From an uncultured Bacteroidota bacterium (GTDB lineage Bacteria > Bacteroidota > Ignavibacteria > UBA10030 > UBA6906): DNA of 64,000 nucleotides. This document shows positions 1-64,000 of the stretch, piece by piece. The notes beneath the pieces are model-generated. The model worked only from the letters and a program-made list of their open reading frames with translations. It did not search any database and was not told where the DNA came from. Positions within the stretch are counted from its first letter, which is position 1. Each line of letters opens with the position of its first letter. The DNA is taken from the NCBI GenBank assembly GCA_963700635.1, contig CAVOYH010000001.1, positions 192,001-256,000 on the forward strand, given 5' to 3'. The position numbers were made by a program, and so were the translations under genes.

Positions 1-915
1 CGTGCCTGGGAGCATATCCAGGAAATCGAATCGCTCGGTGGAATGGCGAAGGCCATCGAAACAGGGTTGCCCAAGATGCGTATTGAAGAGGCTGCGGCAC
101 GACGACAGGCCCGCATTGATTCAGGGAGTGACTTCATCGTGGGAGTGAACACATACCGCCTGCCCGCAGAGGATCCGATCCAAATCCTCGAAGTCGACAA
201 CGCCGCGGTCCGGGAAGCACAGGTCCGCAGACTTGCATCGCTCAGGGGAACACGGGACGAGGCGAAGGTAAAGGCCTCGCTGGACGGGCTGGCATTATCG
301 GCCAGCACCGGCAAGGGGAATCTCCTGGAGCTCGCCGTCAGCGCGGCGCGTGCACGGGCTACGCTCGGAGAAATATCTTCTGCGCTGGAACAGGTATGGG
401 GGCGGCATACGGCGGTCATAAAAACGATCTCAGGCGTCTACAGCAGAGAGTTTGCCGTGAATAATGAAGTGCTTGAAGTGCGTGCGCTGACGGATGCCTT
501 TGCAAAAAAGGAAGGCCGCCGGCCAAGAATCCTTGTGGCCAAGATGGGCCAGGACGGTCACGATCGCGGGGCGAAAGTCATCGCCACCGCGTTTGCAGAT
601 CTCGGATTCGACGTTGACGTTGGTCCACTTTTCCAGACCCCGGAGGAGACAGCCCGGCAGGCGGTGGAAAATGATGTGCATGTCATCGGGATGAGTTCGC
701 TTGCGGGCGGACACAAGACTCTTCTGCCGCAGCTCATGGATACTCTCCGCTCCCTCGGGCGGGAAGATGTGCTCGTCGTTATTGGCGGTGTTATTCCTGC
801 ACAGGACTACGAGTACCTTCGTGAACACGGGGCAAGTGCGATCTTTGGTCCCGGCACGGTGATTCCCACCGCAGCCCGGAAGATTCTGGAAGAACTGCAG
901 CACAGGTTAGGGTAA
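1..915 (+). CDS. scpA: methylmalonyl-CoA mutase, C-terminal part (5' end outside window)
   Basis: Frame is open from base 1 ([20 protein letters not shown]). B12-binding motif [10 protein letters not shown] and SSLAGGH present; followed by meaB and the epimerase. Confidence 0.95.
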
Positions 916-1977
916 ATGGATCAGCAAAAAAAATCCCCGTCCGGGCGGATCCAACCCGGTACGGCCGCTGGACCATGGCGCACCCTTACGCCGGAACAAT
1001 ACGTGAAGGGGGTCCGGGAAGGGGACCGGGTGATTCTGGCACGCGCCATCACACTCATTGAGAGTAATGCCCCCCTGCATGCATCTCTGGCCCAGGAAGT
1101 CCTTGCTGCCCTCCTCCCGTTTACGGGGAATTCAGTCCGGATCGGCGTCACCGGAGTACCCGGGGCAGGCAAGAGCACGTTGATTGAAGCCCTCGGACTC
1201 CATCTCACGAACAATGCGCACCAGGTGGCGGTGCTGGCGATCGATCCGAGCAGCAGCCTGACGCGGGGTAGCGTGCTGGGTGATAAGACGCGGATGGAAC
1301 GCCTCTCCCGCGATCCACGCTGTTTTGTCCGTCCCTCCCCCTCCGGAGGCACGCTCGGCGGTGTTGCGCGAAAGACCCGTGAAACGATGCTGCTCTGTGA
1401 AGCGGCCGGATATGACGTCATCCTTGTCGAAACCGTCGGCGTGGGACAGAGTGAAATTACAGTCCGCTCGATGGTGGATTTTTTCCTTCTGCTGCTTCTT
1501 ACGGGGGCGGGCGATGAACTGCAGGGAATCAAGAAGGGCGTGACAGAACTCGCCGACCTGGTCGTTATCAACAAGGCGGACGGCGAGAACAAAATCCTGG
1601 CAGAAACCACACGGAGTGAATGTGCCCGTGCCCTGCACTACTTTACACCGGCGACACAGGGATGGACTGCGCCGGCGCTGACGTGCTCGGCATTGACAGG
1701 GGAGGGGATCACACGGATATGGGAAACTGTTGATGTGTTTTGCCAGGAGACCCGGAAAAGCGGAGCGTTCGCACAACGCCGTCAGACTCAGTTGCTTGAG
1801 TGGGTGCACAGCATCGTTGATGAACACCTGCAATCATCGTTCTACGCGGATCCGGCGATTGTGGACCTGCTTCCCCGGCTCGAACAGGAACTGGCGGCGG
1901 GCAACCTGACGGCAGCAACCGCTGCCCGGACATTGATCAGTACCTTCGAACAACGTCAGCGACGGAAACAGACATGA
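916..1977 (+). CDS. meaB: methylmalonyl-CoA mutase-associated GTPase MeaB
   Basis: P-loop GVPGAGKST plus GSVLGDKTRM, ETVGVGQSE and NKAD motifs. Confidence 0.95.
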   Translation: MDQQKKSPSGRIQPGTAAGPWRTLTPEQYVKGVREGDRVILARAITLIESNAPLHASLAQEVLAALLPFTGNSVRIGVTGVPGAGKSTLIEALGLHLTNNAHQVAVLAIDPSSSLTRGSVLGDKTRMERLSRDPRCFVRPSPSGGTLGGVARKTRETMLLCEAAGYDVILVETVGVGQSEITVRSMVDFFLLLLLTGAGDELQGIKKGVTELADLVVINKADGENKILAETTRSECARALHYFTPATQGWTAPALTCSALTGEGITRIWETVDVFCQETRKSGAFAQRRQTQLLEWVHSIVDEHLQSSFYADPAIVDLLPRLEQELAAGNLTAATAARTLISTFEQRQRRKQT

Positions 1978-2378
1978 AACCTACACACATCGAACACATC
2001 GGCATCGCAGTGAAGAATCTTCAGCAGGCAATCGAGTTGTATGAACGCTTGCTTGGCACCCCCTGTTATGCAGTGGAAGAAGTGGCAGGGCAAAAGGTTC
2101 GCACGGCATTCTTTCAGGTGGGACAGACCAAGATCGAATTGCTGGAATCCACATCACCGGACGGCCCGATCGGCAAGTTCATAGAAAAAAGAGGCGAAGG
2201 CATACATCATATTGCCTATGCCGTGGATGATCTTCCCGGCACCCTCGAGAGTATTCAATTGGCAGGGCTCCAGCTTGTCGACACTCAGCCGAAAAAAGGA
2301 GCCGAGGGATTGTCGATTGCGTTTTTGCACCCCAGATCAACCATGGGTGTGTTAACAGAACTCTGCTCGCAGGGATAG
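1974..2378 (+). CDS. mce: methylmalonyl-CoA epimerase
   Basis: VOC-family motifs HIGIAV, KIELLE, EGIHHIAY and FLHP; operon context. Confidence 0.95.
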   Translation: MKPTHIEHIGIAVKNLQQAIELYERLLGTPCYAVEEVAGQKVRTAFFQVGQTKIELLESTSPDGPIGKFIEKRGEGIHHIAYAVDDLPGTLESIQLAGLQLVDTQPKKGAEGLSIAFLHPRSTMGVLTELCSQG

Positions 2379-2409
2379 GCGATCAAGCGCTCAGAAAAGG
2401 GAAAAAGGT

Positions 2410-3963
2410 ATGGAAACGGTAAATGAGAAGTTACGGATACTGAAAGAAAACAACGCTCACGTCAATCTCGGAGGGGGGAAAGAGCGTCTCGAGGCCCAGC
2501 ATAAGGCGGGGAAGATGACAGCGCACGAACGCCTCCATCTGTTGTATGACGAAGGGTTTTACGACGAACTGTTCCGGTTTGTCCGGCACCATGCCGTATC
2601 CTTCGGAATGGCCGACCGGGATTTGCCCGCAGACGGGGTCGTAACGGGGCTGGGGGCTATCCGGGGAAGGCTTGTGTATGCCTCGTCGCAGGATTTCACC
2701 GTCATGGGCGGCAGTGTCGGGTATATGCATGCCTGGAAAATCTGTGAGATCATGGATATGGCGTTGAAGGCGGGGGCGCCATTTGTGGCCGTGAATGACA
2801 GCGGCGGAGCGAGAATTCAGGAGGGGGTCGACTCCCTGCAGGGATACGGACGAATCTTCTACTTCAACACCCTGCTCTCTGGCGTTGTGCCCCAGATTTC
2901 CATTATCGCCGGCCCCTGCGCCGGGGGCGCTGCGTATTCTCCTGCATTGATGGATTTTATCGTCATGGTCAAGGGGACCGGGCAGATGTTTATAGCAGGC
3001 CCGGAAGTCATCAAAGAAGCAACCGGTGAAACGATCACGGCCGAAGAGCTCGGAGGTGCGTTTGCACAGGCCGCGCAAAGTGGAAATGTACACTTCATCG
3101 CCCGTGACGATGCTGATGCCATCGAGATTGTTCAAAATCTGTTGAGCTACCTCCCCAGCAACAACACGGAAGATCCACCGTTCCAGGGTACCGGCGATCT
3201 GACACTTATCGAGGATGAAGGACTGAATAGGGTGGTGCCCGATGATCCCCGTGACCCGTATAACATGTTTGATATCCTGAATATGATATTCGATCCCGGG
3301 ACCATTTTTGAAGTGCACAGCCACTACGCAAAAAACATTATTGTCTGTTTTGCCCGCCTCAATGGCAGGGTTGTTGGTGTTGTGGCAAACCAGCCCGCCG
3401 AAAAATTCGGCGCGATTGATATCGACGCTTCGGACAAAGCCTCACGGTTTATCAGATTCTGCAACGCATTTAACATCCCCCTGATTACGTTTGTGGATGT
3501 TCCGGGCTTTCTCCCCGGCGTGGAACAGGAGTTCGGCGGGATCATCCGTCATGGCGCAAAGATGTTGTTCTCGTTTTCTGCGGCGACCGTTCCGAAGATC
3601 TCCGTGGTCGTCCGGAAAGCATACGGGGGAGCATATCTTGCCATGTGTGCGAAAGCGCTTGAAGCGGACCGGGTCGCAGCCTGGCCGACGGCGGAAATCG
3701 CCGTGATGGGCGCCGAGGGCGCGGTGAGTGTGCTGTTCCGCAGTGAAATCAAACGCGACGCGGACCCGCGGGCGAGGCGGCAGGAACTTATCGAGGAGTA
3801 CAAGATTCAGTTTTCCAATCCGTATCAGGCTGCGCACGCGGGCATGGTGGATGCCGTGATTGAACCGAAAAAGACCCGGGCCTACCTTTCCGTGGCGCTG
3901 GAATCCCTGCGGAACAAGCGCGACCTGCGGCCTCAGAAAAAACACGGCCTCATTCCACTCTGA
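2410..3963 (+). CDS. mmdA: methylmalonyl-CoA decarboxylase/carboxyltransferase subunit alpha
   Basis: Carboxyltransferase motifs DSGGARIQEG, GPCAGGAAYSPA, VDVPGFLPG and C-terminal KKHGLIPL. Confidence 0.85.
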   Translation: METVNEKLRILKENNAHVNLGGGKERLEAQHKAGKMTAHERLHLLYDEGFYDELFRFVRHHAVSFGMADRDLPADGVVTGLGAIRGRLVYASSQDFTVMGGSVGYMHAWKICEIMDMALKAGAPFVAVNDSGGARIQEGVDSLQGYGRIFYFNTLLSGVVPQISIIAGPCAGGAAYSPALMDFIVMVKGTGQMFIAGPEVIKEATGETITAEELGGAFAQAAQSGNVHFIARDDADAIEIVQNLLSYLPSNNTEDPPFQGTGDLTLIEDEGLNRVVPDDPRDPYNMFDILNMIFDPGTIFEVHSHYAKNIIVCFARLNGRVVGVVANQPAEKFGAIDIDASDKASRFIRFCNAFNIPLITFVDVPGFLPGVEQEFGGIIRHGAKMLFSFSAATVPKISVVVRKAYGGAYLAMCAKALEADRVAAWPTAEIAVMGAEGAVSVLFRSEIKRDADPRARRQELIEEYKIQFSNPYQAAHAGMVDAVIEPKKTRAYLSVALESLRNKRDLRPQKKHGLIPL

Positions 3964-3977
3964 CACCGGAAAAAACA

Positions 3978-4328
3978 ATGCAACAGAATATTATTGAAAG
4001 TCTCCTTCTGCTTGTCGTCGGGATCTCCGTGGTCTTCACGGCGCTCCTGATTCTGGCCGGCATGATACGAATGCTGGATTGGATCGACCGTTCCATCAAC
4101 GCTCTCCGAATCCGGAAGTATTCTGCGAAGGTCGAAACCCTTCAGATTGATGACGATGTGAACGACGAAATCGTTGCAGTTCTCTCGGCAGCCGTGACGA
4201 CAGTTCTGAACCAGCAGGTGAGGATCCGAAAAATCCGGTTTCTCAGCGGTGGACCCGCGCCGGCATGGGCGGTAACGGGACGAGTGAACATAATGGCTTC
4301 GCATGCTATTTCCAAGAGGAAATCCTGA
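3978..4328 (+). CDS. OadG/MmdD-family decarboxylase membrane anchor subunit
   Basis: Single N-terminal TM (GISVVFTALLIL), EIVAVLSAAV motif and W...GR tail; lies between the alpha and biotin-carrier genes. Confidence 0.85.
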   Translation: MQQNIIESLLLLVVGISVVFTALLILAGMIRMLDWIDRSINALRIRKYSAKVETLQIDDDVNDEIVAVLSAAVTTVLNQQVRIRKIRFLSGGPAPAWAVTGRVNIMASHAISKRKS

Positions 4329-4330
4329 CC

Positions 4331-4735
4331 ATGAAGAAACTGCTGATCACCGTAAACGGAAAACGGTACGAAGTTGATGTTGAAGTCGTGCACGACGACG
4401 AACTCATTGAAAGCCAGCCCGCATTCCGTCCACCGGTCCGTACCGTGGACAGTTATGTAACGCCGGTGCACGCACCGCTCCCGTTGCCGGCGACGGGCAA
4501 GGGTAAATCCGGTTCGGGGGACAAGAAAATCCTGACATCCCCGATCAATGGACTGATTCTCCAGATCCCTGTGAAGGAAGGAGACGCCGTCAAACAGAAC
4601 GACATCCTGTTCGTGCTTGAGGCGATGAAAATGAAGACGAATATTTCGTCGCCGCAAACCGGCAAGATCAAGAGCATCAAGGTGAAGGTGTCAGACAAGA
4701 TCGAAGCAGGCCAGGCGCTTCTCACGTTCGAATAA
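4331..4735 (+). CDS. mmdC: biotin carboxyl carrier subunit of decarboxylase
   Basis: EAMKM biotinylation motif and N-terminal [16 protein letters not shown] at 4331 follows a GAGGA SD. Confidence 0.9.
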
Positions 4736-4749
4736 CGGAAGCACCGAAC

Positions 4750-5880
4750 ATGCTAGAGAACCTCGAGAAATTCGTCCTGGGAATGGGATTCTGGCACCTT
4801 ACCTTGGGTCAGGTGGCCATGCTTGCCATTGCTTCATTGTTGATCTATCTCGCCATCAAGCGGGGGTTTGAACCACTGCTTCTTCTGCCGATCGGGCTGG
4901 GAGCGTTCCTGGCGAATCTGCCGGGGAACGGATTGCTCGCTGCCCCGCACGGGAATGAGATCGGCGGACTGTATTACTATCTGTCGAAGGGGATCGAACT
5001 CGAAATTTTTCCACCTCTGATTTTCCTTGGCATCGGAGCGATGACGGACTTCGGACCGCTTCTGGCCAACCCCAAGACCTTTCTCCTGGGAGCCGCTGCA
5101 CAGCTGGGAGTGTTTATAGCGCTCTTTTCTGCAGTGTTGTTGGGTTTTGACCTCAAGGAGGCGGCGGCGATCGGTATCATCGGGGGCGCCGATGGCCCGA
5201 CTGCGATATACCTCGCCCTCAAACTCGCGCCCCACCTTCTTGGTCCTATCGCCGTTGCCGCATACTCGTATATGGCCCTGGTCCCTCTTATCCAGCCGCC
5301 GATCATGCGGGCGCTGACAACAGACAAAGAACGTATGGTGGTCATGGAGACCCTCAAACCCGTCTCCCGCAAGATCAAGCTCATCTTCCCTCTGGCCGTA
5401 ACCATTGTGGGCGTGTTTATCGTTCCCCCGGCGGCCCCGTTGCTGGCCATGCTGATGGGGGGCAATCTTCTCCGCGAAAGCAAAGTGGTGGAACGGCTGT
5501 CAAATATGGCCCAGAACGAACTTATCAACATCGTGACGTTTTTCCTCGGCACCTGTGTAGGGATGACCATGGCCGCAGACGTGTTCCTCCGGTGGGAAAC
5601 GCTCAAGATCATCAGTCTTGGCGTCGTTGCCTTCGGATTTTCGACGGTTGGCGGACTGCTCATCGGCAAACTCATGTACCGCTTTAGCGGGGGTAAGATT
5701 AACCCTCTGATCGGATCGGCCGGGGTCTCCGCGGTGCCCATGGCAGCCCGTGTGTCGCATAATGTCGGGCAGGAATACAATCCGCAGAATTACCTGCTCA
5801 TGCATGCCATGGGACCAAACGTCGCCGGCGTCCTCGGGACGGCGATTGCCGCCGGGGTTCTGATTGCCATCCTTGGATAA
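4750..5880 (+). CDS. mmdB: Na+-translocating decarboxylase subunit beta
   Basis: Signatures [33 protein letters not shown] and MGPNVAG. Confidence 0.93.
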
Positions 5881-5907
5881 CATCATTCTTATCATGAAGG
5901 AATACAC

Positions 5908-6781
5908 GTGAATCTCCTCTGGGCTGTTGTACTCGGAATCATTCAGGGGCTGACAGAATTTCTCCCAATCAGCAGCACCGCGCATTTGACGATCGCCGGG
6001 AAACTGCTGGGACTCGTCGATCTTGAACACCCCGAGGCATGGACGGCCTTTATCGCTGTGATGCAGCTGGGCACCATGGTAGCTGTGCTGGCGTACTTCT
6101 GGAAGGACCTTCTGGACATCGTCATCGGTCTGTTCGGCGATCTCGTAACGAAGACCAGATATGCGCCGTGAACGCGGCTGGTCGCAGCAAAGTCGCCTTG
6201 CACTCGCAATAGTCCTTGGTACCATTCCCGTGGGACTTGTCGGGTTTTTTCTTCGCCACCAGATCGAAGGGGTCTTCACCAAGAGCATACTCGTCATCAC
6301 GGGGAGTCTGGTGGGACTTGCCGCGCTTCTCTGGCTTGCGGAAAAGGTTGCACGCCACCAACGCACCATCGAGCATGTGGGGTTGTGGGATGCATTGCTT
6401 GTCGGATGTGCACAGGCACTGGCATTGATTCCGGGCTCCTCCCGCTCCGGAACGACGATTACCGCAGCCCTCTTCCTGGGATTCACGCGTGAAGCTGCCG
6501 CCCGTTTCTCGTTTCTGCTCAGTGTCCCTGCCGTCCTTGCGAGCGGGATCTATGAACTCTACAAGATTGGCAGCATGCACCAGGCTGGCACTGACATATT
6601 TCATCTCGGGATAACGAACCTTGCGGTTGCGACCATTGTCTCCGGTGTTTCGGGGTACGCAGCAATTGCCTGGCTGCTCAAATACCTCATAAAACATACG
6701 ACCATGATTTTTGTTTGGTACCGGTTTGTCCTTGGTGCAGTCCTGACGCTCCTCCTGATGGCGGAACTGATCCAGCCGTAG
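5908..6781 (+). pseudogene. uppP: undecaprenyl-diphosphate phosphatase UppP/BacA, split by a 1-nt frameshift near 6145-6165
   Basis: First ORF carries QGLTEFLPISSTAH; the overlapping +1-frame ORF carries PGSSRSGTTI and AARFSFLL. May be a sequencing indel. Confidence 0.8.
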
Positions 6782-7035
6782 GCATCCATGGGACAGATCC
6801 ACGCACCCGGACGGCTCCGGTTGAGGCTGGTCTCCTGATTCTCCCTGCACATAGGCCGTAGGCTTCAGCCTAGATTCCTGATGTTTCTGAAGAGGACAAG
6901 AGATGGGTGACACACCTCACTCTGTCCTTCCCATAGTGACTTGGGGCACAGTCTCGCCAGACCCATCTGCGTACATTGTCCTACCGTGGTTTGCCATCCA
7001 TTCCACTTTCTTACGACCAGAAGGACGCTTCCCCC

Positions 7036-7701
7036 ATGACGCCCCGCGAAACGTATGTCCAGGCGAAAATCGAACATTATGTAGAAAAAGCTGAAGCGTA
7101 TTTTGCTATGGCCCGGTACCCCGCAGCCAGTCGTGCCCTGCATCACGTTCTGGCCCTTGATCCCGACAACCAGGCCTGCATGGGTTTACGTCATCGGATC
7201 CAGGAGCAGGCAACCGCACTCTCCCGTCAGAGTAATGGCAAACACCATCACACAGGAAGAGGCGGAAACGGTTCTGGCGACGACTCTTCCGGACAAACGG
7301 GCCACCAGCGCGGACTTGTTGTCATGATCGATCAGGACGAACGACTCCTGTCCCAATTGGCCGGTGTGCTCCCTCGCCATGGGTACCGCTTTGCAGGCGC
7401 AGCAAGTTACGATGAAGCTCTTGAGCTTTTTTCTCTTGTGACCCCTGACGTGGTCATTTCCGAGGTCAATTTTGACGCTGGCGCGAGGGGATTTGATCTC
7501 TTTCTCTGGCTGCGAACGCATACCACTCTGGCACGCACCCCGTTCATGTTTCACGCTACACGCATCGATCCTGATGTCCTGCTTGCCGGCAAGCGGCTTG
7601 GCGTTGACGATTTTCTCCTGAAACCCGTTGACGGGGCAATACTTGCAGCAGCCGCTGCGCACGCGATGAACAGGCGGAGATCATTGCCGGTCCCTTCCTG
7701 A
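7036..7701 (+). CDS. TPR-like helix pair plus atypical receiver domain protein
   Basis: C-terminal REC fold (VMIDQD...DVVISE...DDFLLKP) and N-terminal TPR-like segment (AEAYFAMARYPAASRALHHVLALDPDN). ATG 7036 follows AAGGA; start uncertain. Confidence 0.75.
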   Translation: MTPRETYVQAKIEHYVEKAEAYFAMARYPAASRALHHVLALDPDNQACMGLRHRIQEQATALSRQSNGKHHHTGRGGNGSGDDSSGQTGHQRGLVVMIDQDERLLSQLAGVLPRHGYRFAGAASYDEALELFSLVTPDVVISEVNFDAGARGFDLFLWLRTHTTLARTPFMFHATRIDPDVLLAGKRLGVDDFLLKPVDGAILAAAAAHAMNRRRSLPVPS

Positions 7702-7706
7702 TGTTC

Positions 7707-7735
7707 TTGCTTTTCCTGTTGAAACTCCCTACTAT
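7707..7735 (+). promoter_or_regulatory. sigma70-type promoter for queE-queC-fumarase
   Basis: TTGCTT-N17-TACTAT, 27 nt before the queE ATG. Confidence 0.55.
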
Positions 7736-7762
7736 ACCCGGGCCGCCAATTTCCCCCCGGGT

Positions 7763-8407
7763 ATGACTGAACTCGTCGTCAACGAAATTTTCCATAGTAT
7801 CCAGGGCGAATCCAGCCACGTGGGACGTCCCTGTGTCTTTGTTCGTCTCACCTACTGCAATCTCCGATGCACATGGTGTGATACGGCATATGCTTTTTCC
7901 GAAGGACGGACGATGTCCGTGGCGGCAATTCTCGAGGAGGTTGCGCGGTTTGAGTGTGGTCTTGTTGAGGTGACCGGGGGTGAACCTCTGCTCCAGCCAG
8001 ACGTACACCAGCTTCTCGGCGCTCTGTGCGATGAGGGTTATGAAACGCTCCTGGAGACCGGGGGAAGTCTGGATATCACCATGGTTGATCAGCGGGTGCA
8101 CCGCATTATGGATATCAAGTGCCCGGGAAGTGGCATGGAGGCCAGAAATCTTCTCTCCAATCTACAGCATCTCCGGCGGGCGGATGAAGTGAAATTTGTG
8201 CTGACGGACAGGGCGGATTTTGACTGGGCATGCGCTGCCATAGCGGATCACGCCCTGATCGAACGTTGTCATGTTCTTTTCTCGCCCGTGTTCGGCGTGC
8301 TTGATCCGACCAAACTGGCCCAATGGGTGCTCGACAGCGGCCTGCAGGTTCGGCTCCAGCTGCAATTGCACAAACATCTTTGGGACCCGCAACGACGGGG
8401 CGTCTGA
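7763..8407 (+). CDS. queE: 7-carboxy-7-deazaguanine synthase (radical SAM)
   Basis: [24 protein letters not shown] and QLHK motifs; adjacent to queC. Confidence 0.93.
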
Positions 8408-9099
8408 TGAACCCTCAACCGGCCATTGTTCTGGTAAGCGGGGGGATGGACAGTTGTGTCACGGCTGCAATTGCTGCGCGCGAACACTCTGAACTGGCGT
8501 TTCTCCATGCCAATTACGGCCAGCGGACGGAACAGCGGGAGCTACTCGCGTTTAAGGCCATCGCACTCCACTATGACGTTCGCCACACGCTCGTCGTTTC
8601 ACTTGCGCACCTTGCTGCCATCGGCGGATCATCGCTCACCGATTCGGAGATTCCGGTTTCGCCTGCTGATCTCCACGCGCAGGGTGTCCCCACATCGTAT
8701 GTGCCGTTCCGCAATGGGAATTTGCTGGCCGTTGCGGCGAGCTGGGCTGAAGTTCTTGGAGCCCGGTCACTGTACATCGGTGCGGTGGAAGAGGATTCTT
8801 CCGGCTATCCGGATTGCCGCCGGATCTTTTTTGACGCCTTCACCGACGTCATCCGTCATGGTACCAGGCCGGGAACATCCATAGAAATCCACACACCGCT
8901 GATTCGGTTGACAAAAGCCGAAATCGTCAAAAAGGGAATATCTCTGCAGGCGCCGCTGGAACATACGTGGTCATGTTATCAACATGACAATGTCGCCTGC
9001 GGTGTGTGTGACAGCTGCGCGCTCCGCTTGCGGGGATTCCAGGCGGCCGGAGTGCCGGATCCAATTCCCTATGTTGTTCGACCCGACTATCGTTATTAA
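8407..9099 (+). CDS. queC: 7-cyano-7-deazaguanine synthase
   Basis: [19 protein letters not shown] and TWSCY...CGVCDSC motifs. ATG overlaps the queE stop (TGATG). Confidence 0.95.
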
Positions 9100-9104
9100 A
9101 GGAG

Positions 9105-10634
9105 ATGCCCATGGAACATTTCAAGAAGAGTATGTTCGCGTTGATCGTAGAAACCTCATCGAATCTCCCCCCCGATGTGCGTCGCGCCATCGAGTCGGCA
9201 CGTCAGCGGGAAAAACCCGGGACACAGGCAATGCTCGCACTCGAGACGATCGCCCTGAACGTGGATATGGCCTGTGATGCGCCCGCACCAATCTGCCAGG
9301 ATACCGGTATGCCCACGTTCGAGATCAAGACCCCTCTCGGCGCAAACCAGATGCTCATGCAGGCTGCGATCCGGGATGCGATTGTTGATGCGACAAAAGA
9401 GGGAAAACTCCGGCCGAATGCCGTGGACTCGCTGACCGGAAAAAACAGTGGCAACAACCTCGGTGAGGGCGCCCCGGTTATCCACTTCGAACAATGGGAA
9501 AAAGACGAGGTGGAAGTCCGCCTGATCCTCAAGGGTGGCGGCTGCGAAAACAAGAACATCCAGTACTCTCTCCCCGCGGAACTGCCGCATCTGGGCAGAG
9601 CAGATCGGACGCTCGACGGCGTCCGCAAGTGTCTGTTGCATGCCGTGTGGCAGGCACAGGGACATGGATGCAGCATCGGTGCAATCGGCGTGGCGATTGG
9701 CGGAGACAGGGCGTCGGGGTATCACTATGCAAAGCAGCAGCTCTTCCGGACCCTTGACGACATCAATCCGAATCCGGAATTGGCCAAGCTGGAGCAGTAC
9801 ATTCTGGAGAAGGCGAACACTCTCGGTATCGGAACGATGGGATTCGGCGGGAACGAAACACTTATAGGATGTAAGATCGGGTCCTTCCACCGCCTCCCTG
9901 CAAGTTTTTTCGTATCGGTTGCATACGATTGCTGGGCGTTCCGCCGGCTGGGGGTGGTACTTGATCCCCGCACCGGTGCCATCCTTCGCTGGCTGTACAA
10001 AGAGGACACTCCTTCCGTCAAGATGGCGCGGAGTGAAGGGTTGCCGCTTACGGGCAGGGAGATACGGTTGGCGCTCCCTCTCGACGAGGCGCAGGTCCGT
10101 GCGTTAAAGGTGGGGGATGTAGTACTATTGAATGGTCCAATGCACACCGGGCGAGATTCGCTGCATCACCATCTGTTAACGCATGATTCGCCGGTCGCAC
10201 TCGATGGCTCCGTCATCTACCATTGCGGACCCGTCGCGCTGAAAAAGGGCGACCGATGGGTTATGAACGCAGCAGGTCCGACGACCAGCAGCCGTGAAGA
10301 ACCATATCAGGGCGACATCCTGCGCAAGTTCCGCATTCGTGCGGTCATCGGGAAGGGTGGCATGGGCGCCAAAACACTTGCAGCATTGAAGGAGGTCGGA
10401 GCGGTCTATCTGAATGCAATCGGAGGCGCGGCCCAATACTACACCAAGTGTATCACAGATGTGAGCGGCGTTGATTTTCTTGAGTTCGGAATACCGGAGG
10501 CCATGTGGCACATCACCGTGAAGGATTTTCCGGCCATTGTTACCATGGACTCCCATGGCAACAGTCTCCATGCCGAGGTCGAAAAGGCATCGGCCACGGT
10601 GCTGGCTGCCTATGCCCCTCCCGAGACGCTCTGA
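9105..10634 (+). CDS. class I (Fe-S) fumarate hydratase, fused alpha/beta
   Basis: PICQDTG, KGGGCEN, GPTTSSR, IGKGG and MDSHGNSLH motifs. Confidence 0.9.
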   Translation: MPMEHFKKSMFALIVETSSNLPPDVRRAIESARQREKPGTQAMLALETIALNVDMACDAPAPICQDTGMPTFEIKTPLGANQMLMQAAIRDAIVDATKEGKLRPNAVDSLTGKNSGNNLGEGAPVIHFEQWEKDEVEVRLILKGGGCENKNIQYSLPAELPHLGRADRTLDGVRKCLLHAVWQAQGHGCSIGAIGVAIGGDRASGYHYAKQQLFRTLDDINPNPELAKLEQYILEKANTLGIGTMGFGGNETLIGCKIGSFHRLPASFFVSVAYDCWAFRRLGVVLDPRTGAILRWLYKEDTPSVKMARSEGLPLTGREIRLALPLDEAQVRALKVGDVVLLNGPMHTGRDSLHHHLLTHDSPVALDGSVIYHCGPVALKKGDRWVMNAAGPTTSSREEPYQGDILRKFRIRAVIGKGGMGAKTLAALKEVGAVYLNAIGGAAQYYTKCITDVSGVDFLEFGIPEAMWHITVKDFPAIVTMDSHGNSLHAEVEKASATVLAAYAPPETL

Positions 10635-10676
10635 CAGTATAGGACAATATATCCTCCGATCGGACAGACCACGAAA

Positions 10677-12386
10677 ATGAAACCAGACATTACGCTCAAC
10701 ACCGTCCCGACCATCAACTCCATTCAGGAGATGGTACTGCATTCCGCACGGGTCCATGGTCGGAAACTCGCCATCGAAGACCTCAAAGACACACCGATAC
10801 CCCGTCTGACGTACGCCTCACTGCTCAGTCACGTTCTAAAATTCGGCACGGCGTTGCGGAACCTCGGGCTTCCCGAACGCAGCCACGTTGCCATTATTTC
10901 GGAGAACCGTGTTCAATGGGGGCTGACATATCTGACGTGCATGTGTTTTGACTACGTGGTCGTTCCCATAGACCGGAACCTGACCATCAATGAAATCCTG
11001 AACATTCTGCATGAATCCGACGCTGTGGCGGTGGTGTACTCGGATACGTTTGAACCGATTCTCACGGAACGCAGGATGTCGATGCGAAAGTTGAAGACGT
11101 ACATCAACATGGATCTGCCTGCCGAACATGACGGCTCTCTGTCCATGCTGGAACTTATCGAATCGAGCAACGGCTGCTCGGTGAGTGAGTTGCCGGAGAT
11201 TGATCCTGATCAGAGGGCGGAAATTATTTTCACGTCCGGTTCTCTCGGCCGGGCGAAAGGGGTCATGCTCAGCCAGGGAAATCTCGCAGCGAATCTTGTG
11301 AGTATGGTGCGGATGCTTCTTGTGCTGCCTGATGACCGTTTCCTGTCGGTATTGCCAATGCACCACACCTATGAATGTACGTGCGGGTTGCTCTGTCCCC
11401 TTTATTCAGGCGCATCGGTGCACTATGCGCGGTCACTGAAGACCGTTGTGGACGATCTGCAGGCGTCGCATGCCACCATGTTGCTGGGTGTGCCCTTGCT
11501 CTATGACAAGATGTTCAAGCGTATCCACAAGTCTATTCAGGAACGTAAAGTGGCGTCGATGCTCATCGGTCCCATGGTCAAGGCCAGCAGTTTCCTGGAA
11601 CGGATTGGCTGGAAGAACTGCAAGCGTGCGGTGTTCCGGGAGATCCACGAAAAATTTGGAGGCTCCATACGCATTTTTATTGCCGGAGGGGCGGCGACCG
11701 ATCCCCTCGTGGCAAAGGGGTTGCGCGAATTCGGATTTACGTATCTGCAAGGATACGGGCTGACAGAAACATCACCAATCCTGGCGCTGAACAGGCCCGA
11801 TGCATTCAAAGACGATGCGGCAGGACTCCCGCTGCCCGGTGTCACATTGCGGATCAACAATCCCAATGCGGACGGCGTCGGGGAAGTGTGGGCCAAAGGG
11901 GCGAACGTAATGCTTGGCTACTACAAGAATGAACAGCTCACACGTGAGGCGTTCGAGGGTGAGTGGTTCAAGACCGGAGATCTCGGGTACCGGGATGAGG
12001 ATGATTTTCTCCATATCAGCGGCAGACAAAAGAACGTGATCATCTCACGCAGTGGCGAAAATGTCTATCCGGAAGAACTTGAAGATCGTCTGAAACGGAG
12101 CAGCTTCGTGCTGGAGTCGATGGTGTACGGAGAGCCGGACGCAAAGCAGGATGAGATTATCGCAGCGCTTGTCGTTCCCGACGCGGAGGCGTTTATCGAG
12201 CTCTCGGAAACGCAGGGTGTCGAGATCACGGAGGCACTCATGAAAAAGATCATCGGCGACGAAGTTGCGAAGGTGAACAACGAAGTGACGCCATTCAAGC
12301 AGATCCGGAAATTCTATCTCCGGGATCACGAATTTGAAAAGACAACCACCCAGAAAGTGAAACGGTATCTGGTGAAGAAGCGGTGA
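10677..12386 (+). CDS. long-chain fatty acid-CoA ligase (AMP-binding)
   Basis: IFTSGSLGRAKGV, QGYGLTETSP, FKTGDLG and GENVYPEE motifs. Confidence 0.88.
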   Translation: MKPDITLNTVPTINSIQEMVLHSARVHGRKLAIEDLKDTPIPRLTYASLLSHVLKFGTALRNLGLPERSHVAIISENRVQWGLTYLTCMCFDYVVVPIDRNLTINEILNILHESDAVAVVYSDTFEPILTERRMSMRKLKTYINMDLPAEHDGSLSMLELIESSNGCSVSELPEIDPDQRAEIIFTSGSLGRAKGVMLSQGNLAANLVSMVRMLLVLPDDRFLSVLPMHHTYECTCGLLCPLYSGASVHYARSLKTVVDDLQASHATMLLGVPLLYDKMFKRIHKSIQERKVASMLIGPMVKASSFLERIGWKNCKRAVFREIHEKFGGSIRIFIAGGAATDPLVAKGLREFGFTYLQGYGLTETSPILALNRPDAFKDDAAGLPLPGVTLRINNPNADGVGEVWAKGANVMLGYYKNEQLTREAFEGEWFKTGDLGYRDEDDFLHISGRQKNVIISRSGENVYPEELEDRLKRSSFVLESMVYGEPDAKQDEIIAALVVPDAEAFIELSETQGVEITEALMKKIIGDEVAKVNNEVTPFKQIRKFYLRDHEFEKTTTQKVKRYLVKKR

Positions 12387-12492
12387 TGTAGGGCTTTGGA
12401 CATATGTCCGAAAATGTACCGATTTCCATACATCGGCGACACCCTCACCCGTATCGGGACATGATTTCTGAGCTTTTTCCCGCGCTCCCTCA

Positions 12493-12508
12493 TGGCGTGA
12501 TTTTTGCA
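12493..12508 (+). promoter_or_regulatory. sigma54 (-24/-12) promoter
   Basis: TGGCGTGATTTTTGCA with exact GG-N10-GC spacing. TGT-N10-ACA lies upstream at 12387-12402. Confidence 0.65.
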
Positions 12509-12569
12509 TAAGTAAGCGGGAGTCATCACCCCATCGGGTGGTGCACAACAATAGCCGGGGACAGAAGCC

Positions 12570-12800
12570 ATGACAAGTAACAGTGTGGCGAGTGGTGCAG
12601 TCCAGGTGCTCGCCGGAGTGCCGCCTGAGCGTGTGTCGGAACACACCACGGTGAGGACCGTGAAGGCGCAGTTGCCGGAACGAAAGCCGGAAGATGCACG
12701 TCTGCATGAACCCGCGCCCCACATACCCGTGCAGGTCTACAACAGTCACGGCGAGGTGATCCCCAGTCCGAGCAGTCCGGAAACGGACTTTACCGCCTGA
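12570..12800 (+). CDS. small hypothetical protein (76 aa)
   Basis: Fills the intergenic gap between a sigma54 promoter and a GC hairpin, with a GGGGA SD-like run upstream. No family recognised. Confidence 0.55.
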   Translation: MTSNSVASGAVQVLAGVPPERVSEHTTVRTVKAQLPERKPEDARLHEPAPHIPVQVYNSHGEVIPSPSSPETDFTA

Positions 12801-12818
12801 CCGGCGGTATACGAGCAA

Positions 12819-12851
12819 CGCGGCGGCCCTGGATGGCCGCCGCGACTATTT
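12819..12851 (+). terminator. GC-rich hairpin, probable terminator
   Basis: CGCGGCGGCC-N6-GGCCGCCGCG followed by ACTATTT (weak U-tract). Confidence 0.5.
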
Positions 12852-12888
12852 GGCACGCCTGCCTGCACAGCCCGCTCCTCAGGTTGAG

Positions 12889-12917
12889 TTGACATTTCTT
12901 TGCATTCTCATTATATT
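12889..12917 (+). promoter_or_regulatory. sigma70 promoter of nuo operon
   Basis: TTGACA-N17-TATATT, 74 nt upstream of nuoA. Confidence 0.7.
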
Positions 12918-12991
12918 GTGCTACGTTTCTTGACACACGTCGTACATCTCACAAAACCTTCTCACCTGGTGGTTTCCGGAGATCCCGATTC

Positions 12992-13429
12992 ATGCTCACC
13001 GAGTTTGGTCGCGTCCTGCTCTTTATCCTTGTAGGAGTAGTGTTTGTGGCGATCGGTCTGGTGGTGGCCTGGCTCCTGCGGCCGCACCGGCCTTATCCCA
13101 GCAAGCACACGACGTACGAGTGTGGTGAAAGCCCGCTCGGCGACACCCGCATCCGCATTAATGTCCGCTTCTACGTCATCGCGCTGATCTTCCTTATTTT
13201 TGACGTGGAGGTGGTCTTTCTTTTTCCATGGGCGCTCGTCTATGGTAACCTCGGGTGGTTTGCCTTTATTGAAATGCTTGTGTTCCTGGCGATTCTCCTT
13301 GTAGGGTATGCCTACGTGTGGAGGAAGGGAGACCTCGACTGGGATCGACCCGCACCGAATGTTCCCCGGTATGAACGCGGCTACGGCGTCCGCGAAACGC
13401 CCCTCACTGAAGAAGAACTCGCTGTATAA
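12992..13429 (+). CDS. nuoA: NADH-quinone oxidoreductase subunit A
   Basis: [20 protein letters not shown] and KGDLDW motifs. Confidence 0.95.
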
Positions 13430-13439
13430 CAGGAATACG

Positions 13440-13955
13440 ATGGGACTGCTGGATCAACGCTTCGAAAACGGAAACATACTTCTCACATCCGTTGACGGTC
13501 TGCTGGCCTGGGCCCGTCTCTCTTCAATCTGGCCTATGCAATTCGGACTTGCCTGCTGCGCGATCGAGATGATGGCGACCGGCGCATCCCACTATGATCT
13601 CGACCGGTTCGGCACGTTCTTCCGCGGATCACCCCGGCAGTCGGATGCCATGATTGTGGCTGGAACGGTGACCCTGAAGATGGCCACGCGGATCAAGACC
13701 CTCTATGACCAAATGGCTGAACCCCGGTACGTGATCTCCATGGGGAGTTGCTCAAACTGCGGCGGACCGTACTGGGAACACGGGTATCATGTTTTGAAAG
13801 GTGTGGATCGGATTATTCCCGTGGATGTGTACATACCCGGATGTCCTCCCAGACCGGAAGCCCTGCTGGAAGGTCTCCTGAAGCTGAAAGAGAAGATCCG
13901 TGAGGAACGCCTCATCATGAAACCAGCCGCATACCATACAGCCCAGAACACGTAA
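13440..13955 (+). CDS. nuoB: NADH-quinone oxidoreductase subunit B
   Basis: [16 protein letters not shown] and [13 protein letters not shown] motifs. ATG 13440 follows AGGA. Confidence 0.95.
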
Positions 13956-13967
13956 GACCCAGAGATC

Positions 13968-14447
13968 ATGATAGCACAAGAACTGTACGACCTCCTGAAG
14001 ACCACGTTTGGCGAGGCAATTCTCGAGGCGAAACTCGAGGGTGTATTCGATCCTTGGGTGACGATCGCCCCTGATCGCATGCACGAGGTCGCTCGTTTCC
14101 TCCGCGACGATGACCGGACGCACTTCGACTGCCTGATGTGTCTGAGCGGCGTGGATATGACGAAAGAAATGCTGGCCGTGGTGTACCATCTCCACTCGAT
14201 GAAGAGGGGCCACAAACTCGTCCTCAAAGCGCTCGTTTCGGTGACACATCCGCATGTACAATCGGTGGCTTCCATATGGAGGACAGCGGACTGGCATGAG
14301 CGCGAGGCGTATGATATGTACGGCATTGTGTTCGATGGACATCCGGACCTGCGCCGCATCCTGATGCCGGATGACTGGGAGGGTTTCCCGCTGCGGAAGG
14401 ATTATCAGGTTCCCGAGTTCTATAATGGCATGAAAGTACCGTACTGA
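13968..14447 (+). CDS. nuoC: NADH-quinone oxidoreductase subunit C
   Basis: WHEREAYDMYGI, GHPDLRRIL and PLRKDY motifs. Confidence 0.95.
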   Translation: MIAQELYDLLKTTFGEAILEAKLEGVFDPWVTIAPDRMHEVARFLRDDDRTHFDCLMCLSGVDMTKEMLAVVYHLHSMKRGHKLVLKALVSVTHPHVQSVASIWRTADWHEREAYDMYGIVFDGHPDLRRILMPDDWEGFPLRKDYQVPEFYNGMKVPY

Positions 14448-15628
14448 TGCAAGTCAGCCTGACTGAAGTCGAAAAGGGACGTCGTCCCCCGACCATTCCC
14501 GGACTGGGACGCCCCCTCCGGGCGGAAGAAATGGTCATCAGCATGGGGCCGCAACATCCATCAACCCACGGCGTGCTTCGTCTGGAACTTGTGGTTGATG
14601 GTGAAGTTGTGGTTGACGTCATCCCGCACATCGGTTACCTCCACCGGTGCTTTGAAAAGCACTGCGAGCACATGGCAAACTATCAGCAGGTCATACCGTA
14701 CGTTGACCGGATAGATTATGTTGCGGCGATGAACGCTGAGTTCGGTTATGTGGTCGCCATGGAAAAGCTGCTGAAGATCCAGGTGCCGGACCGTGTGGAA
14801 TACATCCGCGTGATCATGGCGGAATTTTCCCGGATCATCAGTCACCTGATTGCGATCGGCACCTACGGGCTGGATATCGGAGCTTTTACGCCGTTTCTTT
14901 TCTGTATGCGCGACCGGGAACACGTGCTGGATATCATCGAAGAAACCTGCGGGGCGCGGCTCCTCTATAATTATATGTGGGTCGGCGGCCTTTCGCACGA
15001 CGTACAGCCTTCATTCCAGAAAAAGGTGCGCGAGTTCTGCACGTACTTCAAACCCAAAATCGTTGAGCTGAATAACCTGCTCTCGTTCAACAAGATTTTT
15101 ATCGAGCGGACCGCCAACGTGGGCGTCCTGCCAGGTGATGTCGCGGTGAATTATGGTGCAAGTGGACCGGTTCTGCGGGGCTCCGGAGTGAAGTGGGATC
15201 TGCGCAAGGATGACCCGTATTCCATCTATGACCGGTTCACGTTCGAAATCCCCGTGGGGAAGGGTGAGAAGGGGGAAGTGGGGGACTGCTGGGATCGGTA
15301 TATGGTCCGGGTCTATGAGATGGAGCAAAGCGTCAATATCATCGAACAGGCCGTGGAACAGCTGCCCGAAGGGGATGTACAATCGGCGATTCCAAAACGT
15401 ATAAGGCCCGACCCGGGGGAAGTGTATGTGCGCACCGAAACGCCGAAGGGAGAGCTTGGCTATTACATTATTTCCGATGGCACCGCGAGTCCATCGCGCA
15501 TCAAGGTGCGGCCGCCGTGTTTTGTCAACCTGTCTGCATTGCCGGCAATGTGCCGCGGTGCGATGATCTCCGATGTGGTGGCGATCCTCGGCAGTATCGA
15601 TATTGTTCTTGGTGAAGTGGACCGATAA
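14447..15628 (+). CDS. nuoD: NADH-quinone oxidoreductase subunit D
   Basis: GPQHPSTHGVLRL, GYLHR and C-terminal GEVDR; no NiFe-binding CxxC. Confidence 0.95.
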   Translation: MQVSLTEVEKGRRPPTIPGLGRPLRAEEMVISMGPQHPSTHGVLRLELVVDGEVVVDVIPHIGYLHRCFEKHCEHMANYQQVIPYVDRIDYVAAMNAEFGYVVAMEKLLKIQVPDRVEYIRVIMAEFSRIISHLIAIGTYGLDIGAFTPFLFCMRDREHVLDIIEETCGARLLYNYMWVGGLSHDVQPSFQKKVREFCTYFKPKIVELNNLLSFNKIFIERTANVGVLPGDVAVNYGASGPVLRGSGVKWDLRKDDPYSIYDRFTFEIPVGKGEKGEVGDCWDRYMVRVYEMEQSVNIIEQAVEQLPEGDVQSAIPKRIRPDPGEVYVRTETPKGELGYYIISDGTASPSRIKVRPPCFVNLSALPAMCRGAMISDVVAILGSIDIVLGEVDR

Positions 15629-15640
15629 CCCGAAACGATT

Positions 15641-16669
15641 ATGAAAAACGTCCTTCTTGATCTCCTGAGCAACGAGGTGCTCGTGTATACCCTGATGGCC
15701 TTCGTGCCGCTCGTCTGGGTGATTCCATTCGCCCTGTTTGCCGTCTGGTGGGAGCGCAAGATTTCCGCGCACATGCAGGATCGCCTTGGCCCGATGTTCA
15801 CCGGTGGCTGGCATGGTTGGGCACAGACGATTGCTGACATTCTCAAGCTCATCCAGAAAGAGGATATCATCCCGGCCGCGGCGGACAAAAAGCTGTTTAA
15901 GCTGGCCCCGTATGTGGTCTTTGCCGGGTCATATGCCGCGTATGCAGCAATACCGTTCAGTGCGGCATATATCGGAGCGGAGATCAATATCGGATTGTTC
16001 TATGTCATCTCGATCTCTTCCCTGGTGGTGGTCGGCCTCCTGATGGCAGGATGGGCATCGAACAACAAATGGTCCCTGTACGGGGCACTACGGTCTGCGG
16101 CCCAGATTATCAGCTATGAAATCCCTGTCGCGCTCTCCATCCTTGCCGTGGTTATGGTGGTCGGGACGTTTGACCTTCAGGAAATCAACCGCCTGCAGAC
16201 CGGCCCTATCTGGCACTGGCTGGTATTTCAGAAGTTCCCGTTGCTGCTGTTCGCCTCGCTGATCTATTTTATAGCCTCCCTTGCCGAAGTGAACCGTACA
16301 CCCTTTGATCTTCCCGAGGCGGAATCGGAACTCGTCGGTGGTTACCATACAGAATACGGTGGAATGCGTTTTGCATTGCTCTTCCTTTCTGAATATGCAA
16401 ACATGTTCGCTGTCAGCGCCATTGCAGTGACGCTCTTTTTCGGCGGTTGGAACAGCCCGTTTGGCGACTTCCTCTCCGGAGCGTGGTGGGGAGTGTTCTG
16501 GTTTTTAAGTAAAGGGATGGTGGTTATTTTTGTGCAGATGTGGCTGCGGTGGACCCTGCCGCGGCTTCGTGTTGACCAACTGATGTACGTCGGATGGAAG
16601 GTGTTGATACCCTTCTCCTTTGTCCTCATCCTGGGTATTGGTGCCTGGGTGCTGGCTGCCGGACAATAG
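15641..16669 (+). CDS. nuoH: NADH-quinone oxidoreductase subunit H
   Basis: [28 protein letters not shown] and PRLRVDQ motifs. Confidence 0.95.
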
Positions 16670-16732
16670 CTGACGAGCGGCGGGTTCTCGGTGTATGCCC
16701 GCCTACCATGTGCAACGAACGGACCTGAAGTA

Positions 16733-17494
16733 ATGAGCAGGTATTTCCGCAATATCTGGGACGGCTTTTTCACTGTCCTTATCGGTATGAAGATCACCTG
16801 GGCGCATCTTTTTACGCGTTCCGTCACCATACAATACCCGACCGTCAAAGTAAAACTCCCGGATCGCGCGCGTAACCGGTTGTACGTGAACATGGATGAT
16901 TGTATCGGGTGCGATCAGTGTGCCATGGCGTGTCCCGTCAACTGCATCACGATCGAGACGATAAAGTCGACGCCGGATGTGGACCTCGGGTTAACATCGG
17001 TGGGGACGAAGAAACGTTTGTATGTGCCGCAGTTTGACATTGATATTGCCAAGTGCTGTTACTGCGGTTTATGCGTGTATCCCTGCCCGACCGAATGTAT
17101 CTACATGACGGATGTGTACGAGTTTTCCGAGTTTGACCGTCGGAGTCTGATCTATAATTTTGCGGTGATGTCCCCCTCGGAAATTGACGGAGCAAAATCG
17201 CGTCTTGCGGTGTACGACAAGGAACAGGCAGCCAAAAAAGCGGCTGCAGCGGCTGCTAAAGCTGCTGCACCGGCCCCTGCCACCGCTCCTGCGACAGCGA
17301 CAAAACCTGCGGCCGCTCCGGCGTCAGCTCAAGCGCCCGGCGGAGCCCCCGGGGCAACGCCGGCTTCAGAGCCGAAGCCGCAGACACCATCGGGGCCGGT
17401 GGCCGGTCCGGGAACACCCCCGGGACCTGCACACAACCCCGCAGCACCGGCTGTGCCGCCTCCAGCCCCACCACACAAAGAGAGTGAATCCTGA
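16733..17494 (+). CDS. nuoI: NADH-quinone oxidoreductase subunit I with Pro/Ala-rich tail
   Basis: Two CxxCxxCxxxCP clusters and TIQYP; ATG at 16733. Confidence 0.93.
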   Translation: MSRYFRNIWDGFFTVLIGMKITWAHLFTRSVTIQYPTVKVKLPDRARNRLYVNMDDCIGCDQCAMACPVNCITIETIKSTPDVDLGLTSVGTKKRLYVPQFDIDIAKCCYCGLCVYPCPTECIYMTDVYEFSEFDRRSLIYNFAVMSPSEIDGAKSRLAVYDKEQAAKKAAAAAAKAAAPAPATAPATATKPAAAPASAQAPGGAPGATPASEPKPQTPSGPVAGPGTPPGPAHNPAAPAVPPPAPPHKESES

Positions 17495-17499
17495 TTCCT

Positions 17500-18003
17500 A
17501 TGGACACGTTCGACATAGTCTTTTACGCATTCGCTGCCATCACCGTCGTCTCTGCGTTCGTCGTGGTGTTTTCCCGCAACATCATGTACGCGGCGTTCGC
17601 ACTCCTGTTCACATTCTTCGGAGTGGCAGGACTGTATATCCTGCTGCAGGCGGACTTCCTGGCGGTCACACAGGTGCTCATCTATGTTGGCGGCATCCTC
17701 GTGCTTCTGATGTTCGGGGTGATGTTGACCAATAATGTCGTAAGCGTTGACATCAAGACGGGGAGTATTCATACAATTCCCGCAATGATCCTGGCAGCCA
17801 TCGTGTTTGGGTCTCTGGCTGCCGTGTTCTATGCCACGTGGAGTCATGTCGCTGAGCCGCCCGCAACGGCGACCACGACGACCAGGGCCATCGGCGAACT
17901 CCTTTTAACCAGTTATGTGCTGCCGTTTGAAGTGGCTTCGGTGGTACTGCTGGCGGCTCTGGTCGGCGCTGCATTCCTGGCACGACGGACCCGAAAACAG
18001 TAA
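17500..18003 (+). CDS. nuoJ: NADH-quinone oxidoreductase subunit J
   Basis: QVLIYVGGILVL and LPFEVAS motifs; operon order. Confidence 0.93.
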   Translation: MDTFDIVFYAFAAITVVSAFVVVFSRNIMYAAFALLFTFFGVAGLYILLQADFLAVTQVLIYVGGILVLLMFGVMLTNNVVSVDIKTGSIHTIPAMILAAIVFGSLAAVFYATWSHVAEPPATATTTTRAIGELLLTSYVLPFEVASVVLLAALVGAAFLARRTRKQ

Positions 18004-18018
18004 TCTGGACGGACTCTT

Positions 18019-18366
18019 ATGGATGCACCTTCTTTATCCGAAGTGTTTGCGTGGCTGCCAAACGTGCAACTCGCACACTTTCTTATTGTCAGCGCGATTC
18101 TGTTCGCCCTCGGCCTCTACGGTATCGTCACGCGGCGTAACGCTATCCTTGTGCTCATGGGGGTCGAACTTGTGCTTAATGCCGCAAACCTGAATTTGAT
18201 TGCGTTTTCTCGGTATGGCGGCCTGAACCTTGACGGCCAGGTCGCGGCTGTGTTTGTCATCATCCTGGCTGCGGCCGAAGCCGCAGTCGCCCTTGCCATC
18301 GTTCTGAACATTTACAGCCGGTTCCAAACGGTGAACGTGGACGAAGTAAGTTCCCTGAAAGAATGA
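18019..18366 (+). CDS. nuoK: NADH-quinone oxidoreductase subunit K
   Basis: RRNAILVLMGVELVLN and AAAEAAVAL motifs. Confidence 0.93.
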   Translation: MDAPSLSEVFAWLPNVQLAHFLIVSAILFALGLYGIVTRRNAILVLMGVELVLNAANLNLIAFSRYGGLNLDGQVAAVFVIILAAAEAAVALAIVLNIYSRFQTVNVDEVSSLKE

Positions 18367-18396
18367 TACAAGAAGAAGGAAGAAGGAAAAATTCTG

Positions 18397-20469
18397 ATGT
18401 CTTCTGAGACGTTGATACTCCTTTCCCTCGCCGTACTCCTGCTTCCCCTCGCGGGGTTCGTGCTGATGATGTTTTTCGGCAAGAAACTGCCGCGCCAGGG
18501 TGATTGGCTGGAGACCGGCCTCAGCACGATCGCGCTCGGACTCGCCCTGGTTGTCCTCTATCAGAAGCTTACCACAATGCCCGGGGAGGTCGCTTCTCTG
18601 AACTTCCCGTGGGTGAACTTCCACAACATCTCCGGCATCGGCCCGCTCACGATCGTCCTCGGGTTCAGCGTCGATAATCTTGCCGCAATTACGATGGTTG
18701 TCGTGATGGTGGTCAGTACACTGGTGCACTATTTTTCCATCGGGTACATGAAGGGTGATGTCCGGTATTCGCGTTACTTCGGGTATCTCGGGCTGTTCAC
18801 GTTCTCGATGTTGATGATCGTGCTGGCAAACAATCTCCTGCTGCTGTATGTCGGTTGGGAACTGGTCGGCTTGAGCTCGTATTTGCTGATCGGCCACTGG
18901 TATGAAAAGAAAAGTGCCAGTGATGCCGCCATGAAGGCCTTTATTACAAATCGTATCGGCGATGTGGGATTTTTTATCGGCATGGCCATCCTCTTTACGA
19001 CATTCCACACATTCGGTCTGCAGGAGATTTTTGATGGAATCGGCTCCGGGCAGCTGCCGTACGGGAGTGAAGGATGGCTGACGGCGGCGGGCGTGCTTAT
19101 CTTCTGCGGTGCCATCGGAAAATCCGCCCAGTTCCCCCTCCATGTCTGGCTTCCCGACGCCATGGAAGGCCCGACACCCGTCAGCGCCCTGATCCACGCA
19201 GCTACCATGGTCGCGGCGGGCGTGTATCTGGTGGCGCGCACGTTTCCCCTCATGACAGCCGATGCGCTGATGGTCATTGCGTACATCGGCGTGACGACGG
19301 CCTTCATTTCCGCTACCATCGCGATCGTGCAAAACGATATTAAGAAGGTGCTCGCATATTCCACGATCAGCCAGCTCGGCTATATGGTGATGGCCCTCGG
19401 TGTCGGTGCATACACGGCCGGATTTTTCCACCTCGTGACACATGCCATGTTCAAGGCCGGACTCTTTCTTGGTTCCGGGTCCGTGATTCATGCCATGCAC
19501 CATGCCCTGCATCACCAGCAGGATCACCACACCGATCCGCAGGACATCAGGAACATGGGCGGGTTGCGGGGCCGGATGCCGATCACGTTCTGGACATTTC
19601 TGATCTACACGCTGGCAATATCCGGAGTCCCGCTGACGTCGGGATTTCTGAGCAAGGACGAGATTCTGGCCGGCACGCTGGCCTTCGGAGGCATGACCGG
19701 ACATGTGGTGGTTCCACTTGTCGGGTTCTTTGTGGCAGGTCTCACCGCATTTTATATGTTCCGCATCGTCATCCTGACGTTCCTGGGGGACCACAAGGAT
19801 GCGGGCAGATATGCCCACGTGCATGAATCCCCGTGGGTTATGACCGTGCCCCTGATGATTCTTGCGGCACTGTCGGTCTTCGCTTTCTTCAGCCTGAACC
19901 CGCTGAATGCATCCTCAAGTTGGATCGCATCAGCAGTGGAGCGGCCTGTGTCCGTTGTGCCTGCCTCCGTCGCCGCCCCGGACAGGGAGGTCTTCGGCGA
20001 GGCGCTGCATCATGCGCACGGCACGGCCATGGTTCTCTCGCTGGCTGTGGCCGGCTCTGGCATCCTGCTTGCCTTTGGTATGTATTTCTGGAAACGAATC
20101 AGCGCAGACGCCATCGCCGCGCGGTTCGCACCGGTCCATCGGTTTTTCATGAACAAGTGGGCGTTTGACGATCTGTATGATACGGTCGTTGTGGGCGGCA
20201 CGTTGGCCTGTACACGACTCCTGCGCTGGTTCGACACCATGGTGATTGACGGAGCAGTCAATGGTACAGGCTGGCTCACACGCGGGGCTTCGTTTGTAAG
20301 TGGCAAGTTTGACACGATTGTGGTGGATGGATTGGTAAACCTCACTGCCTACCTTTCGGGATTCGCCGGTCTGGTTCTCCGCAAATTTCAAACCGGGAAG
20401 GTACAATCCTATATCATGTTTGCGGTAGGCAGTATGCTTGTGCTGTACTTCGTATTCCGCATGGTATGA
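18397..20469 (+). CDS. nuoL: NADH-quinone oxidoreductase subunit L
   Basis: GKSAQFPLHVWLPDAMEGPTPVSALIHAATMV and QTGKVQSY motifs. Confidence 0.95.
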   Translation: MSSETLILLSLAVLLLPLAGFVLMMFFGKKLPRQGDWLETGLSTIALGLALVVLYQKLTTMPGEVASLNFPWVNFHNISGIGPLTIVLGFSVDNLAAITMVVVMVVSTLVHYFSIGYMKGDVRYSRYFGYLGLFTFSMLMIVLANNLLLLYVGWELVGLSSYLLIGHWYEKKSASDAAMKAFITNRIGDVGFFIGMAILFTTFHTFGLQEIFDGIGSGQLPYGSEGWLTAAGVLIFCGAIGKSAQFPLHVWLPDAMEGPTPVSALIHAATMVAAGVYLVARTFPLMTADALMVIAYIGVTTAFISATIAIVQNDIKKVLAYSTISQLGYMVMALGVGAYTAGFFHLVTHAMFKAGLFLGSGSVIHAMHHALHHQQDHHTDPQDIRNMGGLRGRMPITFWTFLIYTLAISGVPLTSGFLSKDEILAGTLAFGGMTGHVVVPLVGFFVAGLTAFYMFRIVILTFLGDHKDAGRYAHVHESPWVMTVPLMILAALSVFAFFSLNPLNASSSWIASAVERPVSVVPASVAAPDREVFGEALHHAHGTAMVLSLAVAGSGILLAFGMYFWKRISADAIAARFAPVHRFFMNKWAFDDLYDTVVVGGTLACTRLLRWFDTMVIDGAVNGTGWLTRGASFVSGKFDTIVVDGLVNLTAYLSGFAGLVLRKFQTGKVQSYIMFAVGSMLVLYFVFRMV

Positions 20470-20508
20470 CCATGCAGTAAAGCGTAACTCCTGGAGGATG
20501 GATCGTAC

Positions 20509-22164
20509 ATGGAATTCACATTGTTAGGCATCGGAATCCTGACCTGGATCACGTTTCTGCCTGTCGTCGGCATGGTAATCGTGTTGCTTCTGCCGAAGGA
20601 GAGCAGAGACGCGATACGCTGGACGGCTCTGGCGTTCACCACGTTGCAGGTGGTTCTTGCCGTTGTCATCTTTGCCCGGTTCGACAGGACGCTGGCAGGG
20701 ATAAACACGGAAGCAGGAATGCAGTTCGTCGAAAAAGCGACGTGGATTGACATCCAGAGCGTTGCCTGGTTTGGCCGCGTTCATATAGAGTATTTCCTGG
20801 GCATTGACGGGCTGAGTGTTGTGATGGTCCTGCTCACAGCCCTCATCTGTTTTATCGCCACCATCTCCTCATGGACGATCACGAAGTCACTCAAAGGGTA
20901 TTTTGCCCTCTTTCTCCTTCTGGATACGGGGATGATGGGTGTCTTTGTGGCCATGGATTTCTTCCTGTTCTATGTGTTCTGGGAAGTCATGCTGCTCCCG
21001 ATGTATTTCCTGATTGGTGTATGGGGCGGCCCACGGCGGGAATACGCGGCGATCAAGTTCTTCCTGTACACGCTTCTTGGCAGCGTCCTGATGCTGCTCG
21101 CCATGATCGCCCTGTACTTCAGCACGAATGTCTACATTGATCCAGCCGGCGCCCTCTATTCCGTGGCGGAAGCGGCAAAGACCGGTATGCAGGGACTTGA
21201 GAAGATCCACACATTTAATCTCATCGCGATGATGGATCCGGGAAACATGGTCCCGGGATCACTGCTTGCGGGATGGGAAACGTCATGGCGTTATATTGCC
21301 TACGGGGCGCTGTTCGTAGGATTTGCGATCAAAGTCCCGCTCTTCCCCTTCCACACCTGGCTGCCCGATGCCCATGTGGAGGCACCAACGCCAATCAGCG
21401 TCATCCTTGCAGGCGTGCTCCTGAAGATGGGCGCCTACGGCATGCTGCGTATCAGCTTCCCGGTGTTCCCCGATGCGATGCGCCATTTTGCCTGGGAACT
21501 TGCACTGCTGGGTGTTATCAGTATGGTCTACGGCGCCCTGGTGGCAATGGCGCAGACAGATTTTAAGAAGCTCATCGCCTATTCGAGCGTGAGCCATATG
21601 GGGATCGTGATCCTGGGGATGGCCTCGATGAACACCCAGGGCATGATGGGTGGCGTCTTTCAGATGTTTAACCATGGCACGATCACCGCGATGCTCTTCC
21701 TTATCGTGGGCGTGATCTATGACCGTACGCATACCCGCGGCATTGACGAGTTCGGCGGGTTGATGAACAAGATGCCCCGATATGCCGCCGTGATGACCGT
21801 CGCATTCTTCGCCGCCCTGGGCCTGCCCGGTCTGAGCGGCTTTATCAGTGAAGCCTTCGCCCTGCTCGGCGCCTTCCAGACCTTCCAGACGCTTACCATC
21901 ATCGGTGCCGTCACGATCGTGCTTACCGCAGGCTATATGTTGTGGGTGCTCCAGCGTGTGTTCCTGGGGACGCTGCCCGAAAAGTGGCAGGGACTGACGG
22001 ACATGAACGGCCGGGAGACATTCATGCTGACGACGCTGGCCGTCATCGTGATCTTCCTGGGGATCTATCCGGCTCCCGTACTCGATCTGATGAACGTCTC
22101 ATTGAGCTCGCTTGCCGGACTTCTCGATCAGGCAGGTGCTGTCGGGGTTATGGGTATACAATAG
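20509..22164 (+). CDS. nuoM: NADH-quinone oxidoreductase subunit M
   Basis: FWEVMLLPMY, PFHTWLPDAHVEAP and AYSSVSHMG motifs. Confidence 0.95.
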   Translation: MEFTLLGIGILTWITFLPVVGMVIVLLLPKESRDAIRWTALAFTTLQVVLAVVIFARFDRTLAGINTEAGMQFVEKATWIDIQSVAWFGRVHIEYFLGIDGLSVVMVLLTALICFIATISSWTITKSLKGYFALFLLLDTGMMGVFVAMDFFLFYVFWEVMLLPMYFLIGVWGGPRREYAAIKFFLYTLLGSVLMLLAMIALYFSTNVYIDPAGALYSVAEAAKTGMQGLEKIHTFNLIAMMDPGNMVPGSLLAGWETSWRYIAYGALFVGFAIKVPLFPFHTWLPDAHVEAPTPISVILAGVLLKMGAYGMLRISFPVFPDAMRHFAWELALLGVISMVYGALVAMAQTDFKKLIAYSSVSHMGIVILGMASMNTQGMMGGVFQMFNHGTITAMLFLIVGVIYDRTHTRGIDEFGGLMNKMPRYAAVMTVAFFAALGLPGLSGFISEAFALLGAFQTFQTLTIIGAVTIVLTAGYMLWVLQRVFLGTLPEKWQGLTDMNGRETFMLTTLAVIVIFLGIYPAPVLDLMNVSLSSLAGLLDQAGAVGVMGIQ

Positions 22165-22209
22165 GCACCATGGTATCACTGTTTCTATCCGAACAACTGA
22201 GTCTGAGTC

Positions 22210-23718
22210 ATGACTGACCGTTTACTTCACGACCTCGCGCTGATGATGCCGGAGACGGTTCTGACCGTCACGGTGCTTGTCGCGTTGATCGCTGACCTGA
22301 TCTTTCGCCGCAGTACTGTCATCGTGTCCGGCCTGGTGCTCATCGGGCTCGCCGTGGCAGGGGTGCTTGTTCTGGGACAGGTGCATGTGAGCACAAGCAT
22401 TTTCACCGGAATGCTCGCTGTGGACCCCTTCGCCTGGTTCTTTAAACTGGTAATCCTGCTGTCCGCGATGCTGATCGTGGTGTTCTCTCTCGGCTTTACG
22501 GAGCTGAATACGGGTGGGCGCAAAGTGGGCGAGTACTATGCGCTTCTGGTGGCTCTGACACTCGGGTTGATGCTTATGGCGGGGGCGAACAATCTGCTGA
22601 TGATGTACCTGGCCATCGAACTATCCTCCCTGAGCTCGTATATTCTGTCCGGGTACACGCGCGAGGCGCCCGATTCTAGCGAGGCATCACTCAAATATGT
22701 CATCTACGGGGCACTTTCCTCGGGCCTTATGCTGTACGGCATCTCGATGTTGTACGGTCTGACAAACACTCTCGGTTTTGCAGAGATTAATGCAGCCTTG
22801 CCGGGAGTGCTTGAAAATGGAACAACGTCGACCCTGGCCCTGGTGTTTTCGGGAATGCTGATTGTGGCGGGACTGGGATACAAGATTTCTGCCGTACCGT
22901 TCCATTTCTGGGCGCCCGATGTGTACGAGGGCGCGCCCATTACCATCACGGCTTTCCTGTCGGTGGCCTCAAAAGCAGCAGGCTTTGCCCTGATGATCCG
23001 CTTCTTCAAAGTGGCGTTCATCGATAGCAGCGTGCTTAGTTCCATCCCCGGAGTGTGGGCAATCCTTCCCGGTTTTGACTGGCGGGAAGTTGTCGCGGTG
23101 CTGTCTGTTCTCACCATGACCGTCGGGAATCTGGTCGCCATCTGGCAGAATAACCTCAAACGGCTTCTGGCGTACTCCAGCATCGCCCATGCCGGATATA
23201 TGCTGATGGGTGTCGTGCTGCTCAGCAACGAGGGCCTGAGTGCGATTATGCTGTACTTTGTGATCTATCTCTTTATGAATCTCGGGGCCTTCTACATCGT
23301 TATGCTGATTGCGAACAGGACGGGAAGTGAGGATATTGAAGAGTACCGGGGGCTTGGATCCAGGGCGCCATTTATGATGGTGGCCCTTGGTATCTTCCTG
23401 GTCTCGCTGACCGGTCTCCCTCCGACGGCGGGCTTTATCGGGAAGCTGTACCTGTTTGCGGCACTCATTGACAGCGGCTGGATCTGGCTTGCAATCGTTG
23501 GGGCTCTCAACAGTGTTGTCGCGCTGTATTATTACGTTCGCGTGCTGCGGAATGTGTTTCTGCGGGGAAGCGAACAGCCGGCTCCGGCGTTTGTGTTTGG
23601 GCGGCTGGAAAATATTGTGGTCCTGGTGTTGCTGGTTCCGACACTCCTCCTGGGCCTCTACTTCACACCGCTTGTCGAGCTTGCTCAGGCCTCGGTAAAG
23701 ATCTTCGGCACACCCTGA
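22210..23718 (+). CDS. nuoN: NADH-quinone oxidoreductase subunit N
   Basis: EASLKY, PFHFWAPDVYEGAP and KRLLAYSSIAHAGY motifs. Confidence 0.95.
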   Translation: MTDRLLHDLALMMPETVLTVTVLVALIADLIFRRSTVIVSGLVLIGLAVAGVLVLGQVHVSTSIFTGMLAVDPFAWFFKLVILLSAMLIVVFSLGFTELNTGGRKVGEYYALLVALTLGLMLMAGANNLLMMYLAIELSSLSSYILSGYTREAPDSSEASLKYVIYGALSSGLMLYGISMLYGLTNTLGFAEINAALPGVLENGTTSTLALVFSGMLIVAGLGYKISAVPFHFWAPDVYEGAPITITAFLSVASKAAGFALMIRFFKVAFIDSSVLSSIPGVWAILPGFDWREVVAVLSVLTMTVGNLVAIWQNNLKRLLAYSSIAHAGYMLMGVVLLSNEGLSAIMLYFVIYLFMNLGAFYIVMLIANRTGSEDIEEYRGLGSRAPFMMVALGIFLVSLTGLPPTAGFIGKLYLFAALIDSGWIWLAIVGALNSVVALYYYVRVLRNVFLRGSEQPAPAFVFGRLENIVVLVLLVPTLLLGLYFTPLVELAQASVKIFGTP

Positions 23719-23828
23719 GCCGTTCCCGTCCGTTGACGGTAGACGCGCACTTTCCCCCCCCCCGGCGGCTTTACGTCTCCGCGTGCTCTGCGGTATCCGG
23801 TATTCCGCCCTGCTGGCCGATGCGGTGA

Positions 23829-24599
23829 TTACCGTTTTGCAACGCGCTCACAGATCATCCTGATTCCTTCGAGGACCAGGGAAGGCTCACACTGTTCGAT
23901 GACTTTCGTATGCTGGGCGATGGAGCGTGACAACCCGCCCGTTGCGATCACACGAGCCTGCGCACCCAGTTCTGCCCGGATTCTCCCGACGATCCCTTCC
24001 ACTGCATCGAGGGTGCCCAGCATGATCCCCGCCTGCATGCTGCTGACGGTGTCTTTGCCGATGGCCTGTGAAGGGAAGCGCAGCTCCACACGGGGGAGTT
24101 TTGCTGCTCTCCGGTGCAATTCTGCGGCCATGGTTTCGAGCCCGGGGGCGATCACCCCGCCGATATAGTCGCCCTCGGCTGACAGAACATCGTAGGTCGT
24201 TGCAGTCCCGAAATCGATGATGATCAACGGCCCGCCGTACTTCGCAAAGCCTGCCACCGCATTACAGATTCTGTCCGCCCCCACGGCAGAAGGGTCGTTG
24301 TAGAGGATACGCATACCCAGATCCAAAGCGCCTGTGACCGTTATCGGTTCGACGTGGAAGTGCTTGCGGGCGAGGTGCTCGTAGATAAACGTGAGGTCGG
24401 GGACAACCGATGAGATGCCGACGCTGGTAATATTCTGCCGGTCAACGCCTGCATCGGCGAAAAAGCTCCTGATCGTGAGCCAGTTTTCATCGGCGGTCCG
24501 GTGGGTGACGCTGGCTACGCGCCAATCGGCGACCAGTTGGTCCCCTTCAAACACACCAATCACCGTGTGCGTGTTGCCGATATCAACTGTCAGCAGCAT
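23829..24599 (-). CDS. coaX: type III pantothenate kinase
   Basis: DIGNT, VGADR, DFGTATT and GGVIAPG motifs. Confidence 0.95.
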   Translation of the reverse strand: MLLTVDIGNTHTVIGVFEGDQLVADWRVASVTHRTADENWLTIRSFFADAGVDRQNITSVGISSVVPDLTFIYEHLARKHFHVEPITVTGALDLGMRILYNDPSAVGADRICNAVAGFAKYGGPLIIIDFGTATTYDVLSAEGDYIGGVIAPGLETMAAELHRRAAKLPRVELRFPSQAIGKDTVSSMQAGIMLGTLDAVEGIVGRIRAELGAQARVIATGGLSRSIAQHTKVIEQCEPSLVLEGIRMICERVAKR

Positions 24600-25383
24600 A
24601 TGATTCCATGTCCAAGATAGTGACGTCTCCGGCGAGAAATGTGAACTCGCCTTTTCCGGTATCGACGATCAAGCCGCCCCCTGCACTGATTCCCTGTACT
24701 GTGCCATTGACCACCGTGCCATTATTTGCCAGGGAAATTCTCTTTCCAATAAGGGGTGCATATTCCAGCCAGCGGGTAGTTACGCTCCGAAACCCCAGCG
24801 CGGCCTGAGTGGCATATTCTTCTTCCAGACTTTTGAGCAATGCCCTAAAAAGATCCGATCGGTCGTGGCGGACGCCGGTGACGAGGGACAGCGACGTGGC
24901 CCGGGACTTTAATACGTCGGAGAATTGTTCCTGGTTGACGTTCAGGCCGATTCCGGCAATAACCGATTCAACCCGGTCGCCGGCCAGGGATCCTTCAAGC
25001 AAGATACCGGCAAGCTTTCGCCCGCTGTGCAGAATGTCATTCGGCCATTTGCAGAAGACCCGGATGCCTGTGTGTTGTTCTATGCCCCGGGCTATCCCGA
25101 CCGCCACAAGGAGCGACAGAAGGTTCATTGCGTCCGCCGGAATCTGTGGCCGGAGGATGATGGAAAATGTAAGATTCTCCCCGGGCAGCGCACTCCACGA
25201 CCGCCCGAGACGCCCCCGGCCGGCGGTCTGTGACTCCGCAAAAACAACAGTACCCTCCTCAGCCCAGCAGGCGGCAAGCGCGCGCGCGCAGGAGTTTGTT
25301 GAGTCGATGGTTTCGAAAGAGTATACTTTCTTGCCAAAGGTCTTTGTCTGGAGTCCGTTGCCAAGAATTTCGGGGGAGAGCAT
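24583..25383 (-). CDS. birA: biotin-[acetyl-CoA-carboxylase] ligase without N-terminal HTH
   Basis: IDSTN, QTAGRGRLGRSW, KWPND and KLAGIL motifs. Confidence 0.93.
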   Translation of the reverse strand: MLSPEILGNGLQTKTFGKKVYSFETIDSTNSCARALAACWAEEGTVVFAESQTAGRGRLGRSWSALPGENLTFSIILRPQIPADAMNLLSLLVAVGIARGIEQHTGIRVFCKWPNDILHSGRKLAGILLEGSLAGDRVESVIAGIGLNVNQEQFSDVLKSRATSLSLVTGVRHDRSDLFRALLKSLEEEYATQAALGFRSVTTRWLEYAPLIGKRISLANNGTVVNGTVQGISAGGGLIVDTGKGEFTFLAGDVTILDMESYAADS

Positions 25384-25606
25384 AATCGCCGTATTTGTAC
25401 GGACACTATATACGAAACAGGCCTCTCAGAATCAAGGAAATCAAATTCTCCATAAACAGTCAATACGACAGTATAACGGCCAATATGGCAGCAGTTACAC
25501 GTTATCTGACATGTTGTCAGCACGTCAAACTTCTGAATCAAGAATCGGTTGTCGTCTAAATGCCCTATTTATATAGAGTTATCCATATTATGTAGTTGGC
25601 ACTTGC

Positions 25607-25622
25607 TGGCATAGCTATTGCA
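25607..25622 (+). promoter_or_regulatory. sigma54 (-24/-12) promoter upstream of dnaK
   Basis: TGGCATAGCTATTGCA with exact spacing; AT-rich tract and palindromes upstream. Confidence 0.65.
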
Positions 25623-25672
25623 ACAACAGAGGTACATAGCAAAATGACATTTGAATAAGGAGAAGATCTGTA

Positions 25673-27595
25673 ATGAGCAAGATCATTGGAATTGACCTTG
25701 GAACGACAAATTCTGTAGTGGCCGTGATGGAGGGGAATGACCCGGTTGTTATTGCAAACGCAGAGGGTGGGCGGACGACTCCGTCCGTTGTTGCGTTCGC
25801 AAAGAACGGAGAACGTCTCGTCGGACAGGCGGCAAAACGTCAGGCCGTAACAAATTCGGAAAATACCGTTTTCTCAATCAAACGGTTTATGGGCCGCTTT
25901 CACGACGAAGTAAACGAAGAAATGAAAATCGTGCCCTACAAAGTGGTTCATGGAGACAACAATACCGCGCGTGTTGAAGCGGGTGGGCGGGTCTACTCAC
26001 CCCCCGAAATCAGCGCAATGGTGCTCCAGAAAATGAAGCAAACTGCTGAAGACTATCTGGGCCAGAAAGTCACGGAAGCCGTGATCACCGTACCAGCGTA
26101 CTTTAATGATGCCCAGCGTCAGGCCACCAAAGAAGCCGGCGAAATTGCAGGCCTGACCGTTCGACGGATTATCAACGAACCGACCGCTGCCGCGCTGGCG
26201 TATGGCCTTGACAAGAAAAACAAGGACCTCAAAGTTGCCATCTATGACCTCGGCGGTGGAACATTCGACATCTCTATCCTCGAACTGGGCGACGGCGTTT
26301 TTGAAGTAAAGTCCACCAGTGGCGACACACACCTTGGCGGCGACAATTTTGATCACCGGATTGTGGACTTCGTCGCCGATGAGTTCAAGCGCCAGGAAGG
26401 GATCGATCTCCGCAAAGACCCGATGGCGTTGCAGCGTCTGCGCGAAGCCGCGGAAAAAGCGAAGATGGAATTATCACAACTCGTGCAGACCGAGATTAAC
26501 CTGCCGTTTATCACGGCCACAGCGGATGGCCCGAAACATCTTAACATCACCCTCACGCGGGCCAAGTTTGAACAGCTTGTGGATGATCTGATCCAGCGCA
26601 CGCTCGGACCGACGGAGCAGGCGCTCAAGGAGGCCGGCTTAAACCCCACCCAGATCGATGAAGTGATTCTGGTCGGCGGTATGACCCGCATTCCCAAGGT
26701 TCAGGAACTCGTCCGGCAAATTTTCGGGCGCGAACCCCACCGCGGGGTGAATCCCGACGAAGTGGTTGCAGTGGGTGCGGCCATCCAGGGAGGGGTGCTC
26801 ACCGGTGATGTGACGGATGTGCTGCTGCTCGACGTGACACCGCTCTCGCTCGGCATCGAGACCCTCGGCAATGTGATGACCAAGCTGATCGACTCGAATA
26901 CCACCATTCCGACTCGGAAGGGCGAAGTGTTCTCGACGGCCTCAGACAGCCAGACATCGGTTGAGATACATGTTCTCCAGGGCGAACGGCCGATGGCGAT
27001 TGACAACCGGACGCTCGGTAAGTTTCACCTGGACGGTATTCCACCCGCGCCGAGAGGTATTCCACAAATCGAAGTAACATTTGATATCGACGCCAATGGA
27101 ATGCTCCACGTGTCGGCCAAGGATAAAGCAAGCAACAAGGAACAGTCGATCCGGATTACCTCTTCCAGCGGTCTGAGCAAGGAAGAGGTGGAGAAGATGA
27201 AGCGTGAAGCGCAAGCTCATGCGTCCGACGACAAGAAACGGCGCGAAGAAATAGACACAAAAAATCAGGCCGACAATCTGACGTTCCAGACCGAAAAACA
27301 ACTGAAGGATTTCGGCGAAAAGATCAGCGCGGATCTGCGGGCCAAGGTCGAGAATGCCAATACGCAGCTCAAAGACGCAGTCAAAAACGGCGATGCGGCC
27401 GCGATCAAAGCGGGCATGGAAACCCTTAACAGTGCGTGGAATGAAGCATCCACACAGATGTACCAGCAGTCAACCGCAGAAGCGCAAAAATCCGGAGGTG
27501 GTCCGGAAGCCGGCCCGGCTCCCGGCGGCGAGAAAAAGACGGACGAAAAGAAGGTTGAAGACGCCGACTACGAGGTGATGGACGACAAGAAGTAA
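25673..27595 (+). CDS. dnaK: chaperone DnaK
   Basis: [18 protein letters not shown] and [11 protein letters not shown] motifs; SD TAAGGAG. Confidence 0.98.
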
Positions 27596-27633
27596 GTCCG
27601 GAGCGGCAAAAGAGAAACAGGATAGAGGAGACA

Positions 27634-27915
27634 ATGGAAGGCGAGGCGACCCCTCGCCTTTTATATCCCATGGAAATCTTCATCATTCTTTTCGGCGTTG
27701 GCGTGGTCGGCTGGGTCATCTGGGCTGCTGCATCCGGGAAGATGTTTTCCGGAGGCGGCTCCGGTAGCGCCCCGCTGACGGCATTCCATGATTTTCAACC
27801 ACGCGACAAACAGGAAGCCGTGGAAGTTATCATCGATCAGAGGGCGGGGAAACGATGGGAGCAGCAGAACACCGGAGAAGGGAAGAACGAAAGCGAGCAC
27901 AACAATGAACCTTAA
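27634..27915 (+). CDS. small single-TM hypothetical protein (alternative start 27670)
   Basis: Hydrophobic segment [19 protein letters not shown], then a soluble [17 protein letters not shown] tail. Stop overlaps the clpB start. Confidence 0.6.
27638..27666 (+). terminator. intrinsic terminator after dnaK
   Basis: AAGGCGAGG-N5-CCTCGCCTT followed by TTATAT. Confidence 0.6.
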
Positions 27916-30547
27916 CAAGTTTACACTAAAATCTCAGGAAGCGCTGCAACATGCACAGGAAATAGCGGCGAACTACGGCAATCCGACGATCGAGCCGGAG
28001 CATCTGCTTGCCGCCCTGGTGCAGGATCCGGCCGGCACCGTCGTGCCGATACTCCAGAAAGCCGGGGCAAATGTTAACGCCGTAAAGCTCAAGGTCCATG
28101 AACTTATTGAACGACTTCCCAAAGTCAGCGGCACTTCGTTTGTAAGTCAGGGTCTTTCCCCGGCCCTCGGACGGGTTCTGGAACTTGCGGTGAAAAAATC
28201 GCAGGAACTCAAAGACGAATACGTAAGCACGGAACATCTCGTCCTGGCTCTCGCCGAAGGCGGTGATACACAGGCCTCGCAACTGCTCAAGGGAAACGGC
28301 ATCACTCAGGATAACGTGCTCCGGGTGCTCAAGGACATCCGGGGTACCCAGCGCGTCACCGATCAGAATCCGGAGGACAAATATCAGGCCCTCCAGCGTT
28401 ACGGACGTGACCTGAATGAACTCGCCCGCAAGGGCAAGATGGATCCGGTGATCGGGCGCGATGAGGAAATCCGCAGGGTGTTGCAGGTCCTCTCCCGGCG
28501 CACGAAAAACAACCCGGTGCTCATTGGTGAACCGGGCGTCGGCAAAACGGCTATTGCCGAAGGCATCGCCGACCGGATCGTCAAAGGAGACATTCCAGAG
28601 TCGCTGAAGACCAAGCGGATTGTCGCATTGGACATGGGCTCCCTTGTGGCCGGTACAAGCTTCAGGGGACAGTTCGAGGAACGCCTCAAGGCCCTTCTGA
28701 AAGAGGTCTACGAGTCCGACGGAGAGATCATCCTGTTTATCGATGAACTCCATACGCTGGTCGGTGCCGGCGCAGCACAGGGTTCGGTTGACGCGGCGAA
28801 CATGCTGAAGCCTGCCCTTGCAAAAGGTGAGCTCCGGGCAATCGGGGCAACAACCATTGATGAGTATAGAAAATACATTGAAAAGGATCCTGCGCTCGAA
28901 CGGCGATTCCAACCGGTGCTGGTCGGCGAACCGAGCGTCGAAGATACGATCTCCATCCTGCGCGGCGTTCAGGAGCGGTATGAAGTCCATCATGGAGTCC
29001 GGATAACAGACGGAGCGCTCGTCGCTGCCGCCCAGCTCAGCGACCGATATATCGCTGACCGTTTTCTCCCTGACAAGGCCATCGACCTTATGGACGAGGC
29101 GGCCTCAAAACTCCGTATCGAAATTGATTCGCTTCCGGAAGAACTGGACATCGTGGAACGCCGCATCAAACAGCTTGAGATCGAACGGGAAGCAGTCCGA
29201 AGAGAAAATGACGACGCTTCCCAGAGCCGCCTCGCTGCTATAGAGATGGAACTTGCAGAGCAGCAGCAATCACGTTCGTCGCTCCGGGCGCACTGGCAGG
29301 TGGAGAAGGACCTTATACAGTCTATTCGGTCCCTGAAAGAACAGATCGATGCCAGCAAGGCGGAAGCAGAGCGTAAGGAACGCGAGGGGGATCTGGGAAG
29401 GGTTGCAGAGTTACGCTACGGCGTGATCACGCAACTTGAAGGCAAGGTCGCCGAAGCGTCGGCACAGTTGCGGGAGGTCCAGAAGGACACCAAAATGCTC
29501 AAGGAGGAGGTTGATGCCGAAGATATAGCGGAGATCGTCGCCCGTTGGACCGGGATACCGGTGTCGCGTATGCTGGAAAGTGAGCGCATGAAACTGTTGC
29601 GTCTGGAAGACCATCTCCATGAGCGTGTGATCGCACAGCAGGAAGCCGTAACAGCCGTGGCCAACGCCATCCGCCGATCGCGCGCAGGGCTGCAGGACGA
29701 GAAACGGCCAATCGGATCGTTCATCTTCCTGGGGAGTACCGGCGTGGGGAAAACCGAGCTGGCCCGCGCTCTTGCAGAGTTCCTGTTCAACGATGAGAAT
29801 GCCGTCGTCCGGATCGACATGAGTGAATACATGGAGAAGTTCTCCGTGTCCCGACTTATTGGCGCACCGCCGGGATATGTCGGCTATGATGAGGGTGGAC
29901 AGCTTACCGAGGCTGTGCGTCGCAAGCCTTACGCGGTGGTGCTGCTGGACGAAATCGAAAAGGCACATCCGGAAGTGTTCAACATACTCTTGCAGCTTCT
30001 GGACGAGGGGCGGTTGACCGACAGCAAGGCCCACACCGTGGATTTTAAGAATACTATCATCATCATGACCTCCAATCTGGGATCACACCTGATCAGTGAA
30101 CGGATCGCCCGCGATTTTGGAGGAAACGGCGAGTGGGAACAGTCATTTGCGGACATGAAGAATGAACTGCTGGCACTCCTGAGGCAATCCATCCGACCGG
30201 AATTTCTCAATCGGGTCGACGAGATTATCGTCTTCAAGCCGCTCACCCGGGATGATATCAGTCAAATCGTCTCCCTGCAGCTTGCCCGGGTTTCAGCACT
30301 CATCGAAAAACAGGGGTTCCATCTCGCGGTGACCGAGGAAGCCAGGGGATGGCTTGCACAGCTGGGATTTGACCCGATGTTCGGCGCGCGCCCGCTCAAA
30401 AGGGTTATCCAGCGGTACCTTGTCAACCCGTTGTCCGAGCGGCTGCTGGGGGGAGAGTTTTCCCCCGGCGATACTATAGATGTCCGGCTTGACAACCGCG
30501 GCCTCCTGACGATGGCCAGGCGTGTACAGGCCGATGTCGAACATTAG
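27905..30547 (+). CDS. clpB: ATP-dependent chaperone ClpB
   Basis: Two AAA+ modules ([16 protein letters not shown]) and a long coiled-coil middle domain; start MNLNKFT. Confidence 0.97.
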
Positions 30548-30549
30548 AG

Positions 30550-31881
30550 ATGAAATCCTCCTCCCTGTACGGGCATTTCGCCGAGCTCCTGTGCGCCATC
30601 AGGGGATCCAAAGCCCCGGCTGATGCCATAGTCCGGCGTTTCTTTAGAGAGCGCCACTATCTTGGCGGCCGAGAACGTCGGTGGCTTTCCTCGCACCTGT
30701 ACGGCGTCCTGCGGCATCTGCGTCTGATTGAACACCTTGTGCGTGAAGAGTGCTGCCTGCATCCGGCGTTTAAGGACCACACTCCTGCCATCGCCGTTGT
30801 TGCGGCGTACGGTATCATCAAAGCGGGAGAAGATGTGGCCGGGGTTTGCGACGCGGTACGGGATCGCTGGAATGGAGATATTCCGGATGCCGCTCCTGAG
30901 CTGATCCTGGGCGCTCTGGCCGAGCGCGGGGCGGCCATTCTCGGGCTTCCAGCCACCGCAAGCACTCTGGGGTTGAAGTATTCATTTGCCGACGACGTCG
31001 TTGACGAGTGGATCGGGCGCCTGGGATTGCACGAAACGGAACAACTCCTGGGTTCGTTAAACGAAGAAGCCCCGCTCAGCGTCCGGGTAAACACACTTCA
31101 ATGTACGGTTCACGAATGTGCGTCCAGATTGAGGGAGCATGGTCTGGACGTTCAGCCCGGCACTATCTCGCCGTTTTCGCTTACGTTGCCCCGCCGCGTG
31201 GTGCTTGATACGATTCCCGCATTTCGTGAGGGATGGTTCGAGATGCAAGATGAAGGCAGTCAGCTCCTCGCCCTCCTCCTGCAACCAGAACCCGGGATGA
31301 CAGTGGTGGATGCCTGTGCGGGAGGCGGGGGGAAGACATTGCACCTTGCCGCCCTTCTTGAGAACCGGGGGACACTCGTGGCCCTGGATCCGGACCGGCG
31401 GAGACTTCACAATCTCCGCGAACGGGCCCTGAGGGCCGGGGCAACGATAGGACAGATCATCGAAGCCCGCCATGACGACCCCGCACCCAGGCGGTTACAC
31501 GGTGTGGCCGATGCGGTGCTGGTTGATGCCCCCTGTTCAGGACTGGGGACGGTGCGCCGAAATCCATGGTTGAAGCTCCAGGAGGTAAAAGAACGAAGCA
31601 GGCAGCTTGCCGCCGTTCAGTATTCCATCCTTGCGGCCGCCGCATCCATGGTGAAGACTGGTGGACGGCTTGTCTACAGCACCTGCACGCTGGTGAAGGC
31701 CGAGAACGAAGATGTTATCCAGCGGTTTCTTGAAGGCCATCCTGATTTCACCCTCGCTTCCGCAGCAGAAATCCTTCACGCCTGGGGGGTCGAAATACGG
31801 GAACGGGCGCCAATGCTCACGTTGTGGCCCCATCATGCAGGGACCGATGGTTTCTTTGCCGCAGTTCTCATCCGCCAATGA
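30550..31881 (+). CDS. RsmB/NOP family SAM-dependent RNA m5C methyltransferase
   Basis: QDEGSQ, DACAGGGGKT, DAPCSG and YSTCT motifs. Confidence 0.9.
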   Translation: MKSSSLYGHFAELLCAIRGSKAPADAIVRRFFRERHYLGGRERRWLSSHLYGVLRHLRLIEHLVREECCLHPAFKDHTPAIAVVAAYGIIKAGEDVAGVCDAVRDRWNGDIPDAAPELILGALAERGAAILGLPATASTLGLKYSFADDVVDEWIGRLGLHETEQLLGSLNEEAPLSVRVNTLQCTVHECASRLREHGLDVQPGTISPFSLTLPRRVVLDTIPAFREGWFEMQDEGSQLLALLLQPEPGMTVVDACAGGGGKTLHLAALLENRGTLVALDPDRRRLHNLRERALRAGATIGQIIEARHDDPAPRRLHGVADAVLVDAPCSGLGTVRRNPWLKLQEVKERSRQLAAVQYSILAAAASMVKTGGRLVYSTCTLVKAENEDVIQRFLEGHPDFTLASAAEILHAWGVEIRERAPMLTLWPHHAGTDGFFAAVLIRQ

Positions 31882-31885
31882 AACA

Positions 31886-31914
31886 TTGAACTTCACTCTC
31901 GCATTCCGTACGTT
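31886..31914 (+). promoter_or_regulatory. sigma70-type promoter
   Basis: TTGAAC-N17-TACGTT ahead of SD AGGAGG and ATG 31947. Confidence 0.45.
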
Positions 31915-31946
31915 ACAGAACAGCACGTCTCACACAGGAGGTTCGT

Positions 31947-32522
31947 ATGTCGTTTCGCACCGTTTTTCTTCCCGTTTTAGTGATCATAATGGCCGTTGTG
32001 GCCGGTGGCTGTGGTTCGCCGGCGCCAGATGAGATGTTCGCGCAGGCGCAGGCAGCACACGACAGAGCTCAGCGGACCGTGGACAGTTTGGGCCGGAAAG
32101 CGGATACTCAAGCACTGTTTACCCCTGTTGCCGCCGCCTATGAGCAAGTTGCGGCGGATCATCCGTCGAGTATGCAGGCCGAGCATGCGTTGTTCAAGGC
32201 CGCAGAGTTGTATGCCGGCTATTTGCAGGATGTTCCCCGGGCGATCGATATGTACAAACGGTTCGTGGACGGATTTCCCGCAAGTGCGAAGGCCCCGACG
32301 GCGCTCTTTATGGTCGGGTACCTGTACAACAACCACCTGGGAATTACCGACAGTGCCGCTGCAGCATACACGAAGTTTCTGAGCCTCTATCCCCAGAATG
32401 AACTGGCAACATCGGCGCAATTTGAGCTTCAGACGCTGGGAAAAAATCCCGAGGATCTGCTTCCTCCTCCGGCAGGCACTCATACCGTGACGGTGGCGCC
32501 AAGAAACCCGTCATCCCGGTAA
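31947..32522 (+). CDS. TPR lipoprotein (BamD/CpoB-like repeats)
   Basis: Signal peptide with lipobox VAGGC and repeated Y...F...(Y/F/H)P.S..A..A TPR units. Confidence 0.75.
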   Translation: MSFRTVFLPVLVIIMAVVAGGCGSPAPDEMFAQAQAAHDRAQRTVDSLGRKADTQALFTPVAAAYEQVAADHPSSMQAEHALFKAAELYAGYLQDVPRAIDMYKRFVDGFPASAKAPTALFMVGYLYNNHLGITDSAAAAYTKFLSLYPQNELATSAQFELQTLGKNPEDLLPPPAGTHTVTVAPRNPSSR

Positions 32523-32530
32523 CCCGGTTC

Positions 32531-33430
32531 ATGTCCAACGGTCCTCCAACACACCTGCTTCCGCACGTTGTCGCCAAACTCGCCAACATGGAGTTGCGTG
32601 CCCGGCTCGTGGTGGAGGGATTTATTGCCGGCCTCCATCGTAGTCCTTATCACGGTTTTAGCGTCGAATTTGCCGAACACCGGCCGTACATGCCGGGAGA
32701 TGAGATCCGGCACGTGGACTGGAAGATCTATGGGCGGACGGACAGATTTTACATCAAGCAGTATGAAGAAGAGACGAATCTCAAGGCCTATCTGGTTCTG
32801 GACACCAGCCGGTCGATGACCTATGCATCACCGGGGGAAGTTACAAAACTCGAATACGCCGCCTCTCTGGCCGCTTCACTTGCATATCTGATGATTCAAC
32901 AACAAGACGCTGTCGGACTGACGCTGTTTGATGAAAGCATTTCCGCGTTCATGCCCCCGCACGCCACCCGGGCGTATCTGCAGCAGATTCTTGTAGCGTT
33001 ACAGACACTGCGCGGAGGGGGCGGTACGGCGGCAGGGCGATCGTTGCACCTGGTCGCCGAACGAATCCGCCGGCGTGGTCTGGTGATAATCCTGAGCGAT
33101 CTTTTTGATGATCCGGACCAGGTTCTTGCCGCATTCAAACACTTCCGCCACAAGAAAAACGAAGTTATCGTCATGCACGTGCTGGATCCCCTGGAGCGGT
33201 CGTTTGCCTTTGGCGAGGACGCCGCATTTGAGGATCTTGAAACCGAAGAAAGAATGGTCACCCAGCCTTGGCACGTACGGCGCGCGTATGCGGAAGCCCT
33301 GCAGTCGTTTGTCGGACGGTATAAACGCGAATGTCGTGAGCACCAGATTGACTACGTCCTGCTTGACACCCGCACCCCTTTTGATGTTGCCCTCATGGAG
33401 TATTTGAGCAAACGGCGCCACCTGCACTGA
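32531..33430 (+). CDS. DUF58 domain-containing protein
   Basis: [34 protein letters not shown] and ILSDL motifs. Confidence 0.9.
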
Positions 33431-33517
33431 CCTTCTGTTTGATTTCCATCCGGATAGTGGTAAATTACTTGATTATGATGATACCTCCCGGCACAACACT
33501 GTCCCGTACGCATACGA

Positions 33518-36487
33518 ATGTCTGACAACCAGAACGGTACAGGGCTGCAGTCGATTGTCATTCGTGGCGCCCGCGAACACAATCTGAAGGGTGTTGATGT
33601 TGACATCCCGCGGGACCGGCTTGTCGTCATCACCGGCCTGTCCGGTTCTGGGAAATCCAGCCTTGCATTTGACACCATCTATGCCGAAGGTCAGCGGCGC
33701 TTTGTGGAGAGTCTCTCGGCATACGCGCGCCAGTTTCTGGACGTGATGGAACGTCCGGACGTTGACTACATTGAGGGACTAAGCCCCGCCATTTCCATCG
33801 AGCAAAAAACCGTCGGGCATAATCCCCGCTCCACCGTTGGTACGGTCACGGAAATCTACGACTATCTCCGGCTCTTATTTGCGCGTGCGGGAACCCAGTT
33901 CTGCTGGAAATGCGGGGGGCCCGTGCAAAAACAGAGTACCGATCAGATTATCGAAACGATTCTCCGTCTTCCCGAGGGGACGCATGTGCACATCCTGGCG
34001 CCGGTCGTACGCGGGCGCAAGGGGCATTACAGGGAGCTCTTTGAGGAAATCACCAGGGATGGGTTTATCCGGGTTCGCATTGACGGGGTGGTGAGGGAGC
34101 TGGAGAAAGGACTGCAGGCGGATCGGTACAAGGTCCACAATATCGAAATCCTCGTTGACCGCCTGGTTATACGGAAGGACTCCCGGCCCCGCGTGGCAGA
34201 TTCCGTCGATGTCGCTCTCAAGTTTGGGAACGGTATTCTCATTGTAAGTCCTGAACCCGCGGATGACGGTGGTGACGGCCGGCGCCCGGCCAAAAAGGCG
34301 GCAAAACGAGAGCGCATTCCCCAGACATCATTACGCGAGGTGATGTACAGCCGCCATCTGGCCTGTCCGGTATGTGACATCAGCTACGAAGAACCGGCTC
34401 CCAATACATTCTCGTTCAATTCTCCTTACGGGGCATGTCCAACCTGTAACGGGCTTGGAGAAGTGAAAGAGCTGGACATCGATCTCATGATTCCTGACGA
34501 TTCCCTGTCAATAAATCAGGAAGGTATCGCTTCCCTGGGGAAACCACGTGCGACGTGGGTCTTTAACCAAGTCCGCGCGGTCGGGAAAACCTATGGATTT
34601 GATTTTGATACGCCGCTCCGGAAAATAAGCACAAGAGCCAGAGATGTTCTCCTCCATGGAGGAGGAGACGAACGTTTCGCCGTGGAATACTCCTACAGCA
34701 GCGGGCGGACCGTCACCTACAAGCACCGCTTCGGGGGTCTTCTGGACACGATGAAGCGGTACTATGCCGATACCACCTCCAATTCGGTCCGCGAGTGGGT
34801 GGAGGCGTATATGAACGCACAGGCCTGTCCGGAGTGTAAGGGCGGACGCCTCAAAAAGGAGAATCTTTCCGTCCGGATTGAAGATGCTCTCTCCGGGGAG
34901 AATACATCAATCCAGCACGTTGTAGGCCTCTCGATCGGAGAAGCTCTGGAATTTTTCCGGGGTCTGAAGCCCGGCCCCAGGCAGGCGGTGATCGCAGCTC
35001 CGATTGTCAAAGAGATCAAACAACGGCTTGAGTTCCTTGTGGATGTCGGACTCGAGTACCTAACACTCGATCGCCCTGCACGATCCCTTTCCGGGGGGGA
35101 GGGCCAGCGTATCCGTCTCGCGACGCAAATCGGCTCCCAGCTCGTCGGGGTGCTCTACATACTTGATGAGCCCAGCATCGGACTGCACCAGCGGGACAAT
35201 CGAAGATTGATCTCGTCACTCAAGAAACTCCGCGACATCGGAAACACCCTGATCGTTGTGGAACATGATCGTGATATGATCGAAAGTGCGGACTTTGTGA
35301 TCGACCTCGGCCCGGGAGCGGGGGAGCACGGCGGGGCACTGGTGACCTCGGGCCCGCCCGGTTCTCTCCAACTTCGTAATGACAATCTCTCCATGTCGGA
35401 GAACGGGTTCCCCCCGATCTCGTACACGGCGCACTATCTGCAGGGACACAAGACCATTCCTATCCCCGCAACACGCCGCGCGGGGAACGGAAAGATGGTT
35501 GTGCTCGAAAAGGCCAGTGGAAATAACCTGGCAGGGGTGACACTCAGACTTCCTCTCGGCAAGCTGATTGCCGTTACGGGCGTGAGCGGATCGGGTAAAT
35601 CCACACTGATTGCGGAGACCCTCTACCGGATCCTTGCCAGAAAATTCTACAGGGCGAAGGCGGTTCCATTGCCCTTTAAGGCTATTCGCGGGCTCGAGCA
35701 TATCGACAAGGTTATTGACATCGATCAGACACCAATCGGGCGCACGCCACGCTCCAATCCCGCCACATATACGGGGTTGTTCGGCCTGGTACGCGATCTG
35801 TTTACGCGGCTTCCCGAGGCGCAGATCCGCGGGTACAAACCCGGCCGCTTCAGCTTTAATGTCGCGGGCGGCCGGTGTGACAACTGCGAGGGTGACGGTG
35901 TCCGCAAGATCGAAATGAATTTTCTCCCTGATGTGTACGTGCAATGTGATGTCTGCAAAGGCCGTCGGTACAACAGGGAAACGCTGCAGGTGGTGTACAA
36001 AGGCAAATCGATCGCCGACGTCCTGGACATGACTGTCGGCGAAGCCGTGGACTTTTTCAGTGAAATACCAAAACTCCAACGCAAACTCAGAACCCTGCAT
36101 GATGTCGGACTGGGGTATATCCGCATCGGCCAGCAGGCGACGACTCTCAGCGGGGGCGAAGCACAACGTATCAAGCTCTCCACGGAACTCTCGAAAGTCG
36201 GCACAGGAAATACCCTCTATATCCTGGACGAGCCGACCACCGGATTGCACTTCGAGGATGTCCGGATGCTGCTGGGTGTCCTTAACAGGTTGGTGGACAA
36301 AGGGAACACCGTCGTGGTGATTGAACATAACCTGGACGTTGTCAAAGCGGTGGATTGGGTGATTGATCTTGGACCCGGAGGGGGAAAGGATGGCGGGAGG
36401 ATCATCGCGGAAGGGACTCCCGAAGATGTTGCACGGATGGCGGCCTCGGTGACCGGCGAATACCTCCGGCACGAGGTATCAGGCTGA
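33518..36487 (+). CDS. uvrA: excinuclease ABC subunit A
   Basis: [19 protein letters not shown], two LSGGE ABC signatures and zinc fingers. Confidence 0.98.
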
Positions 36488-36505
36488 TATCAGGGTGTTT
36501 TGTGC

Positions 36506-36533
36506 GGGGGCACCCCTGTGCCAGCCCCCTTTT
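36506..36533 (+). terminator. possible terminator after uvrA
   Basis: Imperfect GGGGGCAC/GTGCC..CCCCC stem followed by TTTT. Confidence 0.35.
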
Positions 36534-36632
36534 GTCCTGCATATCCGCCCCCCTTTCACAATACAAAAGTGCCTTGTGGGTTTCCTGAAGAAATGTTACT
36601 CTGTATTGTATGGACAGACCGGGAAAGACATT

Positions 36633-36989
36633 ATGCAAAGAATCTGTGTTATCCTCATGGTCGCCGCCCTGGTATCGTGTAGTACAGGGCCCGCATTGAA
36701 CGTTGAGGAAAAAGCCAAACTGGATCCCATGCTCCAGGAGCTGGTGCTCGGGCGGGTTGTCGCGGAGCACCGGTACGATGTTGGACTCCGACCCGATGGC
36801 AGCAAAGAATACGGCGTTATCGTCCGGACCGGGAGTCCTGAAGATGTACGGTCATTAGGCATAACAATCGGAAGCGTTGTGGGTGAGATCGTCACCGTTC
36901 GCGTAAACGCTGAAGAACTCAGACGTCTGGCTGCTCTCCCGTCCGTGAGAAGTATTCAGAGCAGCGCACTGGACACACTTCATAAGTAA
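36633..36989 (+). CDS. lipoprotein consisting of a stand-alone subtilase propeptide (inhibitor I9-like) domain
   Basis: Lipobox LVS-C16. Residues 60-116 align without gaps to residues 61-117 of the downstream S8 protease (23/57 identical by hand). Confidence 0.75.
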   Translation: MQRICVILMVAALVSCSTGPALNVEEKAKLDPMLQELVLGRVVAEHRYDVGLRPDGSKEYGVIVRTGSPEDVRSLGITIGSVVGEIVTVRVNAEELRRLAALPSVRSIQSSALDTLHK

Positions 36990-37021
36990 CTCTATCACGC
37001 ACCAACCGAAAGGTCCATCGT

Positions 37022-39712
37022 ATGAAGAGCCATCTCCGAACGCTTCTGGCTGTTCTGGTCGGTTTTTCCGGCATGTTCTCGGCATCGGCCGGGACATTGA
37101 CCGATGTGGAAACAGGAAAACTCCATCCGTTTTTTAAGCAGGTGCTTACCGAACAGGCCGTGCGCGGAGATGTACGGTTGGAAAAAGCCGCACCGGTGGT
37201 GTATGACGTAATCGTGTACACGTCATCTCCCGATGCCGTTCGTGCAGCCGGATTTTTTGTCAATTCGGCCTTCAAGAACTTCGTGACCGTGCAATCGACC
37301 GCAGAGGGTATTGAACGTCTTGCCCGTATCGGAGAAGTATCATACATTGACCCCGGGAACACAAACACGCTCACCAATGACCTCAGCGTCGCGGATATTG
37401 GCGCATCGCTCCTCCACGGTGGGTTCATCAACGGCACACCCTACAAGGGACAGGGCGCAATTGTCGTTATTTTTGATTCCGGCATCGACTGGTCCCATCT
37501 GGATTTCCGGAATCCGGCGGATCCAACCAAATCCAGGATTCTTGCAATATGGGACCAGACCCTTGTCGCGACGGGAGCGGAAATGCCGCCATCCGGATTC
37601 GGTTATGGCGTAGAGTACACCCAGGCACATATCAACAATGAGATTGACGGCTCGCCTGCAGGGTTTGTGCGCACGCAGGACATCAACGGGCATGGTACCC
37701 ATGTGGCCGGAACGGCAGCAGGGAACGGCGGGACCTTCGGTGGGAAATACACAGGGGTCGCACCGCTGGCAGATATCATCGTCGTGAGAGGGGGAGACTA
37801 CTCTTTTTCTGAAAGCCGGATCATTGACGGTGTGAGTTATGCCCAGGCAAAAGCGACAGCCCTCGGTAAACCGGTCTCGGTAAACTTCAGTCTGGGAGGC
37901 CAAATTGGCCCTCATGATGGTACACGAGCGTATGAAATCGCGATGGCGGCGTTTACCGCAACAGCCGGAAGAGTGGTTGTTGTGTCAGCGGGGAACGATG
38001 GCAGTTTGAACATGCATCTGGGTGGGACGGTGCCGGCAAGCGGAAGCCAGCTGTTCACCTTTACTGTGCCGAGTTACACTCCCACCAGCGGGACAGAAAA
38101 TGACGAGTTCCTTCTGGATTTCTGGATCGACGGGAACCATAGTCTGTCAGCCACGGCTACGTCCCCCAACGGCGTCGTCTTTACACGGAACGCGGGAGAA
38201 ACCGGCGATGGACCCAACACGTCCGACGGCACGATCACATTGTGGAATTATATCAGTTCGCTCAATTTTCAACGCAACATTCAATTCTGGGTTCATGACA
38301 AGTCAACAAGCACACCGGCGTCGGGAACCTGGACGCTGCTGGTAACCAATAACACCGCAAGCGCTGTGCCTTTTGACGCCTGGTTGGCGGACCGGACAGT
38401 GGGGGCGGCAACGGTGACGTTGGCGGGCGGGAACAATGACAAATCGGTGGGCATGCCCGGCACAGCGAATGGTGCCATCACCGTTGCGTCGTATGTGACC
38501 AAGTGGGGATGGCCGTCGTATACCGGTTCCAACCGCGTGTATTCGGGCACTGACCGGACGGAGGACATTTCCACATTCAGCAGCATCGGCCCGACGCGTG
38601 ACGGCCGGACAAAACCTGAAATTGCAGCCCCGGGGCAGGGGATTTCGTCTGCACTGTCAACGTCTTCTGATACCGTGGGTGCATCCGCGTGGATACATCC
38701 CGGCCAGAAACACCGGTTGATGCAGGGGACGAGCATGGCAGCACCACATGTGGCCGGAGCTGCCGCAGTTTTACTGGGAGCTTCCCCGTCACTCACCGTT
38801 GGACAGATCACTTCCCTCATGACCTCGACGGCCAACACGGATGCGTTTACCGGTTCGACGTGGAACGCCACATGGGGGGCGGGAAAACTGGATCTTGTTG
38901 AAGCAATGGCACGGCATTTTTCGCCGGGTGCGACCATTGTACGGAAGATCTTTTCCTATGACCTTCCGACGAGTAACGTAACGGCACGCCTCACCGGCAC
39001 AACACAGTTTGCCCTTCGTTTTTCCCCGGACGTGAACGGACGACTAACCGGACTTCAGGTGAACGCGACAACGATCAACAACCGTCCGATTATCGGTCCA
39101 GGCCCGCTACGCTGTGAAGTGTACTCAAACAATGGCGGAGTTCCCGGAACAAAACTGGGGAATACGGCACTCCATCCGCTTCAGCTTATGAGCGAAGGGA
39201 CGCTCAATTATGTACAGATGATTGATGCGGGGGTGATGGTGACCAGCGGGACCGATTATTTTCTGGTGTTATCGCAGACCAATGCTAACGACACATTGAT
39301 TGTCCGGGGGGATACGGAGACAACGGGGACACGATCACTTATCAATTCCGGAAGTGGATGGGCGGCGGCGAGTACGAACCTGCGGATTCGTGCGATCGTC
39401 TCGAGCGGCTCCGGGGTCACCGATGTGGCGGGCACGAATACTGTTCCGGAGACGTATGCGCTGGAACAGAACTATCCGAATCCGTTTAACCCGAGCACTA
39501 CCATCCGGTTTAATATCCCGGCGGCGCAACGGGTTATCCTGAAGGTCTATAACCTGCTGGGTCAGGAAATTGCCACGCTCGTGGACGACAACCTCGTGGC
39601 AGGGAGGCACATCGTACAATGGCAGCCGGAACGCCTCGCGAGTGGAACGTATTTTTACCGGCTTGAGGCTGGCACATTCCGCGAAAGCAAGAAGGTCGTG
39701 TATCTGAGGTAA
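37022..39712 (+). CDS. S8 (subtilisin-like) serine peptidase with T9SS type A sorting domain
   Basis: Signal peptide; triad FDSGID / GHGTHVAG / GTSMAAPHVAG; oxyanion SAGND; C-terminal QNYPNPFNPST...GTYFYRL...KKVVYLR. Confidence 0.93.
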   Translation: MKSHLRTLLAVLVGFSGMFSASAGTLTDVETGKLHPFFKQVLTEQAVRGDVRLEKAAPVVYDVIVYTSSPDAVRAAGFFVNSAFKNFVTVQSTAEGIERLARIGEVSYIDPGNTNTLTNDLSVADIGASLLHGGFINGTPYKGQGAIVVIFDSGIDWSHLDFRNPADPTKSRILAIWDQTLVATGAEMPPSGFGYGVEYTQAHINNEIDGSPAGFVRTQDINGHGTHVAGTAAGNGGTFGGKYTGVAPLADIIVVRGGDYSFSESRIIDGVSYAQAKATALGKPVSVNFSLGGQIGPHDGTRAYEIAMAAFTATAGRVVVVSAGNDGSLNMHLGGTVPASGSQLFTFTVPSYTPTSGTENDEFLLDFWIDGNHSLSATATSPNGVVFTRNAGETGDGPNTSDGTITLWNYISSLNFQRNIQFWVHDKSTSTPASGTWTLLVTNNTASAVPFDAWLADRTVGAATVTLAGGNNDKSVGMPGTANGAITVASYVTKWGWPSYTGSNRVYSGTDRTEDISTFSSIGPTRDGRTKPEIAAPGQGISSALSTSSDTVGASAWIHPGQKHRLMQGTSMAAPHVAGAAAVLLGASPSLTVGQITSLMTSTANTDAFTGSTWNATWGAGKLDLVEAMARHFSPGATIVRKIFSYDLPTSNVTARLTGTTQFALRFSPDVNGRLTGLQVNATTINNRPIIGPGPLRCEVYSNNGGVPGTKLGNTALHPLQLMSEGTLNYVQMIDAGVMVTSGTDYFLVLSQTNANDTLIVRGDTETTGTRSLINSGSGWAAASTNLRIRAIVSSGSGVTDVAGTNTVPETYALEQNYPNPFNPSTTIRFNIPAAQRVILKVYNLLGQEIATLVDDNLVAGRHIVQWQPERLASGTYFYRLEAGTFRESKKVVYLR

Positions 39713-39735
39713 TCCGGAGGTATGGTTTCTCAACG

Positions 39736-39773
39736 ATGCAGGGCACGTGCGGACGATGCGCCGTGCCCTGCAT
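39736..39773. terminator. hairpin between convergent genes
   Basis: ATGCAGGGCACG-N14-CGTGCCCTGCAT perfect 12-bp stem. Confidence 0.55.
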
Positions 39774-39778
39774 TGCTG

Positions 39779-40423
39779 TTATTCCCTGTTATGGCGTATC
39801 CCGGGACCTGATAAAGAAGCGCGTTTCCGGATGAAAAACCTCAGCTTCGCTTCTTTTCCCTTCGAGATGCCGATGCGCGTCGTTGTCTCGATATCCGTGG
39901 TGCGCGGCAGGTCCTCCCCCTTTTCTATCCAGACTGTGCTCCCGCAGAGGTCTGTGCCATTCTCGTTTCTGGTGATGCCAAGTGCCTGACAGAGCTTTGC
40001 AGGTCCACTGCACAGCGCACCCAGGTCCGACACGGGGCGCTGGCGATTGGACGCCATGCTGTGAATTCCCTGAAGCGGTTCCAGAGCACGGATAAGAACA
40101 GCGCTGCCTGTTCCTTCTCTGCCCGTGACAACATTGGCACAAAAATGTTTGCCGTATGTAAAATACACGTACAGATGCCCCCCCTCCCAGAACATCACGT
40201 CATTTCGTGCCGTGCGACCCCGGAATGCATGGCTGGCGGGATCCTCGTGGCCAAGGTATGCCTCAACCTCTATGATCCTTCCTCCGAGAAGTTGCCGCCC
40301 GGATCTGCGGACCAGGACGTTCCCCAGCAGTTGCCGGGCAACCGTGACGGTGGGCCTGCAGTAAAAGGTGCGCGGAAGTTGTTGGTGACGTGTCACCAGG
40401 GTCCTGGGTCGGGTTGTGTGCAT
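39779..40423 (-). CDS. DNA-3-methyladenine glycosylase (MPG/AAG family)
   Basis: IIEVEAYLG, YVYFTYG, AVLIRALEP, GPAKLCQAL and RIGI motifs. Confidence 0.93.
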   Translation of the reverse strand: MHTTRPRTLVTRHQQLPRTFYCRPTVTVARQLLGNVLVRRSGRQLLGGRIIEVEAYLGHEDPASHAFRGRTARNDVMFWEGGHLYVYFTYGKHFCANVVTGREGTGSAVLIRALEPLQGIHSMASNRQRPVSDLGALCSGPAKLCQALGITRNENGTDLCGSTVWIEKGEDLPRTTDIETTTRIGISKGKEAKLRFFIRKRASLSGPGIRHNRE

Positions 40424-40441
40424 GGATGTGGAAGTCCGGTC

Positions 40442-40475
40442 AAAAAAAAGGGTGCCATCACGGCACCCTGTTTTT
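40442..40475 (-). terminator. intrinsic terminator (bidirectional shape)
   Basis: A8, then AGGGTGCC-N5-GGCACCCT, then GTTTTT; follows the 40494 stop on the minus strand. Confidence 0.7.
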
Positions 40476-40493
40476 CCGGTGCTGGTTGAGAGC

Positions 40494-41360
40494 CTAAAGG
40501 AACGAGTAACTTACTCCAATTGCCAGGGTCTCTTTCACCTGGGTCTTCGGGCTGATCCTTTTTTCGTTCAGGAGTTGCACATTGAGGAGCACCGTAATGT
40601 ACTTGCTCACTTTTGCAGCGAGGACATTGTCGCTCCGCACAATCACTTCGTCAATGTTTTTGAACGTGCTGAAGAGCTCAAGTTTGGACGAGAATCCTAC
40701 GTTTTCGTCGAGTTTCCAGACAAACTCCGTCACCGATTCAAGCCCGCCCTGAACGCTTGTCTTCTCAATTTCGAGAGTCTCAGGATCGTCAGCATAGCCG
40801 GGGAAATTAGACGTGAGAATTTCCCTCAGTCCGACACCGAACCGGGTCTTCAGTTCCGGTGCCGGCTGATACACGATACCCACGCTCTGGGTAAGGTACG
40901 CCGGGTCAAAAAACTGGGAGACCGGAACAGACGCTCCCGAGGCATCGTACCTGTAGCCTTTGGCGAACTGTGTTTTCAGCGTCGCCGCACCGTACGGATT
41001 AAGCTGTTCGGAGACCTTGTACGTGAGCATGGTCTCAAGGTCGATCCGATCGTCCGTCTTACGGATGCCCTGATCACCCAGGCGGGTCTGGCCGAAACCG
41101 AATTTGTAGGTGTTGGACCAGCTGGTCCGCTCCTGTTCGTTCGTGGATTTTCCGTCCACGCCGAGAGCCCACGCGAGAGCATTCTCGCCACCCTGCGTCC
41201 AGTCAGAAAATGCCACCTGGGTAAAGGTGAGGCCTCCGACAAGTGAATGGATCCAGCCGTACTGAGGGGCTGCGGAAGTGTCCTGTTGCGCCCATACCCC
41301 GGTTACAGCGAAGCCGGAGAGCAGCAAAACAAGAACACACTGTGAGAGTCGGTGAATCAT
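40494..41360 (-). CDS. outer-membrane beta-barrel protein, DUF3078-like
   Basis: Signal peptide, QVAFSDWTQGG, RKTDD, TQFAKGY and FFDPAYL motifs, and a beta-signal-like end (IGVSYSFL). Confidence 0.75.
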   Translation of the reverse strand: MIHRLSQCVLVLLLSGFAVTGVWAQQDTSAAPQYGWIHSLVGGLTFTQVAFSDWTQGGENALAWALGVDGKSTNEQERTSWSNTYKFGFGQTRLGDQGIRKTDDRIDLETMLTYKVSEQLNPYGAATLKTQFAKGYRYDASGASVPVSQFFDPAYLTQSVGIVYQPAPELKTRFGVGLREILTSNFPGYADDPETLEIEKTSVQGGLESVTEFVWKLDENVGFSSKLELFSTFKNIDEVIVRSDNVLAAKVSKYITVLLNVQLLNEKRISPKTQVKETLAIGVSYSFL

Positions 41361-41426
41361 GAGAAGATATCCTTCAGAAATATGTTCATGGGTAATGGTA
41401 GAAGCTACCAGACGGGGTACACCCGA

Positions 41427-41834
41427 TCATCGTTTTCCCGTCTTGAGCAGGTCCCGGATCTCCGAAAGCAACACTTCCTGTTTCGGAGGTGCGGCCGGTG
41501 CCGCCGGAGCTTCTTCCTGCTTCTTGCGGAGAGAATTCATTCCGCGGATGAGCATGAAGATGACAAAAGCCACAATGATAAAATCAATCGTGACATTGAT
41601 GAAGAGGCCGTATTTTATCATAACCGCCGGGGCTGTTTCTGTGGCCTCACGAAGTGTAAAGCCCAGGGTGCTAAAATCAACGCCGCCAAGGAGTATGCCG
41701 ATCGGCGGCATGAGCACATCATTGACCAGGGATGATATGATTTTCCCGAAGGCGCCGCCGATGATGATACCGACGGCCATATCGACTACATTGCCACGCA
41801 TGGCAAAGGATTTGAATTCTTGCATCATGGACAT
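41427..41834 (-). CDS. mscL: large-conductance mechanosensitive channel
   Basis: [21 protein letters not shown] and LLSEIRDLL motifs. Confidence 0.97.
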
Positions 41835-42014
41835 GGATTATTCTCCGTAATGAATAAAAAAGATTATGGAACGCTTCAAAAGACGACGGATCTAGCTGGA
41901 TACATGCTGAGGCGCAGTGGACGGAACAGGACATTTCTTCATCTCCACTGCGCCTCGGCGGTTCATATGAACATGTGCCGTGTCATCACAACACCTTCAA
42001 CAGCCCGCAGGTGC

Positions 42015-43457
42015 CTATTTTGTGCGGACAAACTCGATCCGTCTGTTTTGCTGGCGTCCTTCTGGTGTGGCGTTGGAGGCAACGGGATTGTCCGGCCCGA
42101 ACCCTCTGGCAGTGATCCGTTCCGGGGTGATACCTTTGGCGATAAGATGATTCCGGACGGCATCGGCGCGGGACTGCGAGAGCCGTATGTTTGCGTCCTT
42201 ACTGCCGGTATCGTCGGTATAGCCGCGGATCTCAACCGCTATCTCAGGGTTTTGCTCGAGGGTATTGTAGGCTGTTTCGATCAACAGCTCGGCTTCCGGG
42301 GTAATGCCGGCCTTGCCGGTTTCAAATACGATCCCCTCCAGGACAATCGCCTTGCCGACTTCGGCTTTGAGTTCCGCCTTTTTCGGAAGGTCGTCTTTTG
42401 CATCCAGAGGATTGGAGCCGCGCGTCACCTCTATGCCGTCGGCGACAGTTCCTCCGTCCGTATCGGCTTTGAGGGGATTGGTTTTGTACCGGTTCACTTC
42501 GTCCCCGTCTTTGAGGCCGTCACCGTCGGTGTCAGGATTTAATGGGTCAGTCTTGAGCGTGTTGACTTCCTCACCATCCTTCAACCCGTCATTGTCTGTA
42601 TCCGCCTTGAGAGGATCGGTCTTGAATTGCCGGATCTCGTCGCCATCACTCAAGCCGTCCCCGTCGGTGTCCGCTTTTGTTGGATCTGTTTTCTCGAGCC
42701 GCGCTTCGTCACCATCGCTGAGCCCGTCACCGTCCGTATCGGCTTTCAGGGGATCGGTCTTGAACGTATTCATTTCTTCGCCGTCCTTCAGGCCGTCGCC
42801 ATCCGTGTCAGCGAGTTTCTTGTTGGTGCCGAGTTGTTTTTCTTCGGCATTGGTCAGCCCGTCGCCGTCAGGATCTGCGTTGGGGCTCTCGGTGACGATC
42901 GTCAGGCCGGCCACCGCTGTCGCATAGGCGTCTTTTTTCGATTCAATGACGCCGTTGATGCTCTGGTGGAAGGCGTACGTATACCCGGCGCTGGCCTCGA
43001 AGAGGATGCCGTCCGAAATCATGGCCTGAACGCCGATGCCCGCAGGCACGATCGCTGCCCATCCGGAAAACTCGGTTGCAGTTGGGTTTGCCGGTTTGTC
43101 TTTGACGGAATAATGCAGTGCTCCGCCTCCGACGTACAGGTACGGATTGACCTTCTCCAGCTTTAACGGGCTAAACAGAAAGCGGTAATCAATCGGGATA
43201 ATCTGGGTCTTGTAGTCGGACCCGCCCAGATGGCCGACCCCGAATCCGAGTTCACCCTGTAACGCCTTCGTGATAGGGTAGCGCAGGAAAGCGCGTGTGA
43301 AAAACTGGGCGTCATTATCGGTGACATCAGTGATGCCGAGGGCGGCACCCGCACCAATGCCCATACTCATTCCCTGATCACGAAGTTGCCCCGCAGCGGT
43401 AAGCGGCAACACAATCCCCAGCACAACCAACATGCTCAACGTAGTACGAATTCGCAT
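42015..43457 (-). CDS. OmpA-family protein: beta-barrel, Ca-binding repeats, peptidoglycan-binding domain
   Basis: Signal peptide from ATG 43457 after an AGGAG SD; C-terminal GYTD...LSQSRADAV...NRRIEF. Confidence 0.9.
   Translation of the reverse strand: MRIRTTLSMLVVLGIVLPLTAAGQLRDQGMSMGIGAGAALGITDVTDNDAQFFTRAFLRYPITKALQGELGFGVGHLGGSDYKTQIIPIDYRFLFSPLKLEKVNPYLYVGGGALHYSVKDKPANPTATEFSGWAAIVPAGIGVQAMISDGILFEASAGYTYAFHQSINGVIESKKDAYATAVAGLTIVTESPNADPDGDGLTNAEEKQLGTNKKLADTDGDGLKDGEEMNTFKTDPLKADTDGDGLSDGDEARLEKTDPTKADTDGDGLSDGDEIRQFKTDPLKADTDNDGLKDGEEVNTLKTDPLNPDTDGDGLKDGDEVNRYKTNPLKADTDGGTVADGIEVTRGSNPLDAKDDLPKKAELKAEVGKAIVLEGIVFETGKAGITPEAELLIETAYNTLEQNPEIAVEIRGYTDDTGSKDANIRLSQSRADAVRNHLIAKGITPERITARGFGPDNPVASNATPEGRQQNRRIEFVRTK
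42390..42880 (-). repeat. seven ~69-bp coding repeats (D-T-D-G-D-G-L-x-D-G-x-E, bacterial TSP3-like)
   Basis: Translation shows ADTDGDGL(K/S)DG(D/E)E.....KTDPL units with a 23-aa period. Confidence 0.9.
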
Positions 43458-43613
43458 GAGATTGACTCCTGTCGTTGTGAATAACTGTTCAGAAAGGATG
43501 CCCGGTCGAATACTCACCACACGCACAATTCTGGCAGGTTCGCCATGAAAAGACGTTTCGTCCGTAGCACAGTATAAACAAAAGTGGCGGGGAAATAGTT
43601 CACAAAAAACGCG

Positions 43614-45137
43614 TTACGAGAGGTCACGCAGGAATTTGTGGGTAATCTCGTCGACTTCGCCGGCGGAAAGCGTATTGCCAAACCGTGCGCCGGTCGGCAG
43701 CGGGTGAGGGTCTTTGGGAGTGAATTGCTGATCGATCCTGTCAATCCAGTTGTCGCCGGGAGCGGGGTGAACTTCCGCGGAGTGAAGCGGTCGTGTTTCA
43801 AATGCGAGGCGTTTAATATTCATGAGGTGGCGTGCGGTCACATTGTCTGACACGATTGACCCCCCCCAAGTGCCGGACCCGAGTGTGAGAGAGGGATCGA
43901 GGCCATTGGTGAATCCCACGGCACCCAGGGCTGATTGCGTGTTCACGAGTATCCTGAATGCAGGTTTCTCCATCGCGAACTTCATGATAATGTCACGGTC
44001 GGTTGAGTGTATCACCAGTGTGTGTCCGATCCCCCCAAATTGCAGAAGTTCAAGACAGCGGTGGCAGGCATCGCGCCATCCATCCGCAGTGTAGAATGAG
44101 AGCACGGGTGAGAGTTTTTCCCGTGAGAGAGGATACGCTTTCCCCACGCCGCTCAGCTCTGCGATCAGAACAGTCACGTGGTCAGGCGCCTCGATGCCGG
44201 CGGATCGTGCAATATGGAGTGGGGATTTTCCCACCATGGACGGGTTGATGACCCCGCGTTCGTCAAAAAGCAGGCGGGCGAGCCGTATCTGTTCTTCTCC
44301 AGCCACAAAATATGCTCCGCGTTCGAGGCACGCCTGCACCACTCGCTGCTTAACGGGTGCATCGCAGACCAGGGCTGACTCCGTAGAACAGAGAGTTCCA
44401 TAATCAAACTGCTTCCCTGAAATGATGTCCGCAACCGCTTTCTGAATGTCGGCCGTCCGTTCGATGAACGAGGGGACGTTTCCGGATCCGACGCCGTACG
44501 CCGGTTTTCCGGAGCTGTACGCCGCGCGCACCATGGCGTGGCTCCCCGTGGCAAGGATCACCGATGTCAGCTTGTGCCGCATCAGCTCCTGGGTCCCTTC
44601 GGCCGTGGAAAGTGTGAGGCACGACATCAGGGAGCGGGGTGCACCCGCCCGTTCAGCGGCATCCCGGACCACATTCATGGCTTCGACCGTACACCGCGTC
44701 GCTTTCGGGTGCGGACTCGCCACGATGCCATTCCGGGCTTTTACGGAAATGAGCGCTTTGAACATCACCGTCGATGTTGGATTTGTTGACGGGATCAGTG
44801 CTGCCACGATGCCCATGGGCTCCCCGATGCTCAGGACCTGACGTTCCCGGTCTTCGTGGATGACCCCCACAGTCTTGAGCCGGGCGATGGATTCCCAGAC
44901 CCGTCTTGTCGCAAAGAGGTTCTTCTGTTCCTTGTCTTCCGGCTTGCCAAATCCCGTCTCCTCGCATGCCATCCGTCCGAGCCTCGCTGCCTGGGATGCC
45001 CCTGCCTCGGCCATGGCCTCGCAGACACGGTCAACCTGATCCTGGGAGAAGGATCGGAATTCCAATTGTGCCCCTGCTGCCGCCTGCAACAAGTCCCGTA
45101 CTTCCTGGACTGAGGTGAGATCGTTATCCATGGCCAT
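43614..45137 (-). CDS. acylating (CoA-dependent) aldehyde dehydrogenase, EutE/AdhE-N family
   Basis: IPSTNPTST, GVGSGNVP, catalytic GTLCSTE, EKLSPVL and GIGHT motifs; ~55-aa C-terminal extension. Confidence 0.9.
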   Translation of the reverse strand: MAMDNDLTSVQEVRDLLQAAAGAQLEFRSFSQDQVDRVCEAMAEAGASQAARLGRMACEETGFGKPEDKEQKNLFATRRVWESIARLKTVGVIHEDRERQVLSIGEPMGIVAALIPSTNPTSTVMFKALISVKARNGIVASPHPKATRCTVEAMNVVRDAAERAGAPRSLMSCLTLSTAEGTQELMRHKLTSVILATGSHAMVRAAYSSGKPAYGVGSGNVPSFIERTADIQKAVADIISGKQFDYGTLCSTESALVCDAPVKQRVVQACLERGAYFVAGEEQIRLARLLFDERGVINPSMVGKSPLHIARSAGIEAPDHVTVLIAELSGVGKAYPLSREKLSPVLSFYTADGWRDACHRCLELLQFGGIGHTLVIHSTDRDIIMKFAMEKPAFRILVNTQSALGAVGFTNGLDPSLTLGSGTWGGSIVSDNVTARHLMNIKRLAFETRPLHSAEVHPAPGDNWIDRIDQQFTPKDPHPLPTGARFGNTLSAGEVDEITHKFLRDLS

Positions 45138-45140
45138 CCA

Positions 45141-46184
45141 TCAGGAGAACAATGATGATTGTGTGGTGCCCCGCGGGGTCACGCCGAAGTGTCTGTAGGT
45201 GATTCCTGTGATTTCCCGGCCGCGCGGAGTTCGTTTTACAAACCCTTCCTGGATAAGATAGGGTTCATAGACTTCTTCTATCGTACCCGGTTCTTCGCCC
45301 ACGGCCACTGCGAGTGTATTAATACCGACGGGCCCGCCGTCATACTTCTCCAGAATACAGAGGAGGATCCGCTTGTCCATCTCGTCCAATCCGCACTTAT
45401 CAACCTCGAGGGCCTGGAGCGCATAGTCGGCGACTTCCCGCGATATGACGCCGCGGTGTGACGCCAGCGCTGGATCAGCCTGTGCGAAATCGCGACAACG
45501 CCGCAGCAGGCGGTTGGCGATGCGGGGAGTCCCGCGCGACCGGCGCGCAATTTCTTCACCACCGTCTCGCTCGATCGTAACGTTCAAGAGCCGGGCCGAA
45601 CGCTGAATGATTGTGAACAACGTTTCGCTGGTGTAGTAGTCCAGCCGGTTGCTGACGCCGAACCGCGCACGCAACGGTGCCGTCAGCAACCCTGCCCGGG
45701 TCGTTGCTCCGATCAGCGTGAACCGCGGAAGCGTGAGTTGAACGCTCCGTGCGTTGGGGCCGGCATCAATCATGATGTCAAGCCGGTAGTCTTCCATCGC
45801 CGAATAAAGGTATTCTTCCACCACGGGATTGAGTCGATGGATTTCGTCTATGAAGAGGACTTCACTCTCCGCCAGGTTCGTCAGCAGTCCCGCCAGGTCA
45901 CCCGGTTTATCCAGGACTGGCCCGGAAGTGCTCTTCAAGCCGGTGCCCATCTCGTTCGCGATGATGTGGGCGAGCGTAGTTTTGCCCAATCCCGGCGGAC
46001 CGGTAAGCAAGACGTGGTCGAGGGGTTCTTTCCGTTGCCGTGCCGCGGCAATGAACACACGCAGATTATCAATAATCTTCTTCTGACCATGAAAATCGCG
46101 GAAACTCATCGGGCGGAGTGCCTGGTCGAGCTCGCGGTCGGTGTCCACGCGTTCAGGATTGGTAGTGTCTGATTTTCGGTTCAC
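45141..46184 (-). CDS. ruvB: Holliday junction helicase RuvB
   Basis: [28 protein letters not shown] and RTPRGR motifs. Confidence 0.98.
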
Positions 46185-46274
46185 GAAGTCCTGATGTGAA
46201 GAGTATGGATGCCGAGGAAATTACCTGAAAGGTAGTGTAACAGAGCGAGAATATCAATGTAGTGGCCGGCAGGC

Positions 46275-46880
46275 TTACGCTCCGGCGTTGCGAAGGGCGG
46301 CTTTAACAAGAAGTTCCAGGGTTCCGGCTTCCTGGCCGAGCTCCTGGACAGCCAGCCTCACCGCCCGTTCCGCCGTCGTGCGGTTGTATCCGAGAGAGGT
46401 GAGCGCCAGCAGGGCCTGGTTCCGATTACTCTCTTGCGGATCGGATGTGAGGGAAGAACCGGCAGAGAGTCCGTCCAACCGGGCGATTTTTTCACGAAGT
46501 TCAACAACGAGGCGCTCTGCTATTTTCCGCCCAATTCCGGGAATGGCGGTAAGTGCGGCAGTATTGCCGGCAATGACGTAATTCCGCAGATCGGCGGCGG
46601 GGATCCCGGAGAGAATACTCTGCGCCATCCTCGGCCCGATCCCGGTCACCGTCAGGAGCAGCTTGAATATCGAACGTTCCTCTTCGGTGAAAAACCCGTA
46701 CAGAAGCATTGCATCTTCACGCACATGGAGATAGGTAAAAAGGAAAACCTGTGTTCCCGGATCGCCGATTTTCTCAAAGGTGGAGAGCGGGATGCTCAGT
46801 CCGTACCCGACCCCTCCCACATCGAGCACGATGTCGGTCGGACCTTTTGTGATGAGTGTGCCGCGGAGAGAGGAGATCAT
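46275..46880 (-). CDS. ruvA: Holliday junction branch migration protein RuvA
   Basis: DVGGVGY, HVREDAMLLYGF, HhH motifs GIGPR and GIGRK, and ALTSLGY. Confidence 0.97.
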   Translation of the reverse strand: MISSLRGTLITKGPTDIVLDVGGVGYGLSIPLSTFEKIGDPGTQVFLFTYLHVREDAMLLYGFFTEEERSIFKLLLTVTGIGPRMAQSILSGIPAADLRNYVIAGNTAALTAIPGIGRKIAERLVVELREKIARLDGLSAGSSLTSDPQESNRNQALLALTSLGYNRTTAERAVRLAVQELGQEAGTLELLVKAALRNAGA

Positions 46881-47458
46881 TTTCTGACGCGCTCCGGATG
46901 GGCTTCGACATACGACTTCCAGCTTTGATGGCGCCCGGATGTTGGACGGCTCCGCTCAAGGTGGCAAATCGCCACGGCCAGCGCATCGGCGGTGTCGTGT
47001 GTCAGACGTACGCTGTTCAGCTGAAGAAGGGTCCTCACCATAAACGCCACCTGTTGTTTGGACGCATTTCCGTTGCCAACGACGGCCTTCTTGACTTCCC
47101 GGGGGGCATATTCGGAGAGCGGAATCTGATGTTGCACGGCGGCCAGGATGCTGACCCCCCTGGCATGCCCCAGCTTGAGCGCGGATTGAGCGTTCTTGCC
47201 GTAGAATGCCGTCTCAATGGCAACTTCGTCCGGGTGGAATGTACCGATAAGGTTGACAAGTCCGGAATAGATTGTCACCAGGCGTTGTGCAATCGGGGTT
47301 CCCGCGCGGTTGGGGATTACGCCGGACGCAATGTGCCGGAGGCCGGGTCCAGTCCGAGCGACGATGCCGTAACCGGTCATCAGCGTGCCCGGATCAATTC
47401 CCAGGACGACAAACGAAGGGGGGCCGTCCGTTTTTTTCTTAACTGCTGAGGGAGGCAA
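46877..47458 (-). CDS. ruvC: crossover junction endodeoxyribonuclease RuvC
   Basis: LGIDPG, AIETAF, GNASKQQV and DALAVAICH motifs. TTG start at 47458 is inferred; start uncertain. Confidence 0.9.
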   Translation of the reverse strand: MPPSAVKKKTDGPPSFVVLGIDPGTLMTGYGIVARTGPGLRHIASGVIPNRAGTPIAQRLVTIYSGLVNLIGTFHPDEVAIETAFYGKNAQSALKLGHARGVSILAAVQHQIPLSEYAPREVKKAVVGNGNASKQQVAFMVRTLLQLNSVRLTHDTADALAVAICHLERSRPTSGRHQSWKSYVEAHPERVRK

Positions 47459-48200
47459 GTTCCGTATCGTCGATGTCGAAGTTTGAGGAAACATTCTGGA
47501 CGTCGTCGTGTTCTTCGAGGGCATCCATGAGCTTCATCAGGCTCTCAACGTCTTTGCCCGTAACTTTGACGGTGTTCTGGGGGATCATCTGGAGGGAGGC
47601 GGATTCAAGGACGATGCCCTTGTCTTCAATCGCTTTCTTGACAGGCTCAAATGCCTGTGGGGTCGTGGTGACCGTAAATGTCTCCCCGTCAGTCAGCATG
47701 TCATCCGCACCGGCTTCAAGAATGATTGCGAGGAGGTCATCTTCCGATACCGGGCGCTCCTGGCCCGCGGACGGGATGACGATGTTCCCCAGTTTATTAA
47801 ACATCCATCCGACGCTCCCGGATTGGCCAAGATTGCCGTTGTTGCGGGAGAGGATGTGGCGGACTTCCGAGACGGTGCGGTTTGCGTTATCGGTTACAAC
47901 ATCAATGAGGATCGCAACGCCGCTTGGCCCGTACCCCTCGTAGGTGATTTCTTCGTACGCGACGCCCGGGAGTTCGCCGGTTCCCTTCTGAATCGCCCGT
48001 TTGATGTTATCGGCGGGCATATTATTGGTTTTTGCTGTTTGGATGGCGAGCCTGAGGCGGGGATTACCCTCAGGATTTCCCCCTCCGTTCCGGGCTGCGA
48101 TAGTGATCTCCTTGATCAGGCGTGTAAACAGCCGGCCACGGGCTGAATCCGTCGCGGCTTTTTTTCGTTTGATCGTTGCCCACTTCGAATGGCCTGACAT
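47439..48200 (-). CDS. YebC/PmpR (TACO1) family protein
   Basis: MSGHSKWATIKRKK, YEGYGP and DDVQNV motifs. Confidence 0.97.
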   Translation of the reverse strand: MSGHSKWATIKRKKAATDSARGRLFTRLIKEITIAARNGGGNPEGNPRLRLAIQTAKTNNMPADNIKRAIQKGTGELPGVAYEEITYEGYGPSGVAILIDVVTDNANRTVSEVRHILSRNNGNLGQSGSVGWMFNKLGNIVIPSAGQERPVSEDDLLAIILEAGADDMLTDGETFTVTTTPQAFEPVKKAIEDKGIVLESASLQMIPQNTVKVTGKDVESLMKLMDALEEHDDVQNVSSNFDIDDTELASLSS

Positions 48201-48212
48201 GGTGTGAATCTC

Positions 48213-49943
48213 CTATCGTAAGTCCTTGATTTTCAGCTGAGGAACCGGATCGGCTGGTCTGGACGCGCCCGGGGAAGTCCATTCGTTCTCTTCCACGGTA
48301 TAGACGCATTCGAGGTTCAGGCGTCCGGAATACGCTCTCGGGAGGAGCTCGCCGAGGCCGAAGCCGATGGCGTCGAAGCTTGTACCGTTCTGTCGCACCC
48401 GGAACCGGAGATGGTTCCGTCCGACAATACGTGGTGTTCCTGCCACTTCCAGATTTCGTGTAAAGAATGTCGGCCGTGCATTGTGGGGACCGAAGGGAGC
48501 AAACTCCCGGAGAATTTTGATAAATCTCGGTGTGATCTCCTCGAGGGAGAGTTCCATATCGATCCGGATCTCAGGTGTTTTGAGTTCCTCCGCCATAAGT
48601 TCCTTCACGGCGGTATTAAAGGCCTCGCGGAATTCATCGAGCCGTTCAATCTCAACCGTCAATCCTGCGGCATACTTGTGCCCGCCAAACTGCAGGACCT
48701 TGTCCTCACAGCGTTTGAGCGCTTCATAAACATCAAACCCCGATACACTGCGGGCCGAGCCCTTTGCGACGCCGTCAACGGTGGCCATCATGATGGAAGG
48801 TTTATAGTACCGTTCGACCATCCGTGACGCCACGATTCCGACGACGCCGGGGTGCCAGTGTTCCTGATGCAGCACAATGGCGGGGTCGGATTCAACATTA
48901 AAACATTCTTCGAAGAGTTGCTGTGCATTGGCAAAGGTCTCTTCGTCGATCTTTCTCCGGTTCTTGTTTTCTTCCTCGAGCTCCTGGGCAAGCGCGCGTG
49001 CTTCCTCGGGGTCGGTTGAAGTGAGCAGGCGAACGGCCCGTGTGGCGTCGCCGAGCCGGCCTGCCGCATTGATTCTGGGTGCGAGTGCAAAAACGATGTG
49101 GCCCGTTGTAATACGCCCCGGCTTCAAGCCGGCACTCTCTATGAGTGCCCGAATGCCGGGCCGCGGCGAAGCGTTGATGGACTCCAGTCCGATCTTGACA
49201 AGGATACGGTTTTCACCGACAAGCGGAACAATGTCCGCAGTGCTGGCGAGTGCGACAAAGTCAAAATACGACCTGATCGATTCTTCTCTTCCGAGCTTGC
49301 GGGCTACGCCCTGAACGAGCTTGAGCCCAACCCCGCACCCGCTGAGGGGCTTAAAGGGATAGGTGTCCCCGGGTTTGATCGGATCGAGTACCGCGTGTGC
49401 GCGGGGAAGTACGGGGCCGGCTTCGTGATGGTCGCAGATAATAACATCCAGGCCGCATTCGTTAGCGTGGTCAATCTGCTCAACGGCGGTTATACCACAG
49501 TCGACTGCAATGAACAGGTTTGCCCCCAGCTCGACGGCATGGTCGATGCCCATCCGGGAAACCCCGTACCCTTCCTTCATGCGGTCCGGGATATAGTATT
49601 GTACCTTGGCTCCCAGATCCTTGAGAAAGAGGTAGAGCATGGCAGCCCCGTTGGTGCCATCAACGTCGTAGTCGCCAAAGACGATGATCGAATCACCTGC
49701 GGCTATGCCGCTGAGGACACGATCCACAGCCTTCTCCATGCCGTCAAGAAGGTACGGGTCATGCAGGAGGTCCATGGTAGGCCGGAAATAATCCTTGGCC
49801 GCATCATAGTCTGAAATGCCCCTGAAGACGAGGATCTTTGCGATACTCTCGGGGACATTGATATCTTTTGCCAGTGAAGCGACAAGCCCTTCATCCGGGG
49901 GATTGGCATGAATCCACCGGTGATCCCTTACGGTAGTCCGCAC
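48213..49943 (-). CDS. recJ: single-stranded-DNA exonuclease RecJ
   Basis: GDYDVDG, DHH, PRINAAGR and FGGHKYAAG motifs. GTG at 49943 follows GGAG; the longer ORF start would overlap rnpB. Confidence 0.95.
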   Translation of the reverse strand: MRTTVRDHRWIHANPPDEGLVASLAKDINVPESIAKILVFRGISDYDAAKDYFRPTMDLLHDPYLLDGMEKAVDRVLSGIAAGDSIIVFGDYDVDGTNGAAMLYLFLKDLGAKVQYYIPDRMKEGYGVSRMGIDHAVELGANLFIAVDCGITAVEQIDHANECGLDVIICDHHEAGPVLPRAHAVLDPIKPGDTYPFKPLSGCGVGLKLVQGVARKLGREESIRSYFDFVALASTADIVPLVGENRILVKIGLESINASPRPGIRALIESAGLKPGRITTGHIVFALAPRINAAGRLGDATRAVRLLTSTDPEEARALAQELEEENKNRRKIDEETFANAQQLFEECFNVESDPAIVLHQEHWHPGVVGIVASRMVERYYKPSIMMATVDGVAKGSARSVSGFDVYEALKRCEDKVLQFGGHKYAAGLTVEIERLDEFREAFNTAVKELMAEELKTPEIRIDMELSLEEITPRFIKILREFAPFGPHNARPTFFTRNLEVAGTPRIVGRNHLRFRVRQNGTSFDAIGFGLGELLPRAYSGRLNLECVYTVEENEWTSPGASRPADPVPQLKIKDLR

Positions 49944-49968
49944 AAGGAACTCCAGATCGATAGTCCAG

Positions 49969-50006
49969 GTGTGGGGGCATGGCGGTGAATTGGAATGCCC
50001 CCACAC
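49969..50006 (-). other. 12-bp hairpin between rnpB 3' end and recJ
   Basis: GTGTGGGGGCAT-N14-ATGCCCCCACAC with no U-tract. Confidence 0.5.
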
Positions 50007-50010
50007 GTGG

Positions 50011-50430
50011 TGCAGGTCTGTAAGCCGAATTCTGTCTTCTTCGCTCTTGCAAGCAGAAGGAGGCAGCCATTTCTCTGGGCCGCGGATTGCTCCTTGGCTC
50101 AAGCGGCCTACCCGAGAGTAACCCCCCGCCGTGGGGCGGGGGACGAGGCGAGCAGCCTCTCCTCTCATATTTGGCCTTGCTCCGGGGGGGTTTATCGTGC
50201 CCCCGGGATTACTCCCGGGGCGGTGAGCTCTTACCTCGCCTTTTCACCCTTACCCTGCAAGCACGCCGCAACGAGTGCAATGTGCGTGCAGGGCGGTATG
50301 TTTTCTGTGACACTGTCCGTTCCCGACCGCTTACGCGGTCAGGCCCCCCGCTGTTCACGGGGCACCCTGCTCTGTGGAGTTCGGACTTTCCTCATCCCGC
50401 GGAATGCGGAACGCAGCTGCCCGACCTGCA
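50011..50430 (-). ncRNA. rnpB: RNase P RNA, bacterial type A
   Basis: Minus strand carries GAGGAAAGTCCGAACTC near the 5' end and ACAGAATTCGGCTTA near the 3' end; termini TGCAGGTC/GACCTGCA form P1. Confidence 0.96.
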
Positions 50431-50492
50431 TGTGAGTTGTTGTATGATTTAAATTAACACAATCTAATCGAGAGAAGCAAAAAACGGCGAAT

Positions 50493-50909
50493 TTACGTCT
50501 CCACCGGCTCTCTCGTTTCAATCCCCCGGTTTGCCAGGGCATCAGCATCTCTGTTCTGCTCACGCGGGACGTACCGGAGTACAAATTCATAGGGAGCTTC
50601 TGCACGAAGCCGCTGCACTTCCGAATAGAGCAGCTTGAGTTTTGGATCTTTGACCCGGTAGGTGCCGTTCACCTGCCTGACCATGAGTTCGCTGTCCGCC
50701 TGGACTTCGAGCCGCGTGCATGGCACCGTTGCCAGGCGTTTAAGCAGGGTGACGAGCGCGGTATACTCAGCGATGTTGTTTGTGGCCTTCCCGATGTATC
50801 CCGAGATGGTCAGGAATTCTCCGCCATCGGCTTTCCGGACGATAACGCCGATACCACTGTCGCCCGGATTTCCCCGTGACGCCCCATCGGTCGCCGCGAA
50901 CAGCGTCAT
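50493..50909 (-). CDS. rnhA: ribonuclease HI
   Basis: DGASRGNPG, TNNIAEY, DSEL and NRDADALAN motifs. Confidence 0.93.
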   Translation of the reverse strand: MTLFAATDGASRGNPGDSGIGVIVRKADGGEFLTISGYIGKATNNIAEYTALVTLLKRLATVPCTRLEVQADSELMVRQVNGTYRVKDPKLKLLYSEVQRLRAEAPYEFVLRYVPREQNRDADALANRGIETREPVET

Positions 50910-51637
50910 TTCGGGTTTGCGGCAAGTTCGACTATTTCATCGGAAACCAGAATGCGCCCGCATCGTTCACACGTGTACATCCGTTCGCTCTGCCTGAGCT
51001 CGAGCAGCTTCTGGGGAGGAACGCGGTTAAAGCAGCCTCCACATGCGCCCTTCTTGATCGGTACAACGGCCATTCCCTTTTTTGCCTTCCGGATTCGCTC
51101 GTATACGATCAGCTCCGACTTGCTGATTCGCACCACCGCTTTTTGCCGTTCATGCTGGAAATGGAGCTCTTCGTCTTCCGTCAGTTTAGAAACTTCTGCA
51201 AGTGCAACACGCTTCTCCTCCAGAAGGTGTATCGATTCATCGATGTTCTTCTGGAGTTCAGCCATCTCGGTGCGCGCTGTGGTCGCCTGAATCTCGAGTT
51301 GTTCCATTTCTTTTCCCAATCGCACGATGGCTTCACCCGCACTGTCCATCTCCCGCGTGAGCGCGTCGTATTCCCGATTGGTACGGACTGCGAACTGCTG
51401 GCTTTTGTACCTCTCCAGTTTCTGATTCAGGGAGATGATTTCATTGTCAGCATTGTCGCGCATAGCGAATGCCTGCCGCATCGTTTGTTCGATAGCCGCA
51501 TGGCGTTCCTGTTGAGCGGCAAGCTCGGCTTCAAGCTTCTGAACCGCGGACGGCAGATCGCCCTTCTGCTTAAGGAGTTCATCGAGATTCAAGTCTATGA
51601 CCTGAAGGGTGTAAAGATATTGTAGCTTGCTTTTCAC
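50906..51637 (-). CDS. coiled-coil protein with C4 zinc ribbon (DUF164 family)
   Basis: LQVIDL N-terminus, long coiled coil and CGGC...CERCGRIL. Confidence 0.9.
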   Translation of the reverse strand: MKSKLQYLYTLQVIDLNLDELLKQKGDLPSAVQKLEAELAAQQERHAAIEQTMRQAFAMRDNADNEIISLNQKLERYKSQQFAVRTNREYDALTREMDSAGEAIVRLGKEMEQLEIQATTARTEMAELQKNIDESIHLLEEKRVALAEVSKLTEDEELHFQHERQKAVVRISKSELIVYERIRKAKKGMAVVPIKKGACGGCFNRVPPQKLLELRQSERMYTCERCGRILVSDEIVELAANPK

Positions 51638-51662
51638 TTCGTACTCCTCTTCTAAGAAAGTG

Positions 51663-52772
51663 TCACACGATCATAATGGGCGATGTGTTTGTGGTGGCCG
51701 CAGTGACCACGACGCCGGGAGATGACTCATGAAGCGCGTCCCGCAGGTACCGTGTGACGGCCTGCACCACGGGAAGTTCTGTCTCATAATGGCCTGCGTC
51801 AATCAGGGCTATCGATCCGGCAGCGTCATGGAACGTGTGGTACCGGACATCAGCGGTTACAAAGGCATCTGCGCCGGCAGCGATTGCATCATGGAGCAGG
51901 TCAGCGCCCGCGCCGCCACAGACGGCAACAGTCCGGATACGGGATGTGCGCGCGCGTGTGTGCCGCATCGGCCCTGTTTTGAGTTTTGTCCGTACGAGGC
52001 GGAGAAATGCGACAAGCGGAAGCGGGGCGCGAAGCAGCCCGATGGCTCCCATGCCGGTGCCGGGATGCAGGTTTTCAAGTGGATAGACATCATAGGCGAC
52101 TTCTTCATACGGATGGGCTTTTTGCATCGCTTCAATGACGGCCGGGAGGACCCGCTGATCTACCAACATCTCCAGGCGGACTTCTTCAACCTGTTCAAGC
52201 CTCCCGCGCTTTCCTGCCCGTGGTGAGGAGCGGTCATTACCACGAAAGGTGCCGTTGCCCCGGACGCGGAACGAACATGCTTCATAATTGCCGATGATTC
52301 CTCCACCCGCCGCCGTCATCGCCTCCGCTACGCGGTCCACCGCCGTTTCGGGAACGAACGAAACAACTTTGCGATAGGTTCGGGCGTGCCGGGAGAGAAA
52401 GCGGACCTGCTGAAGGCCGAGCTTGTCGGCGAGGGCAAAACTTGTTCCACCGGGTGCAAAATCGAGATTTGTGTGCGACGCGTAGAGGGCTTTTCCGTTT
52501 TTGATCAGGGCCTCAAGAATCCGGCCTTGACCCGTGGAGCTGTCCAGCGTGCGCAGGGGTTTAAATATGAGAGGATGGTGCGTGATAATCAGATCAGCGT
52601 TCCGCCGTGTCGCCTCGCGGACCAGATCTGATGTGGCCTCAAGTGCTACCAGGATTCGTCGGACCGGCGCCTCAGGGTTGCCCACCTGAAGTCCAACATT
52701 GTCTTTCTCCCAGGCGAGGTCCCGTGGGGCCCAGCGTTCCATGAGAGTAGCGACGTCGCTTACCCGCAGCAT
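51663..52772 (-). CDS. Nif3-like dinuclear metal centre hexameric protein (YqfO type with PII-like insert)
   Basis: DNVGLQVG, THHPLIF, HTNLD, HPYEEVAYD and GHYETE motifs. Confidence 0.95.
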   Translation of the reverse strand: MLRVSDVATLMERWAPRDLAWEKDNVGLQVGNPEAPVRRILVALEATSDLVREATRRNADLIITHHPLIFKPLRTLDSSTGQGRILEALIKNGKALYASHTNLDFAPGGTSFALADKLGLQQVRFLSRHARTYRKVVSFVPETAVDRVAEAMTAAGGGIIGNYEACSFRVRGNGTFRGNDRSSPRAGKRGRLEQVEEVRLEMLVDQRVLPAVIEAMQKAHPYEEVAYDVYPLENLHPGTGMGAIGLLRAPLPLVAFLRLVRTKLKTGPMRHTRARTSRIRTVAVCGGAGADLLHDAIAAGADAFVTADVRYHTFHDAAGSIALIDAGHYETELPVVQAVTRYLRDALHESSPGVVVTAATTNTSPIMIV

Positions 52773-52787
52773 GTGTGATCCAGGTAG

Positions 52788-52818
52788 AAAAAAAAGAATC
52801 CCGCCTCTGGGCGGGATC
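52788..52818 (-). terminator. intrinsic terminator
   Basis: Minus strand ATCCCGCC-CAGA-GGCGGGAT, then TC and T8. Confidence 0.85.
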
Positions 52819-52944
52819 GTAACGCGTTGTCCGTGTGTGCTTCCGTTCGTCGAAGTTCTTTAACAGTATGCGGTTTTAGTTTCACGTGTGAGCGGCGGAC
52901 AACTCTAAGGTTTTAATTTGGGTCCGATGACATCGCATCGGGAC
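52788..52944 (-). ncRNA. candidate structured small RNA (two stem-loops plus terminator; Chlorobi-1-like architecture)
   Basis: Own promoter, 5' hairpin GTCCCGATG/CATCGGAC, second stem GTTGTCCG/CGGACAAC and a terminator; no credible ORF. Confidence 0.65.
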
Positions 52945-52948
52945 TACT

Positions 52949-52977
52949 AATATACCAAGAGGAGGGGAGAGAAGCAA
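52949..52977 (-). promoter_or_regulatory. sigma70 promoter of the candidate sRNA
   Basis: Minus strand TTGCTT-N17-TATATT with an extended TG. Confidence 0.7.
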
Positions 52978-52985
52978 GATCCCGG

Positions 52986-53664
52986 TCAGAGTCTCGCAAA
53001 ATCGATTTTCTCGAAATTTAAGTCACGAAGCCGGGATATCTTCCCGTTCTACCAGCCCGATCTGTGCGTCAATCGCCTGTACAAGCTTTTTGTCTCCGTC
53101 GCTCAGATTCTGCCGGAGGAGGATATCTGTGCTGATCTTGATGGCTGCCAGCGGGTTGTTAAACTCATGGCAAACCGTGACAACGAGCTCGTGAATGGCG
53201 TCCGTCCGTTTTCTTGCGATCAAGTCGGTTTTGGCCTGTGTGGCAATTCGCTGCTTTAAGTGGACTCGTTCCAGGATATTGATGATTGTGCGTGGAAGCA
53301 CAGAATCAACAGCTTCATCCTTGATGAGGTAGTCTTCCACTCCGTATTTCATGACTTCAATGGCCAGCCGGAAGTCCCGGTTTGAGGTCAGAAAAATGAT
53401 CGGGATGTCGATGTTTCGGGCCCGGATCTCGCGGGTGAGTTCCAGGCCGTTCATCTCGGGGAGATAGTAGTCTACAACCAGCATGTCCAGAGGAGGACGG
53501 GTGTCGAGGAACTCCAGCCCGGAGTGGGGATCCTGTTTCCAGACGGTCAGAAACCTGCGCCCCTGGTACTTCGAGAGAAGGTGCCGGGCCACCGCCATGT
53601 AACTGGCATCGTCGTCAATGAAGAGCAGGCGGATAGGGGGTGAAGATTCCATCTGAGGGTCCAT
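52986..53664 (-). CDS. receiver plus HisKA domain protein without HATPase; probable 1-nt insertion near the 3' end
   Basis: REC (FIDDD, VVDYYLP, FLTS, LIK) and H-box CHEFNNPL. As read it stops at 53023; removing one base gives EREISRLRDLNFEKIDFARL ending at 52986. Confidence 0.8.
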
Positions 53665-53675
53665 AATCGTGCTCA

Positions 53676-53704
53676 AGTATAACATATGTGCCCGAGAGAT
53701 GCAA
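53676..53704 (-). promoter_or_regulatory. sigma70 promoter, leftward
   Basis: Minus strand TTGCAT-N17-TATACT. Confidence 0.6.
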
Positions 53705-53718
53705 TGTCCCTTTTCCGG

Positions 53719-53747
53719 TTGATTTTGTGCTGATCATTGACTATACT
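53719..53747 (+). promoter_or_regulatory. sigma70 promoter, rightward
   Basis: TTGATT-N17-TATACT. Confidence 0.6.
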
Positions 53748-53833
53748 CCCCAAGAGTACGGTCATTGTGACCGCAAAAGTGGTGAGAACAGCGGGGACTG
53801 CACTTCACTCACAATTCGCGGGAGAACCTATAG

Positions 53834-54202
53834 ATGGCCAAAAAGAGCAAGATTCTTGTGGTTGACGACGAGGAAGCACTTCGTAGCGTTCTCAGCAGCG
53901 AGTTGATAAACGAAGGATACGAGGTTCTTACCGCATCGGATGGCGATGAGGCCATCACAGAGGTGGACAAGACGCCGTTTGACCTTGTGCTGCTGGACAT
54001 CAAAATGCCGCGCGTGAACGGATTTGAAGTCCTAAAGCACATCAAGGAACGCCCGACCCGGACCAAAGTGGTGATGCTGACAGGTTTCGCGGATCTGAAG
54101 AACGCGATTGAGTCCAAAAAACTGGGGGCCGACGACTTTGTCAGCAAACCGTATGATCTTGTGGATCTGCTGACGACCATCGAACGTGTTCTGAATGAAT
54201 AG
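53834..54202 (+). CDS. single-domain response regulator
   Basis: VVDDE, LLDIKMP, MLTG and SKPY motifs; 122 aa. Confidence 0.93.
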   Translation: MAKKSKILVVDDEEALRSVLSSELINEGYEVLTASDGDEAITEVDKTPFDLVLLDIKMPRVNGFEVLKHIKERPTRTKVVMLTGFADLKNAIESKKLGADDFVSKPYDLVDLLTTIERVLNE

Positions 54203-54246
54203 CCGCCATTGCCTCCCACGGTGCACACTCTAAGCGCGGCGGGAGT

Positions 54247-55617
54247 ATGGCAAAAAAATACAACCTCCTCGTTGTAGACGACGAAGCCCCCCTCCGGCTT
54301 CTCCTGGAAAGTGAACTCTCCGAAGCTGATGAATTTGCGGTGGATGTTGCCGCAGATGGCGGAGAGGCGATCAACCTGATCCAGGGAAATGTGTACGATG
54401 TAATCCTGCTCGATGTCCGCATGCCCCGCGTCAGCGGAATAGAAGTGCTGAAGTTCGTACAGGAATACTCTCCGACGACCCAGGTCATTATCCTCACCAA
54501 CTACGCAGACATCAAAACCGCCATCGAGACGATCAAACTCGGGGCGTATGATTTTCTTGCAAAACCGTATGACATAGAAGAGATTTTTAATACGATCCAT
54601 CGCGCTCTTGAACGGCGCGCCCTGTTTATTGACAACAAGCTGATGAAGAGCGAACTCTCCCGCAAAACGGGCGCACATGAACTGATCGGCCAGAGCCCTG
54701 TGTTCCTGCAGATGATCGAGAGCGCAACACGGTTTGCTGAAAGTGAATCGTTTGTGCTCATCCAGGGAGCAAGTGGAACCGGCAAAGAACTTATCGCCAA
54801 CCTGATCCACCGGCGCAGCACACGAAACAACCGGCCCTTCGTTGCGGTCAACTGCGCATCGATTCCCGATGCCCTGCTGGAAAGTGAGCTGTTCGGTCAC
54901 GAAAAAGGCGCATTCACCAATGCTTTTTCCACGAAACAGGGACTCGTGGAAGTGGCAAACGGCGGAACCCTCTTTCTGGATGAAGTCGGTGACATCAGTC
55001 CGGCTATCCAGCCGAAACTCCTGCGGTTTCTGGAGACAGGGGAATTCCGCCGCGTTGGAGGAACGAATCTCCTCACCGTCGATGTACGCGTGGTGAGTGC
55101 CTCAAACAAGGATCTTCGCGAAGAAGTGGCTGCCGGCAAATTTCGGGAGGATCTTCTCTACCGGCTGAATGTGGTGTCGGTGCGTATGCCATCCCTCCGG
55201 GAACGGGCCGACGATATCCCTATTCTTGCCGAATATTTTCTTGAGCGGAAAGCCAAATCGAAAAATATCAAACGTCTCTCGGACGGCGCGCTGGCGTTGC
55301 TCCTGACTCACACCTGGCCCGGTAACGTGCGTGAACTGGAACATGTGATCGAAGGGGCAATCCTCCTCTCCTCGGGAGAGATCATCGAGGAACATGATCT
55401 CCTGATGTACTTCCAGCGTACAGAGCCGAATCTTGTCACTCCCGCACCGCAGAAGACGGCGGGTTCCATTACCCTTGATGAACTGGAACGTCAGCATATC
55501 GAACGGACGCTCCGCGAGCAGCAGTTTAACCGCGCACGCACAGCCCAGGTGCTCGGGATCAGCAAAAAGACACTTTACTTGAAGATCAAGCGGTACGGGC
55601 TGAGGATCGACGAGTGA
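54247..55617 (+). CDS. sigma54-dependent response regulator (NtrC family)
   Basis: REC, AAA+ (GASGTGKE, ESELFGHEKGAFTNA, FLDEVG, WPGNVREL) and a Fis-type HTH. Confidence 0.95.
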   Translation: MAKKYNLLVVDDEAPLRLLLESELSEADEFAVDVAADGGEAINLIQGNVYDVILLDVRMPRVSGIEVLKFVQEYSPTTQVIILTNYADIKTAIETIKLGAYDFLAKPYDIEEIFNTIHRALERRALFIDNKLMKSELSRKTGAHELIGQSPVFLQMIESATRFAESESFVLIQGASGTGKELIANLIHRRSTRNNRPFVAVNCASIPDALLESELFGHEKGAFTNAFSTKQGLVEVANGGTLFLDEVGDISPAIQPKLLRFLETGEFRRVGGTNLLTVDVRVVSASNKDLREEVAAGKFREDLLYRLNVVSVRMPSLRERADDIPILAEYFLERKAKSKNIKRLSDGALALLLTHTWPGNVRELEHVIEGAILLSSGEIIEEHDLLMYFQRTEPNLVTPAPQKTAGSITLDELERQHIERTLREQQFNRARTAQVLGISKKTLYLKIKRYGLRIDE

Positions 55618-55695
55618 TGTGGTCGCCTTGATTTTCGACACTGATTTTCGTTCTTTTTCTCTACTTGTCACTCTAACCGCAAAACAGACATACAT

Positions 55696-58373
<2,678 letters not shown>

Positions 58374-58383
58374 GCCGGGCCGC

Positions 58384-59460
58384 ATGAACAAATACGCGAA
58401 AAGAGTCACTCGGCTGCGCACACTCCTGGAGGAACAGCGGCTCGACGCGCTTATCGTTACATCCCTTATCCACCTGCAATATCTCACAGGCTTTACCGGA
58501 ACACACGGCCTCGCCGTGGTTACCCGACGCGAGGTGTATTTTATAACCGACTCACGGTATCGTGCACAAGCTGCGCGCCAGGTTCGAGCTGCTCAACGCC
58601 TGCTGACACAGCACCCGCTTCTCGTGGCGATGGCAGACCATCACTGCCTTTCACGGTGCAAACGAACCGGATTTGAGTCCCATGACATGACCTATCAGCA
58701 GTACCGGACCCTCAGGAAGACGTTTCCGGGAAAGGTGTTTGTCCCGACATCAGGCATTGTTGAAAACCTGCTGCTCGTGAAGGAATCCTCAGAGCTGGCG
58801 TCCATGCGCAGTGCAATGCGCATCACCGATTTAGTCTTCGCGGAGGTACTCCCTCTCCTCCGGCCGGGGATGCGCGAGAACGAGGTGGCGGCAGAGATCT
58901 CGTACCGGCACCGGCGCCTCGGGGCAGACGGAGACGCTTTTATCCCCATTGTAGCGAGTGGAGTCCGTGGCGCTCTGCCGCATGCAAGGGCATCCGATAA
59001 GATCCTTCGGCATGGGGAAATGGTAACGCTCGACTTCGGGTGCACGGTCGACGGATATCACTCTGATCTCACCCGGACGGTGGCTCTCGGCCGCGTAAGC
59101 CAGCGTGCACGCAAGGTCTATGATGTCGTACGGCGTGCCCAGCAGGCCGCACTGGCAGCAGCCCGCGGTGGAATACGCGCCCGCGCATTGGATGCCGTGG
59201 CCCGGGATGTTATCACCGGTGCCGGATATGGCGATGCGTTCTCACACTCGCTCGGACACGGACTCGGCCTACATATCCACGAACGCCCCAGAGTGTCACC
59301 TTTGAGCAACGAGATCCTGGTTGCCGGCAGCGTCATCACTGTCGAGCCCGGTATCTATATCCCCGGTTGGGGTGGTGTCCGTATTGAAGATGATGTTCTC
59401 TTGATGCAAAGAGGAAACACCGTGCTGACGACTGCTCCTAAAGACCTGATGGTTCTCTGA
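58384..59460 (+). CDS. Xaa-Pro peptidase (M24B)
   Basis: YLTGFTG, TDSRY, SDLTRT, HSLGHGLG, EPGIY and GVRIED motifs; ATG at 58384. Confidence 0.92.
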   Translation: MNKYAKRVTRLRTLLEEQRLDALIVTSLIHLQYLTGFTGTHGLAVVTRREVYFITDSRYRAQAARQVRAAQRLLTQHPLLVAMADHHCLSRCKRTGFESHDMTYQQYRTLRKTFPGKVFVPTSGIVENLLLVKESSELASMRSAMRITDLVFAEVLPLLRPGMRENEVAAEISYRHRRLGADGDAFIPIVASGVRGALPHARASDKILRHGEMVTLDFGCTVDGYHSDLTRTVALGRVSQRARKVYDVVRRAQQAALAAARGGIRARALDAVARDVITGAGYGDAFSHSLGHGLGLHIHERPRVSPLSNEILVAGSVITVEPGIYIPGWGGVRIEDDVLLMQRGNTVLTTAPKDLMVL

Positions 59461-59461
59461 C

Positions 59462-60757
59462 ATGGCCCAGACCGCTCCCCGACGTCGTGTTCTCGTGGTT
59501 GCCTACTACTTCCCGCCGATGGGTCTCAGTGGAGTGCAGCGGACACTCAAGTTCGTCAAGTATCTTCCGCAGTTTGGATGGCAACCTACCGTCTTGACCG
59601 TTCAGCCTCAGGGCTACCTGGCCACCGACACCTCTTTATTGGACGATATAGCGGGAAGGGATATACTGATTGAGCGTACCGGAGCCGCCGGCCCGGGTAG
59701 ATTTCTCTCCCGGAATGCCGTGGTAGAATTTCCGGCAGAGTGGTCCCGGAAACTGCTCAGCAGGATCAGTGACACAGTGTTTGTGCCGGACAACAAGATC
59801 GGCTGGAAGCGGAAGGCTGTCGCACACGGACTTCGTCTTGCTCAAACCCGCCCTTTCGACCTGATCTTTTCCACTGGGCCTCCCTTCACTGATTTTCTCA
59901 TCGGGCGCGAGCTGAAGCGTGCATTAAATATCCCTCTCGTCCTGGACTACCGTGATCCATGGGTGGAATATCCCTTCAAGTTTTATCCCACCCCGGTGCA
60001 CAAATGGCTCAACATCAGGGCCGAGCGGGCGGCACTGCGCGCAAGCAGCCATGTCACAACAACCAACCGGCGAGTCAAGGAACTGCTGCTCCGCCGCCAC
60101 AGGTTTCTGACGTATCACGACATCGAAATCCTGTCTCAGGGATTCGATCCTGATGATTTTGCCCGTGCGGCGACGCCCGCGGAGCAAACACCGCCGCGCC
60201 GGAACCGCGCGATGCGCATTACCTACGCCGGCGTATTCTGGGAAGACCGAAAACCGGACTATTTTCTCCAAGCTCTGCACGACCTTTTGAAAGACAGGCC
60301 GAAACTCCGCGGACGAATCCAGGCAGTATTCGTGGGGCACTTCCGGGAAGAGAACAAGAAGCTGGTGGGACGTCTGGGACTGCAGGATTCGGTGAGCCTC
60401 CTGGGATATCTTCCGCACAACGAGTGTATCAGCGAACTGGTTGCGTCGGATGTGTTGTGGATGACCGTCGGCGACGATCTGGGATCACCCGGCAAGACAT
60501 ACGAGTATATCGGTGCCCGTAAACCCATTCTCGCGTGCGCCCCGGAGGGATTCATCAAGTCAACAGTTCTTGAAGCCGGCGGCATGGTTGTCCTTCCGGA
60601 CGACATCCCCGGCATCCGCAATGCCATTGAACAGTATTACGCACAATGGGAACGCCATGAGCTCAAAGGTCCCGCTGAGGATGTTGTGCAGAAATACAGC
60701 CGCGTAGCCCTTACGAATAGCCTGGTAAAGGTATTCGAGGCTCTGCTGGACTCCTGA
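59462..60757 (+). CDS. glycosyltransferase family 4-like (GT-B)
   Basis: AYYFPP...GVQR, DYRDPW, GFDPDDF and PGKTYEY motifs. Confidence 0.85.
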   Translation: MAQTAPRRRVLVVAYYFPPMGLSGVQRTLKFVKYLPQFGWQPTVLTVQPQGYLATDTSLLDDIAGRDILIERTGAAGPGRFLSRNAVVEFPAEWSRKLLSRISDTVFVPDNKIGWKRKAVAHGLRLAQTRPFDLIFSTGPPFTDFLIGRELKRALNIPLVLDYRDPWVEYPFKFYPTPVHKWLNIRAERAALRASSHVTTTNRRVKELLLRRHRFLTYHDIEILSQGFDPDDFARAATPAEQTPPRRNRAMRITYAGVFWEDRKPDYFLQALHDLLKDRPKLRGRIQAVFVGHFREENKKLVGRLGLQDSVSLLGYLPHNECISELVASDVLWMTVGDDLGSPGKTYEYIGARKPILACAPEGFIKSTVLEAGGMVVLPDDIPGIRNAIEQYYAQWERHELKGPAEDVVQKYSRVALTNSLVKVFEALLDS

Positions 60758-60758
60758 T

Positions 60759-62081
60759 ATGAACATTCTTGTCATAGGATCGGGTGGTCGTGAACATGCG
60801 CTCGTTTGGGCCCTGCAAAGAAGCCCCGGAGTCCGACGTGTGATCAGCGCACCCGGGAATCCCGGTATTGCCGGGCTTGCGAACGTTTTCCCCGTAAACG
60901 CCGACGACATTCCTGCGTTGATGAATATTGCACGGCGGGAACTGGTCGATCTCACGGTTGTGGGTCCTGAACAGCCGCTCGCAAAGGGCATCGTGGATGA
61001 GTTTCTCCGGAACGGCCTTACTATCTTCGGTCCCACACAACGGGCTGCGGCTCTGGAGTGGAGTAAGGCGTTTGCCAAGGAGTTTATGGCGCGGCATAAC
61101 ATCCCGACAGCCCGATATACGATTGTCGGCAAGGAAAATCCGGGTCATGCACACGCTCGGCTGGACACATTTGATATGCCTGTTGTGCTGAAGGCGGACG
61201 GACTGGCAGCAGGAAAGGGAGTTGTTATTTGCAGCGATGCTCCAGAGGCACATGGAGTTCTTGAGACCATGCTGAGCGGGGAAAGTTTTGGGGAGGCAGG
61301 AAGCCGTGTTGTGATTGAGGAGCATATGAACGGAGAAGAGGCCTCGGTCTTCGCCATTACCGATGGAAGAGAGTATGTTCTGCTGGCGCCTGCCCAGGAT
61401 CACAAGCGCGCTCTGGACGGTGACCGGGGAAAAAACACCGGGGGTATGGGAGCCTATGCGCCGGCTCCGGTGGTTACGTCTGAGATCATGCGGCGCGTGG
61501 AAGCGGAGATCTTACGCCCGACACTCTCAGGTATGGCATCGGAGGGAAGTCCGTATTCGGGCTGTTTATATATCGGTTTGATGTTCACCGACAAGGGCCC
61601 GCGTGTTGTAGAATACAACTGCCGGTTTGGTGACCCGGAAACCCAGGTGGTATTGCCACTCTTCAAGGGTGATCTGGCCCGCACCCTGTTCGCTGCGGCC
61701 ACCGGCACACTCGGAACGGTGCCGCTCATCCCATGGAGCGTAACCGATTCTGCCACTGCAGCCTGTGTGGTACTTGCCGCGGGGGGATATCCTGACGGGT
61801 ACCGAACAGGAGACCCCATACGCGGTCTGGATTCGTTACACGGCATGGAGGGAGTCGTCGCGTTTCACGCTGGAACACGACTGGAGAAACAGGCTGTCGT
61901 AACGGCGGGCGGCAGGGTGCTGGGTGTCTCTGCCATGTCAGAATCGGGTGGCCTCGCTTCTACACTGGGACGATGTTATACTGCCATAGCGAAGATCAAC
62001 TTTGACAACATGCACTACCGGACGGACATCGGGCATCGCGCACGAGGGTTCACATCTACATCAACACATAGAAAAATATGA
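60759..62081 (+). CDS. purD: phosphoribosylamine-glycine ligase
   Basis: GSGGREHAL, KADGLAAGKGV, NTGGMGAY and RFGDPETQ motifs. Confidence 0.98.
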   Translation: MNILVIGSGGREHALVWALQRSPGVRRVISAPGNPGIAGLANVFPVNADDIPALMNIARRELVDLTVVGPEQPLAKGIVDEFLRNGLTIFGPTQRAAALEWSKAFAKEFMARHNIPTARYTIVGKENPGHAHARLDTFDMPVVLKADGLAAGKGVVICSDAPEAHGVLETMLSGESFGEAGSRVVIEEHMNGEEASVFAITDGREYVLLAPAQDHKRALDGDRGKNTGGMGAYAPAPVVTSEIMRRVEAEILRPTLSGMASEGSPYSGCLYIGLMFTDKGPRVVEYNCRFGDPETQVVLPLFKGDLARTLFAAATGTLGTVPLIPWSVTDSATAACVVLAAGGYPDGYRTGDPIRGLDSLHGMEGVVAFHAGTRLEKQAVVTAGGRVLGVSAMSESGGLASTLGRCYTAIAKINFDNMHYRTDIGHRARGFTSTSTHRKI

Positions 62082-63001
62082 ATATTCTTCTTACCGGAGG
62101 GGCCGGGTTTATCGGTTCCCATATCGCCGACGCGTATCTTGCCGGCGGGCATCGTGTAACCATCATCGATAATCTCTCCACGGGACGGCGGCAGAATGTC
62201 CCGGCTGGAGCGACATTTGTGGAAGCGGATATCCGTGATCCGGACGCTGTGGGGCGTGTGTTCGCGTCGTCCCATTTTGACCTCTTAAACCACCATGCCG
62301 CGCAGATGGACATCCGCCGATCCGTTGCAGATCCCGTGTACGATGCGTCCGTGAATATTCTCGGCGTGCTGACGCTTCTGCAGGAATGTGTCCGGACGGG
62401 TGTACAGCGTGTGGTGTTCGCCTCGAGTGGTGGTGCGGTGTACGGCGAACAGGAAACGTACCCCGCAGATGAGTCACACGCAACACACCCTATCTCGCCG
62501 TATGGTGTTGCCAAATTGACGACCGAGCATTACCTCTTCTACTATCACACGGTCTTCGGTACCGATATCGTGTGTCTGCGTTATGCCAATGTGTTCGGAC
62601 CCCGGCAGAATCCTGAAGGCGAAGCCGGTGTCGTTGCCATCTTCTCAAAAAAAATGCTCGCCGGTCAGGAACCCACCATAAACGGCGACGGCCGGCAAAC
62701 ACGGGATTATGTCTTCGTTAGCGATGTTGTGCACGCGAATATGCTGGTTTCCGGAGTGACGGGATTTCAGATATTTAATATCGGGACCGGCCGCGAAACG
62801 GATGTGACGCAGATCTTTCACGGGGTCCGTGAGGCCGCCGGGAGTGCCTGTCCGGAGCGTTATGGCGAAGCGAAAAAGGGCGAACAGCGCCGGAGTGTGC
62901 TTTCCCACGACCGTATCTGCAAGAGACTCGGATGGAAACCGGAGGTGACGTTGGAAGACGGCTTGCGCAGCACCGTCGATTACTTTCGTCAGAACAAGTA
63001 G
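62078..63001 (+). CDS. NAD-dependent epimerase/dehydratase (UDP-glucose 4-epimerase-like)
   Basis: TGGAGFIGSH, YGVAK, LRYANVFGPRQ and GDGRQTRDY motifs. Confidence 0.9.
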   Translation: MNILLTGGAGFIGSHIADAYLAGGHRVTIIDNLSTGRRQNVPAGATFVEADIRDPDAVGRVFASSHFDLLNHHAAQMDIRRSVADPVYDASVNILGVLTLLQECVRTGVQRVVFASSGGAVYGEQETYPADESHATHPISPYGVAKLTTEHYLFYYHTVFGTDIVCLRYANVFGPRQNPEGEAGVVAIFSKKMLAGQEPTINGDGRQTRDYVFVSDVVHANMLVSGVTGFQIFNIGTGRETDVTQIFHGVREAAGSACPERYGEAKKGEQRRSVLSHDRICKRLGWKPEVTLEDGLRSTVDYFRQNK

Positions 63002-63005
63002 GCAC

Positions 63006-63941
63006 GTGGCTCAACCGGTAAACACAGCTGATGTGCTCGGGGGGAATAGGGTGGCCATTGCGCGCGCCATTACCCTCGTGGAGAATGAGCTCCCTGCGGG
63101 GGAAGCACTGCTTCATACACTTTTCCCCCATACCGGCCGGGCCTACCGCATAGGCGTCACCGGCCCACCGGGGGCCGGGAAGAGCACCCTGACCAACAAA
63201 CTCGCGATCCACTACAGGCGGGAAGGCCGGACCGTTGGCATTATTGCGGTTGACCCGACCAGCCCCTTTACCGGCGGGGCGGTGCTCGGCGACCGGGTAC
63301 GGATGAATGACGTAGAGCTGGATGCTGGCGTGTTCATCCGGAGTATGGCGTCGAGGGGTAGTCTGGGTGGATTGAGCAAGACTGCCGCGGAAGCGGCCGA
63401 TGTGCTGGATGCTGCGGGGATGGAGATCATCCTCCTGGAGACGGTGGGTGTCGGGCAGTCCGAGCTTGATATCGCCGGTGCGGCGGACACAACGATAGTC
63501 GTGCTCGTCCCCGAATCAGGCGATGCAGTACAGGCCATGAAAGCTGGTCTGATGGAGATTGCGGACATCTTTGTCATGAACAAAGCGGACCGGGCAGGAG
63601 CGGAACAGGCCATACAGGCAATGACCACGATTCTCGGACTCCGTCAAAGCCCGGCGGCCCTGCCACCGGTCATCGCAACCGTGGCCTCCGAGGGGAAAGG
63701 TGTCGAAGATGTCGTCGGAGCGATACGATTGCACCGGGAGGCGCTTCAGAAGCATGAGGGGCTCTCTGCAAAACGAAAGGAACGGCTCCAGAATCGTATC
63801 ACAGAGCTCGTTGTAGACCGCGTACGCAAGCAACTATGGACTCCCGTGCGCCGGACTCTGTTGTCACAGGGCGTCGATGATGTTGTCCGGGGAAAACGTA
63901 CACCGTATGACGTAGCCAGAGAGCTTGTTGAGAATCTATGA
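63006..63941 (+). CDS. meaB: second MeaB/ArgK-family GTPase
   Basis: GPPGAGKST, DPTSPFTGGAVLGDRVRM, ETVGVGQSE and NKAD motifs. Confidence 0.9.
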   Translation: MAQPVNTADVLGGNRVAIARAITLVENELPAGEALLHTLFPHTGRAYRIGVTGPPGAGKSTLTNKLAIHYRREGRTVGIIAVDPTSPFTGGAVLGDRVRMNDVELDAGVFIRSMASRGSLGGLSKTAAEAADVLDAAGMEIILLETVGVGQSELDIAGAADTTIVVLVPESGDAVQAMKAGLMEIADIFVMNKADRAGAEQAIQAMTTILGLRQSPAALPPVIATVASEGKGVEDVVGAIRLHREALQKHEGLSAKRKERLQNRITELVVDRVRKQLWTPVRRTLLSQGVDDVVRGKRTPYDVARELVENL

Positions 63942-63966
63942 ACCGACCACCCGTGACGAGGTATGT

Positions 63967-64000
63967 ATGGAATCTCATGGATTAACTTTTGACCTTACGG
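63967..64000 (+). CDS. start of next gene (truncated); MESHGLTFDLT resembles an acyl-CoA dehydrogenase N-terminus
   Basis: GAGGT SD upstream; only 11 codons visible. Confidence 0.3.
   Translation, partial: MESHGLTFDLT

Follow-up and report, generated by a model that had tools for sequence, protein, structure and literature searches.

A conserved small open reading frame and terminator upstream of nif3 in Ignavibacteria: a candidate ribosome-dependent attenuator

The nif3 leader and its operon

The window, which is the whole stretch of 64,000 nucleotides that was analysed here, comes from an uncultured Bacteroidota bacterium of the class Ignavibacteria and carries on its minus strand a unit of about 155 nt, from promoter to terminator, directly in front of nif3 (Table 1). 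All of the features that an earlier sequence-only reading of this DNA had listed were found, on reading the sequence again, where it had placed them. Transcription would start near 52942 on the minus strand, as judged from the position of the -10 box. The terminator has a G+C-rich stem of 9 bp and its U-tract is separated by a gap of 15 nt from the ATG of nif3 (52772), which would be the target of the putative attenuator. A small open reading frame (ORF), which begins in the middle of the leader, runs through the terminator and ends 8 nt inside nif3. On the other side of the leader, the C-terminal region of the response-regulator/HisKA protein, with its LRDLNFEKIDF-type motif, recurs directly before the stop codon upstream of the leader in many, but not all, of the genomes of the family, and a further ORF of 363 amino acids (53809-54900, minus strand) had no Pfam match at E<=0.001.

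Table 1. The nif3 leader and the neighbouring genes, in positions of the window
Feature	Position	Strand	Basis or remark
-35 box TTGCTT	52972-52977	minus	direct reading of the window sequence
-10 box TATATT	52949-52954	minus	direct reading; spacer to the -35 box of 17 nt
5' hairpin of the leader, GTCC(C)GATG...CATCGGAC	52922-52944	minus	sequence reading and minimum free energy (MFE) fold
UAAAACC copies	52909-52915 and 52872-52878	minus	direct reading
A-rich stretch	between the 5' hairpin and the 8-bp stem	minus	direct reading
8-bp stem, GTTGTCCG with CGGACAAC	52896-52903 with 52826-52833	minus	reading and MFE fold
Region closed by the 8-bp stem	52826-52903	minus	contains the start of the small ORF
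Small ORF, 41 codons	52760-52885	minus	GTG start 52885-52883, TAA stop 52762-52760
Conserved N-terminal coding core, codons 1-14 of the small ORF	52844-52885	minus	genus alignment
Intrinsic terminator	52788-52818	minus	stem-loop 52797-52818, one C, U8 52788-52795
nif3 (DUF34/NIF3)	51663-52772	minus	Pfam PF01784, E = 5.6e-76; first gene downstream
Zn-ribbon gene (COG1579 type)	50906-51637	minus	Pfam PF02591; downstream of nif3
RNase H-like gene	50493-50909	minus	Pfam PF13456/PF00075; last of the operon
Response-regulator/HisKA gene, 220 aa	53023-53685	minus	receiver and HisKA domains, without ATPase domain; 5' of the leader

Taken without comparison to relatives, the features of the window are not beyond chance. 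The MFE fold of the leader, which contains the 5' hairpin, the closing stem and the terminator, had an energy of -41.7 kcal/mol (z = -2.07) and was equalled by nine of 200 shuffles; it is only marginally better than chance. A consensus scan detected the terminator, with four terminator-like sites observed in the region against 2.7 expected, and did not list the promoter, whose -35 box fits three of the six consensus positions. It is because of its conservation across genomes that the leader unit stands above chance.

The RNase P RNA gene (50005-50432, minus strand) was found directly downstream of the nif3-Zn-ribbon(-RNase H) operon. In eight of the 16 relatives' loci that reach that far, rnpB likewise follows the nif3 operon (L100, L105, L011, L106, L020, L096, L101 and L098), and these include a named Ignavibacterium locus; judged from these gene orders, the linkage seems to be conserved across the class. 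A TTGCTT-N17-TTAATT box (50452-50480, minus strand) lies about 20 nt before the 5' end of the RNase P RNA, and its first 11 bases, TTGCTTCTCTC, are shared with the promoter region of the leader. In the relatives, a TTAATTAAC/TAATTCAC-like box is likewise found, 12-18 nt in front of rnpB.

NIF3/DUF34 proteins are found across all domains of life, and what they do is still a matter of debate. In the parts of a 2021 comparative study that bear on it, a role as metal chaperone or insertase was proposed, and COG1579 was given as the commonest operon partner of NIF3, with COG0328 (RNase H) in the top 20 (PMC8469502). The words 'leader', 'terminator', 'riboswitch' and 'rnpB' were absent from the passages of that study that were searched (PMC8469502), and a literature search at the level of main texts found no description of this nif3 leader.

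Conservation across the family and the class

Within the family of the window's genome, nif3 was located in 65 of 68 genomes and the upstream DNA was read in 63 of these, the other two being cut by contig ends. The same arrangement, TTGnnn-17-TAnnnT followed by a transcribed stretch of 92-164 nt and a terminator before nif3, was found in 62 of the 63, so that the promoter-to-terminator unit described in the sequence-only reading exists and is conserved, its promoter included; in the 63rd genome, the contig ends 39 nt upstream and the hairpin is still visible. The TTG(C/A)nT box stands exactly 17 nt from the -10 box in all 62 genomes with enough upstream sequence, and the -10 box is TATATT in 58 of them. 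The unit stays with nif3 always, while the neighbouring gene upstream of it differs among genera. In a DNA search of 41 relatives, the stretch was matched in all five other genomes of the genus and the terminator alone in two further genera. A paralogue search using nhmmer matched the locus alone, which makes the leader unit single copy in its own genome. The promoter pattern TTGC[AT]T-N17-TAWWWT occurs at 45 sites in the genome and points to no promoter class.

The terminator was present before nif3 in all 63 family genomes examined, its U-tract ending 8-56 nt from the nif3 start, and no promoter-like boxes were seen in that interval. The interval is too short to house a promoter, so that transcription of nif3 has to come from read-through, which agrees with the earlier suggestion that the terminator attenuates nif3.

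The class Ignavibacteria was sampled using 91 genomes, 51 of which had nif3, and 40 loci from other families were read; seven loci were left out (five with weak, partial matches, one truncated at the start of its contig and one that was not retrieved). A strong terminator 3-25 nt before nif3 was found in 36 of the 40, the four loci that lack it being all from one family. Of the 36 loci with a terminator, 34 also had a promoter, and 31 of those 34 an ATG- or GTG-started small ORF. By eye, the named loci of Ignavibacterium, Melioribacter and other Ignavibacteriales have the same layout, which was not seen by eye in loci of Rhodothermales, Bacteroidales and Flavobacteriales. Judged from the loci that were read, the leader unit is conserved across Ignavibacteria. 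A second, weak nif3-like match was met in one genome (G072:C16:433614-434543); it has 32% identity and six TGA codons inside, and may be either a pseudogene or part of a contaminating contig that uses another genetic code.

The terminator hairpin has a median dG of -18.3 kcal/mol (59 family genomes). The sequence of its stem, and not just the pairing, is kept over large distances, which is unusual for a terminator: AATCCCGCC or GTGTCCCGCC in the GC-rich families, and ATGCACTCC, GTGTCCG or GTGTTCC in the AT-rich families (e.g., L156-L195). An A-run that mirrors the U-tract usually precedes the stem.

The small open reading frame

When the 63 leaders were translated in three frames, related peptides appeared in one frame. 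Of 62 family genomes, 59 could be given a homologous frame and three were left without an assigned ORF. The peptide consensus of 25 genera, aligned from the start codon, reads M-x-x-R-K-P-Y-x-D-K-N-H-I-S. In three genera, the window's own among them, the peptide starts with GTG and is one residue shorter, and the GTG start region, TCACACGTGAA, is identical in six of six genomes of that genus. The peptide encoded in the window diverges more than any other in its genus, and its GTG start has no recognisable Shine-Dalgarno sequence. The peptide is too short for HMM iteration, which did not get beyond 24 of 63 genomes, and for that reason the homology of the small ORF rested on position and codon statistics.

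Within the family, in ten genus-level alignments, the minimal numbers of changes at codon positions 1, 2 and 3 were 51, 60 and 92 (chi-square p = 0.001). Synonymous and non-synonymous changes numbered 70/106 in frame, compared with 29/141 for one shifted frame and 31/137 for the other (Fisher 3e-6 and 2e-5), all of these counts being minimum changes per column and not phylogenetically independent events. For the window's genus alone, the in-frame count was 15/18 and the shifted frames had 4/30 and 6/28; nine genera compared with one another gave 21/26 in frame against 11/40 and 8/41. In four other families of the class, the signature was not significant (36/164 in frame against 28/185 and 36/177 shifted); the sequences of these more distant families are probably saturated for this test. 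The frame was open for at least 16 codons in 25 of 25 genera, compared with 15 and 14 of 25 for the other two frames and a shuffle mean of 0.44, a comparison that is circular because the start codons were picked from open frames. The codon statistics indicate that the small ORF in the window's family (f1) is under selection as a coding frame, and a small protein-coding frame as the conserved core of the unit is, on this evidence, what the sequence-only reading missed.

The geometry of the unit was measured in the 59 genomes, from 25 genera, that had an assigned start of the small ORF. Measured between the start codon and the loop centre of the terminator, the median distance is 78 nt, with an SD of 2.8 and a range of 69-84 among genus medians; start codon and terminator are 65-100 nt apart. 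The 5' UTR has a length of 19-69 nt (SD 15) and the ORF one of 16-42 codons. The end of the stop codon falls between 25.5 nt before and 51 nt beyond the loop centre in all 59 genomes, a result that is partly circular for the genera represented by a single genome, in which ORF assignment was filtered on stop position; by this range, the stop lies either beyond the hairpin base or no more than about 12 nt short of it. The other families showed start-to-loop distances of mostly 78-95 nt and a 5' UTR of 3-24 nt, three of them having longer frames. The stop position and the C-terminus vary within genera, as in one genus with 16, 25 and 39 codons, and the stop codon was lost in many independent lineages, in which the frame passes the hairpin and the U-tract and ends at or just inside nif3. 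Among the long forms (e.g., G013, G018, G024, G045, G060, G031, G115 and G125), the TGA stop frequently shares bases with the start of nif3, in the form of ATGA or GTGA. Translational coupling classically has this layout; the overlap was not counted as evidence because it is partly forced by the N-terminus of nif3 (Met-Thr).

We give roughly even chances to the reading in which the element is a leader-peptide, ribosome-dependent attenuator of the nif3 operon that would work like those of pyrBI and pyrE. The conservation of the peptide points to an arrest or sensor peptide or else to a micro-protein with a function of its own, and so the main rival to be weighed is a stand-alone gene, the product of which would be a basic peptide of about 20 residues acting in trans, perhaps with Nif3 or the Zn-ribbon protein, while nif3 would be expressed by a constitutive leak. 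We consider this possible, if somewhat unlikely. Amino acids conserved through synonymous changes and a consensus common to many genera are what such a gene would show, small genes with high expression normally combine a strong promoter and a strong terminator, and the strict synteny with nif3 would fit a functional partnership. However, the distance from start to terminator is constant wherever the stop falls, the C-terminus is not, and many lineages run into a poly-Phe tail. A cis-acting leader can tolerate variation of this kind more readily than a folded micro-protein can; together with the fixed start-to-hairpin distance, the variation favours a role in cis. Moreover, four leader peptides had no family match in Pfam or NCBIfam, a word-based homologue search with the 41-aa ORF of the window found nothing, and the peptides of other families cannot be recognised as the same sequence.

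RNA structure, proposed attenuation and comparison with known systems

The structured RNA that had been proposed from the window alone was not recovered among its relatives. In four groups of transcripts (13, 18, 10 and 5 sequences), RNAalifold kept the terminator and at most tiny local hairpins, and there were no covarying helices. The 8-bp stem is present in the window but is kept in only two of the six genomes of the genus (G000, and G004 with one G-U pair) and does not enter the RNAalifold consensus; a similar long-range stem of another genus has pairs that are broken, without compensation, in three of nine genomes. The 5' hairpin is present as well, and by eye the relatives in the genus have a hairpin with another stem sequence at that place, but RNAalifold dropped it and it is absent from the families with a 5' UTR of 3-16 nt. 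As for UAAAACC, which had been taken for a binding motif, both copies are there in the window, but none of the other five genomes of the genus has the repeat, and the second copy falls, within the small ORF, in codons 3-5. Upstream pairing that involves 6 nt or more of the terminator's 5' arm occurs in 27 of the 59 transcripts, with partners anywhere from -56 to +83 relative to the start codon; no partner of the terminator arm recurs at a constant place and no mutually exclusive pair of antiterminator and terminator is conserved among the 59. An RNA-structure switch is disfavoured because there is no constant pairing partner and because the terminator alone is conserved as a structure.

Comparison with Rfam led to a similar result. 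At the gathering score, Rfam 15 matched RNase P alone in the whole window, and in the loci of 16 relatives it matched RNase P only, with nothing upstream of nif3. A permissive covariance-model scan of the locus (E<=10), a check that had been suggested along with the sequence-only reading, brought only weak terminator look-alikes (best E = 0.43) and nothing credible. A catalogued structured RNA or riboswitch was rejected, there being no credible match to an Rfam 15 model at the locus and no conserved covarying helices.

The Chlorobi-1 RNA, of which the unit had been thought a homologue or analogue, is similar to it in being a short transcript that ends in a terminator and in coming from a related class of the same phylum. 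Its model (RF01696; 67 positions, cut-off 50 bits) gave a best genome-wide score of 13.5 bits, away from the locus, where no such match appeared even at E<=10. Among 151 genomes sampled across the phylum, 20 exceeded the cut-off, all in two other families (f35 and f38), and the copies are mostly tandem, a few hundred bases apart. In most carrier genomes, they form arrays of 2-5 copies with a spacing of roughly 140-480 nt (L196-L207; G263:C1:1700054-1700572). None of the 12 Chlorobi-1 loci has nif3, and five carrier genomes gave no nif3 match with the query used here. In a passage of the paper that introduced it, Chlorobi-1 is listed as a non-cis-regulatory RNA (PMC2864571). Identity with Chlorobi-1 was rejected on the score below the cut-off, the different genomic setting and the length of 67 positions against about 155 nt.

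These results bear on two further explanations. Terminated leaders can act in trans in other bacteria, and the transcript of about 150 nt could be, as in the sequence-only reading, a trans-acting or dual-function small RNA that works through base pairing or protein sequestration, the ORF being incidental. The promoter and the terminator do bound a discrete short transcript and the genus does have a 5' hairpin; we find this explanation quite unlikely all the same, as the terminator is the sole conserved structure, changes in the conserved segment follow a codon periodicity, UAAAACC is not kept as a repeat, no Rfam family was matched, and the AT-rich families, with a 5' UTR of 3-16 nt, have a transcript that holds hardly anything besides the ORF and the terminator. 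A ligand- or protein-binding RNA leader, riboswitch-like or autoregulated by a protein of the operon, and acting on the terminator through RNA structure, would fit the position, which is that of a cis-regulatory leader, and the annotation of the Zn-ribbon protein as a predicted nucleic-acid binder in a passage of the 2021 study (PMC8469502), but it is very unlikely given that there is no conserved aptamer-like structure, covarying helix, constant antiterminator or Rfam match and that the leader is in several families too short for more than the ORF.

In the attenuator reading, which we prefer, a sigma-70-type promoter would drive a short transcript, the leader of the nif3 operon. By default, RNA polymerase would stop at the terminator and release a transcript of about 150 nt. 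A ribosome that translates the small ORF close behind the polymerase would cover or melt the 5' arm of the hairpin, and the polymerase would then continue into nif3, the Zn-ribbon gene and the RNase H gene. We infer the transcript ends, the translation of the small ORF and the read-through from the sequence. The principle was measured in E. coli, where, according to the relevant sections of the report, termination fell from ~90% to <10% when the stop codon was shifted from 28 to 5 bp in front of a terminator, and was restored when translation was removed (PMC4824070). The same sections state that terminators in the first 100 bp of a coding region are still efficient in E. coli and that, without a pause site, the first ribosome rarely catches the polymerase so early (PMC4824070). 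This counts against coupling here, because the terminator is as near to the start codon as given above and early terminators stay efficient without a pause site. Moreover, the conservation of the peptide sequence is left unexplained by a simple coupling model.

It may be speculated that the conserved N-terminal peptide tunes the speed of the ribosome or senses a signal within the exit tunnel. In a stricter version, the nascent M-x-x-R-K-P-Y-x-D-K-N-H-I-S would be an arrest peptide that senses a metabolite or a metal tied to the function of NIF3, and the ribosome would be a ligand-gated antiterminator of the nif3-Zn-ribbon-RNase H operon throughout Ignavibacteria. The ribosome would then be held on the terminator's 5' arm, about 21 codons into the ORF, with the fixed start-to-hairpin distance of 78 nt serving as a ruler. 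We regard this version as rather unlikely.

A putative class-wide regulatory leader of nif3 is an experimental handle on the conditions in which cells want more Nif3, Zn-ribbon protein and RNase H. The attenuator reading would add to the short list of ribosome-coupled terminators a case that conserves its peptide and has no antiterminator, and the lineage that hosts the putative attenuator is one in which this mRNA is nearly leaderless in several families. There is also a warning for annotation in that a unit that looks like an sRNA should be marked as a small ORF and an attenuator.

Among the known attenuators, the classical trp/his type has a leader ORF and an intrinsic terminator before an operon, as was found here. 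It was rejected since the leader shows neither tandem regulatory codons nor a conserved antiterminator: the conserved core, in the consensus of 25 genera, has no run of a repeated residue, and unlike trpL and hisL there is no run of codons for a single amino acid and no mutually exclusive antiterminator/terminator pair. TnaC senses tryptophan and blocks Rho-dependent termination. Its likeness to the leader lies in a peptide of about 20-24 residues with conserved residues roughly 8-18 from the C-terminus and a ribosome beside a termination signal, and the conserved residues 4-14 of about 20-22 found here stand, by sequence, at positions that are compatible with a TnaC-type arrest peptide. However, many lineages here do not have the nearby stop codon.

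In rph-pyrE, the ORF ends a few nucleotides before an intrinsic terminator and the terminating ribosome suppresses termination. The short forms of the leader are similar in ending between -2 and about 12 nt before the hairpin base. The upstream ORF there is the full-length rph, which gives time to couple, whereas here it has 16-25 codons. In pyrBI, the leading ribosome itself blocks the hairpin and an antiterminator is not needed; UTP-sensitive pausing of the polymerase in U-rich tracts is required and the peptide sequence is not important. The pyrBI leader (pyrL) is a promoter-proximal small ORF that runs through an intrinsic terminator just before the first structural gene, and this layout is shared by the long forms, including that of the window. 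The differences are that the N-terminus of the peptide is conserved here and that the nif3-Zn-ribbon-RNase H operon has no known link to pyrimidines. The E. coli report in which the principle was measured also mentions pyrBI (PMC4824070). The layout that the two systems have in common, a terminator directly in front of the gene that the ORF either encloses or approaches with its stop to within a ribosome footprint, was found in all 59 genomes with an assigned ORF, a count that is partly circular for the genera represented by a single genome. The leader is best filed, on its resemblance to these two systems, as an added case of the ribosome-dependent leader-ORF attenuators.
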